This document shows, in pieces, positions 1-64,000 of a DNA stretch of 64,000 nt (its first letter is position 1; each line of letters starts with the position of its first letter). A model generated the notes under the pieces. The model worked only from the letters and a program-made list of their open reading frames with translations. It did no database searches and was not told where the DNA came from. The stretch is from Terriglobia bacterium (GTDB lineage: Bacteria; Acidobacteriota; Terriglobia; 20CM-2-55-15). A program made the position numbers and the translations under genes. The stretch spans positions 224,001-288,000 of the forward strand of contig CBDCLE010000002.1 of NCBI GenBank assembly GCA_965218585.1. Reading direction: 5' to 3'.

Positions 1-371
1 GATCCGCAAGCCTGAGTCGCTCGACGCAGCCGTTCTGGGGAGTGACAGCTGCCATAACAGGGAGGGCCCTTGGCGTAATGAACGAAAAATTGATGCGTTC
101 CGCTGCTGGTGCCGGGTTGGCAAGGAAGATCTGAAATTCCTTCAGGCTCACCATGAAGGTTTCGTTAGAGCGGTTCCGAGTCGGGTGTCGGTTCCATCGT
201 TTAGAGTGCCTCGTGTCGAACAGCAAAAAACTCGGAAAAGAATACTAGCGGAGGAGGCTAGAAGCAATCACTGTCTCAAGTCCTGACAAACGAACTTCCC
301 GGACGCTGAGATTTCTTGGCCAACGGGAGATGTCTGAACCTGCTACGCAGCTCGTAGCTCAGACTTCTTCT

Positions 372-2804
372 CTAACCGATAACTAGGTTAAGAATCTTGT
401 TCTTAACGTAGATCTTCTTGCGGATTTCTTTGCCGTCCAGGTGCCGGCTCACGACGGAGTCTTCCATTGCGGCATTGAGGACGACGGATTCTTCAGAATC
501 CATGTCGACGGTAACCGTGCCGCGCATCTTGCCATTGATCTGAACGGCCACTGTAACAGTGTCGAACTTCGTATAGGCGTCATCCCAGCCGGGCCACGTC
601 TGGTTGAAGATCGACGGCTCGTGTCCCGTTCGCTCCCAGAGTTCATCGGCAAAATGGGGCGCAAAGGGAGACATCAGAATCAGGAATGTCTCAACGGTCT
701 CCCGGTCGGGAGCTTCCCCAATCGCCTGAACTTCATTCAAGAACTCCATCATCGCGCTGACTACGGTATTCAGACGAAATCCTTCGAGCCGTTCGGTGAC
801 CTTCTTTACGAGGAGATGCCGCTGAGTCAGGATCGGGCGGGACCCAGACTCGGGCCATGACCCGTTGTGATCGAGAACCCAGACCCAGGCGCGTTTCAGG
901 AAACGATGGACGCCGTCGATACCGCGGTCGTTCCATTCGGCATCCATTTCAGGAGGACCAACAAAAAGTTCGTAAAGTCGTAGTGAGTCGCAGCCATGAC
1001 TGCGGACCAGGTCGTCCGGGTTGACGACGTTCCCTTTGGACTTGGACATCTTCTCGACGCGTCCACTCTTGCCCTTGCGCGTGATCATGCCCTGGTTCAA
1101 GAGACGGACGAACGGTTCTTCGAACTCGACGACGCCGATGTCGTAGAGAAACATCGTGAAGAAACGGGCGTAAAGGAGGTGGAGAATGGCATGTTCGACA
1201 CCTCCCACGTACATGTCTACCGGCAGCCATGGCTTTCCGGTTTCGTTCAGCAGATGGTCGTCGTCACGGGGTGAGGTATAGCGCAGGAAGTACCAGGAGG
1301 ATCCGGCCCACTGGGGCATAACATCGGTTTCACGCCGCCCCTCGGCACCGCACTTGGGACACGGCACCCGGATCCAGTCTTCGATTGCGGCCAGCGGAGA
1401 CTCCCCCGTGCCGGTCGGCTCATAGCGCTCGACCTCCGGCAGTCGAACGGGAAGATCCGCTTCGTCCACTGGGACCTGCCCACACTTTTTGCAATGGATG
1501 ATCGGAATAGGTTCTCCCCAATACCGTTGGCGCGAGAACACCCAGTCGCGCAGCCGGTATTGAATAGTTCCCTTCCCCAGTTGCTTGTCTTCCAGAAACG
1601 CAGTGATTGCCTTCCGGCCTTCGGCCGCATCCATGCCGGTGAAATCGTCTGACTGGATCATCTTGCCGTCGCCGGTGTATGCCGCTTCGGCTATGCCCTG
1701 CTCGGACGAAATCACTTCCCGGATTTCTAGGTCGAACTTCTTTGCGAACTCGTAGTCGCGTTCGTCATGAGCCGGAACAGCCATGATTGCGCCGGTTCCG
1801 TAACCCATGAGGACGTAGTCGGCGACCCAGATCGGTATCTTTTCGCCGTTCACCGGGTTGATCGCATAAGACCCGGTGAAGAGTCCGGTCTTGTCTTTAA
1901 CTACTGCAGTTCTGTCGATCTCTGAGGCGTTTCGTGCCGCTTCGACATAGGCTTCAACGCCAGACATGCGATTCGTCTCTGTCAGAGTCGGAACCAGAGG
2001 GTGTTCCGGTGCCAACACCATGTAGGTCGCACCAAAGAGCGTGTCAGGTCGGGTTGTAAAAATGACCAGGGGATGTTCGTTGCCGTCGGGATCGAGAGCG
2101 GTAAACGTCGTTTCCGCACCTTCGGATCGTCCGATCCAGTTCCGCTGCATCGTCTTGACCTTCTCCGGCCACTCCAGAGGTTCCAGGCCATCGAGCAGGC
2201 GGTCGGCATACTTCGTGATCCGAAGCATCCACTGCTTCATGTCTTTCTTCCCAACCAGAGTGCCACAGCGTTCGCACTCACCGCCGACGACTTCCTCGTT
2301 CGCCAGGACTGTCTTACAACTGGGGCACCAGTTGATCGGCATCACGTCCTGGTAGGCCAGGCCTTCCCTGAACATCTTGACGAAGATCCATTGAGTCCAC
2401 TTGTAGTAGTCCGGATCGGTTGTGTCGATCTCACGAGTCCAGTCGTACATCGGACTCATTTCGATGAGCTGACGCCTGAACGTTGCGATGTTCTTCCGGG
2501 TGTTGATTGCGGGGTGAATGCCGTTTTTTATAGCATCGTTTTCCGCGGGCAGACCGAAGGCATCCCATCCCATCGGATGGAGGACGTTATGACCTTGGAG
2601 CGCTTTGTAGCGGGACCACGCATCGGGAAGGACATAGCTGCGCCAATGACCCACATGGAGGCCGGCTCCGGACGTGTAGGGAAACATGTCCAGACAGTAG
2701 TACTTGGGGCGCGGATCGTCGTTCCGTGCTTCGTAAAGGTTGGCCTCCGCCCAGTACTTTCGCCATTTCTCTTCGATTTCTTTAAAGTCGTATTCAGGGG
2801 ACAT
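372..2804 (-). CDS. leuS: Leucyl-tRNA synthetase
   Basis: 810 aa; MFPYTSGAGLHVGH (HIGH-type) and KMSKS motifs, CP1 editing domain (TTRPDT, GTGAIMAVPAHD). Confidence 0.98.
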   Translation of the reverse strand: MSPEYDFKEIEEKWRKYWAEANLYEARNDDPRPKYYCLDMFPYTSGAGLHVGHWRSYVLPDAWSRYKALQGHNVLHPMGWDAFGLPAENDAIKNGIHPAINTRKNIATFRRQLIEMSPMYDWTREIDTTDPDYYKWTQWIFVKMFREGLAYQDVMPINWCPSCKTVLANEEVVGGECERCGTLVGKKDMKQWMLRITKYADRLLDGLEPLEWPEKVKTMQRNWIGRSEGAETTFTALDPDGNEHPLVIFTTRPDTLFGATYMVLAPEHPLVPTLTETNRMSGVEAYVEAARNASEIDRTAVVKDKTGLFTGSYAINPVNGEKIPIWVADYVLMGYGTGAIMAVPAHDERDYEFAKKFDLEIREVISSEQGIAEAAYTGDGKMIQSDDFTGMDAAEGRKAITAFLEDKQLGKGTIQYRLRDWVFSRQRYWGEPIPIIHCKKCGQVPVDEADLPVRLPEVERYEPTGTGESPLAAIEDWIRVPCPKCGAEGRRETDVMPQWAGSSWYFLRYTSPRDDDHLLNETGKPWLPVDMYVGGVEHAILHLLYARFFTMFLYDIGVVEFEEPFVRLLNQGMITRKGKSGRVEKMSKSKGNVVNPDDLVRSHGCDSLRLYELFVGPPEMDAEWNDRGIDGVHRFLKRAWVWVLDHNGSWPESGSRPILTQRHLLVKKVTERLEGFRLNTVVSAMMEFLNEVQAIGEAPDRETVETFLILMSPFAPHFADELWERTGHEPSIFNQTWPGWDDAYTKFDTVTVAVQINGKMRGTVTVDMDSEESVVLNAAMEDSVVSRHLDGKEIRKKIYVKNKILNLVIG

Positions 2805-2825
2805 CGCTACTCAAAAAAGGAGCCC

Positions 2826-2926
2826 AAAATGGGGTCAGAGCCCTATCTCCCTATTCCTAAACTAGAATAAACGGAACGCCAAATCGGGGAAATAGGGCTC
2901 TGACCCCATTTTTCTGACCCCATTTT
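2826..2926. repeat. REP/MITE-like inverted repeat pair plus an extra partial copy
   Basis: aaaatggggtcagagccctatctccc (2826-2851) vs gggaaatagggctctgaccccatttt (2887-2912), 25/26 complementary; extra tctgaccccatttt at 2913-2926. Confidence 0.8.
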
Positions 2927-2927
2927 C

Positions 2928-3332
2928 TCATTCCCACTCTATGAGGTTGCCCTTTAGGTCCATAGCGTCGTTGGCCAGTCCGTCGGCATCTTTATTTAAC
3001 TCCCGACGTACGTGCTGAATAGAAAAATCAGGGATCAACGCGATCCACCGACGGGCGCTTTCATATAGCGGACGAATGTTTTCGTTCCGCACCTTATAGC
3101 TTCCCTGGATCTGCTTGACGACGAGTTCGGAATCGGAATACACCTTCAGCGTTTCGGAACGTTGTGCAACGGCGAACTTCAACGCCACTATCAGTGCAGA
3201 ATACTCCGCGAAGTTATTCGTCTGCGTTCCCAGATACTCGGCAATCCGCGCCACTCCCGGAAAATATACGCCAAGACCGGCGGGGCCAGGGTTTCCCCTG
3301 GAGCCACCGTCGATATAGACCTCCATGGTCAT
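2928..3332 (-). CDS. rnhA: Ribonuclease HI
   Basis: YIDGGSRGNPGPAG, TNNFAEY, SDSELVVKQ and HVRRELNKDADGLAN motifs of RNase HI. Confidence 0.93.
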   Translation of the reverse strand: MTMEVYIDGGSRGNPGPAGLGVYFPGVARIAEYLGTQTNNFAEYSALIVALKFAVAQRSETLKVYSDSELVVKQIQGSYKVRNENIRPLYESARRWIALIPDFSIQHVRRELNKDADGLANDAMDLKGNLIEWE

Positions 3333-4060
3333 GCCACTTCGAAAGGATGATCTAGGTTTTCCGGATCGTATAGGATGCGGCTACAGCTGTCGCAGCTGAT
3401 GATGGTGGAGTTCTTGCGCACTTCCTGAAAGACCTGTGGTCGCATGCGGACGTTGCAGACGTCGCAGGCCTCGTCGCTGGCGGATGCCAGCGCAACGCCA
3501 CCACGTGCCCCCCGCACACGCTCGTAACGCGACAGGATGTCCTCATCGATGTCTTTCTCCAGGCCGGTCCGCTCTTCAAGATAGGCCTCAAGCGTGCCAG
3601 TGTCCTGCCGGTTCGACTCTTCCAGGCTCACCCGTTCGGTCCGGACCATCTTCTGGTCTTCGGTGAGGACAGTTTCAGCGCTCTCGAGGTCCCAGGTCAG
3701 GGACTCGGATTCTTCCATAAGGACAAGGATCTGGTCTTCTTCCTTCTGAATCCCTTCCTGGCTGTAGTCGATCTCCTTGACCATCGCCTTGTATTCCTCG
3801 TTGGTCTTAACCGACATCAGTTGCTCACGGTACTTGGAGATCTTGGCTTCGATGTCGGCGACTTTCGACTCAAGTTCTTTCCGTCGTGCCTGATTTTTCT
3901 TGATGGCATCCTTTACCTGGTCCACTCCAGCAATGGCATTGCTGAGCTTTTCATCTAAGGCTTTGGACTTCGCCGGAAACGCACCTGTCTTGTCGCGTAG
4001 CTCCTGGACTGCAATGTCGACTGCTTGCAGTCGGATCAGTTTCTTCAGATCAATGTGCAT
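3329..4060 (-). CDS. Coiled-coil protein with C-terminal C4 zinc ribbon (DUF164-like)
   Basis: Long coiled coil, then CDVC...CDSCSRILY; usual position upstream of RNase H. Confidence 0.9.
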   Translation of the reverse strand: MHIDLKKLIRLQAVDIAVQELRDKTGAFPAKSKALDEKLSNAIAGVDQVKDAIKKNQARRKELESKVADIEAKISKYREQLMSVKTNEEYKAMVKEIDYSQEGIQKEEDQILVLMEESESLTWDLESAETVLTEDQKMVRTERVSLEESNRQDTGTLEAYLEERTGLEKDIDEDILSRYERVRGARGGVALASASDEACDVCNVRMRPQVFQEVRKNSTIISCDSCSRILYDPENLDHPFEVA

Positions 4061-4218
4061 CGTTCAACATGCGTCCAACACTCATCCAATTATGTATCCG
4101 ATATGCATCGGGTGGGGGGTTCGGACAGGCGGAGCAACCGGATTGGGGACGATCCCGACACGGGCATCGCTCACAGGGTCACCTCAGACAACTCTCCCAT
4201 TGCTGCATCCCAAAAAAA

Positions 4219-4292
4219 TGGGCCCAGTAGGACTCGAACCTACGACAACCCGGTTATGAGCCGGGGGCTCTAACCGACTGAGCTATGGGCCC
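4219..4292 (-). tRNA. tRNA with CAU anticodon, probably tRNA-Ile2 (lysidine-modified)
   Basis: Minus strand GGGCCCATAGCTCAGTCGGTTAGAGCCCCCGGCTCATAACCGGGTTGTCGTAGGTTCGAGTCCTACTGGGCCCA folds as a cloverleaf. Paired 1-72, so not an initiator. Lies directly after rpoD like E. coli ileX. CCA not encoded. Confidence 0.92.
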
Positions 4293-4365
4293 GATTGCGC
4301 GGATTACGGCGGATTGTTTCGATCGACCCATGCCATCCCCGTAGTCAACCCGCGCCATCTGTGTA

Positions 4366-6073
4366 TCAGTCGTGACCAGTACCATCAAGAAACGCTCGGA
4401 GCCGACGGCTCCGGCTGGGATGCCTCAGCTTCCGGAGCGCCTTGGCTTCGATCTGCCGGATCCTCTCGCGTGTCACAGCAAAGTTCTGTCCCACCTCTTC
4501 CAGCGTGTGCTCGGTACCGTCTTCAAGACCGAATCGCATCTTGATCACTCGTTCTTCGCGCGGCGTGAGCGTATTCAGAACCTGCTCGGTCATTTCCTTC
4601 AAGTTGACGTTTATGACTGCGTCAGACGGAGAGACCACACCCCGGTCTTCGATGAAGTCACCCAGATGGGAATCTTCTTCCTCGCCGATCGGCGTCTCCA
4701 GTGAAATCGGCTCCTGAGCGATCTTAAGGACCTTTCGAACCTTGGATACATCGATGTCCATCCGCTCGGCGATCTCTTCGCTGGTGGGTTCTCGTCCCAA
4801 CTCCTGCACCAGAGCACGCGACGTACGGATCAATTTGTTGATCGTCTCGATCATGTGAACGGGAATACGGATCGTCCTGGCCTGATCGGCAATCGCACGC
4901 GTAATAGCCTGCCGGATCCACCAGGTCGCGTACGTCGAGAATTTATAACCTCTCCGATACTCGAACTTGTCGACAGCCTTCATCAAACCGATATTGCCTT
5001 CCTGGATCAGGTCAAGAAACTGCAATCCGCGGTTCGTATACTTTTTGGCGATCGACACCACCAGCCTCAGGTTGGCCTCAACGAGTTCCCGTTTGGCGTT
5101 CTCCGCTTCGATCTGACCGCGAACGACCGTCTGCAGCGTCCGACGCACCTCCAGTGCCGTCGTCTTGTTTTCCTCTTCGAAAGCTTTCAGCTGTTGTTTG
5201 ACCGCACGGATCTCCTTTTGGACATTCTTACGATAGTCCTTTTTCGTGTGGTCGGCCTTCCTCTGCAAACGGGCCAACTCACGCTCGAGAGGGCGGACTG
5301 TGCTGACTGCCTCACGCACGAGAACAATCAGTGCCGTCTTCTTATTCGCGGAGTATCCCAGGCTCCGAACGAGACGGGAGAGCTTCACCCTGTGCCGACC
5401 CAGTTTCCAGCGCGCTTTACGATGCTCCTTGGATTTTCGGGTTTTGGGAATCGAATCCAGCTTTGTGCGAAGCGTGTTCGCCCTGCGATACCCCTTGCCA
5501 ATACCGGCGATAGTGTCGACCGTCTCAGCGTGCTTGGCCTCGACTCTGTCTTCAGTAAGATCCTCTTCCGTAAACTGAATGATGTCCTTGATGATGCTGG
5601 GATCCTTCTTGAGTTGATCACCCAGACCCATGATCTCCCGAATCACGATGGGCGAACGGGACACGGACTGGAGGGCCCTCAGATGCCCCCGCTCAATCCT
5701 TTTCGCAATCTCGACCTCGCCGTCGGCGCGTCAACAGCGGCACAGTACCCATTTCCCGGAGGTACATCCGAACCGGATCATTCGTCTTTTCCAAGGCACC
5801 TGGCGTCAGATCCAGTTCGACAGTGGCGGGCTTACTGTCCCCTCCAGCTTTCTTATCTCGAGCGGGTTTTTCTGAAGCGAAAGACTGGTCTTCAGTTTCG
5901 ATGACTTCGATTCCGACGGCGCTGAACGCAGCAAACAGCTCCTCAAGATCCTCGGCAGACGCTGTGATTTCCGGGGGAAGGATGTTGCTCACTTCGTCAT
6001 AGAGCAAGTAACCCTTCTCCTTGCCCATGTCGATCAGCTTCTGCACTTCGTCGTACTTTTCTTCGAGTTTCAT
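4366..6073 (-). CDS. rpoD: Primary sigma-70 factor, frameshifted near 5725-5730 (likely sequencing error)
   Basis: ORF 5693-6073 has region 1.1/1.2 ([17 protein letters not shown]); ORF 4366-5664 has regions 2-4 ([41 protein letters not shown]). Follows dnaG. Confidence 0.95.
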
Positions 6074-6248
6074 GATCCTCCAGGTGCTAACTGTCTAATT
6101 TATGAAGCATTTATGCGTAATCGCCGCGCTTGGGGAATCCTGTTTTCCGTGGTGAGTAAATCGGGCGCATTCCGACAGATAACCAAAATAGGCATGGATT
6201 ATTCATTTTCAAGAGTTTAAGCACGATTTTTTTCACAATTCTCAGTAT

Positions 6249-7964
6249 TTATGACTGCATGGCCTTGAGTCTGGATTTCTCGGTGGCAATCTCCATCTGC
6301 CGCCGAACTAGCTCGGGTGGCGCAGACCCGGACTTGTAAGTTTCCAGCTCGGCCCGAATGGCCTTCTCTGTTTTGACGAGATGCGCCTGATAGAGCTGCC
6401 CCATGGAGACAATGGCGACTTCCGGGGAGATCTTCCCGAACGGCTCCATCACCGCTTCACGAACTTCCCTTTCCAACTCTCCATCCTCCAAACCATCGAG
6501 CGCCTGTTCGATATTCACCCGCGGATCCTGGATCAACTTCTCGATCAAGCGGCCCGCCCAGATACCGGAAAGGAACTCACTCCCCTCGCCTCCAACGAAT
6601 CGCTCAAGCGAGGTCGCGATGCCCGGATCCTGAAGCACGGCCTGGATAATCTGCTTTTCGGCTAAAGTCAGCCTCTGTTTTCGAGGCGCCCTTCCAGCAG
6701 CAGCCGTCGGCTTCCGTCCGGTCTTGAGCTGCTCCATGACCAGGTCCGGGGGCAGATGGAATCTCTCGCTGACGGCTCGAGCGATTTCCAGTTGCACCAC
6801 CCGATCTGAAATACGTGTCACGTATCCCAGGATCTCTCCGACCATGCGGGACTTCACCTCTGGCCGGGAAAGATCCGCCTCAGCCTCAGCCCTCTCTATC
6901 AGGTGTTCCCAGAAATAGGGGGCCTGATCCAGTTGGAGACGATACTTGTCGGCGCCTTCGGCGCGGACAAAGTCGTCGGGATCCATGCCTCCGGGCAGAG
7001 TCAGGATCCGAACCGTCAACCCCCGTTCGAGCAGGAGCTCGATCGACCGTTTTGCTGCATTCTGGCCAGCAGCGTCGGGATCGTAATTGACAACCACCTC
7101 CGGAACGTAACGCGCCAGTATCCCGACCTGCTGCGCGGTCAGGCTGGTACCACAGGACGCTACGACGTTACGCACCCCGCTCTGATGCAGGCTCAGACAA
7201 TCGAAGTAGCCTTCCACAACCACCATTCGGCCAGCCTTCCGGGCCTCGTTCTTGGCTAGATGCAGGCCGTATAAGACGAACGACTTCGAGTAGAGCGGAG
7301 ATTCCGGCGAATTCAGGTATTTGGGTTGGCCGTCTCCAATAATGCGCCCGCCAAAAGCGATGACCTTTCCTCTCTCGTTCCATATCGGGAACATCAGGCG
7401 TCGGCGAAAACGATCGTAAACCTCTCCATTGTCGTTCTTCTGGAAAAGGCCGGAACCGAGAGGATCCTTCGGCTTCAGAAGTTTCAGCAGGCCGTAGGGC
7501 GGTGCATAGCCCAAACCGAACCGCTCGATAAACTCGGGACGAATTTCCCGATCCTCCAGAATCCTCTGCGCACCCTGCGCTTCGGACGTGCCGAGGCGCG
7601 TTGCGAAATACCCCGCGGTCTTTTCATAGATCTCCAGAAGCGCTTCACGCTCCCGGGCCGAAGCGTCGTCCTTCGAGGAAACCTTGGGAACAGGTATGCC
7701 GCACTTTTCGGCCACGATCCGGATCGATTCCGGGAACGAGACGCCTTCGGCCAGCATCACGAACTTGAAAACGTCACCCCCAACGCCACATCCGAAGCAA
7801 TGGAATATCTGCTTCTCTCCATGAACGGAAAAAGACGGCGTCTTCTCGGTATGAAACGGGCAGAGACCCTTCAGACTCTTAGACGTTCCCTTCAGCGTGA
7901 CGTAGTCGGAAATCACGCGCACGATGTCGGCGGACAGACGAATCGATTCAGCTAAATTGCTCAT
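6249..7964 (-). CDS. dnaG: DNA primase
   Basis: CPFH..CFGC zinc finger, KYLNSPES, VVEGYFD and DPDAAG Toprim motifs. Confidence 0.98.
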   Translation of the reverse strand: MSNLAESIRLSADIVRVISDYVTLKGTSKSLKGLCPFHTEKTPSFSVHGEKQIFHCFGCGVGGDVFKFVMLAEGVSFPESIRIVAEKCGIPVPKVSSKDDASAREREALLEIYEKTAGYFATRLGTSEAQGAQRILEDREIRPEFIERFGLGYAPPYGLLKLLKPKDPLGSGLFQKNDNGEVYDRFRRRLMFPIWNERGKVIAFGGRIIGDGQPKYLNSPESPLYSKSFVLYGLHLAKNEARKAGRMVVVEGYFDCLSLHQSGVRNVVASCGTSLTAQQVGILARYVPEVVVNYDPDAAGQNAAKRSIELLLERGLTVRILTLPGGMDPDDFVRAEGADKYRLQLDQAPYFWEHLIERAEAEADLSRPEVKSRMVGEILGYVTRISDRVVQLEIARAVSERFHLPPDLVMEQLKTGRKPTAAAGRAPRKQRLTLAEKQIIQAVLQDPGIATSLERFVGGEGSEFLSGIWAGRLIEKLIQDPRVNIEQALDGLEDGELEREVREAVMEPFGKISPEVAIVSMGQLYQAHLVKTEKAIRAELETYKSGSAPPELVRRQMEIATEKSRLKAMQS

Positions 7965-8138
7965 TCAAGAACGGTAGGGCGTCCTGTAAAGATGGAAATC
8001 AGACAATTTATACTATCGCCAGTGGAAATAGCAACACTAGTGTCCTTCCAGAATGGGACTGATGGGGTCATAGTCGGGGCGAGATAAAACGCATCGTTAG
8101 GAAAAGACGCTCGATCCCTGACTAACCTCAATTTTTTC

Positions 8139-10485
8139 TCAGTTTTTCAACGTGGCAACAGTAGCGCCAGATCCACCCTGATTCTGAGGTGCGGCCCGAA
8201 ACCCTCGACTTGAGCGTGCGTCTCCAGAAACTCCGATATCGCGCGCCGGAGAACGCCCATCCCCGAGCCGTGGACGATACGGACGATTGAAAGCCCGGTC
8301 AGGAAGGCGTCATCCAGGAATTTGTCCAACCGCTCGATAGCTTCCTCAACCCGACAACCGATCAGGTTGATTTCGTTTGAGTCCATCTGCTTTTCAGAAA
8401 AATCATAGCTGACGTTTCGGGGTAGTTCCACCGGAGGCGACACAACCTCGATGTCATTGAGAGGCCGACGCATCTTCATGTTGCCAACCCTCACCTCGAC
8501 CTCAGAGGTCATGACTTCTGAAACGAGCCCTTCGACACCCAAAGAAACTACACGGACACGGGAACCGGGGCTAGGAGGCTCGGCCACCGGGACTGGAGGT
8601 GAGTCAGTAGCTTCCGCTTCGGTTTCCTTCTGCTCGCGGCGGATCTGAGCACTGGCCTGTACCCGCGCCCGCTCCAGCGTTCTCTCGAATCGTTTCTTAG
8701 CCTCGCGGCCTGCCACTTTAAGCTCTTTGCTCGCGGCGTCGCGAATCTCTTCAACGATCGCGTCCAGCCGGCTTTCTATCCGGGCCAGTTCTTCGCGACG
8801 CTCACCCTCTAACCGGACGCGCATACCGGCCTTCCAATCTTCGAACTCCCGCCGTTCGGCCTCGAGTTCTCGTTTTTCACCTTCCAGGCTTCGGACCCGC
8901 GCCTTGAGCTCTTCGACGTACCGGGCGGCATCCAGTTCGCTTCGATCCAGTGACGTTCTCGCGGTTTCGATCAGGGTTAACGGTAGGCGCAAGCGCTCGG
9001 CAATTTTCAAACCGCTCGACTGTCCCGCCAGACCATCGATCAGCAGGTAGGTCGGTTCCAGCGTCTCATCGTTGAACTCCATTGCGGCATTCCGGACACC
9101 ATCGGTGGTCTCGGCGTACATCTTCAGCCGGTTGTAGTGGGTCGTAGCGAGAGTGAGGGAACCGACACCCCGAAAATGCTCGAGAACGGCGGCGGCCAAT
9201 GCAGCGCCCTCTGTCGGCTCGGTGCTCGAACCGATCTCGTCAAGCAGGATCAAAGAGTGCTCCGAGGCCGAGGCGACCATTTCCGAAACCGTGAGAACGT
9301 GGGCCGAGAATGTGCTGAGCTGGTTCGCGATGGATTGCTGGTCGCCGATGTCCGCAAATACGTGATCGAGAATCGGTAGCCGGGCTTTCTCTGCAGGGAA
9401 CGGGAATTCCGGACTGAGCCATCAGCGACAGCAGGCCGAGGGTCTTCAACACGACCGTTTTTCCCCCGGCATTCGGGCCACTGATCACCAGGACACGCTC
9501 ATTCGGCTCCATTTCCAGGGTCAACGGGACGGTTTTCGCGCCTTCAGATCGCAAGCCTGAATCCAGAAGGGGGTGGCGGGCAGAAACCAGGGAAAGGCCC
9601 ACCGTCGGAAAACTCCGGGCTCATACAGTTAAAAGTCCCGGCCCCAGCTGGCAATGCCGAAGAGCACATCCATCTCAGAACGCAAACGAGCCGCAGCCTT
9701 CAGATCGTCAGTCGAAATCTGAATCCTGTCGGTCAACTCGCCCAGTATCCGCCCGACCTCGTGCATCTCCTCGTCTTCCAGATGCACGATGTCGTTGTTC
9801 ATCTCGAGGGTTTCGAGCGGCTCCATGAACACGGTGGCTCCGCTGGAAGAAGTGCCATGAACGATTCCGTTCACACTCCGTTTCTGTTCGGTCCGGATCG
9901 GTATGACATATCGTCCGTTACGTATGGTGACCAGCTGATCCTGAAGTTGGTCGGAGAACTCTTCGCTCTTGAGGATCGATTCCAGCTTGCGGTTGAGTCG
10001 CGCCCGCGCCTTTTCGAGTTCACGCCGCAAACGTTTGAGCGTCGGGCTGTAGTCCTCGTTGACCTCGCCCCCGCGGACAGCACGCCCCAACAGGTCGCGA
10101 AGATCCTTGAAGTCGGGGTAAGCCCTGGCCTTCCGAGCAAGCAGGGGAAAGTCGGAATCGTCTGCCTTCCACCGTGTCCTGAAGGCTTCGGATTCAGAGA
10201 GAAAATCTCCGACAGCCTCTATTTCGCCGATGGTCAGAGTAATTCCGGGGAGACCGATTCGATCGATGACCGAGGGCAGGAGCGTGATGTCGGCAAACAC
10301 GACACGGTGTTCACCCAGATACGCCATCGCCTCTCGATTCAGGGCATGACTTGCGATAAGCGTGTCTTTATTATTTGTCGGTTTGAGACCCTCCAGCCTG
10401 TCCCGTCCTCCCGGACTTCGGACGTAAGGGCTCCAGGAGTTCCTTGAACCGGGTTGTATTCGAGAGGTTCGGGCGAGAAATCCAT
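8139..10485 (-). CDS. mutS2: Endonuclease MutS2, split by several frameshifts
   Basis: Pieces 9629-10327 ([15 protein letters not shown]), 9240-9602 ([11 protein letters not shown]-loop) and 8147-9280 ([11 protein letters not shown], Smr domain IVHGSGMG). The C-terminal [12 protein letters not shown] ends at 8139 in another frame; probable ATG at 10485. Confidence 0.9.
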
Positions 10486-11231
10486 CAAAGACGGTTGATC
10501 AGACTGGCAACGACACCTGCGCCGTAGCCGTTGTCAATGTTCACCACAGTCACATTCGAGGCACACGAATTGAGCATTCCCAGCAGGGCGGCGACGCCTC
10601 CGAAACTCGCGCCGTAACCCACGCTGGTGGCCACAGCGATCACCGGCATTCCGACCAATCCGCCCACTACGCTGGGTAAGGCCCCCTCCATTCCCGCGAC
10701 AACTATCAGAACACGCGCATCCGCAAGGCGGTCGCGTCGGTCGAGAAGCCGGTGCAATCCCGAAACACCAACGTCGAATAAGGCGTCGACTTCGTTTCCC
10801 ATCACATTGAGGGTCACAACGGCCTCCTCAGCAACGGGGATATCTGAGGTGCCGGCCGAAACAACCATGACCGTTCCCTTTCCTTTAACTTCCTGGTCCT
10901 TGATTATCGCAATCGCACCCGAACGGGCATGGAAGCAGGCCTCGGGTGCCAGTTCCCGGACGCGCTCATACGCGGAGGCATTGGACCGGGTGACCAGAAC
11001 ATTGTGGTCCTGCCGCAGCATGACGCGAACGATTTCGACCAGTTCCTCTTCTGTCTTGCCCGCCCCGAACACAACTTCCGGATAGCCCTGCCGAAGAGAC
11101 CGGTGATGGTCAACGTTGGCAAAGTCCAGATCTTCGAACGGCAGATTTCGAAACCGGTCTATGGCGTCGTCCACCGACATCTCACCGTTCCGATAGTTCT
11201 CCAGAACACGCCTGATTTCGTCTTCAGTCAT
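10485..11231 (-). CDS. larB: Nickel-pincer cofactor biosynthesis protein LarB (PurE-like)
   Basis: [40 protein letters not shown] and NIDNGYGA motifs. Likely start MTEDE at 11231. Confidence 0.92.
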
Positions 11232-11350
11232 AAGAAGAAGCGCCAGCGAAAAGTTAAGAGGGACGAGCCAGGAAAAAACTCCGGTTCCCCGCGGGTGACG
11301 CGTCACTCACAGCACTATACCCAAAAACTACTGGCGTTCCATACTGAGGT

Positions 11351-12236
11351 TTGGCTATGGTGAGGCTTCGGGGACTGTACGCTGTGTGGCACAAACTCAA
11401 GATAACATTAGAGATGATCGCTTTCGAACACACTGTGTTTGCGCTGCCCTTTGCCCTGATCGCCGCACTTCTGGCCCAGGACGGCATCCCTGGTGGTCGG
11501 CAGATCTTCTGGATCGTGGCGGCGATGGTTGGCGCGCGTAGTGCCGCGATGACCTTCAATCGGATTGTAGACCTGGACTATGACCGGGCCAATCCCCGGA
11601 CCCGGGGTCGCGCCCTGCCGTCCGGCCGGCTGTCGATGGGCTTCGCCATAGCCTTTACGGTGGCCATGTCCGCACTGTTCGTCGTTTCTGCCGGAATGCT
11701 GAACCGGCTCTGTCTCTACCTGTCCCTGCCCACGCTCATCATCCTTCTGGCCTATTCCTATACGAAACGGTTTACGCTGCTCAGCCACCTGGTCCTGGGG
11801 TTCGCAATCGGACTGGGCTCCGTTGGGATCATGGCTGGCCATCCGTGGGGAGTTTGCGCTGTCTCCGATACTGCTGGGGTTCACTGTCATGCTATGGATC
11901 GCCGGATTCGATCTCATCTATGCTTGCCAGGATGTGGAGTTCGACCGTCGATCCCGATTGTTTTCAATTCCGGCCGGGTGGGGTAAATCCCAGGCGCTGG
12001 GCCTGTCTTCGCTCCTTCACGTCGGTACAGTAGTGGTGCTGGTCGGTATCGCCTGGCTCTCGGGCCTGGGAGCAGTTGCGTATGGCGGGATCGCAATCGT
12101 TGCTGCGATACTATATTGGGAACACCGCATCGTCAGACCGGACGATCTGAGCCGTGTGAACGTCGCGTTTTTTACGCTTAACGGGTATGTGAGCCTGCTG
12201 TTGCTGGTGGCCTTCGCGACGGACATACTCATCTGA
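11351..12236 (+). CDS. UbiA-family prenyltransferase (MqnP-like), frameshift near 11820
   Basis: FEHTVFALPFA, AMTFNRIVDLDYDRANPRT, YSYTKRFT, then GFDLIYACQDVEFD and NVAFFTLNG in the shifted frame. Confidence 0.88.
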
Positions 12237-12249
12237 ACCCGAGGTAGCC

Positions 12250-13482
12250 ATGAAACGAATCACATTCGTGTCGCTGATGCTTGTTACGACTCTCGCGTTA
12301 GGAACCGAGCGGGAGCCATTGGAGCAGTATCAGGCCCGCCGGTTGCAGCTGGCATCGCAGCTGGATGGCGCAGTCGTACTCTACGCAGCACCCTCAGCGG
12401 ATCTTGTCCAGTATCAGCAGGAGGACAATTTTTACTATCTGACGGGGTTTACCGAACCCAACGCCATTCTTTTACTCGACGCAACCGGTGACGAGATGCG
12501 CGAATTTCTCTTCATTCCACCTCGTGACATGGATGAAGAACGCTGGACCGGAGCGAAGCTGGGTCCCGGTCCGGAAGCCGCCGAGGAAACCGGTTTCATG
12601 GCGGTCGAAGAGCTGGACGCGTTTCGAGATCGACTCGAAGCTGTCCTCGAGGACGTAGATACCATTTACGCACTGACCGATCGGGAGTCCGATCTCATGC
12701 GCCTCAGTGAGGCGGCACCCGAGGCCGATTTAGAAGATGTCCGACCAACAATAGCGGCTATGCGACAGGTCAAGTCTGCTACCGAAATCGCGCTGCTTCA
12801 GAAAGCGATCGAGATAACAATGACGGCTCAGGAAGCGGCCGCCAGCATCATTCGGCCGAACGCTTTCGAATACGAAGTGGAGGCCATCATCGAATACGAG
12901 TTCCGGCGGGGTGGTGCCGAAAGGCCCGGCTTCCCCTCAATCGTGGGCTCCGGCCCGTTTGCCTCGATCCTCCACTACGACCGCAATGATCGCCAGATGC
13001 TTGATGGAGACATGGTCGTGATCGACATCGGTGCAGAATACGGGGGATACACGGCCGACATCACGCGGACCTATCCCGTCAATGGAACGTTCACCTCGCG
13101 GCAGCGGGAGATATATCAGATTGTCCTGGATGCGCAGAAAGCCGCCCTGGAAAGAGTAAGGCCCGGGGCGAGCATGGGCGGCGGCGACGACGGCATTCGC
13201 AGTGCAGCCCGGGACTACATCGAATCGAAAGGCTACGGCGATTACTTCTTTCACGGTACCAGTCACCATATCGGTCTCCAGGTTCATGATGTGGGCGACA
13301 CGCGGCGGGAGTTGGAACCGAACATGGTTTTGACCGTGGAACCTGGAATTTATCTCCCGGACGAAAACATCGGTGTACGGATTGAAGACGACGTGATCGT
13401 AACTGAAACCGGGTACCGCATACTTTCAGACTTTCCCAGAGAGATCGATGAGATCGAAGCGTTGATGGCGGGGGATCGGTAA
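12250..13482 (+). CDS. pepP: Xaa-Pro aminopeptidase (M24B) with signal peptide
   Basis: NFYYLTGF N-domain; DIGAEYGGYTADITRT, HHIGLQVHD, EPGIY and GVRIEDD metal ligands. Confidence 0.9.
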   Translation: MKRITFVSLMLVTTLALGTEREPLEQYQARRLQLASQLDGAVVLYAAPSADLVQYQQEDNFYYLTGFTEPNAILLLDATGDEMREFLFIPPRDMDEERWTGAKLGPGPEAAEETGFMAVEELDAFRDRLEAVLEDVDTIYALTDRESDLMRLSEAAPEADLEDVRPTIAAMRQVKSATEIALLQKAIEITMTAQEAAASIIRPNAFEYEVEAIIEYEFRRGGAERPGFPSIVGSGPFASILHYDRNDRQMLDGDMVVIDIGAEYGGYTADITRTYPVNGTFTSRQREIYQIVLDAQKAALERVRPGASMGGGDDGIRSAARDYIESKGYGDYFFHGTSHHIGLQVHDVGDTRRELEPNMVLTVEPGIYLPDENIGVRIEDDVIVTETGYRILSDFPREIDEIEALMAGDR

Positions 13483-13605
13483 GACCATCGACCACCGAGG
13501 CACGGAAAGCCCAGAGGAAACCAAAGATTCTTGATCTTTGCGTCTTTGCACCTTGGCGGTTAAATTCCCTCGATCCTATAGATAACCAGAAAAGGCACTA
13601 ATTTC

Positions 13606-14169
13606 ATGATTCAAGCGACTCAACTGCGTAAAGGAAACATCATCCTGCTGAACAAGGACCTTTTTCGCGTCGTGGGTTATCAACACCTGACCCCCGGAAA
13701 GGGGCATGGGTTCATGCAGACCAAGCTGAAGAACCTGCGCTCAGGTTCGATCATCGAACACCGTTTTCGTTCTGACGATACAGTCGAGCGAGCGATCCTC
13801 GACAAACGCGAAATGGAATATCTCTACAGCGAAGGCGACACGCATTTCTTCATGGATACCGAGACATACGATCAACTTCATTTCACGTCCGACGTCCTTG
13901 GAGAGTCCATGCAGTACCTTGTTGCCAACGCCCGGATCGAAGTCGAGTTTTTCGAGGAGAAGGCTGTCGGCATTTCACTGCCCACCACCGTGGATCTCAA
14001 GATCACCGAGACCGAACCAGGTATGCGCTCGGCGACCGTGAGCAACGTCCTCAAGCCGGCCACGACCGAGACGGGTCTGGTCGTTCAGGTGCCACACTTC
14101 ATATCGGAAGGAGAGGTCGTACGCGTCGATACCGACGAAGGCAAGTACGTCGAGCGCGTAAGAGAGTAG
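13606..14169 (+). CDS. efp: Elongation factor P
   Basis: HLTPGKG loop, YLYSEG, KPATTETG, YVERV. Confidence 0.97.
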   Translation: MIQATQLRKGNIILLNKDLFRVVGYQHLTPGKGHGFMQTKLKNLRSGSIIEHRFRSDDTVERAILDKREMEYLYSEGDTHFFMDTETYDQLHFTSDVLGESMQYLVANARIEVEFFEEKAVGISLPTTVDLKITETEPGMRSATVSNVLKPATTETGLVVQVPHFISEGEVVRVDTDEGKYVERVRE

Positions 14170-14227
14170 TCCGGTGGGGACTGACGCCTGTCCCCCGCCC
14201 GAGCCGTCTCGGCCTCCTTACGGGCGT

Positions 14228-15609
14228 CTAAGGTGTCATCACTTCGGCAATCACTTCAAGAAGCGTTTCTTCCTCATCCCTGGAAACCGTACGTAAATCG
14301 ATCAGAACGCGATCGTCCTCTATCCGGACAATAACCGGGGGCTCCGCATCCCGAAGCCGTTTTTCCAGTTCCGAGGCAGATAAGTCTTCGCCGAAAGCGC
14401 GACACCCCAGGATGGGATTTCCACCTCTGGCACGGAGCCCCCACCCACGACCGACTTTAGAGGCACCGGGACCGCAACAGAGTTCACTGCCCGATCCGCG
14501 AAAGTTTCAGCCCGGTCGCGAAGCTCGGATTCATCGGTCAGAAGCATCCCGGGTACAGGAACATCTGTTTGCTCTCCTCTCAGATGCATGAGCAGAACGA
14601 TTTCCAGCGCCGAGAGAGTCAGCTTGTCGACGCGGAGTGCGCGGAAGAGCGGATTTTGTCGAATCCTATCGACCAGCGCCTTGCGGCCGGCAACGATCCC
14701 GCACTGCGGCCCCCCCATGAGCTTGTCCCCACTGAACGAAACAACGTCCACGCCGGCTTCAACGCTTTCCCTCGGAAGCGGCTCGTAGGTAAGCGCAGCG
14801 CTGGTCATGCCGGACAATCGCCCGCTTCCAATATCTTCATAAGTCGGGATCCCGGAGCTGCTGCCCAGTTCCACAAACTCCTCGATCGACGCCCGTTCCG
14901 TGAAACCGATGACCCTGAAATTGCTCGGGTGCACCCTGAGCAGAAGACGCGTCTCGGGACCGGCGGCCTCCTTGTAGTCTTCGATCCGGGTCCGGTTGGT
15001 CGTCCCAATCTCGCGCAGCTGCGCGCCGCTCTTGACCATGACTTCGGGAATCCTGAAGGAACCTCCGATCTCAACCTCTTCGCCACGAGACACGAGAACC
15101 TCTCCTCCCTCGGCTAACGAATTGAGAACCAGCAGAACAGCCGCGGCGTTGTTGTTGACCACCAGCGCCGCCTCCGTTCCCAGCAATTCGTTGATCAGAC
15201 CGGCAACGTGGTCGTCCCTCTTTCCCCTTCTTCCCTTTCCGATATTAAACTCGAGATTGGAATAGCCTATCGACACATCCTTCAAATGATCGATGGCAGC
15301 CGTTGGAAGGGGCGCCCGTCCAAGATTCGTATGAAGGACGACTCCCGAAGCATTGATGACGCGCGTCAGCGACGGAGCGAGAAAATCCTCGATCCGGTGA
15401 CGGAGGTCGAGGGCGATTGTACGGGTCAGGTCTTCTCTCGACGCTTCGCTATCCTCCGCTCGCAAGCGGACTCTGGTTTCCTCCAATACCTCGTTCAAAA
15501 GCCGAGTGGCGAACGGTTGTTCGAGAACCGAACCAAAATCGGACAATGCCTCGCTTGCCAAAACTTCGTTGACCGGAGGAATCTGACGGAGGGCTTTCAT
15601 GACGGCCAT
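14228..15609 (-). CDS. selA: L-seryl-tRNA(Sec) selenium transferase, C-terminal frameshift near 14385
   Basis: VINASGVVLHTNLGRAP, VSRGEEVEIGGSFR, SGDKLMGGPQ (PLP Lys). The C-terminal DLRTVSRDEEE...VMTP* ends at 14228 in another frame. Confidence 0.93.
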
Positions 15610-15687
15610 TTCAGCATACAGGACCCTGATTTACAATGAGCGGACCATCAGGGACCGGTGTTGGTATAGGACCCGTAGAAAATCTCG

Positions 15688-16293
15688 ATGGAAATCATGC
15701 TGCGTCTTTCGATCATTTACCTGTCCGGGGTAATAGTCCTGGCTTCTGCACAGCCCGCAAGAGCCTGGCCCGAGACTGCATACCCGGAAATCTTCGACAA
15801 CGCGATCCGCGTCCTGCCAACACCTCTGAGACAACTCCTGGAGGACATGGAGTCGTCGCTCCACCAGGCGTGCTCACCGACCCGGACAGACCAGGCTGTG
15901 GCACAGGCGATCGAGGAACTCCGAAGCCCAGACGGTAATCTCGAACGGGCCGTCACCGCCATGAAGGACGCCGGCTGCGCCATCGCAGCGATGAACGATC
16001 CCAACATGGACGTGCTGGTGGAATCTGAACGGAAGAATTTTGCAGTCGTCTTCTATGGGTGGCATCCCATCATCGAGTGCGGCGACCTCCCCGAGTACCT
16101 GCGGATCCGGGAAGAAGAGCATCAACGACTTCTCGACCGTTTTGGGCGTAGTTCCCAGCTTCCCAGCCGATCCGACAATGTGGAACTTTCCCCGGAGTTC
16201 AGAATGGCATCCATCGCCTTTTCCCATGCGGTTACCGATGTTGCCAACGTCTGGCTCTACGTTTGGACCTCAGTTAACGGCGCACTGGACTAG
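15688..16293 (+). CDS. Exported hypothetical protein with degenerate S1/P1 nuclease or Zn-phospholipase C-like features
   Basis: Signal peptide ending ARA-W; W..AY..I...A...LP..L N-terminus; AVTDVANVWLYVW C-terminal helix. Confidence 0.55.
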   Translation: MEIMLRLSIIYLSGVIVLASAQPARAWPETAYPEIFDNAIRVLPTPLRQLLEDMESSLHQACSPTRTDQAVAQAIEELRSPDGNLERAVTAMKDAGCAIAAMNDPNMDVLVESERKNFAVVFYGWHPIIECGDLPEYLRIREEEHQRLLDRFGRSSQLPSRSDNVELSPEFRMASIAFSHAVTDVANVWLYVWTSVNGALD

Positions 16294-16338
16294 CCACCGT
16301 TTCTGGACAACTAGATACACCGCTGTTAGGAGTACAAG

Positions 16339-17922
16339 TTGAAGAAAATCGAGCGAGCGCTGATCAGCGTTTTCGACAAGCGTGGCATCGTAGATTTTGC
16401 GCGTGCACTTATAGCCATGGGCGTCGAGATTCTTTCTACCGGGGGGACTGCGCGGTTACTGGGAAAGGAAGGAATCGAAGTCCGGGAAGTCTCCGAGATC
16501 ACGGGCTTCCCCGAGGTTCTCGATGGCCGGGTCAAGACCCTGCACCCACGCATTCACGCAGGCATCCTTGCGGTTCGTGATAATCCGGACCACCAGGCAC
16601 AACTCGACGAACACAACATCGGGCATATCGATTTGATATGCGTGAACCTGTATCCGTTCGTCGAAACCACCCGGAAGGCCGGCGCAACATTCGAAGACAT
16701 CGTCGAGAACATCGACATTGGGGGCCCCTCAATGTTGCGTGCCGGTTCCAAGAATTTTCGTGATGTTGCCGTCGTCACGGACCCGGACGACTATTCCGCC
16801 GTCATCAAGGAATTGGAAGAGGCTGGCGGCATCCTCTCCCCGCAACAGCTGTTTGCGCTGGCACAGAAGAGCTTTGTTCACACCGGACAGTACGATGGCG
16901 CAATCGCCGAGTATTTATCTCAAGTGGATTGGAAGGATGAGAGTCCCTCACTGCCCGAAAACACCCTGTTCCCCCCCAAGCTGTTTATGGATTTCGAGCG
17001 GGTTGCCCAACTCCGGTACGGCGAAAACCCCCATCAGAGTGCTGCTTTCTACCGTTGGGGTTCCGATCCTGTTCACGGACTTGCAGACGCCGGACAACTC
17101 CAGGGGAAGGAACTTTCCTACAACAACCTGGTGGACCTCCAGGCTGCATGGGCACTGATTCTGGAGTTTGAGGATCCGGCGTGCGCGATTATCAAACATA
17201 CGAATCCCTGTGGCGCGGCCCTCGGCAGTGATCTTCGGGATGCATACCTGAAAGCGCTGGATGCCGATCCCGTGTCTGCGTTCGGATCGATCATAGCCGT
17301 GAATCGCCCGCTCGATGGAGAGACGGCGGAAGAGATGGCGAAGCTTTTTGTTGAAGCCATCATCGCGCCCAGGATCGAAGACGAAGCCAAAGAAGTCTTT
17401 GCCGCAAAGAAAAACCTGCGCGTACTCGAACTCAAGGACGATACCGATCCGGCAGGCACCGCCAGCCTCGAAATTCGCCGTGTTCTGGGAGGCATACTGG
17501 TTCAGGACACCGACGCCTCACGGGAACTGGAGGGTCCCGCCGTTAAGGTAGCCACACCGAGGGAGCCGTCCGAGGCCGAGTGGCGGGATCTCCGCTTCGC
17601 ATGGAAGGTAGCCCGTCACGTTAAATCCAATGCGATCGTCCTCGCTGCCGACGGACGTACCTCAGGCGTGGGAGCAGGCCAGATGAGTCGTGTCGATTCG
17701 GTCAAGATAAGCGTCGAAAAGGCCCGCCCGAGTGCGAAGGGGACAGTCATGGCGTCGGATGCCTTTTTCCCTTTTCGTGATGGGCTCGACGCTGGGGCCG
17801 AGGCCGGAATTCGTGCCGTGATCCAACCCGGGGGGTCCCGCCGGGACGAGGAAGTTATCGAAGCCGCCGCCGAGCACGACATCGCGATGGTCTTTACCGG
17901 AACCCGCCATTTCAAACACTAG
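16339..17922 (+). CDS. purH: Bifunctional AICAR formyltransferase/IMP cyclohydrolase
   Basis: [45 protein letters not shown]. Confidence 0.98.
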
Positions 17923-18196
17923 TGGCCTGTACCCCCCATATTGGGACCAGCGTTCGGGCCAAACGGCATTGGATTCTAGGAGTCGGCAACGAGGAAATGC
18001 TCCGTCATTCGGAGGAACCGACGACAACGAAGACGATGTCGTTTCGCCCGAACCCTGCGGGCCGATGGGGGTTGCGGGCGATATCTTTGTTACGAGCCGT
18101 CATGGATGCGAAAACATCAATTTCCGTCTCGCGCCGCGATCTCGCCCGCGCTGGTCCCAGTATGGGGAGTACAGGCCACTCGTGGCCTGTACTCCC
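17921..18196. repeat. MITE/REP-like 260-bp element with 32-bp terminal inverted repeats and an adjacent partial copy
   Basis: agtggcctgtaccccccatattgggaccagcg (17921-17952) vs cgctggtcccagtatggggagtacaggccact (18149-18180), 30/32 complementary; gtggcctgtactccc repeated at 18182-18196. Confidence 0.8.
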
Positions 18197-18310
18197 TTTT
18201 CGGTAGCTGAAAACACAAGGGAAAATAGGGACACAGGTGTCTGACCCGATTTTATTGACGTATAATGAACAAAATTCAATGGTTGTTGACAGATTGTCTG
18301 GATCAGGAAC

Positions 18311-20258
18311 TATGAAAAGACTCCTCGCTGTTCTCCTGCTGTCCGCGATGGCCCTCACTCCTGGATTTTCACAATCTCAGGAAGAGGTGTCACCGGTAGC
18401 CGAAGCCTACTACCACTTCGCCATAGGCCACGTGCTCGAAGCGGAAGGTGACTGGGAGGGGGCTCTGGACGAGTACGAGCAGGCGCTGGCACTGGATCCG
18501 ACGAATTCCTCGATATATTCCGAAATGGCGGCCAGCTATCTCGCCCAGCAGCAGATCTCGGACGCGGTCGACTACGCGGAACGGGCAATCCGTGCGGATG
18601 CGGACAACCTGGACGCCCATCAGCTCCTGAGCTCGATATACACCGGCCTTCTGAACAACGCCACAAACGGCCGCGGGGTCGCCCCCGAAATCGTTGACCG
18701 TGCAGTCGAAGAACTCGAAGAGGTCGTTCGACTGGACCCCACCGAGCGGGATGCGTATCTCATGTTGGGACGTCTGTATCGATTCCGGGAGGAACCCGAA
18801 CGAGCCGCCGAAGTTTACCGGGACTTTCTCGAAGTCTCTCCTGGTTCTGAGGAAGGTGCGATAGCACTGGCGGAATTGCAATTGGAATCCGGCAACGTAG
18901 ACGAGGCCATCCAGATACTCCGGGAATTCTCCGAATCCCAACCCGAATCCGTTCCGGTCCTGGCTCTTCTTGGCGAGGCCTACAGGCGCGCCGAAGACTG
19001 GGACAGTGCAGCCAGCGCCTACACCGACGCACTGGCTCTGGATCCCGAAGATACCGACCTGCTCCGGGAAGCTGCCCGCGCACTGCTGGTTTCAGGGCGT
19101 CTGGACGAAGCGGCCGAGCGTTTTGAGCAACTCATCGATCTGGAACCGGACGACCCGACCGCTCACCTGAGGCTTGGACAGATCCAACGGCAGAGGATGA
19201 ACTATGAGATCGCACGGGACCACCTGGAGACGGCCAACCGACTGGTTCCGGACAGCCCCGAGATCCATTTCGACATGGCGTTACTGGAACGTGACGAAGG
19301 GAACTTTGAACAAAGTCTCTCCCAGCTCCTCGAGCTGCTCGAAGACACCGAACAGCCGAACGGCCGCTACAATGGCGGTGAGCGGCAGAATCGAAGGATC
19401 TTCCTGACCAACGTCGCGCTGCTTCAGACGCGTCTCGAAGCGTACGACGATGCTGTAGGAACGTTCGAGGAGATGAAGGAACTCACGTTGAACCGGGACG
19501 GGTCGATTGAGGCATTCATTGTCGACACCTATCAGACCGCAGGAGAAATCGATCTTGCCCTCCAGTTCTGTAACGAAGCACTGGATGTATTTCCTACAAA
19601 CCCCCAGTTGCGCCTGCAGCGTGTTGACCTGATTGCGAAACAGGGCCGCGTGGAAGCAGCGCTTGAGCTACTCGATGCGATGGCAGCAGCCGAAGAGAAC
19701 AACTTCGGTGTCTACTCGACCATGTTCTCGATTCACGAACAGGCCCAGGACTACACCCAGGCACAGGAAGTCGTCGATGAAATGATGGAGCGGTTTCCCG
19801 GCAGCGAGCAAGTCTACTTCCTGCAGGGAGCGCTCTACGAGCAGCAAAAACAATACGAAGAGGCGGAAGCCGCGTTCCGTATGGCATTGGACCTTAGCGA
19901 AGACAATGCGGCCGTTCTCAACTATCTCGGTTACATGCTGGCCAATAACGACACCAAGCTTCGAGAAGCTCTATCGATGATCGAGGTTGCCGTTGCCGCA
20001 GATCCGATCAACGGAGCATATCTGGACAGCCTGGGGTGGGTGTACTACAGGCTGAACGAACTGGAACTGGCAGAACGCTACCTCGAACGGGCCGTCGTTT
20101 TCTCACCGAAGGACCCCGACCTGCACGAACATCTGGGCGACCTCTACCTCCTCACGGGCCGTCCCAATGAAGCCCGAGAATCCTACGAAACCTCACTTGA
20201 ACTGGCAGAGGAGGCGGAAAAGCGGGAAGCCGTTCAGGAGAAGCTCGACGGATTCTAG
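18311..20258 (+). CDS. Exported tetratricopeptide-repeat protein
   Basis: Signal peptide MKRLLAVLLLSAMALTPGFS; many TPRs; C-terminal LNYLGYMLA...AYLDSLGWVYY...EHLGDLY. Confidence 0.88.
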
Positions 20259-20288
20259 TCGAGTAGTCCCGGCGAATCCCATTTAACC

Positions 20289-20875
20289 GTGAACTCTTTA
20301 GCCCCTAACACTGTCATTAAAAGTAGCGACCAGGAACAAGCTGTTTCCAGGCAGGCAGATAGCCCTGTTGATTTCGAGCAAGCCGCCGAGGAACACCGAC
20401 CGTTCCTGATGCGCATTGCCGTCGCTTCGACCCGGAATGTGTCCGATGCGGAGGACATTGTCCAGGAAGCCCTGATGCGAGCTCACCGCGGACTCAAGAA
20501 TTTCCGCGGCGATTGCGCGCTCCGGACCTGGATGTCGAGAATCATTGTGCGCGTCTCGATCAACCATCGCAAGAGTTTCATGCGGATGGCGAAACGGTGG
20601 ACGTTTTTCAGCGACCTCGAAAGGGAAGACTCCGACGGGCAGGTGCGCGCTTTCGATGCCGGAGATGGATCGACCCCGGTCGGCCGTGAAGCACTTATTG
20701 ATGTGGAAAGGCAAATGAACCGCCTGCCGGAAGAATTTCGGATACCGCTGCTGATGCTCGCGGTCGAAGGCATGACGATTCGGAAATCGCCGAGATCCTC
20801 GAGATTCCGGAAGGCACCGTAAAGTCGCGAATCTTCTACGGGAGAAAGCGCCTGAAGAAGGCCCTGAAGCTATGA
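20289..20875 (+). CDS. ECF sigma-70 factor, frameshift near 20780; start uncertain
   Basis: DAEDIVQEAL, FRGDCALRTW, then EIAEILEIPEGTVKSRIFYGRKRL in the shifted frame. Stop overlaps the next ATG (ATGA). Confidence 0.88.
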
Positions 20876-21702
20876 ACGAAGCTATGACGAATGAATGTCA
20901 GTGGGTTGAATCCAAACTAGAAGACTATCTGGTAGGGAGCCCCGATGCGGAGGTTCGCAGTCGGATCGCTTCTCACCTCGAAACGTGTGACACGTGCAGG
21001 CAAGAGGTGGAAGCCTACGGCAAGGTCGATACACTGGTGCGAGCGCATTTCGAACGTCAGATGGCCCGTGCCGAGAGCCGAACCCGTTTGGGCTTCCGCC
21101 CGATGCGCCTGGCTGGAGCGTTTGCGGGTGTCGGAGCTCTCGCGCTCGCCCTCTGGGTGGGAATGAGCGCATCTCGGTCCGAGCTGCAAGGCGAAGAGAC
21201 TGCCCTCGCCCAAGCCAGCGCCGCAGACTCCCTCGACAAGGCCACCGAAGAACCGGATGTTCTTCGAGCCAAGCCGACGGAAGGGGAAGGGGGAACGGGT
21301 TTGAATTCGATCGGTGCCGGTGCATTGACTGCCCCACCGGAAGCCGTCGATCTCTACATCGCAGATGCCGCCGGTTACCTGCAGACACTGGCAGACTACT
21401 CGGGTTCGATACTGGTACTCGGAGTTTTTGACGGAACCGGGCATGAAGCCTTCGAAGAAGCCTATGCCGCCTACGGTGCAGACGAACGTTTCAGCTTTGT
21501 AGGAGTTCGGTTGGATTCGGACACGCGTCCGGAAAACACTACGTTTCCATTGATGGCAAACCGGGGCTCTTCGCTGCTGGAAACACCGGTAGGGGGTTTT
21601 ACGATCGTGGCGCCGGACGGGGGCATATACGGACGCGGGTTGCTTGAGGCCTCTCTCGTCGACACACTTCGGTCAAGCCTTGAAGAGTTAGGAGTTCGCT
21701 AG
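20872..21702 (+). CDS. Zinc-binding (zf-HC2) anti-sigma factor with TM helix and redoxin-like C-terminal domain
   Basis: HLETCDTC (HxxxCxxC), TM segment AFAGVGALALALWVGM, C-terminal IADAAGYLQTLADYSGSILVLGVF. Confidence 0.8.
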   Translation: MNEAMTNECQWVESKLEDYLVGSPDAEVRSRIASHLETCDTCRQEVEAYGKVDTLVRAHFERQMARAESRTRLGFRPMRLAGAFAGVGALALALWVGMSASRSELQGEETALAQASAADSLDKATEEPDVLRAKPTEGEGGTGLNSIGAGALTAPPEAVDLYIADAAGYLQTLADYSGSILVLGVFDGTGHEAFEEAYAAYGADERFSFVGVRLDSDTRPENTTFPLMANRGSSLLETPVGGFTIVAPDGGIYGRGLLEASLVDTLRSSLEELGVR

Positions 21703-21780
21703 ACAACGTTTTCCTTCTGTAGTTGCAGTCTGTGACCGCACAATCAATAGGAAACGTGCGGCCATAGACCGCATCCCCAG

Positions 21781-23016
21781 TTATTTCTCCAGCCGGATCA
21801 AATCTTCGTATGTCTCCCGACGACGTACGAGGGAAAAGCTGTCGCCATCGACGAGGACTTCAGCCGGCCGTGGCCGGGAGTTGTAGTTCGACGACAGGCT
21901 GAACCCGTATGCTCCCGCGCTCATGACCGCCACAAGGTCCCCGGATTCGAAGCGGTCCACCTCACGATCCTGTGCGATAAAATCGGCGGACTCGCAGATG
22001 GGACCGACGACGTCGACGACTTCCCTGCCCTCTCGCCGACGCACCGGCATCAGCCGGTGGAACGAGTCGTATAAAGCCGGCCGGATGAGATCGTTCATTC
22101 CAGCGTCAACGACGACGAAGCGTTTTCCGCCGTGCGTCTTCTTACGGATCACACGGCAAAGAAGAACACCTGCGTTCCCGGCGATGACACGTCCCGGCTC
22201 GAGTATGAGCGTCAACCCGAGGTCCTCGCTCGCACCGCGCACGGTACCGGCATAGGCCTCCAGCGAAGGCGGCTGCTCAGCGTCGTATTCGATTCCGAGG
22301 CCTCCGCCCACATCCAGATATGACAGGTCGACGCCCTGACTCTGAAGATCCCGGGCCAGGTCGACAATGCCGGCGATGGCTTCTTCAAACGGTCCTAGCT
22401 CCGTGATTTGGGAACCGATATGGCAACCGATTCCCACAACGGAGACGCCGGTCATCGACGTCGCGGCATCGATTATCGAAGAGGCGTCAGAGAGACTGAT
22501 GCCGAATTTGTTTCGCTGAAGTCCGGTGGATATGTATGGATGTGTCCGTGGGTCCACGTCCGGATTGATCCGAAACACAACCCGGGCAGGGCGTCCTGTC
22601 TGAGCGGCTACTTCCGATATCAATTCCAGTTCAGGTCTGGATTCGACGCTCAGGAAAAGAACGCCCGTCTCCAGAGCGTAGCTGATTTCATCACGTGTCT
22701 TTCCCACGCCTGAAAAAATGACGGCATTGGGCGATGCGCCGGCCTCCAGAACACGAAACAACTCGCCGCCGGATACGACTTCAAAGCCGGTTCCCCACTC
22801 GACAAAGCGCCGCAGCAGCGTCAAATTGGAATTCGCCTTGACTGCGTAACACAGACGATAGGGTGTATCGCCCAGCGCTTCACCCAGAACCTTCACGTGA
22901 CGCCTGAGCGTGGCCTGGCTGTATACGTAGACGGGCGTGCCCACCGATTCGGCAATCGTTTCGAGCCCAACGCCTTCACAAGCCAACCGATCGTTGTTGT
23001 AATCGAAATAGTGCAT
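21781..23016 (-). CDS. lysA: Diaminopimelate decarboxylase
   Basis: YAVKAN, HIGSQI, LDVGGG, EPGR, GPICESAD, SNYNSRPR. Confidence 0.97.
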   Translation of the reverse strand: MHYFDYNNDRLACEGVGLETIAESVGTPVYVYSQATLRRHVKVLGEALGDTPYRLCYAVKANSNLTLLRRFVEWGTGFEVVSGGELFRVLEAGASPNAVIFSGVGKTRDEISYALETGVLFLSVESRPELELISEVAAQTGRPARVVFRINPDVDPRTHPYISTGLQRNKFGISLSDASSIIDAATSMTGVSVVGIGCHIGSQITELGPFEEAIAGIVDLARDLQSQGVDLSYLDVGGGLGIEYDAEQPPSLEAYAGTVRGASEDLGLTLILEPGRVIAGNAGVLLCRVIRKKTHGGKRFVVVDAGMNDLIRPALYDSFHRLMPVRRREGREVVDVVGPICESADFIAQDREVDRFESGDLVAVMSAGAYGFSLSSNYNSRPRPAEVLVDGDSFSLVRRRETYEDLIRLEK

Positions 23017-23071
23017 GGGAATGGTTTCAAAAAAGACGCACTCACCAGTAGGGCGCGTCCCATTATAGACA

Positions 23072-23109
23072 CAAAAACGGCGCGGGACCTTTCGATGGCC
23101 CGCGCCGTT
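23072..23109 (-). terminator. Rho-independent terminator of the ECF operon
   Basis: Stem aacggcgcggg/cccgcgccgtt followed by a T-run on the minus strand, just after the 23163 stop. Confidence 0.7.
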
Positions 23110-23162
23110 CAGTTCAAGAAATAACTCTATGCGATGAGGTCGATCACTCCAGAGTCGGGGAC

Positions 23163-23561
23163 CTAACGACCCGACTGTCTAAGCGCCCGGTCAGCCTCCC
23201 TCTGGCGTTCCTCTTCGATCCACTGGTCGTAGAGCTCGCGCTGCGACTCGGTCAGCAGTTCCCGGATTTCGCCACGGGAAGTATCTTTCAGCTCTTGATA
23301 CAGCGGCCGTGTCTGCTCCCTCAGGTCCCGGAAACCATCCCGGGTGCCTTCAAGTATGGCCGCGACCCGAGCTTCCTGTTCCGCAGTCAATCCGAGGTAC
23401 TCGCCATAGGAGACGCCACCCAGAAACCGACCTCTGCGACCACCCTGATTGTCGTCGCTGAAGACTCGGGTCTCATACACATCCATCAGCACAGCGCCCG
23501 TCAGGGCACCCACAACGAAGACAGCTAAGATCAGCAGTTTTGCCTGAAGAGTTCGTTTCAT
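23163..23561 (-). CDS. Periplasmic Spy/CpxP-like helical protein
   Basis: N-terminal TM/signal; LGLTAEQ and ELLTESQ (LTxxQ) motifs. Confidence 0.65.
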   Translation of the reverse strand: MKRTLQAKLLILAVFVVGALTGAVLMDVYETRVFSDDNQGGRRGRFLGGVSYGEYLGLTAEQEARVAAILEGTRDGFRDLREQTRPLYQELKDTSRGEIRELLTESQRELYDQWIEEERQREADRALRQSGR

Positions 23562-23566
23562 TGTAA

Positions 23567-23914
23567 TTAGTCCGAAAGGCTGATCTCGACGAGGAGATCA
23601 CTCCCTTGAGGCAGTTCAGCCTCTCCATACATCCACTGGTCCGAGGGTCCGTGCTCCATTTCCAGATAAAAATCCACGAGGCCCACTTCAGGCGGCCCGG
23701 GAAGGAAAACCTGAACACCCAGCATGACCAGAACAACCAGTGTCATGACAGCGATCGTCGGGCGGGCGAAGCTAGGTACGAAATCCCACACTGCGCCTGC
23801 AGCCTGGTTGACGGGTTGGATCTGTCGAACAACCCGACGCGCGAAAGATCCATCAGGCATAAAAGTGCGGCGACGTTCGTGCTCGACGAACCGTTTTGGA
23901 AGAAATTCATTCAC
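23567..23914 (-). CDS. Putative single-TM anti-sigma factor
   Basis: FARRV motif followed by a TM helix; overlaps the sigma stop codon. Confidence 0.6.
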   Translation of the reverse strand: MNEFLPKRFVEHERRRTFMPDGSFARRVVRQIQPVNQAAGAVWDFVPSFARPTIAVMTLVVLVMLGVQVFLPGPPEVGLVDFYLEMEHGPSDQWMYGEAELPQGSDLLVEISLSD

Positions 23915-24468
23915 GATGAACTCCTCTGGGCTGAAGGCAATCGACCTTCAACCTGGTCTCCCAACACTACCGCCAGTTTTTTTCGAGCACGGTAAAGGCG
24001 AATCTTTACGTTTGAGGTACTAATGCCCATTATGTCCGAGATCTCCTTAATTGACAACTCTTCTACCTCCTTTAAAAGCAGAGGTATCTGCAGTTTGGCA
24101 TCCAGCGTATTGACCGCTGACCGGACCCACTCGTAATCGTCGGTCTGGGGCGCGTTGGGAACCGTCGGCTGAGCCCGATAGCTTTCAAAGGCCAGCTTTT
24201 CGCGACGTAGCTTCCTGAGGCGATCGTAGCAAACGTTGATCGTCACCCTGGAAACCCAGCCCGCTACGTTGTCATCCGGACGAACCTGGTCGATCTTACC
24301 GAAAAACCGAATGAACGCCTCCTGGGAGAGATCTTCGACCTCCTCCCGGGAGCGAAAAAATCGGCTCGCCAAACGAAAGACCATCGGGGCCAGCTGGGCT
24401 ACGAGCTCTTCCTGAGCGACGGTTTCGCCGCGCTTGGCCCGAACGACAAGTTCGCGATCAATCTCCAT
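23911..24468 (-). CDS. ECF sigma-70 factor
   Basis: EVEDLSQEAF, WVSRVTINVCYDRLRK, SIKEISDIMGISTSNVKIRLYRAR. Confidence 0.92.
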   Translation of the reverse strand: MEIDRELVVRAKRGETVAQEELVAQLAPMVFRLASRFFRSREEVEDLSQEAFIRFFGKIDQVRPDDNVAGWVSRVTINVCYDRLRKLRREKLAFESYRAQPTVPNAPQTDDYEWVRSAVNTLDAKLQIPLLLKEVEELSIKEISDIMGISTSNVKIRLYRARKKLAVVLGDQVEGRLPSAQRSSS

Positions 24469-24476
24469 TAACTAGA

Positions 24477-24502
24477 TACGTCCTGGATTTCAGTGAAGTT
24501 AC
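24477..24502 (-). promoter_or_regulatory. Candidate autoregulatory ECF promoter (GTAAC-N17-CGTA)
   Basis: Minus strand gtaac ttcactgaaatccagga cgta, ending 8 nt before the sigma ATG; fits the AAC/CGT ECF consensus. Confidence 0.6.
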
Positions 24503-24503
24503 T

Positions 24504-24523
24504 ATTTTGACCTATGTCAAAAT
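24504..24523. promoter_or_regulatory. Perfect palindrome, FNR/CRP-family-like box (TTGAC-N4-GTCAA)
   Basis: attttgac ctat gtcaaaat, immediately upstream of the candidate ECF -35. Confidence 0.55.
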
Positions 24524-24830
24524 GTTTGACTGACTGCTCCCGGAAGAGTTTAACGGCAACCGGTCGACGAACAGACACACATCCACTATATTGCAGGCCG
24601 CAGGGTATCTGTTGAGGATTCTGCTAAAACCAGCCGGATTGAGGTTCCGGACTAAGGCAGGTCAAAAACAACAACGGAGAGGAACAAGTCGTTCAGGCCT
24701 CCACCATCCCACTCGCCCTCTCCTCCACTCATCTCATCTCGTCCCGTCTTCGAATGCCGGCTCCTAATCTTGGAATGCCTTCCCTGGCAAACCGGCCGAA
24801 CGGGCTATTAGTGCCATCCCGCCGTATAAG

Positions 24831-24848
24831 AAGCACATTTCGTGCCAA
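24831..24848 (-). promoter_or_regulatory. Candidate sigma54 -24/-12 promoter
   Basis: Minus strand TTGGCACGAAATGTGCTT: TGGCACG with exact GG-N10-GC spacing, in a long intergenic region. Confidence 0.6.
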
Positions 24849-24962
24849 ACCAATCGGTCAATTAAATGTGTACCTTACGAGAAGACACGCCCCACAAAAT
24901 ACAAGAATCCATAGAAATTGTCCGTCATACGGGATTTCTGAGGACTTTGGTAGGAAAATTCT

Positions 24963-25523
24963 TCACCCGCCCACCCAATTCAACCATCGATCGTGGATCG
25001 GTTCGAGTTCCCGTTCCACCTCGTCCCATCGCGCAAGAAAATCCAGATCCATTGCCAGACTCATCTCGGTTCTGAGAATGGCAAAGTGCTCGTTGACCAA
25101 CTCGTAGTACAGAATGAGATCACCATGAGCCTCCATGCCAGGGCTGGTGACCGGCTTCCGCATTCTCAGATAATCGAGGACGTCCCCGGCCCTGCGGTGT
25201 GCATCGATAAAGTGGAAGAGCTGCCAGTTGTCGGTGGGACCGTCTTCGGAACGCCTGAGCGCAGCCTGGTAATTCCGCTCGAGACGTTCAATTTCCGGAA
25301 GAATCACCTGCCGATACCGGGGCCGCTCGTCGTAGCGTATCCCCGTCAGCGGTATGAAAACCAGAAGAGCTACAAGGGCCAGGAAGGCAGACAGCTTGTT
25401 CTGTCGGATACTATCGCCGATGCTGGAGGCAACGGCCTTGACGAGTCCGCCGACGGAGGGCTCGGCGGACCGAAGACGGGTTGATGGATCGGGCTCCTGT
25501 GGCTCTCTGTGCAAGATGGCCAT
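24963..25523 (-). CDS. Hypothetical single-TM protein
   Basis: 186-aa ORF co-oriented at the end of the ABC/DUF4340 operon; one hydrophobic helix. Confidence 0.65.
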   Translation of the reverse strand: MAILHREPQEPDPSTRLRSAEPSVGGLVKAVASSIGDSIRQNKLSAFLALVALLVFIPLTGIRYDERPRYRQVILPEIERLERNYQAALRRSEDGPTDNWQLFHFIDAHRRAGDVLDYLRMRKPVTSPGMEAHGDLILYYELVNEHFAILRTEMSLAMDLDFLARWDEVERELEPIHDRWLNWVGG

Positions 25524-25536
25524 GCCAGCCTACGGG

Positions 25537-26895
25537 CTAGTCCACGTCATTGTTTGATGCCTGCAAGTCAAGGAGGTCTTCGGCAGTAATGTCGAATCGG
25601 TCGAAAACATCCTTGGAGACGACCTTGACCCCCACTTCCGACTCGGACTTCCAATAAAGCTCTTCGCCGTCGGCAACGTCGTCGCCGAAACCGAAGGCCA
25701 GTGTCTCGTCACCGTCCACCTCGAAAACAACCCGCAACCGAGGCGGGTCCAGACCGTATGTACCCAGAGGTCCGGGGACATCTATGATGTCAGTGATGCG
25801 CTCGAACTCCACGGCATTAAACATGAGGGAAATCGTGTCCAGTTTCGCTGGCCGCTGGTCAGGTAACTCCCAGCCCCCAGGCCCCATGGCCAGTACAAAG
25901 CTGTCCTCTTGTCGTTCAAACCGGATACGCGTAACGCTGGGTCGATCAAATTCGGCAATCGTTTTGTCGCGCCAAGCGAAGAGCCTCTGTTCAGCGTTCT
26001 CCACGATATCGCTGTTTACGATGAGGACCGCACCCCGTGAAGTGTCTCTTGCGAAGTAGCTGCCCGCTTCCGGGTCGGATTGACTGCCAATGAGCAAGAC
26101 ATGCTCCAAGTCGGTTACGCCATCGTGAAGAACGACGCTCAGCCGGGGCGAATCCAGACCCGTCTGCTCATCGGTGAGTTCTTCGCCGGCAAAATCAGTC
26201 GCACGGGCAAACCCTACGGTGCCCAGAAAAGTGCTGACCTCGGCGAGCATCGCGGGTGCGGTAATCGGGGTCTCCAGAGACCACTGTTCGCCCTCGAGGC
26301 TGAGGCTTACATTAACGCCACCGCTGATATCGATGCGGTCGATCGCATCCTGATCGAAACTCATCACCGTCTTGTCACGGAGGTCGTTGACCTCTTTACT
26401 TACCGTAGAGATCCACGAACTGGGTGCCAGAAACACTTCATCGCTGGAGGCAAGCTTGGCGTAATAGTGTGTCCCACCGGGATTTTCCCGACCAAACAAG
26501 ATCTCTTCCTCCCGACCATCTTCTAACTCGATTCCGACCCCGATACTGGGACTGTCCAGGCCGAAGGTGGAGAGGTCGGTGGGCTCGGACGCGATCGTCT
26601 CCTCTCTCTCGATCCTGGGAACGTTAGAGGCCAATAAGTCCCACGAACTGGAGTCGGCTTCGAGACCGGGAGGGGAAACGAACTCCCACTCCCCGTCATT
26701 TCGGAGGCCTTCGATGGAACGGTCTGGATAAACCAGCCGTATCCGTCGGATATCTTCGTAATCGGCTGGAAAAGCGAGGGTCGCCTCTTCAGCAGCGAGT
26801 TCCCGTTCTTCGCGGCCCCGGATGTCGGTCCAGTAGACCCACAGGCCCAGAACGACGAGAAGTCCAAACAGTGCGAACGTTCCTTTGAACTGCAT
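25537..26895 (-). CDS. DUF4340 domain protein
   Basis: N-terminal anchor; repeated YGL/FGL-x-x-P and LRDKT/WRDKT motifs; follows GldG. Confidence 0.85.
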   Translation of the reverse strand: MQFKGTFALFGLLVVLGLWVYWTDIRGREERELAAEEATLAFPADYEDIRRIRLVYPDRSIEGLRNDGEWEFVSPPGLEADSSSWDLLASNVPRIEREETIASEPTDLSTFGLDSPSIGVGIELEDGREEEILFGRENPGGTHYYAKLASSDEVFLAPSSWISTVSKEVNDLRDKTVMSFDQDAIDRIDISGGVNVSLSLEGEQWSLETPITAPAMLAEVSTFLGTVGFARATDFAGEELTDEQTGLDSPRLSVVLHDGVTDLEHVLLIGSQSDPEAGSYFARDTSRGAVLIVNSDIVENAEQRLFAWRDKTIAEFDRPSVTRIRFERQEDSFVLAMGPGGWELPDQRPAKLDTISLMFNAVEFERITDIIDVPGPLGTYGLDPPRLRVVFEVDGDETLAFGFGDDVADGEELYWKSESEVGVKVVSKDVFDRFDITAEDLLDLQASNNDVD

Positions 26896-26912
26896 ACGCA
26901 GATTCCGCTGAT

Positions 26913-28481
26913 TTACTGGCTACGGCGCTTGAACCACACGGAGATTCCCGCCGCCACAATGGAAAGCGGTAGCAGCACCAATGAAATGTAGTATGTGATT
27001 CGACCCTGAGACTCGGTCAGGTTGAGAGGTCGATCGTCGGGCGCTTTCGGCCGGATCGAAATGAAGCTCTCATCCTCGGCCAGCCAACTCACCGCGTTCA
27101 GGAAAAGGTTGCCGTTGCCCTGCAGGCTGAAGAAACCGTTGGAAGCGAAATCGGAGTCCCCCACGACAATTAATCGGGACCGGACCTCCGGAGCGGTCTC
27201 CCGGGTAACAACCACACCGATGTTCACCGGCCCCCCGAGGTCAACGCTCGGATCGAAACTGGCTTCCGTACTGTCCAGGTTGCTTTCTCCCCAACTGTTG
27301 TTACCTGTAGTCAGCAGATTGTCGGAAGTTAATCCCTCCGGACCTTGGGCGGCCGCGTCTATTGAACGGGCCAACGGAAAGAAGGTCATCACATTGAACC
27401 CGTTCGTGATCGCATGTGTGCCGTACTGTGAGACCAGCGGGATCTCAGGACCCGCTCCCAACAAACGGCCCACGCCGCTGGCATCCACGACGAAGTTGTC
27501 ACCCGCAGAAACAGCCCAGCGCTCGAGCAGGTCGTCCAGCGATGCCGCCGGCGGCGGATCGAGCATGACCATCACGCTGCCTCCCGCGTTCAGATACTCG
27601 TCCACCATGTCGATTTCTTCAGGAAACGGTTCAGTTTCAGGCCCGGCCCAGATCAACACCGCAGCGTCAGAAGGCACCTCATCAACCAGAACGAAGTTCA
27701 AACTCTCTACAAGGTAGCTTTCTCTCTCCAGCGCGTTGCGCGCCGCGTCAAGGCCGTTGCGCTCAGTCTGGGCGATGAGTTTCTCTCCATGTCCCTCGAT
27801 GAAATAGATCGCCTTCTGCTCCCCCTTAACCAACTTCATCAGCGCGTTCGTGACATCTTCTTCCAGAAGCGGCTCGGACTGCTTCTCAATGCGTTCCTGG
27901 AAACCTTCGGTCTCGAGGACGATCGTCCCGAAGTTTAGACCCTCCCCCGTAAGCGGATTGTTGAAACTACCGTAGACGGTGACATCGAACTGTTCGGCCA
28001 ACTGTGGCCGGCGGTCAGGATCGACAAACTCATAGCTGATTCGAGAACTCCTGCCGCGGTAAAGATCCAGCAATTCACGAGCTGCCCGATCATCCCCACC
28101 GGGGAAAAACACCAGTATCTCGACGTCCTGTTCAAGTTGATCGGTCACGCTTACGGACTGATCAGACAGGCTGTAAATGCGTTGGGTGGTCAGGTCCAGA
28201 CGTTGATCGTTCTGAAAACCGATGTAGTTCACAAAACCCAGGACGCCAACAAGGAGCAGAACCGAAGTCAGCGAGTTGGCTCCGTACCGCGCCCTGCGGC
28301 CGGTCACACCGGCCCGGATTTCTGAACGTTTTGAAACAAGCGCCACGATGATGAGCACAGCTCCGAGCGCGATGGCAACAGTTTGATAAACGCCCCAGAT
28401 CGTTCGCACCGAGTAGCTGACCAGAGCCGCGGCAACCACGACCAACCCCAACAGATCGAGCTTTTTAATCCATTCTTTCAA
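26913..28481 (-). CDS. GldG-like ABC transporter auxiliary component
   Basis: RLDLTTQRIYSLS, IYFIEGHGE, VGDSDF and GNGNLFLNAVSWL motifs. Confidence 0.88.
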   Translation of the reverse strand: MKEWIKKLDLLGLVVVAAALVSYSVRTIWGVYQTVAIALGAVLIIVALVSKRSEIRAGVTGRRARYGANSLTSVLLLVGVLGFVNYIGFQNDQRLDLTTQRIYSLSDQSVSVTDQLEQDVEILVFFPGGDDRAARELLDLYRGRSSRISYEFVDPDRRPQLAEQFDVTVYGSFNNPLTGEGLNFGTIVLETEGFQERIEKQSEPLLEEDVTNALMKLVKGEQKAIYFIEGHGEKLIAQTERNGLDAARNALERESYLVESLNFVLVDEVPSDAAVLIWAGPETEPFPEEIDMVDEYLNAGGSVMVMLDPPPAASLDDLLERWAVSAGDNFVVDASGVGRLLGAGPEIPLVSQYGTHAITNGFNVMTFFPLARSIDAAAQGPEGLTSDNLLTTGNNSWGESNLDSTEASFDPSVDLGGPVNIGVVVTRETAPEVRSRLIVVGDSDFASNGFFSLQGNGNLFLNAVSWLAEDESFISIRPKAPDDRPLNLTESQGRITYYISLVLLPLSIVAAGISVWFKRRSQ

Positions 28482-28485
28482 CTCG

Positions 28486-29268
28486 TTAACCCCTCCAGCG
28501 CATCGAATCCACGGATCGATAGGTCAGGAACAATCCCAATATCACCAGCGACAGGTAAAAGATGACGTGCGACGTCGTCAGAACGCCGCGGATGAATTCG
28601 TCCAGATGTCCCAGAATCGACAGGTAGGTCAGGACGGCTCGTGTAGTTGCCGTGGCGCTCTGCGCGACCACATCTACCATCCAGAGCATGAGAATCGCTC
28701 CAAAACTCAACACACCGGCAACGATCTGGTTTTCTGTGAGCGTCGAGATAAAGAGACCCACGGCCAGCAAGGCGGTTCCGTAAAGCAAGAGCCCCAGATA
28801 ACCGGTCAACATTGGACCCCAGGCCGGATCGGCGTAGAGAAACAGCACCGAAATCGGCACCCAGGTCGTCGCCAGCATGATCGCGTAGAAGGAAACGGCG
28901 GCCAGATACTTCCCCATTACGACTTGGAAGTCCGTCAGAGGCGCCGTCAACAGGAGCTCGATCGTCCCTCTCTTTTTCTCCTCGGAGAACAGACCCATCG
29001 TGATCATGGGCAACATGAACAGCAGGATGACGCTCATGGTCCCCAGAAAACTCTGGCCGATCAAACCCGGCACGTCCATAGGTCGTGGAGCGCCTCCGAA
29101 CTGCTGGCTCTGGAGGGCATTGATCGTCGCCATCTGTATGATCTGACGCAGCATCGTCTGGAAGAAGACTCCGGACAGAAGGACGAAGATCGTGAGGACC
29201 ACGTAAGCGACCGGAGAAATAAAATACGCTCGCAACTCTCTTTCAACAATGGCCAGAATGTTCTTCAT
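28486..29268 (-). CDS. ABC-2 permease (GldF-like)
   Basis: RELRAYFISPVAY, EEKKRGTIELLLTAP, TENQIVA. Confidence 0.9.
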   Translation of the reverse strand: MKNILAIVERELRAYFISPVAYVVLTIFVLLSGVFFQTMLRQIIQMATINALQSQQFGGAPRPMDVPGLIGQSFLGTMSVILLFMLPMITMGLFSEEKKRGTIELLLTAPLTDFQVVMGKYLAAVSFYAIMLATTWVPISVLFLYADPAWGPMLTGYLGLLLYGTALLAVGLFISTLTENQIVAGVLSFGAILMLWMVDVVAQSATATTRAVLTYLSILGHLDEFIRGVLTTSHVIFYLSLVILGLFLTYRSVDSMRWRG

Positions 29269-30335
29269 GCTTCGGCCTCGCCGTCGTCAGAACCCATTTC
29301 CGGAAGGATGTCTCCCTCACTCCCATCTTCGGCCCTATCCTCGCTGACTTCAACCGACGATGCCTCGGTGTCGCTCGTCGTCAACTTGATAAAGATGTCT
29401 TCCAGGCTCATCCGGGAGGACTGCATCTCGAACAACCCCCATCCATTCTCAACGATCGTTTGGGCCAGGCGTGGACGAATGTCATGGGCCAGGTTTGTCT
29501 CGACCTGGATGCGATGCCGACCTTCGGACACTCCAATACCGCTGGCACTTCCAACGCCCTCCATGGATCGAAACCGCCTCAGGATGCTATCTAATGGTCC
29601 CGCAACTTCGACGAGAGTCTGTTCGGCCCCTTTCAACTGCTGTACAAGATTTTCCGGGCTGTCCATCGCGATGATCCGGCCGCGATCGATAATAACGACG
29701 CGACTGCATGTCTGTTCGACTTCCGGGAGGATGTGGGTGGAAAGGATGACTGTATGGTCCCCCGACCATTCCTTGATCAACTCGCGTACCTCGTGGATCT
29801 GTTTGGGATCCAATCCAACCGTTGGCTCGTCCAGAACCAGAACGGGAGGATCGTTCAGCAGGGCCTGGGCGAGACCCACACGTTGCCGATAGCCCTTGGA
29901 CAGGCGCCCGGTAATCCGATTGGCAACGTCGAGGATACGTGCCGTTTCCATGACACGCGTAACTTCGTCAGCGATTTCAATCCGGGGCACGCCCTTAATC
30001 TTGGCGACAAAGCGAAGGTAACCCTCTACAGTCATTTCCAGGTAGAGGGGCGGACTTTCCGGGAGGTAACCGACGCGGCGCCGGACTTCGAGAGGTTGCC
30101 GAAACACGTCGAACCCATCGACCGTGATGCGGCCCTCCGACGGCGGAAGGTAGCCTGTTATGGCCCGCATCGTCGTCGTCTTCCCCGCACCGTTCGGTCC
30201 GAGGAAGCCAAGCACCTCGCCAGCCTCGACGGTAAAACTGACGTCCTCTATCGCAATCGTCGTGTCGTAGCGTTTCGTTAGGTTCTGAACGTTGATCATA
30301 TTGTTGGCGTTTTTCCCCGGCCCGGCCCGATCCAC
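29265..30335 (-). CDS. ABC transporter ATP-binding protein (GldA-like)
   Basis: GPNGAGKTT, LSKGYRQRVG, LDEPTVGLDP, STHIL. True start probably MINVQ at 30299. Confidence 0.92.
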   Translation of the reverse strand: MDRAGPGKNANNMINVQNLTKRYDTTIAIEDVSFTVEAGEVLGFLGPNGAGKTTTMRAITGYLPPSEGRITVDGFDVFRQPLEVRRRVGYLPESPPLYLEMTVEGYLRFVAKIKGVPRIEIADEVTRVMETARILDVANRITGRLSKGYRQRVGLAQALLNDPPVLVLDEPTVGLDPKQIHEVRELIKEWSGDHTVILSTHILPEVEQTCSRVVIIDRGRIIAMDSPENLVQQLKGAEQTLVEVAGPLDSILRRFRSMEGVGSASGIGVSEGRHRIQVETNLAHDIRPRLAQTIVENGWGLFEMQSSRMSLEDIFIKLTTSDTEASSVEVSEDRAEDGSEGDILPEMGSDDGEAEA

Positions 30336-30382
30336 GTGGGGACTGTCGGGCTGCTACAATTAGCCTCGATTCTATCGAACGA

Positions 30383-31141
30383 ATGAAAACCTATTCAACT
30401 CTGATATTCGATGCTTTCGATACAGTCATTCATATCGACCGCGAACGGCTTCCCAAACACAAGATTGGAGAGACCACTTTTCACACAACCGCTCCTAAGG
30501 TGTATGAAGTCTATCGAAAGGAAGGCGGGGAGCTCGGGTTCGAAGAATTCGTAGGTGCATTTCTCGAAAGCTCCGCCGAAGCCTACCGCCGACGCAGCCA
30601 AGACCTCAGGGAGATCCCGAGTCCCGACCGGTTTCGAATCATGGTGGAACTACTGCAGAAGAGTCCCGTCGACTTCGCCCCGGGTTTTACCGAGCGGCTG
30701 GCCAAAACCCACATGGAAAACTTCCAGCCGGCACTGGAAATCCGCCCCAAGAGTCGCCAGTTGCTGGAATGGGCGCTTGGCGCGGGTTATCGGCTTGCCA
30801 TGATATCCAACTTCGATTACTCGCCAACCCTGTATGAATGCCTGGAAAAACATGGTGTACTGCAGATGTTTGAGATCATTGTGGTGTCGGACGAAATAGG
30901 CTGGCGCAAGCCCCACCCGAAAATATTTGAAAACACTCTGGAACAACTCGGAATCGGTCCTGCCGATGCGCTTTTCATCGGTGATCGGCTGGACATCGAC
31001 GTGGACGGAGCTGCCCGGGCCGGTATGGATTCAGCATGGATCGACACAGGCCGGCACGAATGGACCGCTCGACACTCGCGGCCACAATATACGATTGGGT
31101 CATTGGGTGATCTGAGAGGAATTCTGGAGGGCTTGGACTGA
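30383..31141 (+). CDS. HAD-family hydrolase
   Basis: FDAFDT motif I, ISN, RKPHP, IGDRLDID. Confidence 0.88.
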   Translation: MKTYSTLIFDAFDTVIHIDRERLPKHKIGETTFHTTAPKVYEVYRKEGGELGFEEFVGAFLESSAEAYRRRSQDLREIPSPDRFRIMVELLQKSPVDFAPGFTERLAKTHMENFQPALEIRPKSRQLLEWALGAGYRLAMISNFDYSPTLYECLEKHGVLQMFEIIVVSDEIGWRKPHPKIFENTLEQLGIGPADALFIGDRLDIDVDGAARAGMDSAWIDTGRHEWTARHSRPQYTIGSLGDLRGILEGLD

Positions 31142-31144
31142 CAC

Positions 31145-31981
31145 TTGTCCCTTCCTTTGGAGTCGGAGATGGACTACGAAAACGGACACCTTCTTTGGTC
31201 AGTACAGGATCTACGCAATGAACTCGGCGACACCGAATTGGTGACGCTGGACCTCAGACCTCCAGAAGACTTTGCGATGGGACACATACCCGGCACCGGG
31301 AGTCTCGACATCTTCGGCATCAGCCTGATCGATACGCGCCCGGAGCCGCTGGCTGCGTTTCTGTGGATTATCGAGCACTTGATCGGGGCCAAGGGCGTAT
31401 CGACTCATAGCCCGGTCGTCGTTTACGACCGGATCAGCGGCGAGCGCGCGTCTCGATTGTTCTGGTTTCTGGAGTTCTTTGGTCATGCGAATGTGCGTTT
31501 TCTGAATGGAGGTTTCCAGGCATGGTCGGAGGCGGGATTTGAGACGACTCGGGACGCAGAGGTTTCCGCGCGGGGAAACTTTAAGGCAAATCCTCAGAGC
31601 GAACTCCTTGCGACGGCAGATGACATCCTCGAACGACTCGGAAATGCCGACACAGCCATAGTCGACGCCCGGTCCGAAGCCGAAAACAACGCCACACTGG
31701 TTCGGTCGGCGAGGGGCGGACGGATTCCAGGCGCGATCCACATGGAGTGGAAAAACAACCTGAACTCTGACGGGACGTTTAAGTCAGCCTCCGGACTCGC
31801 AGCCCAATACGCCGAGATTGGCGTGACGCCGGATCGCGAAATAATCCCCTATTGCCAGGGAGGATACCGGTCAGCCAACACTTACCTGGCGCTGCGCCTG
31901 ATCGGCTATCCACGAGTCCGGAATTACTTGGGCTCGTGGGGCGAGTGGGGTAACCGCGACGGGCTCCCAATCGAAAAATAG
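31145..31981 (+). CDS. Two-domain rhodanese/sulfurtransferase
   Basis: GHIPG, GRIPGA, active loop YCQGGYRS, YLGSWGEW. Confidence 0.92.
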   Translation: MSLPLESEMDYENGHLLWSVQDLRNELGDTELVTLDLRPPEDFAMGHIPGTGSLDIFGISLIDTRPEPLAAFLWIIEHLIGAKGVSTHSPVVVYDRISGERASRLFWFLEFFGHANVRFLNGGFQAWSEAGFETTRDAEVSARGNFKANPQSELLATADDILERLGNADTAIVDARSEAENNATLVRSARGGRIPGAIHMEWKNNLNSDGTFKSASGLAAQYAEIGVTPDREIIPYCQGGYRSANTYLALRLIGYPRVRNYLGSWGEWGNRDGLPIEK

Positions 31982-32035
31982 GGTCAGAAACCGGTGTCCC
32001 GACCCAATCTCTGCTTCGTGTTACTGTAAATCGTT

Positions 32036-32206
32036 ATGCCCAAGATCACGATCAACGGTGAGGAGTACGAGGTCGATCCGGGAAAGACGATCATCCAGGT
32101 GGCGGATGAGGTCGGCGTCCCGATTCCCCGGTACTGCTACCACCCGGACATCGGTCAAAGTGTACGATCCATCCCAGGAAGTCTGCGACTACCCCTCGGC
32201 GACTGA
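32036..32206 (+). pseudogene. Truncated N-terminal 2Fe-2S fragment of a NuoG/FdhA-like protein
   Basis: MPKITINGEEYEVDPGKTIIQVADEVGVPIPRYCYHPDIG, then loses similarity before the CRxC motif; 56 aa, absent from the ORF track. Confidence 0.7.
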
Positions 32207-32331
32207 GCAGCGTTATTCATCTGTTGTTCATGAGTCGCTGATCAACAAACGGCAGTAAGACGATTTTTTACCGCAGAGGCAAAGAGAGCTGCGGGAGTAG
32301 CCGTGGATGGATCAGGCGCGACGCCAAGAAA

Positions 32332-32418
32332 CGGAGGAAGAGGGATTCGAACCCCCGGCGCCGTTTCCAGCGCAGTGGTTTTCAAGACCACCGCCTTCGA
32401 CCGCTCGGCCATTCCTCC
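32332..32418 (-). tRNA. tRNA-Ser(UGA)
   Basis: Minus strand GGAGGAATGGCCGAGCGGTCGAAGGCGGTGGTCTTGAAAACCACTGCGCTGGAAACGGCGCCGGGGGTTCGAATCCCTCTTCCTCCG; long variable arm, G73. Confidence 0.95.
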
Positions 32419-32530
32419 GTGGGAAAAGCTTACCATGTAAAGCTGCTGTTTTCTTTTAGTTACTAGCCAGTGATAATGTAAACGAAGTGCCGGGTGCCCG
32501 AAAATTCAGCTGCAATCAGTTCAGGCACAG

Positions 32531-33775
32531 GTGGACACAAGAGGAGAGTACTTGTCGACGACCGAATCCTACGACGTGACCGTGATCGGCGCTGGACTGA
32601 TTGGCCTTTCAACCGCGATGCACCTGCTGGAGCGGTATCCGGACCTGCGGGTCGCAGTCATAGAGAAAGACCCCCACCCAGCATCGCAACAGTCTGGTCA
32701 CAACAGCGGTGTCATTCACTCGGGGATCTACTACAAGCCAGGCTCTTTCAAAGCGCAGTTCTGCGTGGAGGGCCGCGCCTCGATGACCCAGTTCTGCACC
32801 GACAACGAGATTCCCACATGGAAATGTGGCAAGCTCATCGTTGCGACGCGAGAGGACGAATTGGGACGGCTCGAAGCGCTTCTGGAACGTGGAACAGCGA
32901 ACAAGGTCAAAGGACTGGAACTTGTCGGTCCAGAACGCATCAAGGAAATCGAACCCCATGTCAGCGCGATCAAGGCTCTGTGGGCGCCGGGAACCGGTAT
33001 CGTAGACTTCCGAAAGGTTGCGGCCGTCTACTTGAACAAGGTGCGTTCGGCCGGAGGCGACGTGTACTTTGACACGAGGCTCCAACGCGTCACGAAACAC
33101 GGAAACGAGACTGTTCTCGAAGCAAACACCAATGGGTTCAGGACACGCTACGCGGTCAACTGCGCCGGCCTCCACTCCGATGTCGTGGCTCGAATGATGG
33201 GCGTTCGACCCAACCTGAGGATCGTTCCGTTTCGGGGAGAGTACTACACGCTTAAGAAGGAAAAGGAGTCACTGGTCAAAGGCCTGATATATCCAGTTCC
33301 CAATCCGGACTTTCCGTTCCTCGGCGTCCACTTTACCCAAACTATGAAGGGCTTTGTCGAGGCCGGGCCGAACGCCGTCCTTGCACTGAAGAGAGAGGGC
33401 TACCGCAAGCGGGACGTCTCACTCGGCGAAATGCTCGGTACGTTTACCTACGCGGGATTCTGGCGACTTGCGTTTCGCGAGTGGAAAATCGCCGTCTGGG
33501 AGGTCAACAGGTCATTCAGGAAAAGCGTATTCGTCAAGAGCCTCCAGCGATTGATCCCCGAAGTCACATCGAACGATCTTGGCCGGGGAGGGTCCGGCGT
33601 CCGAGCTCAGGCAGTAGCGCCTGACGGTTCGCTTCTGGACGACTTCCGCATCGAACAGGGGTCCAACACTGTCCATGTACTCAATGCACCTTCTCCAGGT
33701 GCAACGTGCTCCCTCGTCATTGGCCGTTATATCGTCGACTTGGCTGAGAAAAGCTTTTCACTGCGTCGAGCTTAG
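32531..33775 (+). CDS. lhgO: L-2-hydroxyglutarate oxidase
   Basis: GAGLIG FAD motif, SGHNSGVIHSGIYY, FPFLGVHFT, SGVRAQA, NAPSPGAT. Confidence 0.9.
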   Translation: MDTRGEYLSTTESYDVTVIGAGLIGLSTAMHLLERYPDLRVAVIEKDPHPASQQSGHNSGVIHSGIYYKPGSFKAQFCVEGRASMTQFCTDNEIPTWKCGKLIVATREDELGRLEALLERGTANKVKGLELVGPERIKEIEPHVSAIKALWAPGTGIVDFRKVAAVYLNKVRSAGGDVYFDTRLQRVTKHGNETVLEANTNGFRTRYAVNCAGLHSDVVARMMGVRPNLRIVPFRGEYYTLKKEKESLVKGLIYPVPNPDFPFLGVHFTQTMKGFVEAGPNAVLALKREGYRKRDVSLGEMLGTFTYAGFWRLAFREWKIAVWEVNRSFRKSVFVKSLQRLIPEVTSNDLGRGGSGVRAQAVAPDGSLLDDFRIEQGSNTVHVLNAPSPGATCSLVIGRYIVDLAEKSFSLRRA

Positions 33776-34061
33776 AACCTCTAATCCGAAACGCTCCGGG
33801 ATTCTCACCGTGATTCATCAACGTAACTTCAAAGGACTTCAAATGAAATGATTGCAGCAATCGTTCACGCCCGGATGGGATCGAGTCGACTTCCAGGCAA
33901 GGTATTAATGGACATCTGCGGACAACCTCTCTTGTGGCACGTAATCGAACGCGTCAAAGGAGCAATGACTATCGACGAAGTCATTGTCGCAACAACCGAG
34001 GAACCTGGTGATCGCCCTTTGAGGCATTACTTGAAGCAACTCGACGTAAAAACGTTTCTAG

Positions 34062-35603
34062 GAGTCTGCGCGGCAGAGCGGAAAGAACCTGGATTTATTG
34101 GGATTTGATCGTGTTGTCGGAGGCGACCGGACCGATTCTGCCGTTATGATGAACTCAGACCGGTGCGGACTCCAGTAGTAAGCCGTGTGATAAGGGTGGC
34201 GGTCCCGGTTTTCCGGATTAGGCCCATTCGATCTTCCCGTTCATCCGTCGTAAGTTCACTGCTAGAGTCACCAGGTTCCACTCACAGGTCACCTTGTCCA
34301 AACCTCGCAGGCTGAACTGTCGGAATCCGAGCACCGATTTGATCCACCCGAAGGGCGGTTCACCAATGTGCTTTCTGGCCCGGTAGCGATCACGCCCAGA
34401 CGGGGATTTCATTTTTCTCGTCATCCGACCAAGCGCGGTATCTTGTGGCGGGAGGGGGGCATCGTCCAGGTCCTTCTCCCGCCCCATGGCGACATACCCA
34501 TCAATTTGGCGTTGTTCTAACATCCCCAGATTCGACTCGGATCGATACCCCGCATCAGCGAGCACGCGGCCTGGAGACTCTCCCAGGTTGTTGTTCACCG
34601 CATCCAGAGTCGGCTCCAACTGCCCCACATCCGACGCATTGTCGCTCACCGTGGTCGCCACGATGATCCGGGCCTCGGAATCCACCATCGCCTGCGCGTT
34701 GTAACATTGCTGGAACCCTTCCGTGGAGGTCTTCATGATCCGGCTTTCTGGATCGGTGAAGTTCTCCTGGGCCTTGGGCTTGGGCTCGCCCATGGGGCGT
34801 TTGAATGGCTTGCCCTTCTTTCCGCTTCCCGGTTCGTCGTCTCCCGGTTTCCGTCCGGCTTCCTGGTCCGCAGCCATCTGACGTTCCTCGAGTCGCTTCA
34901 TCGCCGCCTGGATCGTGGCCAGACGCTTCTTACGGGTCGCCAACCCGTCGGGTAGTTCGTCTCCGCGCCGGTCCTTGCCGTAACGCTGGTCTTCGTCCTC
35001 ATCGGTCGCGGTCGCCCGGTTCAACAGATCCCGAATCTGCTCACCCAACTCGGTCTCCTGCTTCTTCATGCGTTGATAGCTCATCGCTTTGCGTTTGCTC
35101 GCATTCGCCCGCATCTTGGTTCCGTCCACCGCTACCGTCCCCATCTTCACCAAACCCGCTTCTCGCGCCATCATCACCACTTGCACAAACAGCTTCCCGA
35201 ACTCCTCAAGATGCAGTTTGCGAAAATCCGAGATCGTTCGGTGCGCGGGAAAGTTCTCGGCTCCCAACATCCGGAACGCCACATCTTCTCTCAACTTCGC
35301 TGCGATCTTCCTGGATGAAAACACTCCGGTCCCGTACCCATAGATCATCACCTTCACCATCATCCGCGGATCGAAGGCCTGATTGCCAGGCCCGTCAGTT
35401 CCATGCCTCTGTTCGAACCCGCTCAAATCCATCGCGTCCACAGCATCCGATATGAAGTACGACAGGTGATCTTCGGCCAGCCAATCGCTCAGCGACGGTG
35501 GCATCAGCAGGCTCTGTTCTGGAATATAGGCTCGGTAAGTTCGTGGCATGCCCTATCTTCCATCCATTCCCGCCCAATTTCGGTCCTTCTGCCGCGCAGA
35601 CTC
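34062..35603 (-). mobile_element. IS1182-family insertion sequence
   Basis: 16-bp perfect IR gagtctgcgcggcaga (34062-34077, 35588-35603); CTAG duplication at 34058-34061 and 35604-35607. Confidence 0.92.
34218..35549 (-). CDS. IS1182-family DDE transposase
   Basis: PAHRTISDFRK, AVDGTKMRANAS, NFTDPESRIM, ADAGY, EPPFGWIK. Confidence 0.92.
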   Translation of the reverse strand: MPRTYRAYIPEQSLLMPPSLSDWLAEDHLSYFISDAVDAMDLSGFEQRHGTDGPGNQAFDPRMMVKVMIYGYGTGVFSSRKIAAKLREDVAFRMLGAENFPAHRTISDFRKLHLEEFGKLFVQVVMMAREAGLVKMGTVAVDGTKMRANASKRKAMSYQRMKKQETELGEQIRDLLNRATATDEDEDQRYGKDRRGDELPDGLATRKKRLATIQAAMKRLEERQMAADQEAGRKPGDDEPGSGKKGKPFKRPMGEPKPKAQENFTDPESRIMKTSTEGFQQCYNAQAMVDSEARIIVATTVSDNASDVGQLEPTLDAVNNNLGESPGRVLADAGYRSESNLGMLEQRQIDGYVAMGREKDLDDAPLPPQDTALGRMTRKMKSPSGRDRYRARKHIGEPPFGWIKSVLGFRQFSLRGLDKVTCEWNLVTLAVNLRRMNGKIEWA

Positions 35604-37100
35604 CTAGGTAGCGAAGACGACGTTCTGGATCGCGTCTATCAGGCAGCGAAGCACTACAAGGTTGACACCATAGCAAGAATCACCCCCGACGACCCGTTCA
35701 AAGATCCGGAAATCATCGACCGTGCCGTAACATTGCTGACGGAAGCTACGCCCCCAGTCGACTACGTCGCCAACTGCAGCTACGACGGAAGCATTCCGGT
35801 GTCTTACCCGGAGGGAATCGATATAGAAGTAATGACGTTCGAGTGTCTGGAAAGGATGTGGAATGGTGCGAATTTAAAATCCGAGCGGGAATGCTTGACT
35901 CCTTACGCTTTCCGGAATCAGGGCGAATTCAGAAAATTGGGCTTCCAACATACCGAAGACCTCTCCCACCATCGTTGGACGATCGACTACGAGAAGGACT
36001 TGGAGTTTGCCAGAGCGGTGTATGGGCGCCTTTATCCGGGAAATCGCCTATTTCTGATGGGTGACGTACTCGACCTTCTGGAAGCCGAACCAGAACTCTC
36101 ACAGATTAATGCTGGGATCGAGCGATACGAAGGATATTGGCGGGCAGTAGAATCCGACAGTTAGTCCTAAACGGGAATTACCGGTGTTTCCCTGTTCCGG
36201 CCAACCAATTCGCACAGTTATCCTCTATGGACCACCAACTCGCCCAACCACATCTAACGACGGGCGTCTAGCTAACTTGACTCATTACAGCTACTTAGAT
36301 AAGATTGATACTGGAGAGGAATGATCCTTGTCCTCAACCTAGCAACGCGACTCATCCGATTCAACTCGGAGGCAAAATGACGAACGTCAAGCTGGATCCC
36401 GCAGCCTTCACAACGAGCCCTTGGGCCTCGGCTCAGAGAACCGAGGATTTCCTGAAAGTGAATTATCCCAGTCTGAAGGGAATGAAGGTGATGCTGATCG
36501 TTCCTGACGACCACTACCGTAAGAAACTGATGCCTCTGGGACCCGGCTACGTCGCAACCGCCATGCAGCGATGTGACATCGACGTCGTGCTCAAGGATTT
36601 TTCAGTCTACATGCATGACGACATTGAGATCGCCAAGGTGCTTGTCGAAAGCGGTATCAAGATCTTTGCGATGGGAGCGCTATATTCCATGATTCGCGAG
36701 GTCGAGAGAATATGCAACATCATCCGTGCCGTAGTTCCTGATGCGACCATTATTCTCGGTGGCTCTTTGCCAAGCCCCATTCCGGAGTTCGTTCTTAGAC
36801 GAACCGGTGCAGATATCGCGACGATCGGAGAGGCGGAGATCACGATCGTCCATCTAATGGACGCGATCGCTGGAAATCGAAATATCGAGGACGTTCAGGG
36901 TATCGCCTACATCGCAGACGGCGAGTTTGTGGACAACGGAACACCGTTATTGCCACGCCAGGCTACGAGAGAAGAGGTGGGCTGGCCAGCTCTGGACTTG
37001 TACCCAATCGAGTCGTATCTGCACACCGCCAAGTTTCATCCCTTCCACCAAAACGAACCGTGATTATGCCGATCGTCACTGGTCGGGGGTGTCCTACGCC

Positions 37101-38465
37101 GAGGTCGTTCCAATCGGTGTGTAAAAAGAGAAGGCGGTGTACGCTTTCGGTGAATTCGAAACCGTAAGCAATCCCGGCAGCAATCGGGAGAAAGGTACAC
37201 CACCCATGAAGAAGAAGAACATACCGGCATCAGTGGCGTCAACGAACGCGTATGAAGGTTTGGAGGACTGGGCGCGATCCCGGGTCCAAGTCTGGCTACA
37301 GGAGCTGCTCGAGGACGAAGTCACGCAGTTTCTGGGTCGGGAAAAGTTGGAGCGGAGTCCGAATCGACGAGGATACCGGAACGGTCACGGGAAACCGCGA
37401 CGCTTCGCAATGATGAACGGTACGATGGAGGTTCGACGACCTCGGGTTCGAAACACCGCCGAGCGGTTCGAGAGTCAGATCCTGCCGTATTTTCGACGGA
37501 AATCGAAACAGCTGGGCGAGCTACTTCCCGATCTCTACCTCCACGGCCTGGCCACAGGGGACTTCGAGCAGGCCATGCGCGGACTGCTTGGCGCTGGCGC
37601 TCCGTTGTCGCGAGCATCGATCCAACGACTGAAATCGATCTGGCAGTTGGAGTATGACGAGTGGGTCCAGCAGGACCTGTCCGGCCTCGAGGTCGTGTAC
37701 CAGTGGGCAGACGGCTTGTACGTGAAAGCGGGGATCGCGAAAGAGCGAGCGGCATTGCTGGTGATCATCGGAGCCTTGTCAGACGGGCGCAAAGTGCTGT
37801 TGGCCTGTGAGAGCGGGCAGCGGGAAAGCAAGGAGTCCTGGAGCCGCATTCTGCGCAATCTCCAGAGACGGGGCCTGAAGCTGGGACGGCTGACTGTCGC
37901 GGACGGTCACCTGGGCATCTGGTCCGCGCTGGCCGAGCAACAGCCCCAGGGCCAGGAACAACGCTGCTGGAACCACAAGTCGATCAACGTGGTCGATCAT
38001 CTGCCGAAGACCGAGCAGCCCGCGGCCAGACAGCTGCTTCATGGGATGGCCTTCGCGAACTCCCGCGCGGCCTGCGAACGAAAGCGGGATCAGTTCGTCC
38101 GCCGATATGAGAAGAACTATCCCAAAGCGGGTGAGACGCTGTTGCGGGACTGGGACCGGATGATTACTTTCTATGAGTTCCCGAAACAACACTGGGTGCA
38201 TCTGAGAACGACCAACATCGTCGAGTCGCCCTTCGACATGGTTCGTCTCCGCACCAACGCCGCTCGCCGATTCAAGCGTGTCGAGAATGCAACGGCAATG
38301 ATTTGGAAGCTACTACGTGTCGCTGAGAAGGCTTGGCGACACTTAAAAGGATCCGAACTCTTACAAGAGGTCTATGATGGCCAGCAATTCGCTGACGGCA
38401 TCAGAGTCGTGATGAAATCGAAGGCCGCCGCCTGATGACTTTTACACACCTTTTGTAATGACCTC
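37101..38465 (+). mobile_element. IS256-family insertion sequence
   Basis: Imperfect 26-bp IRs gaggtcgttccaatcggtgtgtaaaa / ttttacacaccttttgtaatgacctc; 8-bp duplication cctacgcc at 37093-37100 and 38466-38473. Confidence 0.93.
37207..38435 (+). CDS. IS256-family (Mutator-like) transposase
   Basis: GYRNG, LYLHGLATGDF, WADG, ADG, QRCWNHK, LRTTNIVES. Confidence 0.93.
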
Positions 38466-39467
38466 CCTACGCCTGTAATTTCTGCTATCGAGCCAGCGCC
38501 TATCGGATACGGCCTTACGAGGATATCGTCGATGAAATGGCATACCTGGTCGAAAAATACCGTTTGGACGGCTTCTATATGGTCGACGATTTGTTGATGT
38601 TGAGCCAGGAGAAGATAACGAATTTCTGCCAGGCCGTTATTGAGAGGGGCCTTAGGATCCGCTACAACTGCAATGGTCGAGTGAACACGGTGACACCTGA
38701 GATAATAAGACTGCTCAAGGAATCCGGATGTATCTCCGTGTTCTATGGTTTGGAGTCCGGCAACGACGAGATTCTGAAGATGATGTCGAAGAAAACGACC
38801 ACAGACCAAATTTACAACGCGATCAGACTCACTCGCGAAGCCGGCATCTTCGCTGAATACGCATTCATGTTTGGTCAGCCGGGGGAGAACGAAGAAACGC
38901 TCAAAGACACAGTTCACATGTTGAAGAAGATTTCGTATGGCGAATTTCGGTCGAACAAGATTTCCGGATGCGTTCCGTTCCCGGGAACGGGGTTATACGA
39001 CTGGTGTAAAGAAGCGGGGCGAATCAAAGACGACCAGGACTTCTACGATCGGTATGTTTCCCAGGATTGGTCACTCGATCAGGTTCCGATTAACATGACC
39101 GAACTGGACGACGATAATCTCCGAAACATCTTCAACAAAGCCAATCGGGAACTCAGTGATTTCTTCATCAATGAGATTTCTGATCGATGGGTCGAGGCAT
39201 TCGGTGGTGATGTGCGTGAACTTCAGAAGAACAGTGGCGGTGCTAAGACCATGGATCACATCAGAGAACGAGTCGAATCCAGTGCCAGCACCTTCGATAC
39301 CAGCGGTAGAACCTAGCGACTCATTAGATCGATTCTGCTACCCCTCGCCCTCATCGCGACACTTCTTCAGTTAACACCTGCTGGGCAACCTAAGCGGAGC
39401 GAGCCTTCTGATGATTGCAAACGAGCGATTTGAGATTGCAACGGAAACGCTTCGCGAATAATCGGAA

Positions 39468-40154
39468 ATGGAATGGTCTTCGGATGCCATTCTCCATATC
39501 GCCACGGCCAGACTGCTCATCAGTTCCGACCAGTTCATCGAAGCCGACGCTTCATTGGTGGCTGCCGCGGAGTTCGTCTCTGAATCGAGTGCTTTCGCTG
39601 CTGAACTGGAAGAGCTGTGGGACCGATTCCGTATAAGAAACGGGGACTACGATCTGGCGATCGAAAGTTTTATGAGGGCTGCTGGTCTTGATCCAGCTCG
39701 ACCGGAAAACATGCTGGAACTGGCAGGGCTTTACGCTCTATCGCAGGAATGGGACGAAGCCGCCCTTTGGATGCAGAGCGCCATTCAGACCGCCCCTTAC
39801 AGGGTCGCCGACTACTGGGAATTGCTCGGAGAGTGCCTGATCGATGGCGGGCGTGAAGCTGAAGCCATTTCAGCTTTTGAAGTAGCTCTGGATATAGAGC
39901 CCTACAGGTACCTTGCCCGCTTGCGTCTGGCCGAGGCAATGGAGAGAAACGGCCAATCGGGGACGGCGATAGAACTATTGGAGTTTCTTTCCGATCTGAG
40001 CATTGATTGGAATGTCGAAGTCTACACGCGTCTTGCAGACCTTTACACATCTGCCGGTCGCGACTCGGACGCTCGAAAATCCCTGGACAAAGGAGCAAGA
40101 CTCATTCCAGACAGTGCAGAAATCGACGAGCAGCGCCAGCTGCTTGGAATCTAA
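39468..40154 (+). CDS. TPR-containing protein, possibly a fragment
   Basis: TPR-like helices (AISAFEVALDIEP, ARLRLAEAM); no clear N-terminal domain. Confidence 0.55.
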   Translation: MEWSSDAILHIATARLLISSDQFIEADASLVAAAEFVSESSAFAAELEELWDRFRIRNGDYDLAIESFMRAAGLDPARPENMLELAGLYALSQEWDEAALWMQSAIQTAPYRVADYWELLGECLIDGGREAEAISAFEVALDIEPYRYLARLRLAEAMERNGQSGTAIELLEFLSDLSIDWNVEVYTRLADLYTSAGRDSDARKSLDKGARLIPDSAEIDEQRQLLGI

Positions 40155-40189
40155 TTAGATCCGGCGTTAGTTAAGATCTCAGAGCTCTC

Positions 40190-41578
40190 TCAGATCAGTC
40201 CCACCACCCACAACACGTAGACGACAGCCATCGCTACGGTTCCGTTCACAAACGTCACGCCGCCATAGGAGATCAGGGCAGACTTCAACGACATCCTCGA
40301 AAGCGAAGTGCACACCCAGAAATAACTCGAATTGGGAAACTTGATGATGATCGAACCGGCGGCGCCTGCCAGCATCGTCGCTTCAGGACTGAGACCGAGC
40401 GTGCCGGCTATCGGAGAAACCACCGAAGCTGCCGTGATCACCCCGACGGTGGTGGATCCGGTGATGACATTGCCGACAATGCCCAGAACGAAGGGCAGAA
40501 ATATAGCCGGCAGGCCCGTGAAGGCTACCGCGTTGGCGATCGTTTCAACAGCGGGTGTTCCTCGAAGAATCTGACTCAACGCCCCACCCAGGCCAGTGAC
40601 CATGATAATCATCGCGGACGTGCGGAGTGCGTTTTCCACCCATTCATTCGTCCGGACACCCACCTGCTCGCGTGTGGTGTTCCGGAACGCCAGCAGGACG
40701 CCGATACCGAGCGCAACAACCGGCCAGCCCAGGTAGAGCATCACTGCGTTCACGATATGTTCTTCGGGCAACATCAACCGCGCCGCGCTCTGCCCGGCGA
40801 TCAGGACTAGCGGGATGGCAATGGGCGCATAGGCTCGCCAGGTGGAAGGCAGCTCGGACTCCCGGCCCTGTTCGACAAAGGATTCGCCGACAAATTCCTC
40901 CGACGCCGGGGAATGGACGCGGGGACCGACCACCAGTGCGAAGACCCATCCGGCCAGTGAAGCGATCAGAGTGGCCAAACCCCCGTACACAATCACCGTG
41001 CCCAGATCGGCACCAACCAGCGCAGCGGCTGCCAAGGGACCCGGAGTCGGAGGGACCATCGCATGGGTCATCTGGAGCGCACCGACAAGTCCTGAAGCCA
41101 TCACGCTCATGTTCACGGCGCTTTTGAGAGCGGCGGAGTGCACGAGGGGATTCAAAATGACGTAGCCAACATCGGAAAAAATGGCCAGACCGATGATCCA
41201 CCCACTCATGGTCAGCGCCAGAGGCATGCGCCTTTCGCCAACCCAACGGATCATCGACGAAGTGATCCGTTCGATTCCACCTGTATGTTTGAGCGCCTCC
41301 GCCATGATCGATCCGATCACGATGACGACCGCGATGCTCTCGATCGTGCCTCCGAATCCCTGCTCGAAGGCCGTGATGAACGCGCCCCGGTTGATACCCG
41401 GCATCAGGGCGAACAATACGATCGGCACGAGTAGCGCTATGAACACATGCCATTTGAAACGGGTGATCATCAGAAACAGGAGTGCGATAACGGCTATCAG
41501 TCCCCCTATTGCGATGATGGCGCTCTCAGTGATCATCAAGGAATCTCCTCTAGAGGTTTCCGATACTTCGGATAGCAT
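40190..41578 (-). CDS. GntP-family permease
   Basis: Multi-TM; GFGGTI, FSDVGYVIL, HAMVPPTPGP, GSTTV, NSSYFW. Likely start at 41536. Confidence 0.9.
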   Translation of the reverse strand: MLSEVSETSRGDSLMITESAIIAIGGLIAVIALLFLMITRFKWHVFIALLVPIVLFALMPGINRGAFITAFEQGFGGTIESIAVVIVIGSIMAEALKHTGGIERITSSMIRWVGERRMPLALTMSGWIIGLAIFSDVGYVILNPLVHSAALKSAVNMSVMASGLVGALQMTHAMVPPTPGPLAAAALVGADLGTVIVYGGLATLIASLAGWVFALVVGPRVHSPASEEFVGESFVEQGRESELPSTWRAYAPIAIPLVLIAGQSAARLMLPEEHIVNAVMLYLGWPVVALGIGVLLAFRNTTREQVGVRTNEWVENALRTSAMIIMVTGLGGALSQILRGTPAVETIANAVAFTGLPAIFLPFVLGIVGNVITGSTTVGVITAASVVSPIAGTLGLSPEATMLAGAAGSIIIKFPNSSYFWVCTSLSRMSLKSALISYGGVTFVNGTVAMAVVYVLWVVGLI

Positions 41579-41803
41579 TTACTCCGTCGAACATGCGGAA
41601 ACACAATAGTCTTCGTAGACAGATTTTCCAACGTAAACCTTCGCCGGATACCTGACAGGAGACGATTTTCTCCAATACCCGTCTAACAGACGGCGAACAG
41701 AGATAGAATTCTTTACAATTCCGGCCCTAAACGGATGCCGAACATATTGCTTCGTTTTGCTGGCCGAGGTACGCTCTAGGAACAGTTTCTGAGGAGATTT
41801 CTG

Positions 41804-42844
41804 ATGATTCCCAGACGGTTGGCCGCTCTCGTCGTCTTGATTGTGTTCGGAGTGGGTTTGGCCCTGGCTCAGGGCCCGAGGCGGGACCTCGGCGAAGACG
41901 TTCCGCTGCCGCCACTTCCGGAACCGGAAGGTGCGTTGGATCTTGACGTCGAGGACCGATTCTCACTCTCCATCGACATCGAAGTCGTCAACGTAGATGT
42001 CGTGGTGACAGACAAGCGCGACAACCCCATCTCGGGACTGCAGAAGGAACATTTTCGGGTTTTCGTCGACGACGAAGAGCAGTTGGTGACGAACTTCAGT
42101 CCCACGGACACGCCACTGACGGTAGTAATCCTGCTCGAGTTCGGAGCGAACTTCACCTATTACTATGACGACGTAATCGGTCCTTCAGCCGGATTCATCC
42201 AGTCGCTGCGCGAGAATGACTGGGCAGCTATCGTCAAGTACGACATTCGGCCCGAAATCGTGACCGATTTCACGCAGAACGGGAACGAACTCTTCAATGG
42301 CCTCCGGAGCTTGCAGTTTCCGGGCTTCAGAGAGACATCGTTCTATGATGCTGTCGTCTTTACACTGCAGCGGATGGAAAACATCGAGGGAAAGAAAGCG
42401 ATCTTCCTGCTAACTAGCGGAATCGACACTTTCAGCAAGATAAACTACAACGAAATGCTCCGGGCAGCGGAAACCTCGAACACCATAATCTACCCTGTGG
42501 GCATGGGCGAAAACTTCATGCTCTTCAACGAAAATCGTATCAGTAACATCGCCCGCATGCAGATGCTCCAGGCAAGAAACGCCCTTCAGACGTTGGCCCG
42601 GTACACGGGTGGCACACACTTCTTCCCGCGGTTCCAGGGAGAATACCCAGGTATCTATGAAACCGTCAGCGTCCATCTGCGAAACCAGTACAGTCTCGGA
42701 TTCATACCTAGAGATCTCGAACAAGACGATGATTTGCGGGAACTCCGGATCGAAGCCGCGGACGTGGATGTCGACGGCGACGGCGAACCCGACGAGTTGG
42801 AAGTTCGCCACAAGAGAGGCTTCTACAATTCGATCGAAGAATAG
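41804..42844 (+). CDS. VWA-domain protein, acidobacterial type
   Basis: Signal peptide; VVNVDVVVTDK, TSFYDAV, KKAIFLLTSGIDTFS, LARYTGG, LRNQYSLGF. Confidence 0.85.
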   Translation: MIPRRLAALVVLIVFGVGLALAQGPRRDLGEDVPLPPLPEPEGALDLDVEDRFSLSIDIEVVNVDVVVTDKRDNPISGLQKEHFRVFVDDEEQLVTNFSPTDTPLTVVILLEFGANFTYYYDDVIGPSAGFIQSLRENDWAAIVKYDIRPEIVTDFTQNGNELFNGLRSLQFPGFRETSFYDAVVFTLQRMENIEGKKAIFLLTSGIDTFSKINYNEMLRAAETSNTIIYPVGMGENFMLFNENRISNIARMQMLQARNALQTLARYTGGTHFFPRFQGEYPGIYETVSVHLRNQYSLGFIPRDLEQDDDLRELRIEAADVDVDGDGEPDELEVRHKRGFYNSIEE

Positions 42845-42915
42845 CGCGATCTTCTTCGTCCATTTTCCAAGATCGACCCTTCCGGCCATCAATCTCCGCA
42901 ACTCGAGGATCACTG

Positions 42916-43722
42916 ATGACTCGTCGCCCCGCCGTAGCCGGAACGTTTTATCCGGAGGACCGTGAAGCGCTGGAAGAAACACTCCGCGGTGTAACGGACC
43001 CATCGGGGGAACGCGTCCACGCACGTGGCGTCGTCGTCCCCCACGCAGGCTACGTGTATTCGGGACATGTAGCTGGCGCCGTCTACTCCCAACTCCACCT
43101 TCCCGACCGTTTCATCATCCTGTGCCCTAACCACACCGGGCTTGGCCGGCCACTGGCCGTCATGGACTCCGGTGAATGGGAAACGCCTATGGGCAACGTT
43201 GCCATCGACGAAGACCTGGCGACGAGGCTGCTGGAACTGAATCCGGACCTCGAGGCAGACACCACGGCCCATATCTCCGAACACGCCCTGGAAGTCCAAC
43301 TGCCGTTTCTTCAGTTTCTGAAAGAGTCTGAGATTCAATTCGTCCCGATCACAGTAGGAAGATCCGATCTTGGCGCACTCGAACGCCTCGGTGAATCGAT
43401 GGCTCAGGTCGTCGATGCACATTCTGAAGAAATCCTGATTATCGCTTCGAGCGACATGAACCACTACGAAGCCGACGCGCCGACGCGCATCAAGGACAAG
43501 CGAGCGATTGACCGAATGCTGGAGCGCGATGCAAAGGGTCTCTACAACGTGGTGGTCTCGGAAGGAATTTCCATGTGCGGTTTCGGTCCAGCAACATCGA
43601 TGCTTGTGGCGGCCAACCGAATGGGCGCGTCCAATGCCGAACTGGTGCGATACGCAACGTCAGGAGACATCTTCGGGGATCGGGACCGTGTCGTGGGCTA
43701 TGCAGGGATCATCGTTTTGTAG
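42916..43722 (+). CDS. amrB: MEMO1-family (AmmeMemoRadiSam protein B)
   Basis: RRPAVAGTFYP, PHAGYVYSG, EHALEVQLPF, ASSDMNH, MCG, VVGYA. Confidence 0.92.
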   Translation: MTRRPAVAGTFYPEDREALEETLRGVTDPSGERVHARGVVVPHAGYVYSGHVAGAVYSQLHLPDRFIILCPNHTGLGRPLAVMDSGEWETPMGNVAIDEDLATRLLELNPDLEADTTAHISEHALEVQLPFLQFLKESEIQFVPITVGRSDLGALERLGESMAQVVDAHSEEILIIASSDMNHYEADAPTRIKDKRAIDRMLERDAKGLYNVVVSEGISMCGFGPATSMLVAANRMGASNAELVRYATSGDIFGDRDRVVGYAGIIVL

Positions 43723-43770
43723 ACCCGGTCACCACAGAGACGCAGAGTCCACGAAGATCACGAGGTTTAA

Positions 43771-44418
43771 CTATCTTTGGCCGCGGACGGGCGGATTTGC
43801 GACAGGTGGAGTCGCGGGGGGGACGCCGTACGGGAAAGGTTGGGGGTATCCCACGTAGATATTCGGGAAGTAGGGATAGCTTTCTTCTTCGCTTCTGCGG
43901 CGTATCGTGGAGCCGGCCTGATAGACGCGAGCGGCGCGCGCTCCGGGAGCTCTAAAGACGACGGCGTCTGTGTTCACGTTTTCCATCGTCAAACCTCCAG
44001 ATAACACCTGAAGGATGATGCCGCTGCCGGAGAGTTCGAAATCGGCTTCACCCGGCGCTTCCGATACCAGAAAGTCACCCACAGAGGACTCGACTCGAAG
44101 AGACCAGGCATCTGTCCGGACACGGACCCGCCCCTGCTCCAGCCGAATCGACGGCAGAGCGTCCAGAGATTCCAACCCGACTACGGAATCGGGGGACAGC
44201 GTCAAACGGATTCCCGGCTCCACGTCAATCACCACGAAAGACGCCGGACCTGTCCGAATCCTATCGCCTTCCTCCAGCGGCTCGGAAACAGACCGGCTCT
44301 GGAAAGAGAGATCGGTGATCTCAATACTGTTACCCCTGGCAACTATTCTGGCCGACTCCTGCCCAAAGGCAGGCGACCCAAGCGAGAAGGCAAGTAATGT
44401 AACTAGAGTTCGAATCAC
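43771..44418 (-). CDS. Exported FecR-like domain protein with Pro/Tyr-rich tail
   Basis: Signal peptide; LEEGDRIRTG...LSPDS...LEQGRV pattern. Confidence 0.6.
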   Translation of the reverse strand: MIRTLVTLLAFSLGSPAFGQESARIVARGNSIEITDLSFQSRSVSEPLEEGDRIRTGPASFVVIDVEPGIRLTLSPDSVVGLESLDALPSIRLEQGRVRVRTDAWSLRVESSVGDFLVSEAPGEADFELSGSGIILQVLSGGLTMENVNTDAVVFRAPGARAARVYQAGSTIRRRSEEESYPYFPNIYVGYPQPFPYGVPPATPPVANPPVRGQR

Positions 44419-44433
44419 GTTAATTCCTGTCGT

Positions 44434-45078
44434 TCAGTCCAGTGCTTCAATGTCTTCCTTCAATCGCGTTGCCGTCGTCCGCGCATAGTTCACTATGCGG
44501 GCGTCGGCCGCTATGCGCTCGAGCATCGGAATCAGCCGGGGGGCATCGGCCAGCCTGTCGCGGCCCAGGTCCCTTTCGATCTGATCCAGCCGCCCCGGAA
44601 TACCCAATCGATCGAACTCTAGCGCAGTCTCGATATCGAGCAGGAGCATCTCCTGCGTAATCAGCCGGTCGAAAAATCCCGTCAGTTCGGTAACTTCAAT
44701 ACGGGTCGCAAGGTAAAAGCTCGCTTCCCGGGTTCCCTGGGGGCCTTCCAGGACCATGTTCTTGCGACCGACGCTCAGCACTTCCCGCCCGGAATCGTAC
44801 TCGTCTGCCTCAGCCAGATAGTCGGTTCCGGCCAGCAGATCTATGAACTTACGGGTTCCTGAAACCGACAGATCGAGCCCCACATCTACTGTATCGGCAT
44901 CGGCGTACATGAGCATGAAGGTTCCTTCGCCCGAAGCGTCTAACCTTATGCATTGAACATCGCCGGTTCCACCGAGACCGTCGCGGCAAAAGCTGAAACT
45001 CGTAAAGTCACCCTGTGGTAAGAGCGCCAGAAGCGAAAAAAGCAGAAGACTAGTCAAGGTTGGCTGTCGCCTCCTCAA
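44434..45078 (-). CDS. Exported hypothetical protein
   Basis: 214-aa co-oriented ORF with signal peptide, in the yebC-ruvC operon. Confidence 0.65.
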   Translation of the reverse strand: MRRRQPTLTSLLLFSLLALLPQGDFTSFSFCRDGLGGTGDVQCIRLDASGEGTFMLMYADADTVDVGLDLSVSGTRKFIDLLAGTDYLAEADEYDSGREVLSVGRKNMVLEGPQGTREASFYLATRIEVTELTGFFDRLITQEMLLLDIETALEFDRLGIPGRLDQIERDLGRDRLADAPRLIPMLERIAADARIVNYARTTATRLKEDIEALD

Positions 45079-45548
45079 ATCGGTAACTCTGCGCGTGGCA
45101 GATCGCTACCGCCAATGCATCGGACGCATCATGAGGTTCCGGAACTTCGGCGAGCCGCAGCAGGGATTTCACCATCTGCTGAACCTGCGCCTTCTCGGCC
45201 CGGCCGTAACCGGTTACCGCACTCTTCACCTGTAGAGCGGAATACTCGTGCACGGGAAGTCCTGCCTGTGCCGCCGCAAACATAGAGACGCCTCTCACGT
45301 GACCGAGTTTGAGCGCGCTCTGCGCGTTAGCTGCATGGAAAACGCTCTCAAAGACTGCCACGTCAGGTGTGTGGTCTCGAATTACTTCCTGGAGGGCAGC
45401 ATGTATGGACTGAAGACGGAGAGCGAGCGGGTCGGCCACCTTGGTTTTGATTGCGCCACAATCGATGTAGCGACACCTGTCCAGCCCCCGTTTCGACAAC
45501 GCCGTACCCCGTCACACGGGAACCGCAATCTACTCCAAGGATGCGCAT
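45050..45548 (-). CDS. ruvC: Holliday junction resolvase, frameshift near 45490
   Basis: MRILGVDCGSRVTGYGVV, then ESVF, KLGHVRG, VTGYGRAEKAQV, DASDALAVAICH. Confidence 0.93.
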
Positions 45549-45563
45549 AGGCAGAACTCGCCG

Positions 45564-46310
45564 CTAAACAACCCCCGCCATTTCCGACTCTTCGATGTCG
45601 AAGTTTGCGTGGATGTTCTGTACGTCTTCGTGATCGTCGAGCACGTCCATCAGCTTGGTCATCTGCTGGGCGGGTTTGCCCTCGAGCTTGATGTAGTTCT
45701 GCGGAATCATCGATAGCTCTGCCGTAGTAGGCTCGATGCCGCTCTTTTTGAGTCCTTCCAGCACTTCGTCAAACGACTCCGGCTCAGTCAGGATTTCGTA
45801 CTGATCTTCCTGTGCCGAAAAGTCTTCCGCACCCGCCTCGATCGCCGCATTCATCGCTGTTTCTTCGTCCACGTCTCCGGCTGGAACGAGAATGTAGCCA
45901 CGCTTTGTGAACATCCAGGCTACACATCCGTTTTCACCGAGGTTTCCACCATGCTTACTGAAAGTATGACGAATTTCACCCACGGTACGGTTCCGATTGT
46001 CTGTCATCACCTCGACCATCACCGCGACACCGCCGGGTCCGTATCCTTCGTAAACGATCTCCTCGATCGAAGTGCCTTCGAGTTCTCCAGTCCCCTTCAT
46101 GATGGCCCGTTTGATGTTGTCCGCGGGCATGTTGAGGCCCTTGGCGTCGGAAACAGCCTTGCGCAACTGGGGGTTCCCTTCAGGATCTCCGCCTCCGGTA
46201 CGCGCCGCGACTGTAATTTCCTTGATCACCTTCGTGAACGCTTTCCCACGCTTGGCGTCGGTCGCCGCCTTTTTATGCTTGATGCTGGCCCACTTCGAAT
46301 GGCCGGACAT
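45564..46310 (-). CDS. yebC: YebC/PmpR-family protein
   Basis: [29 protein letters not shown]. Confidence 0.97.
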
Positions 46311-46484
46311 AGTGACTCCCTATACAAATCCGGTAGCGGCGTCTTCAGAACGGCGCCACCACTCGAATTTCGCTATCAGTTTAGCATAGAGGGAATCGGA
46401 GAAAGGGAGGGTTATCTACTGTGCTTGTTGGGAGTTATAGACCGAACGGGCCAGTTCACAACCGGCCCGTTCGGGAGGCTCTTC

Positions 46485-47387
46485 TTAAGGGTTCGGAGCG
46501 ATAGGATCGGTGACGTCGGCGTCCACGTCGTCCTCGACCGCGTCACCGAATGTAAGAGTCACATCTGACGCGAACTCCTTGTAGTTTTCATACCGGATGA
46601 CCTGACGGATACGTCGGGGACCCGTAGAAAAATTCAGCGTGTCGACGGCCCGGGTATAGGTTGGGAACCAGTAGTCGTCGATCTGCTCCCGGTAGGTCTC
46701 GAAACGTGGAAACAGATTCTCCTGGTCGCCATCTATGATATCGGGAACGGCCTTGCCAAACGTCTTTACGATCTGCAGGTCAAGATCGTCGACCCAGATC
46801 TGCCCTTCAAAATAACGCTCGCCCTCTTCCAGTGTTCTTGGCCCGACCTGGAAAACATACGTATCGATCTCATCGATCAATTCCTTGCCCAGATATTCGA
46901 CATCGTAAAGGTGCAGCTCTTCCGTCGTCAGAACGAAAGGCTGGATGTCACGAATGTCGTCCAGATCCTGCGGCGTGAGCTGAATGCCCTGGAGCGTACT
47001 CTGCGGTGCGAAGATGACTTTCTCGGTCCGCTCCCGACCTCCGGGCGCGAAAAGAATGTCGCTCACCATCCTGTATTCACCGATTGCCCGGTCCCGGGCG
47101 TTCAGTTCCTGAACCGTCACGTCCTGGCGATACGTGTAGTTGCCACGCGCCACCCTGAACTCCGATTCCTTGCTGGCAAACTGTTCGATGATTTCCTCGA
47201 CAGGAATAGGGGGTTGCTCGTCCCGCAATCCACCGTCCTGTGCACCGGCCGGGATCGGTACGCTTATCAGAAAGGTGACCAACAAGCTGAACAGAAAGGG
47301 CGTTATCCTTCTTGCGTATATCATTCGGATCTTCTCCTCCAGCATCTCAACTCCATTTTCGTGGCGTTGGGAGGTTCCGCCCTCCAA
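46485..47387 (-). CDS. Exported hypothetical protein (beta-rich)
   Basis: Signal-like segment; YFEGQIWVDD and YWFPTYT motifs; 300-aa ORF, start uncertain. Confidence 0.7.
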   Translation of the reverse strand: MEGGTSQRHENGVEMLEEKIRMIYARRITPFLFSLLVTFLISVPIPAGAQDGGLRDEQPPIPVEEIIEQFASKESEFRVARGNYTYRQDVTVQELNARDRAIGEYRMVSDILFAPGGRERTEKVIFAPQSTLQGIQLTPQDLDDIRDIQPFVLTTEELHLYDVEYLGKELIDEIDTYVFQVGPRTLEEGERYFEGQIWVDDLDLQIVKTFGKAVPDIIDGDQENLFPRFETYREQIDDYWFPTYTRAVDTLNFSTGPRRIRQVIRYENYKEFASDVTLTFGDAVEDDVDADVTDPIAPNP

Positions 47388-47617
47388 CTGCCACTCCGTA
47401 AGTAGCCGACTGTTGATTTAGAACGTCAAACCAAATACGCTAACCGGTTTAGACGAGCGATCGGCACACACGTTTAAACCCGAATATTATCTGGAAAAAT
47501 GGGGGACTGACACCCTTTTTCGAGCGGAAGCCGTATGACAGTCTGTGGGTCCCTTTTTGCCCGAAGGCCAGCGATCTCATTCCAGCCTCACTCCAGTAAG
47601 ATCTGGCTGCGCAGTTC

Positions 47618-48714
47618 ATGAAAGTACCTTTCTTCGACCTCAAAAGACAACTGGGGCCATTCGGGACGAGCTCGGCGAAGCGCTAATGGAAGTCATTGAT
47701 TCCCAGAGATTTTATATTAGGGCCAGCAGTTGAAAAGGCAGAAGCTGAGGTGGCAGCAAAGCTATCTGCCGAGCAGGCCATTGGGGTCGCAAACGGGTCG
47801 GATGCCCTCATGCTCGCTCTCATGGCCGCCGAAATCGGGCCCGGCGCGGAGGTCATCGTTCCGGCATTCAGCTTCTTTTCAACAGCCTCTTCGGCTGTCA
47901 GGCTTGGCGCCCGCGTCGTCTTTGCTGACATCGATTTTCAGACCTTCCAGATCGATCCGGATGAAATCCGCAGAAAGATAACTCCCCGGACGCGGGCCGT
48001 GATCGCCACCCATCTTTTCGGCGACTGCGCCGACATGCTTCGAATCCAGACGATCGCGGCGGATCACGGCATTCTCATCATCGAAGACGTAGCCCAGGCG
48101 TTCGGAGCAACACATCGGGGGAGAACGGCCGGGACGATGGGCTTCTGCGGTTGCCTCTCTTTCTATCCGACCAAGAACCTTGCGGCGATCGGTGATGCCG
48201 GCATGGTCGTCACGCAAGACTCCCAGACCGCCGAACGACTCCGTCTGCTTCGCGCTCACGGCCTCGAGAACGGTTACGAGCACAACCTGCCGGGGATCAA
48301 CAGCCGTCTGGACTCCCTGCAGGCGGCTGCCATATCGGTCCGGCTCCCCTACGTGGACGGATGGAACGAAAGGCGCCGCCAGACGGCAAAACGTTATTCG
48401 GCGGGTCTTCGAGGTATGGTGACACTTCCGATGCCTCCCGAACACAATGAAGCCGTATACAATCAGTTTGTGATTCGGACTTCCGAGAGGGACGCACTTA
48501 GAGAATTTTTGTCGGGACACGGGATCGGAACCGAGATCTACTATCCCATTCCCCTGCATCTCCAAAAGGTCTGGGCGCGGTCTGTGGATCTCCTGGAGAC
48601 TTCCCGCGGGCGGAGGAATCAGCTCGGACATGTCTGGCGCTGCCGATATTTCCGGAGCTCGAGGAGGAAGAGATCGACTACGTGATCGAAAAGATTCGGG
48701 AGTTTTTCGAATGA
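47618..48714 (+). CDS. DegT/DnrJ/EryC1/StrS aminotransferase (WbpE-like), frameshifted
   Basis: [11 protein letters not shown] start; [15 protein letters not shown] (PLP Lys), [20 protein letters not shown]-terminal LPIFPEL in another frame; ATGA overlap with the next gene. Confidence 0.87.
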
Positions 48715-50034
48715 TCCGCGACGAACTCATCGGGAAGATCGAGTCCCGTGACGCCGTAGTTGGCGTCGTCGGCCTTGGGTATGTCGGTCTTCCACTCGTC
48801 CTCCGGTTCGGAGAAGTCGGATTCCATGTCGTGGGTTTCGATGTCGACCCCAGCAAAGTTGAGCAGCTCAACAAGGGTCAATCCTATATCGGACATGTTG
48901 AAGAAACCCGCGTCTTCGGGCTTCGCGACAGTGGCCGATTCGAAGCCACGTCGGATTTCTCGAAACTCGCCCAAGCCGACTGCGTGATCATATGCGTACC
49001 TACACCGCTCAACGGCAATCGCGAACCCGACATGCAATACGTAACGACGACGGCTGCCGCCGTCGGCAAGACGCTTCGCGACGGGCAGTTAGTGGTGCTC
49101 GAAAGCACGACGTATCCGGGAACGACGCGAGAGGTGTTGCTCGAAGGCTTCAAAGACTCGGGCCTCGAGGTCGGGAACAACTACTTCCTGGCCTACTCGC
49201 CCGAGCGCGAGGACCCCGGCAACACGAGTTACTCTACTCAGACAATCCCCAAGGTCGTAGGCGGAACAACCGATAACTGTCTGTCGGTAGCGAAAGCTTT
49301 GTATGGACAGGTGATCGACGAACTCGTTCCCGTGTCTTCGACAGACACAGCCGAGTTGGTCAAGCTTCTCGAAAATATCTACCGCTCGGTCAATATCGCG
49401 CTGGTCAACGAACTGAAGCTTCTGTGCGACCGGATGGACATCGACGTCTGGGAAGTGATTGATGCCGCCAAGACAAAACCCTTTGGTTTTACTCCCTTCT
49501 ATCCTGGCCCCGGTCTGGGAGGTCATTGCATTCCGATCGATCCATTCTATCTGGCCTGGAAGGCCCGAGAACATGGCTTTGCGGCGCGTTTTATCGAACT
49601 CGCCGGAGAGGTCAACACGGCCATTCCCAGGTATGTCGTCGAAAAGATCGCCTGGGGCCTTAACGACCACGGCAAGTCAATCCGCGGCGCCAAGATCTTA
49701 ATCCTGGGCGTCGCCTACAAGAAGGATGTAGACGACACACGGGAATCGCCCGCGATGGAAATCATGCGCCCTTCTAAAGGAAAAAGGTGCAGAAATCGCC
49801 TACCACGATCCGTTCGTCTCGCAGCTTTACACGATGCGACATTACGATTTTTCAGACTTGTCTTCGGTCGAACTAACCGAGGGTCTGCTCAAGGATCAAG
49901 ACGCCGTCGTGATCGCGACAGACCACTCGAAGATCGACTACGGGTGGATCGTGAATCACTCAGGACTTGTCATCGACACGCGGAACGCGACGCGGAAGGT
50001 GAAGGAAGGCCGCGAAAAAATCGTTCTCGCCTAA
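48711..50034 (+). CDS. UDP-N-acetyl-hexosamine 6-dehydrogenase (WbpA/WecC-like), frameshift near 49770
   Basis: [45 protein letters not shown]; tail ATDH...DTRN in ORF 49834-50034. Confidence 0.9.
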
Positions 50035-50093
50035 CCACCGCTTTCATCGAAGCCGATCGATTTCCAACTTCTTGGACCGCGGATAGCGCCCAG

Positions 50094-53000
50094 TTATTCG
50101 TCTTCGTTCAGCTTGCGCACCTGATGGTTGGACCCACCTGAGACAAAGAGCTGCGTACCGTCGCCCCAGATCGTCTGTGGACTATTGAAGCCGGGCGCTG
50201 GAGCCGGAACCAACGGCAACAAAACCGGCGTTGCCGGCAGAACCGGCAGGAGTAATGACGGCTGCACTGGAAATCGCAACCTGTCGGATGACATGATTAG
50301 ACAGATCCACAACATACAGATTCGTCCCGTCGCCCCAGACACTGTGTGGGAAATTAAACTTGGCTCCGGTTCCCGTTCCGTTATTCGATCCGGACGTGCC
50401 GGACACGCCGGCAAACGTTGTTACGGCTTGATTGGAAATGACGATCTTCCGGATCGTGTGATTCCCGCCCTCGGTCACGTAGAGGTTCGTGTTGTCGCCC
50501 CAGATGCCGAGCGGGAGGTTGAAGAGCGCGGATGTACCGCTGGCATCGGTCGATCCGCTTGTGCCGGACTGGCCCGCAAACGTCGTTACGACTCCGGAAG
50601 ATACGACGATCTTGCGGATTGAGTGATTGTCCTTGTCGGCAATATAGAGTGTCGCTGCATCACCCCAAAGCGCGTGTGGAGCATTGAAGAAAGCAGCCGT
50701 CCCCGTACCGTCGGTGGTTCCTGAAGTTCCCGCGGTTCCGGCCAGAGTCGTCACGACTCCGGTCGAAATCACGATCTTTCGTATCGTGTGATTCCCCGTG
50801 TCGGTTGCGTAGAGATTACCCAGGCCATCTCCCCACAGGCCTTCCGGAAAACTGAATCTAGCCGCTGAACCCGTCCCGTCCGTCGTTCCGGAGCTACCCG
50901 CCGTCCCGGCCAGCGTCGTCGTGGCACCACCCGATATCACGATCTTGCGGATCGTGTGGTTGTTGGTATCCGAAACGTAGAGGTTGCCCTGACCGTCGCC
51001 CCACGTTCCACCCGGGAACTTGAATCGAGCCTTATCACCGGACGCGTCCGTCGAACCACTCTTGGGATTCGGGCTCCCGGCCAGCGTCGTGAAGGAAACC
51101 GAGGTGAGATCGGTTTGTCGTATCGCATGATTGAGCTGTTCCGTGACGTAGAGCTTGTTGCCGGCGCCGAAGAGATAGCTGGGATTGTCGAATTGCACCG
51201 TGCTGGCGTTGCCGTTGACGAAGCCGGCACTCCCAGTGCCCGCGAACGTCGATACAGTAGCCGACGAGATTACAATCTTCCGGATCACGTCGTTTCCAGT
51301 GCCAGCGACGAAGAGATTTCCGGAACCGTCGTACCAGATCCCCCCTAGAGATCTAAATTGGGCCGTCGCGCCGACACCCTCGACGTAACCGCCGGAGGGT
51401 GAGAATGATCCAGCCACAGACGTCACTTCAGTGGTCGAGATGACGATCTTCCGGATCTTCTTGTTCCCGGAGTCCGCAATGTACAGATTGCCCGCCCCGT
51501 CACCTGTCACGCCGGCCACGAAATTGAACTTCGCGGAAGTCCCGGTAATATTATCGACTTCACCCTGCGAGGAACCCGCCAGCGTCGTCACCGTTGCCGT
51601 CGAAATTACAATCTGGCGGATCAGATAGTTGTTACCGTCAGCGATAAAGAGATTGCCGGTGTCGTCACCCCAGAGCCCCTGTGGGAAGCGGAACTGCGCC
51701 GAAGCTCCAACCCCGTTTCCGCTGCCGGCACTCCCCGAGCCGGCCAGCGTCGTCACGACGCCGGTCGAGATTACGACCTTCCGGACGGCGTGGTTATCTT
51801 TATCCACGACGTAGAGGTTGCCGGACCCGTCGCCCCAAACACCGGTCGGTTGGTTGAACCGGGCTGCAGAGCCCGTATCGTTGACTAACCCTGTTTGACC
51901 CGGTGAACCCGCCAGCGTCGTGACCACGCCTGACGAAATCACAACCTTGCGAATCGTGTGGTTGAATTTGTCCGCGACATAAAGGTTCGTGCTGTCGGCC
52001 CAGACACCGGCCGGCTGGTTAAACGCTGCCGTCGGTCCCGTCCCGTCTTCACTGCCGAAGCCCTTGCTGCCCGCCAGCGTCTCCACCTGAAATGTGCCGG
52101 CGCTGGCGATCGCGCTGGAATTGATCGTGAAGTTGGATGTGTTACTCGAGCCCGAAGTCGTGACCGAGACGGTTCGGGTACCGGTGGCACCACTCAGGAT
52201 CAGTACGGCTGTGATCTGCGTCGCGGAGTCGATCGTAAAACCGGAAACGTAGGCACCTGTTCCGCTGACATTGACCGCGGTCCCTGAGAAGTTTGTGCCT
52301 GTGATCGTGACCGGAACGGTGGCGCCCTGTTTGCCGGATGTCGGACTGATGCTGGTGATCGTGGGGGCGGCAAGCACAACCGTGAACGTCTGCGACCCAC
52401 TTGTTCCGGCTCCCGTTGTGACGGTCACCGTGCGGCCACTGAGTGTCGCTCCGCTGCCAACCGTGAACGTCGCTGTCAGCGAGGTCGTACTCGTTACATT
52501 CACACTCGATACCGCCACGTCAGAACCGGACACTGCTACGGTCGTACCCCCCGAAACAAAACCTGTTCCGGTCAGTGTGACGGCCACGGCCGCTCCCCGT
52601 GCTCCCGAACTCGGACTGACGCTGGTCAATGTCGGTGTGCCGGTGACGACCACAGTCCTCGTAACAGCTAAGATCTGGGTACTCGGATTTGCTTTCTCGA
52701 AGATGAATCCGTTCGGAATCGTGTTCGTACCGTCATGAACGGTCGGCTGCGGTGTGGGAGTCAGGGCGCCGGTGCCGCTCTGAAGGCCGGAATTGTCGAC
52801 CCAGCCGGAAAACGCCGTAACTTCGTTCGTCGACATCCGCATGCGACGAATCACATGGTTGCGGTCATCCACAATGTAGAGATACGTCGCGTCGCCAAAG
52901 ATCGCGTTGGGGAAATCGAACCTTGCTACAGTGCCCACGCCGTCCGCAAAACCGCTGGTTCCTTTCAGACCGGCCAACGTCGTCACAGCGCCGGTCGCAA

Positions 53001-56000
53001 TGACGACCTTCCGGATCGCGTGGTTCCCCACCTCGGAGACGTACAGGTTCCCATCACCATCACCCCACAGGCCTCTGGGCCGATCCAACCCGGCCGCTCC
53101 GCCCGTTCCGTCTGCCGTCCCCGATGTCGCCGACCCCGCCAGCGTCGTAACAGCACCAGTCGAAATCACGATCTTTCGAATCGAGGCGTTCGTATCCTCA
53201 CCGACGTAGAGATTGCCGGCGTCATCGCCCCAAACACCCCATGGCTCGTGGAAGCGGGCCACCGCTCCGGTGTCGTTGACCAAGCCCGTGGCACCGAACG
53301 TCCCGGCCAAAGTCGTGACCACTCCGGTTGAAATCACGATCTTCCGGATCACATGGTTCCCGGCATCGGCCACATACAGATTGCCCGACGTGTCACCCCA
53401 GATGCCACCCAGCTCCCCGAAACGCGCGGCGGTTCCTGTGGCGTTGACCATTCCGCTAGTTCCCTTGAGCTCCGCAATCGTCGTGACCTCACCCGTCGCG
53501 ATGACGACCTTCCGGATTGCGAAGTTGTTCCGCTCGGCCACGTACAGGTTGCCGTTGCCATCTCCCCAGATCCCCGCCGTCTCATCGAATCGGGCGGCTA
53601 AACCGGTCCCGTCTGCGGTCCCCGAGATGCCGTTTCCAGCAAGTGTTGTCACGCGACCCGTCGACAGGGAGATCTGACGCACCGTATGGTTCTCCCGCGA
53701 CGTGGTGTAGAGGTTCGTCCCGTCGCTCCAAACACCATGGGGCCTTTCGTACTTCGGAACGTCGGGTGAGACGCCAACCCAGAAATCGGATTCGGTTGTC
53801 GAAACTTCGTTGTTGATATTGACGTAGCGATACTGAATCGCCCCAGTCGAGAACAGGACGATCTGGAAGGTACTCAGTCCTCCGAGTGAAGTCTTGCCAA
53901 AAAGCCCCATCTTCTCGTAAGTGATTGCGAACGCCTGCGTCCCACCCACGGTCAGGGAGTTCGTAAAGACCTTGCTCCCGGACACGATATAAAGATCTGT
54001 CGCCAGGGCGGAGATACGCGCACGTGAAAGGAAAGTGCTTTCACTGAAGTTAAACGTGCTGTCGCCGCTACCAAACGTCAGGTTGCCATTGATGTTGACG
54101 TAGAGAGAACTGTGATTCGTCCCGAAGAACGGGAAAGAGAACGGCAGAGCTGGCGTCGTGGCCGAACCGACCAATTGTGTCCCATCGTCGACCGATCCAC
54201 TGAACGTGAGGTTTGTTCCGGACGTCTGCTGCGCGACGGTCGTGGGCACGCTCACTCCAGACGGGACGAAGTTGAGAACCTCTCCGTTCAGGAGCGATGG
54301 AGCCCGGGGACCAGCCACGGTCAGCGTTGTTGAACCTACTGCAAGTGCTGAGAGCGTTCCTGTCGTCGTAAGGCTCCCACTCGAGAACTCCAGACTCGAT
54401 CCAACGCTTGCAATGCCAGTAGCCGCCGTGCTCGCACCGATTTCCAGTTCGGCACTTTCCGTGTCGCTCGATCGGGTCACAGTAAACGAGGTCGACCCTC
54501 CCTGCGGAATCGTGATCGTACCGGACAGCGTCACACTTATCGTGCCGAAAGCACTTATCACAACCAGGGGGCCCGAGATTGTTGAAACTCCGGATGTCGA
54601 AGCGCTGATAGTTGTTGTTCCTGCAACAAGGCCGCGGATGGTCGCTATCGTTGAAAGACTGCCAGCTGGAATCTGTACCGTCGTCGAACTCACGGTAGAA
54701 CCACCGACCAGGAAACCTGCGTTAGTCGGCGCACTGGAAGTCAGCGTAACCGACGTTGCAGCCGTCCGAACATTGTTGATACTGACGCTGACCGCAGAAT
54801 TCGTGCTGACAAGGATGGTCCCAAACCCGGAAAGGGACAGACTATCTGGGTCCGTGGTACTACCGGTCGTAAACGAGAAGGAATCGGAGCCCCCACCGCC
54901 ACCGGTTGAGGGTGGATTGGTGACACTCAGCGTGTGGGAGCCGTCCTTGTTGCCGTCCGTCGGTACTGTGAACTGTATGGTCGTGCTGGTGACACGCGTC
55001 GGTACGATCGCACGTCCATCCAGGGTCAACTGCAGGGTCGGCAAGAAACCGGTACCCGTGATCGTGACCGTATCGCCGTCGCTCACCGTGTCCGGATCCG
55101 TGATCGACGTGATGTCCGGGACCGGAGCCGCTGCCTGAAGTACGGTCAGCAGCAACCCGTTCGAATCCGGTGCCCCCGGACTGGCCACTGTGATCTCATA
55201 GGTCCCGGCAATCAAAAGCCCAAAGAAGGTGCCGCCGAGAGACGTCGGCCCGTTGAACCGGGTGGGAAGCGCCACCCCGTCGATCAGGATCTCGGAACCG
55301 TCAACGAAGTTCTCTCCCCCCACGTCTATGGTCTGGACTGCGCCTTCGAGAGCTCTTTCCGGTGACAGTGAAGTCAGGACCGGAGCCGCATTCGTCACCG
55401 TGAACATCACGTCGTTGGAGGTGCCTCCACCCGGCACCGGATTCGTCACCGTGATCATGTGCTCGCCGGCCGCTGTTCCTCGGGGCACGGTCACCTCGAT
55501 CGTGGTTGCATCCAGATAACGCCCATCACCCAGCGACACCGTCGAGGTCGGGATGAATCCGCTCCCGGTCAGTGTGAGGGTGACCGGTAACTGGTCGACC
55601 CGTGCCGCCACCCGGTCGATCGCCTCGATCACCGGTACCGGGTTGCCGATGGCGAACGAGAGAGCATTCGAGATCCCCCCTCCCGGGGCCGGCGTGACCA
55701 CCGTCACTGCCAGGGTCCCGGCCACGGTGACCCCAAGTGAGGTCGGGCTACCCAGCGTCAGGGCCGTCACCGCCGCATCTCCCACACTGAAGATGAGCGT
55801 CCCCGAATCCACGAACGTCGTCTCGGTCCGACTCCCATCGATGTGTACGACCGAAGTGGGCAGGAATCCACTACCGGATACGGTCACCTCTACAGGCAAC
55901 TCGGCCAGACTGACTCTTGAGGGTGACAGGTCGGACAGTTCCGGCACCGGGTTCCTCACCAGCAGCGTGCCGCCGCCGGCCTCCCCCCCGCCCGGTGGCG

Positions 56001-58710
56001 GCGTGAACACTCCGATCCCAAACTCGCCCGGCACCCTGAGCAGCGCCGACGGGATCTGACCGCTCAACTCGGTGTTACTGATAAAGTCGGTCCCAATCCG
56101 GGTCCCGGCCACCGTGATCACCGAACTGGCCTGGAAGTTGGCCCCTGTCACCGTTATGTCTGTGGCCACACCCACACCGGCTTCTGACGGACTGAAACCG
56201 GTAATCTGGGGCGGGGCCGTCAATACGCTGATCGAGAACGAGGCCGCCCCGCCTCCCGGTGTCGGGTTCGCAATCACACCGGACAATGTCCCCGGCACCT
56301 GCAACAGGTCTGCCGGAATACTGGCATCGATCGACGTCGAGGTGATCGATGCGTTCAGGGTCTGACCCCCAAGGGACACTTCCGTCTCGGGTATGAAGCC
56401 TTCGCCGCCGATCGACAACCCTGCGACACCGTGTTCTGTCCCCGGTTCGTTACCACCGCGATCCCGGTCACCGAGTTCACCGCCACTCCTGCTGGCCGGC
56501 TCCCGACCTGGATCGTGCCCGTCACCGTCAATGTGTTCAGATCGATCACGCTGACCGTCGCGTCTTCTCCGCTCACCACCACGGCCAGGTTCCGCGTCTG
56601 ATCGATGGCCAGTCCCAGCGGGAACCGCCCCACCTCCACCGTTGCGGTCACCGTCATCGTCGCCAGATCGATCACGCTCACGTCGTTGCTGCCTACGTTG
56701 GCCACCAGCGCCAGGTCCAGCTCTGCGTGGATATCCACACCTTCGCCCGGGCTCCGGCCCACCGTGATCGTCTCGGTCACCGTCAGAGTGTTCAGATCGA
56801 TCACGCTCACGTTGTCGCTGGACTCATTGCTCACCACTGCGATCTGCCGCGTCGGATGGATGGCCACTCCGGCCGGAAACGATCCCACCGATACCCGCCC
56901 TTCGATCAACGGGTTGTCCGGCTCCGGGTTCACCACAAACACCGATGCACTGGTGGTCCCCCCGCCCGGCGGCGGCGTGGTCACCGTAATCTGGGCATCA
57001 CCAATCTGGCTGAGCAGTGTGGACGGGATCACCGCCTGCAGCTCGACCGAGCTGACAAACGTGGTCTGCAGGGACTCGCCGTTGAACTGGACTACCGAGG
57101 CCGGGTTGAACTCCGACCCCAACACGGTGATGTTCAACAACTGGTTCCCCGAGAATGCCGACGAGGGCGACACAAAGCTCAAACCCGGCACCTCGGAGGG
57201 CACCACCCCGCCGGCCTGGAAGTCCTGACCGTCCACATTCTCGGTGGCCAGCTCTACGGTCCGTTCCGCTGGCACCAACTGCGCACCAATCCGGCTGGCC
57301 GTTACTGTGTAACTGCCGGGTGGCAGCTGCCCGAATATGTACCGTCCGTCTGCATCCGTGGTCCGGGTCTGGGTCACTGGGCCCGCAAGCGACACCGTCA
57401 CATCGGCTACACCCACGCCGTCCTGGGTCACACGGCCCGTGATCGCCGCTGCGATCTGGGCCGGGGGGATAAAGTCTGTCGCGATGTTCTCGGCTGGTAC
57501 ATTGGCCAGAGCAAAACCGTTGATCCCTCCAAACAGCGCCGCACTGACCACATCGACACTCGATCGCAGGTAGGCCCAGCCTCCTACCTGTTCCAGCGCT
57601 GCCGTCAGTAACTCCCGGTACAACCGGCCAATCCGTCCATTAGCCGGCACGGTGAACGTGGCCTTCCCCACCGTCGTCCCGTCCGGCAGCAAGGTGAAAA
57701 ACTCTACTTCCGCATCGGTCTCACCCGGGTTCACGATCGTCAGGCCCGTAAAGAAGCCGCTCCCCTCGGCTACCTGCGAATACACCTGAAGGCGCGATGC
57801 GCGTTCGGTCTCCGTCCCCGATACCAGTGCAAACGATGGGGTCGTCTGGTTCCCGAACCCGATATACGACGTCACAAACCCTACGGGCGTTGTGATATCG
57901 ATCCAACCCACACTCAGCTACGTGTCGTCCGTGATCGCAAACAGCTCGGCCACTGTCCCCCGCCAGCTCGCGTTCGCTCCCAGCGTGATCGTCTTCGGGT
58001 TCTCGGGCAGATCCCACAACGTCCCGTCGTCCTTCTTCGCCGTCAGCACCAGGTCCTGCGTGGTCTGCGCCGTGTTCACCAGCCCGATGAAGGACAGCCA
58101 GCCGGCACCACTGACAAACTGCGACAGGATCTGGCGCGTCGACTCGGTCGGTACCCGTCCTCCGGCCGCGATCGTCTCCCGTCTCAGTGCGGTCCCTGTG
58201 ACCTGGAAGTCCACCACCACTTCGTGTGCTACCAGGGCCCGGTCTCCGGTCACCACGACGTGGGAGGCTGTACTGAGGTCCGCTTCAGCAAACAATCCGG
58301 TCAGCGTTTGTCGCAGCAGGGCCTTCGGCTCCAAAGACACGCTGACCGTCCCCAGCTGGCTCCCGTCCATCCCGTACAGCGTCAGCGTCGCCGTCGCCGC
58401 TTCCTCCCCTGGGTTTACCACTGTCAGCTCGGTCTTTGCTGTCGCATCTTCCACCGCAAACGGCAGCACGTACTCCACCTCCGCCGAAAGCGCGATGGCG
58501 CCATCTAAATCCGTCACCGCAGGGTTCGCGTTCAGGAAAAACCCCGTCAATCCCCTCGTCGCCGAGGTCGCCTGCATCCACCCGTTGAACTCACCTGCGC
58601 CGAACAGTTCCGCATACAGCCGCGACAGCTGCCCGCCCGCGGCCACCTCCACCGTCAGCGGGTTCTCCACTCCTGTCCCGGCCACCAAGGTTCCATCCGA
58701 CCTATACGCG
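50094..58710 (-). pseudogene. Giant surface protein (IPT/TIG, YVTN, NIDO-like and NHL-like propellers), 5'-truncated by IS110 and broken internally
   Basis: Co-linear ORFs 57918-58710, 56355-57911, 50182-56418 and tail 50094-50190; in-frame TAG at 57918-57920; frame break near 56420; about 2900 codons remain. Confidence 0.8.
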
Positions 58711-58715
58711 TTTCT

Positions 58716-59098
58716 ATGGAAGGGGCTGTCAAGAGAAACACGTCCCCGCCGAGCGGACCACCGGACCCAACACTGTCGTGGCAGCCAGCCCCTGTCTCCG
58801 TTGAGACGAACTGTTGATCCGGCATCGCAGAGAAGTCGATCACTCATCACAACGTGGTGTGGTTTCGAGAAACTGAAAAGCGCAAAGGGGTCGTGATTGC
58901 CGACCACGGTTCTATCTGAGCCTCGAGGGCTATCGCTTTTCCAGGTCGTGCGAGGGGGGATAGAGTATTACATGGGCCTTCAGCAAGCGCTGTGTGCCAA
59001 CCGCGTATCGGATCCTCACCCTCGACCCTACCGTTCCGACGCCTCACCGACGACGAGCGGTCGAATGCCTCGCGCTGTCGGCAGAAGTCTGGAAACGG
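58716..59098 (-). ncRNA. Candidate IS110 bridge/seek RNA
   Basis: Long non-coding end with internal-loop stems and segments matching the element end and the flank (see findings). Confidence 0.55.
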
Positions 59099-60160
59099 CT
59101 ATGTCGCCAAGTTCAGTTTCTTTGCGTTAAACGTGTCTCCTTTCTTCCACATCTTCAGTGCGGTCGCTGCAATCTTCCTCGCCAGTGTCAGCCGAGCCAT
59201 CTCCTTACGCTTGCCGTCTTTCTGGAGCCCCTCCAGGTAGCTTTTCCAAGGTTCGGCCCCCATGCCTCCGGTCGCCGCCCCGATGAACACACCTTTCAAA
59301 CGTCGGTTGCCGTTGCGGTTCAGTCCCCGCGTGGCGATCGGCTTTCGACGACGTACCACACGACTCCCTTCCTGCTCATACTCCGCACTCATGTGCATTG
59401 CCACGGCCAGACCGCTGTAGTTCCAGAGCTGGCGTTTGGTTCGAAATCGATGCGGGGTGTCCCCCGTCGCTACAATCAAGGCGCAACGTATCGGTCCCAA
59501 CTGGGGAATCGTCTGCAATATCCCCACCGCACGATGCTTGCGGCTCTCGGTTAACATCGCCAGCTTCGCTTTTTTTCTTAACCCTCTCAGATGATCCAGC
59601 TCCTCATACAACCATCCGGTACGCCGCCGTGCACCGGTATTGGCGAGCTGTTCGATCCAGTGTTCCCGCTGCGATGGGAGGTAGACGCCGTGGCCCGGCG
59701 TCCGGATCCCACGTCCTCGATACATTGCCTTGATCCGAACCATCGTCCGCTGCGTATCCAGGGTCAAGGTCTCATATCCGCGGACCAGTTCTTTCAACGT
59801 CCGCGTCGCATCGTGCCCGTGGTAGACCGACCGCAGCCATCCGGCCCGGAGCAGCTCGGCCAGTTTCAGGGCATCCACCCGGTCGGTCTTGGACCCGTCA
59901 CTGAGCAGTTTGTTCCGTCTGGGATCACACACGATCACTTCGCTCACATATCCCCGGACCACGTTGTAGAGCCATTCGGCCTGCGTGGTTTCTTCAAACG
60001 TCACGTGCAGCTCACCACTCAGACTCTCCAGCAAATCAATGATTGGCCCGGCCTGGGTCTCTACGATCTTTTCCCAGACCAGTTTGCCGTCTGCGTTTAA
60101 GACCATCACCACCGTCGTTGCCTGGTGCACATCCATGCCGATATACTTGGCCTGTTTCAT
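59099..60160 (-). CDS. IS110-family recombinase/transposase
   Basis: YIGMDVH, VTFEE and KTDRVDA (DEDD RuvC-like); C-terminal TIPQLGP, RF, SA, GNRRLK, LARK. Confidence 0.92.
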   Translation of the reverse strand: MKQAKYIGMDVHQATTVVMVLNADGKLVWEKIVETQAGPIIDLLESLSGELHVTFEETTQAEWLYNVVRGYVSEVIVCDPRRNKLLSDGSKTDRVDALKLAELLRAGWLRSVYHGHDATRTLKELVRGYETLTLDTQRTMVRIKAMYRGRGIRTPGHGVYLPSQREHWIEQLANTGARRRTGWLYEELDHLRGLRKKAKLAMLTESRKHRAVGILQTIPQLGPIRCALIVATGDTPHRFRTKRQLWNYSGLAVAMHMSAEYEQEGSRVVRRRKPIATRGLNRNGNRRLKGVFIGAATGGMGAEPWKSYLEGLQKDGKRKEMARLTLARKIAATALKMWKKGDTFNAKKLNLAT

Positions 60161-60359
60161 TTACGTGCTCCTTTGTCTTTGAATTCAACGCAGCTACGTT
60201 GAATGGGTTGTTGTCGGGAGATTTTCCTCCTGGCAACAGCCGACAAAGGGGCGTCCTTCCTTATAGCGTTGTATGCGCCCGCATTTGAGCGGGCCATGGT
60301 TGCGCTGACCGGGGGCCACTCAAAACAATGACGATTGAATACGAACCGATTCCTCCCGG

Positions 60360-60557
60360 GTGGAGGCCTCCGAGTTGTACATCGGCGAACCGGTCTGCTT
60401 GGTGCGTCGGGGCCGGCGAAGGGAGGGCATTATTGACGGGATTCAACTCGCAGTGGCGCCCTACGGGCGTGACACGGTCATTGTCCGGCTTGATGCCGGC
60501 GGTCGCGTTCATGCGGTCCCCGAAGAACAGCAGGGGGTCAAACGAATGGAAGAATGA
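60360..60557 (+). CDS. Small hypothetical protein
   Basis: 65-aa ORF with a beta-rich pattern (GEPVCL..EGII..VIVRLD); weak support. Confidence 0.35.
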   Translation: MEASELYIGEPVCLVRRGRRREGIIDGIQLAVAPYGRDTVIVRLDAGGRVHAVPEEQQGVKRMEE

Positions 60558-60734
60558 AGAACGCAATCACCCGGAAGCACATTGTTTTCAGACGTCAGGG
60601 TTGCGTCAAGGGTGCCACCGACCAGACCAGCGATAGGGTGGTGTAAGAATTCAGTGATCTGAGGGTTTTCGAAGTCAGACTGGTCAAGTGGAATCCAATC
60701 TGTGAGGCAACGGTTACCTTAGGGAGAATCATCC

Positions 60735-61850
60735 ATGTTCAACATCAGCAGACGCCGGTTTCTGGGGGCGGCTGGCCCGTTGGCTGCCATGTCAGCCATG
60801 ACTCAAGAGGGGACAGCCGCCGCCCCCTCCGCTCAGGCCGACATTAGTGGACTGCCACGCGTCCGGCAGGAGTCGGTCGACCCGCCTTTTGTTCCCGAGC
60901 ACGAGCAGGTCGCCGCAGGCGGCCCGAAGATTATCGAGGTGGAGCTTGTCGTCCAGGAAGGCAAGAGGGTGATCGACGATGCCGGTACCGAAATCCAAGC
61001 CCTCATGTTCAACGATTCCATTCCAGGCCCTCTGATCATCTGCCACGAGGGGGACTACGTCGAGCTCACGCTGAAGAATCCGGAGGGCAATGTCTTCGGG
61101 CACAATGTCGACTTTCATGCCTCGACCGGGGCCCTGGGCGGAGGTGCCCTGACACACGTGCAACCGGGTGAACAGGTCCGGCTGCGCTGGAAGGCGGTCA
61201 AGCCGGGCACCTTCATCTATCACTGTGCGCCAGGTGGCTCGATGATTCCATACCATGTGGTTTCCGGTATGAATGGGGCCGTCATGGTGCTGCCAAGGGC
61301 CGGCCTCCAGGATCGCGATGGCACGCCCATCCGTTACGACAAAGCCTACTATGTCGGCGAGCAGGACTACTACATTCCCCGAGATTCTGACGGCAACTTC
61401 ATGAAGTACGAGGGCCCGGCGGACGGTATTGCCGATGTCCTGGAGGTGATGCGCAACCTTACGCCGACCCATGTGGTGTTCAATGGCCGGGTCGGTGCGC
61501 TGACCGGCGATGGCGCCATGAGGGCCCAGGTGGGCGAGACCGTCTTGTTCATCCACTCCCAGGCCAACCGGGATTCCAGGCCGCACCTGATCGGCGGACA
61601 TGGGGACTACGTGTGGGAACAGGGTTCATTTGCCGACCCCCCGGCTCACGGGCTTCAGACCTGGTTCGTCCGGGGCGGCTCGGCGGGCGCGGCCATCTAC
61701 ACTTTCAGGCAGCCGGGCCTCTATGCGTACCTCACCCACAACCTGATCGAGGCGGTCGAGTTGGGTGCCCTAGCCCATGTCATGGTCGATGGCGACTGGG
61801 ATAATGATCTGATGACGCAGGTTCAGGCTCCGGCGCCGATTCCGGGGTAA
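60735..61850 (+). CDS. nirK: Copper-containing nitrite reductase with Tat signal
   Basis: SRRRFL Tat motif; [31 protein letters not shown] and THNLIEA Cu ligands. Confidence 0.96.
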
Positions 61851-61870
61851 GCTTCTTTCCGGGGATAGGG

Positions 61871-62697
61871 GGTTCTGGTGCAGACAGGCAACGGACTTGG
61901 CGATAATGGGTTATGGCGCATCAGAAAACTGAGCGGAATCCTCTATTTGCCGGACGTTGGTTCGAAGACGACATCATTCTCCTCTGCCTTCGCTGGTATT
62001 TTCGCTTCAAATTAAGTTACCGAGACCTGGGCGCGATTTTAGGTGAACGGGGTTTATCGATTTCGCACACCACGATTTTGCGTTGGGTCATTCGTTATGC
62101 TGAAACTTGCGAGAAGCGCTGGAACCGATTCGAGCGACAGGTGGGTGGGAGCTGGCGAGTTGATGAAACATTCATCAAGGTGCGAGGCCAGTTGATGTAC
62201 CTGTATCGAGCCGTGGATGGACAAGGCAACACCGTGGAGTTCTGTCTGAGTCGAACACGCGGCATTGCGGCGGCGAAGGCCTTCTTTCGCAAGGCACTGA
62301 AGCATCATCGGGAGCCACACAGCATCACCCTGGATGGCCACCAGCCGAGCCATAGCGCCCTGCGGCGCATGGGAATGAACGGTGAGTTCAACTTCCGGGG
62401 GCGGAACCCGGTGAAGATTCGTTGCTGTCAATACCTGAACAACGTTGTGGAGCAGGACCACCGCCGGGTGAAGAGGCGATTGCGCCCGATGTTGGGATTC
62501 AAGACGTTCGACAATGCGCGACGCGTCATTATCGGCATCGAACTGGCGCAGAAGATTCACAAACGCCAGTTCGCAATTCCGATCACATTGCAGTCGAATC
62601 CCGCAGTGACCTGGCGTCACGTCATGGCAGCATAGTCCGTCTCGCTGCGGCACACTCCTGGTCTTATCGCTCCGACAATCTTATCTGCACCAGAACC
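61871..62697 (+). mobile_element. IS6-family insertion sequence
   Basis: 14-bp perfect IR ggttctggtgcaga (61871-61884) / tctgcaccagaacc (62684-62697); 827 bp; no flanking duplication seen. Confidence 0.9.
61913..62635 (+). CDS. IS6-family transposase
   Basis: LSYRDL, SWRVDETFIKV, YLYRAVD, YLNNVVEQDHR, MLGFK. Confidence 0.93.
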   Translation: MAHQKTERNPLFAGRWFEDDIILLCLRWYFRFKLSYRDLGAILGERGLSISHTTILRWVIRYAETCEKRWNRFERQVGGSWRVDETFIKVRGQLMYLYRAVDGQGNTVEFCLSRTRGIAAAKAFFRKALKHHREPHSITLDGHQPSHSALRRMGMNGEFNFRGRNPVKIRCCQYLNNVVEQDHRRVKRRLRPMLGFKTFDNARRVIIGIELAQKIHKRQFAIPITLQSNPAVTWRHVMAA

Positions 62698-62702
62698 CCC
62701 CT

Positions 62703-62885
62703 TGATCTGGAAGCTACTGCGTGTTGTTGAAAAATCTTGGCGACACTTAACCTGGCGACACTTAAAAAGGATCCGATCTCTTACAAGAGGTCTATGATGG
62801 TCAGCACTTCGCTGATGGCATCAGAGTCGTGACGAAAGCGAAGGCCGCCGCCTGATGACTTTTACACACCTTTTGTGATGACCTC
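62703..62885 (+). mobile_element. IS256 right-end remnant
   Basis: Diverged copy of 38299-38465 including the transposase stop and right IR; has a 13-bp tandem duplication tggcgacacttaa. Confidence 0.85.
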
Positions 62886-63031
62886 TCGACATGGCATTGC
62901 CTAAGTTCAACGCGATACGCCTGCTGGAGTTCAAATGACATTCTGGCGGCCCGCTCTGGCGAGGCCGCCACTACCCAGGCACAATCTAGCAGACCATCAC
63001 CAAGTCCAGACTCTCCGGTGAGCGTGGGTGC

Positions 63032-64000
63032 TCAATTGTCTCCGCCCCACGTGTAGTTCATCCGCCCGTAGTAGTAGGCGCCGTTGAAGCCGAACGGCGA
63101 GAACTGGCCGTAGTTGTTGCCGGTGCCCACGGCGGCCAGCGGATTGATCTCCGGGTAGGCGTTCAGGATGTTCTGGCCACCAAATGAAACCTTGACGAAC
63201 TCACCGATCGGGATGCCGAGTTCGATGTCGACGAGCGCCTTGCCCGAGTACAGTCCGTAGAGGGCGGACATGTTGGAGTCGCCGAGGGTTTCTGCCGCCC
63301 AGGTCCGGGCGTCCTCCCGGTCCCAGTACTGTCCGTAGAAGCTCAGGCGGGTGAGCAGGCTCCACCGGTCAGCCGTGTGGTTAACGGCAAAGTTCCACCG
63401 CGTCTCGGGTAACCCGCGCTCGAGTGCGCTGCGGCGGTCGTCGTCAATGGTGTCCGACGTGAATGCCGTGACGTTGGTCGAGGTGTAGTTGAAGACGGCG
63501 CTGAAGACGGTGTTGCTGCCGAGCGCCTCCGGGGCGTAGGTCGTCACGAAGTCGACCCCTTCCGTTTTGGTCGCGAAGTCGTTCACGAAGAAGCGGAACC
63601 TCTGCAGGTTGGCCGCCTCGGCGAACCCGGCTGCGATCAACGCCGCGGTCTCATCCCCTGTGAGCGAGAAGTTCTTCGTGATGCTGAGGCGATCGGAGAC
63701 GTTGATCCGGAAGTAGTCGGCCGTGAATGTGAACTCCCCGGTGTCGACGACCGCCCCGACCGAATAGTTGATCGACTTTTCGGGTTGGAGCGGCATCCCG
63801 CCCCGGAGTGCCGCGGCCGGGTTCGTCGACGGGACCGTGCCGTTGTTGACCAGATCTCCGATGTCGAAGTCGAACTCGGTCGTCACGTTGAACGCATTCT
63901 GCTGGCCGGGCGTCGGCGCGCGGAATCCGCTGCTGATCGCCCCGCGCACAGCGAAGGCTTCGGTGAGCGCGTAGCGCCCGGAGAGTTTGCTGTTCATCGT
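63032..64000 (-). CDS. TonB-dependent receptor, C-terminal part (runs off the window)
   Basis: SSGFRAP, LQPEKSINYSVG, DYFRI, GGQNILNAYP, PFGFNGAYYYGRMNYTW. Confidence 0.9.
   Translation of the reverse strand, partial: TMNSKLSGRYALTEAFAVRGAISSGFRAPTPGQQNAFNVTTEFDFDIGDLVNNGTVPSTNPAAALRGGMPLQPEKSINYSVGAVVDTGEFTFTADYFRINVSDRLSITKNFSLTGDETAALIAAGFAEAANLQRFRFFVNDFATKTEGVDFVTTYAPEALGSNTVFSAVFNYTSTNVTAFTSDTIDDDRRSALERGLPETRWNFAVNHTADRWSLLTRLSFYGQYWDREDARTWAAETLGDSNMSALYGLYSGKALVDIELGIPIGEFVKVSFGGQNILNAYPEINPLAAVGTGNNYGQFSPFGFNGAYYYGRMNYTWGGDN

Follow-up and report, generated by a model that had tools for sequence, protein, structure and literature searches.

Positions 58711-60269 (minus strand) of the window, the 64,000-nt stretch of Terriglobia DNA analyzed here, very probably hold a copy, one among 16, of an IS1111-group element in which an RNA made from the 386 nt downstream of the recombinase gene guides the DEDD/serine recombinase. 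The element is 1,557 bp long, belongs to the IS110 family, and occurs as 16 near-identical copies in the source genome (99.5-100% identity among the copies); the right-junction core aside, five sites vary across the 16 copies in its remaining 1,555 bp. It is of the known IS110/IS1111 RNA-guided kind, mobile, and evidently active, and elements of this type are abundant in Terriglobia and in soil metagenomes. The principle is not new: the RNA-guided IS1111 group gains one more, well-documented member, from a soil lineage that has been little studied. The resulting dataset comprises 16 insertion sites of the element's own, more than 30 relatives with natural retargeting, and unoccupied sites by which the core is fixed, and the natural retargeting series is raw material for choosing and programming bridge RNA or seekRNA recombinases. 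The original prediction had proposed a new bridge-recombinase variant, which is unsupported, and the palindromic core from which that finding drew its appeal is refuted.

The transposase gene (59099..60160, minus strand) encodes a 353-aa protein with two Pfam domains, the N-terminal PF01548 (DEDD_Tnp_IS110; 63.1 bits, cut-off 29, E 3.5e-17) and the C-terminal PF02371 (Transposase_20; 36.2 bits, cut-off 21.3, E 8.3e-09). The full-length match to the equivalog model NF033542 (“IS110 family RNA-guided transposase”; 129.2 bits, E 1.9e-37) lies below the curated cut-off of 140, and by this NCBIfam yardstick the transposase is, judged by its sequence, a divergent IS110 member. Matches in the PDB are solely to the solved IS110-family recombinases, ISCro4 and IS621; the match is weak (E 3.5e-07) and confined to the N-terminal domain, which aligns to ISCro4. 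Residues D10, E56/E57, D93, D96, and S258 are invariant across 20 homologues, and S258, within the motif GL-x6-S, is the putative catalytic serine, at a position where the HMMER alignment has a gap. Among plasmid-borne IS110-family transposases, the best matches are unnamed genes with at most 28% identity. The two Pfam domains, the long non-coding end downstream of the gene, and the subterminal inverted repeats bear out the earlier assignment of the element to the IS110/IS1111 type.

The edges of the element are given by the sequence that the 16 copies share, which corrects the previously proposed extent of 60275-58701 to 60269 -> 58712/58713. Contigs from three public sequencing runs break at 58712/58713 and 60269, the same edges as in the 16-copy alignment. 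Outside these edges, the flanks of the copies have nothing in common past about 7 nt per side. A scan of the genome contigs with the single protein recovered no relatives, whereas alignment-based scans did. The two flanks of the window copy match different relatives and are never both found in one relative; likewise, only one flank per copy is conserved in the relatives searched for empty sites. This search (two flanks against five relatives, together with the public-run contigs) found no empty site for the element's own 16 copies, and no circle junction is listed in the public-run contigs. In-silico removal of the element leaves no open reading frame through the site, whichever model is applied.

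An alignment predicts that the 386 nt downstream of the gene form a structured RNA with two large loops, and in more than 30 related elements this non-coding region is kept at 70-86% identity along its length. The structure alignment includes 44 of 48 distinct stretches, the exceptions being three near-duplicates (L012, L127, and L141) and one stretch of aberrant length (L071). Across the 44 sequences, 95.7% of 1,486 cells are paired and 14 pairs show compensatory change, as compared with 36-49% paired and 2-5 compensatory pairs in controls whose partners were slid by 1-3 columns. The target-binding loop (58952..59023, minus strand) has closing helices at 59023-59019/58956-58952 and 59015-59012/58961-58958 and an inner hairpin at 58998-58975; helices 1-4 of this loop have 83-100% of cells paired, with compensatory change in 9 of 16 pairs. 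The donor-binding multiloop (58875..58951, minus strand) includes a helix at 58951-58944/58905-58899, a hairpin at 58931-58928/58922-58919, and a crossing helix at 58941-58935/58881-58875. Its helices 5, 6, and 7 are 93-100% paired, and compensatory change is seen at five of their pairs; the first two of these helices (5 and 6) are mutually exclusive unless they form a pseudoknot. The stem-bounded loops originally reported are seen both in the single-sequence fold and in the 44-sequence alignment. Minimum-free-energy folds are no stabler than shuffled sequence (z = +1.97 and +1.48), and stability is therefore not counted as evidence. Rfam yields no match beyond two at chance level (E 1.2 and E 2.7). 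One RNA library contains contigs of a 90-95% relative that cover 58712-59111 and parts of the gene; these may be DNA carry-over and do not demonstrate transcription.

The target-binding loop's two strands correspond to the two sides of the insertion site. The right target guide CCGAUACGCGGUU (58999..59011, minus strand) is antisense to A-AC-CGCGTATCGG, the core and right flank, and the left target guide CAUGUAAU with its core-pairing AC at 58966-58965 (together 58965..58974, minus strand) shares the sense of the left flank and core. Over the 16 copies, the left target flank (LT) has the consensus G-T-A-A-T at positions -5 to -1, and the right target flank (RT) has the consensus CGCGTAT. The LT of the window copy (TGCGGGCGCATACA, 60270..60283, minus strand) fits the guide poorly, at two of the six nearest bases, and LT matches are weak in several copies; its RT (CGCGTATAGGTCGG, 58697..58710, minus strand) matches the guide complement at seven of the first eight bases. 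Both loop anchors were recognized in 85 loci, which reduce to 50 distinct loops; at least 14 nt of flank is available on the left for 30 of these and on the right for 36, the others lying at contig ends. Right guides and flanks covary across the 36 types of element (score 6.19; 3.62 after shuffling), as do left guides and flanks across the 30 (5.0/8; 2.45 after shuffling). Neither value was reached in any of 10,000 permutations, a test that counts the elements as independent when they are in fact related. Left flanks that are unrelated between elements each match their own loop (e.g., GAGAA, TCCGA, AACTG, GATAG, TTCAA). Retargeting by a single base has also occurred naturally: this element has the guide AUACGCG beside CGCGTAT, and an 82%-identical sister has AUAAGCG beside CGCTTAT.

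All the strings on which the original prediction was built can be located, namely ATAGAACCG (58915-58907), ATAGAAACG (58717-58709), and CCGATACGCG (59011-59002) on the minus strand and CCTATACGCG (58701-58710) on the plus strand. When the non-coding region was shuffled 5,000 times by mononucleotide, the end was matched at 8/9 in 90 shuffles, a 9/10 match on either strand arose in 119, and both came together in one. By themselves these loop matches are suggestive; together with the 16 copies and the related elements they are decisive. Guide-target covariation had been named in advance as the check on a target guide in the loop, and the guide-flank covariation in related elements confirms it. 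The opposite-strand relation of one match to its flank, which had been singled out, is present and is not unusual, as the published rule for bridge RNAs, as described in Durrant 2024 (PMC11208160), is one antisense and one sense guide. The target-loop string ACUCUAU resembles ACGCTAT at the left junction, but this likeness was discarded, since it fails in the TC family.

The donor-binding multiloop contains a left donor guide, AUAGA followed by a core-pairing AC (58909..58915, minus strand), in the same sense as the right end of the element. Of 32 related elements, 29 have a 7-mer here that is the same as their right end (ATAGAAC in 23, ATAGATC in 3, ATAGGAC in 2, and ATAGAGC in 1), and the earlier placement of a donor guide in a loop is upheld by this covariation. 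No right donor guide was assigned: covariation between the candidate letters and the left end is lacking, and part of the candidate strand is taken up by helix 6. The specific candidate, UAGC after AAAAGC-NN, was rejected: NN and its neighbors vary while the left end is constant, and the TC-core family keeps UAGC despite a different left end, GCAGTAT.

End homology, the guides, and the sites of sisters and relatives together indicate that the crossover dinucleotide is AC, which is non-palindromic and lies two bases inward of CG. The left-junction core (60268..60269, minus strand) is AC in all 16 copies, and its position corresponds by homology to that of the one core copy present in sister empty sites. 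The right-junction core (58711..58712, minus strand) is AA in the window copy, and the 16 copies have AC in 10 cases, AA in 5, and GC in 1. Eleven more full or partial relatives have right-junction cores of AC (10) or TC (1), which leave the AA variant unexplained. Guide core and junction core agree in 27 of 28 related elements. In two sister elements, a short core shared by both junctions and site-specific insertion are observed directly. Three unoccupied sites in genome G001 read LT-TC-RT, and the occupied copies of that sister element have TC at both junctions; unoccupied repeats in genomes G017 and G033 read GCTT(G/A)T-AC-CGCTTATCCGC, where the other sister element inserts. For the element in the window, its identical ends and its guides suggest the same arrangement. 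The projected site in relatives is ACCGCG (G001 and G003) or GCCCCG (G002); ACCGCG fits an AC core and is not proof of it.

In the proposed mechanism, the RNA would be produced from the downstream region and bound by the recombinase, and the 3' strand of the target loop (58974-58965) would pair with the bottom strand at GTAAT and AC. The second, multiloop region would contribute AUAGAAC (58915-58909). A circular form of the element (..CATAGA-AC-GCTATAAGG..) would recombine with the target GTAAT-AC-CGCGTAT to give AC at both junctions, so that only AC would be duplicated and orientation would be fixed. The joined ends would also assemble a promoter, in which the -35-like TTGACA (58732-58727, minus strand) of the remaining right end (58713..58860, minus strand) and the -10-like TATAAG (60265-60260, minus strand) of the left end, or right donor side (60161..60267, minus strand), would be separated by an 18-nt spacer. 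Each end also carries a subterminal inverted repeat, CTATAAGGAAGG on the left (60266-60255, minus strand) and CCTTCCATAG on the right (58723-58714, minus strand). The pair CTAT(AA)GGAAGG and CTATGGAAGG, each member of which begins one base from the core, lies within the 7-17 bp typical of the IS1111 group; as a single pair it is not significant, its score being reached in 160 of 2,000 shuffles. The left-end motif GCTATAAG(A/G)AAGG is kept in related elements, and the right-end motif TCTTGACA is kept in the listed right ends of relatives. The non-coding sequence is distributed as in the IS1111 group, with 386 nt downstream of the transposase gene and 107 nt upstream.

A different crossover site underlay the original prediction, in which a self-complementary CG core at 60268-60267 and 58710-58709 would permit insertion in either orientation, inversion, or deletion. 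CG is indeed present as letters at both boundaries and in most copies adjoins the shared sequence at either end, ATACGCGTAT would form a perfect palindrome, and the internal loop 9-mer ATAGAACCG matches the right junction, CG included, at 9/9 in 9 of the 16 copies. CG is nevertheless not the crossover site, and the model is highly improbable: the empty sites of the sister families hold a single dinucleotide, TC or AC, two bases inward, and the AC-family empty site, TGTACCGCTTATCC, has one C more than the model predicts. The 5' strand of the target loop is likewise antisense to AACCGCG, with two Cs. In only 8 of 32 related elements does the CG that follows AUAGAAC in the loop fit the flank, and the letters after ..CATAGAAC differ among relatives (CG, CA, CT, AG, GC, TA, TT, and others), which identifies them as flank. 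Under a CG core, ..ATAGAAC-CG-CTATAAGG.. would be the circle junction. All 16 insertions have the one orientation predicted by the guides, with 3.3/6 and 5.9/8 matches as found against 0.7 and 1.4 with the target flipped.

Two further explanations dispense with part or all of the RNA guidance. The target loop might be the sole guide (a seekRNA in the narrow sense), with the ends recognized by protein through the inverted repeats and AUAGAAC covarying as a protein site or via homogenization of the two DNA copies. As described in Siddiquee 2024 (PMC11187229), an 82-nt seekRNA of ISEc11 with target matches alone supported transposition, and both the missing right donor guide and the subterminal inverted repeats of the present element are compatible with this explanation. 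It is unlikely all the same, because the 7-mer tracks four variants of the right end and lies unpaired between covarying helices, with a geometry that mirrors the left target guide (on the 3' strand, in sense, and ending in the core). Multiloop donor-binding nucleotides, moreover, have been described for IS1111 elements in the form of a published prediction. The other explanation, that the protein picks the target and the guide-flank matches are coincidental or stem from insertion in a shared repeat, can hardly be credited. Every single match is short, and several related elements target similar CCCCG-rich sequences and are thus not independent; yet unrelated flanks each match their own loop, to a degree that no permutation reached, and the flanks of the 16 copies are alike for so few nucleotides on each side.

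Under the favored RNA-guided reading with an AC core, the uneven right-junction cores call for separate comment. Both alleles of 58764 occur among the AA copies, and copies 1 and 4, which have 59292-G in common, differ at the core; the right-core changes are scattered over copies that differ elsewhere and so arose several times. It is possible, if rather doubtful, that the two core copies are not equivalent and record an IS1111-type resolution of mismatched cores. One junction could inherit the core of the target and the other that of the donor; alternatively, a single strand pair could be exchanged and replication could fix the remainder. If this reading is true, a match at both bases between the donor core and the target core is not required. 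The uneven core copies are a concrete handle on mismatched-core resolution.

The closest parallels are the IS1111 seekRNA elements ISEc11, ISKpn4, ISPst6, and ISPa11, as described in Siddiquee 2024 (PMC11187229). Like these, the present element has a transposase gene with a long non-coding region downstream, subterminal inverted repeats, a transposase close to their size of about 340-350 aa, two short target matches that overlap at the insertion point in the same strand order, naturally retargeted close relatives, no duplication past the shared bases, and ends whose circle junction would create a promoter. In the IS1111 seekRNA the complement of the top strand lies 5' of the complement of the bottom strand (Siddiquee 2024, PMC11187229), and the same order is found here: the right flank is the antisense partner of the 5' strand, and the left flank is matched in sense by the 3' strand. 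Unlike those elements, the present one has an acidobacterial (Terriglobia) host. Its second loop also has a donor guide supported by covariation, whereas that paper gave the longer RNA no role.

The IS621 bridge RNA system, as described in Durrant 2024 (PMC11208160) and in Hiraizumi 2024 and 2026 (PDB 8wt6), shares with this element a DEDD and serine recombinase, two RNA loops whose left guides base-pair to the bottom strand and whose right guides base-pair to the top strand, and orientation-specific insertion. Relative to those accounts of IS621, the RNA lies here in the right end rather than the left, the guide order within the loop is reversed, and AC replaces CT as the core. Its donor guide is located in a multiloop with no right counterpart found, and the right target guide consistently complements the second core base only.

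The 82%-identical sister element (L011) sits at the end of a sequence that is repeated dozens of times in Terriglobia genomes. Insertion at a repeat end recalls IS1111 elements such as IS4321/IS5075, which target the ends of other mobile elements; the element of the window copy has a short, unique motif as its target rather than a repeat.

The insertion sequence of 1,557 bp on the minus strand at 58711-60269 was originally predicted to be an IS110/IS1111-type element, and its 353-aa transposase ORF (59099-60160, minus strand) carries PF01548 and PF02371, both IS110-family transposase domains. Sequence evidence indicates that it is a real, active IS1111-type element and RNA-guided. By sequence comparison, the transposase is far from characterised members of the family. 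It scores 11 bits below the cut-off of NF033542, its PDB matches are ISCro4 and IS621 only, and the closest match among plasmid-borne proteins has 28% identity; thousands of homologues share at least 70% identity with it. Residues 128-289 give a weak, sub-threshold match to NF052498, 'TIGR-Tas system RNA-guided endonuclease' (34.3 bits; cut-off 100).

Sixteen copies of the element, 99.5-100% identical, are present in its own genome and differ at only five sites besides the terminal positions. In transposase-gene sense, the left start of every copy reads ..flank-ACGCTATAAGGAAGG.., and the right end reads ..CCTTCCATAGA followed by AC in 10 copies, AA in 5 (among them the copy in the window, at 58711-58712) or GC in 1 and, in most copies, by CGCGTAT. 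In one copy (C1:69266) the right flank is missing its first C. The flank consensus is short and asymmetric (G-T-A-A-T on the left, C-G-C-G-T-A-T on the right), and farther out the flanks have no sequence in common. At 58712/58713 and 60269, where the repeated unit ends, contigs of three public runs break off. A single base separates the core (the crossover dinucleotide common to both junctions) from each of the subterminal inverted repeats, CTAT(AA)GGAAGG and CTATGGAAGG. In the joined ends TTGACA would stand 18 nt upstream of TATAAG, and end joining would form a putative junction promoter of the same kind as that described for ISEc11 and ISEc21 by Siddiquee et al. 2024 (PMC11187229).

More than 30 related elements, from Terriglobia genomes and from soil metagenomes, share the whole 386-nt stretch that follows the gene at 70-86% identity, and a shorter core of this non-coding region is still detectable where the proteins are about 52% identical. 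Tested on 44 distinct aligned sequences, a seven-helix structure leaves 95.7% of 1,486 cells paired, with compensatory change in 14 of 34 pairs; shifting the partners by one to three columns gives 36-49% of cells paired and compensatory change in 2-5 pairs. The stability of the single-sequence fold does not exceed that of shuffled sequence, and an Rfam search gave no family matching the RNA. The target loop has a pair of closing helices and an inner hairpin, together with two unpaired 13-nt strands. In the donor region (58875-58951, minus strand) the closing helix 58951-58944/58905-58899 crosses helix 58941-58935/58881-58875, and both have compensatory changes; the region is therefore a multiloop or pseudoknot, the crossing helices meaning either a pseudoknot or two alternative folds. 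A U-rich stretch, GCUUUUCAGUUUC, follows the second crossing helix and is kept in relatives.

Target guides and one donor guide can be read from the sequence, as predicted, and are confirmed by covariation; a right donor guide was sought in the element's RNA and not found. In the target loop, the 5' strand CCGAUACGCGGUU reads antisense to A-AC-CGCGTATCGG, and the 3' strand CAUGUAAU-AC runs in the same sense as GTAAT-AC. Both strands vary among related elements, each fitting its own flanks: left-side agreement is 5.0 of 8 bases against 2.45 with shuffled pairings (30 element types), and the right-side local score is 6.19 against 3.62 (36 element types). On neither side was the observed value attained in any of 10,000 permutations; these figures overstate independence because the elements are related, although the flanks concerned are plainly unrelated to each other. 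In the closest sister (82% protein identity) a single guide base is changed (AUAAGCG vs AUACGCG), and this sister and its partial copies adjoin CGCTTAT, not CGCGTAT. In 29 of 32 elements the donor-region 7-mer AUAGAAC is identical to the right end with its core, and it tracks four right-end variants (ATAGAAC, ATAGATC, ATAGGAC and ATAGAGC).

The original prediction placed a palindromic CG core at both boundaries, on the basis of an 8/9 match to the element's end and a 9/10 match to its flank. All four strings that it quoted are present where it put them. In mononucleotide shuffles of the non-coding region, the end match was reached in 90 of 5,000, the flank match on either strand in 119 of 5,000, and both together in 1 of 5,000. 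The CG, as the two letters after the donor 7-mer, matches the adjoining flank letters in just 8 of 32 elements. In relatives, the right end is kept through ..CATAGA-AC (-TC in one subfamily), with letters beyond varying freely, and the left end is kept from AC-GCTATAAG or TC-GCAGTATG; what the junctions have in common is thus the dinucleotide AC (or TC), which lies two bases inward of the proposed CG. In genome G001, seven TC-type copies lie within a repeated sequence, three unoccupied repeats of which read CCTG(A/T)TAAA-TC-ATCTTGTCGG (pattern allowing 0-8 middle letters; none with the reversed control). In genomes G007 and G017 the AC-type sister occupies the end of a sequence that has dozens of copies, and unoccupied repeats in G017 and G033 read ..GCTT(G/A)T-AC-CGCTTATCCGC, where a CG core predicts one C fewer than is seen. 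These two sets of unoccupied sites settle the core dinucleotide for the sister elements. An empty site of the window's own element was sought and none was found; two orthologous places in relatives hold ACCGCG, as an AC core predicts, with only one flank aligning.

Neither the palindromic CG core nor insertion in either orientation, which had been proposed from it, is supported. AC is not self-complementary, and 16 of 16 insertions have the guide-predicted orientation (3.3/6 and 5.9/8 matches vs 0.7 and 1.4 with the target turned round). All 16 copies have AC as their left-junction core, and the AA and GC letters are confined to right junctions; the AA copies form no clean lineage by the other variable sites. 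Since the expected core stands at all eleven right junctions of relatives, this variation is peculiar to the copies of this genome. Its source may be the target, the donor lineage or mismatch repair. One AA copy has C at the orthologous position in two relatives, which argues weakly against an origin in the target.

Durrant et al. 2024 (PMC11208160) state that the bottom strand is paired by left guides and the top strand by right guides, the core lying within the pairings; they predict a bridge RNA in the right end of 93% of IS1111 elements, often with donor nucleotides in a multiloop. Siddiquee et al. 2024 (PMC11187229) describe a downstream non-coding region in IS1111 elements, a seekRNA whose top-strand complement is 5' of the bottom-strand complement, and natural retargeting among close relatives. 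The present element agrees with each of these points.

The 82%-identical sister in G007 and G017 lies at the very end of a ~790-nt sequence (L011:1100-1888; see also loci L153-L162) that each genome has in several copies. Terriglobia genomes (G001, G006, G007, G017, G032 and G033) contain dozens of copies of the last ~90 nt of this repeat, whose end carries the sister's target, ..GCTTGT-AC-CGCTTATCCGC; unoccupied copies have AC, AT, TT or TC at the core position. The repeat may be the end of another mobile element. A TC-core sister (68% DNA identity), with ends TC-GCAGTATG.. and ..CATAGA-TC, has seven copies in G001 (L125-L131), inserted in one repeated sequence only, and eight in G002 (L132-L139), both genomes of the same genus.

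The flanks of the window's copy match different relatives, never both in the same one, which marks a variable region. An IS6-family transposase gene (61913-62635, plus strand; NF033587, 223 bits) is located 1.6 kb away, with a copper-containing nitrite reductase gene between them (60735-61850; TIGR02376, 476 bits). On the other side are a 2,078-aa ORF with IPT/TIG and many NHL repeats (50182-56418, minus strand) and, next, a 518-aa protein with a carboxypeptidase-regulatory-like domain (56355-57911); the element lies at the start of the following gene in the row (57918 to ~58690) or just upstream of it.
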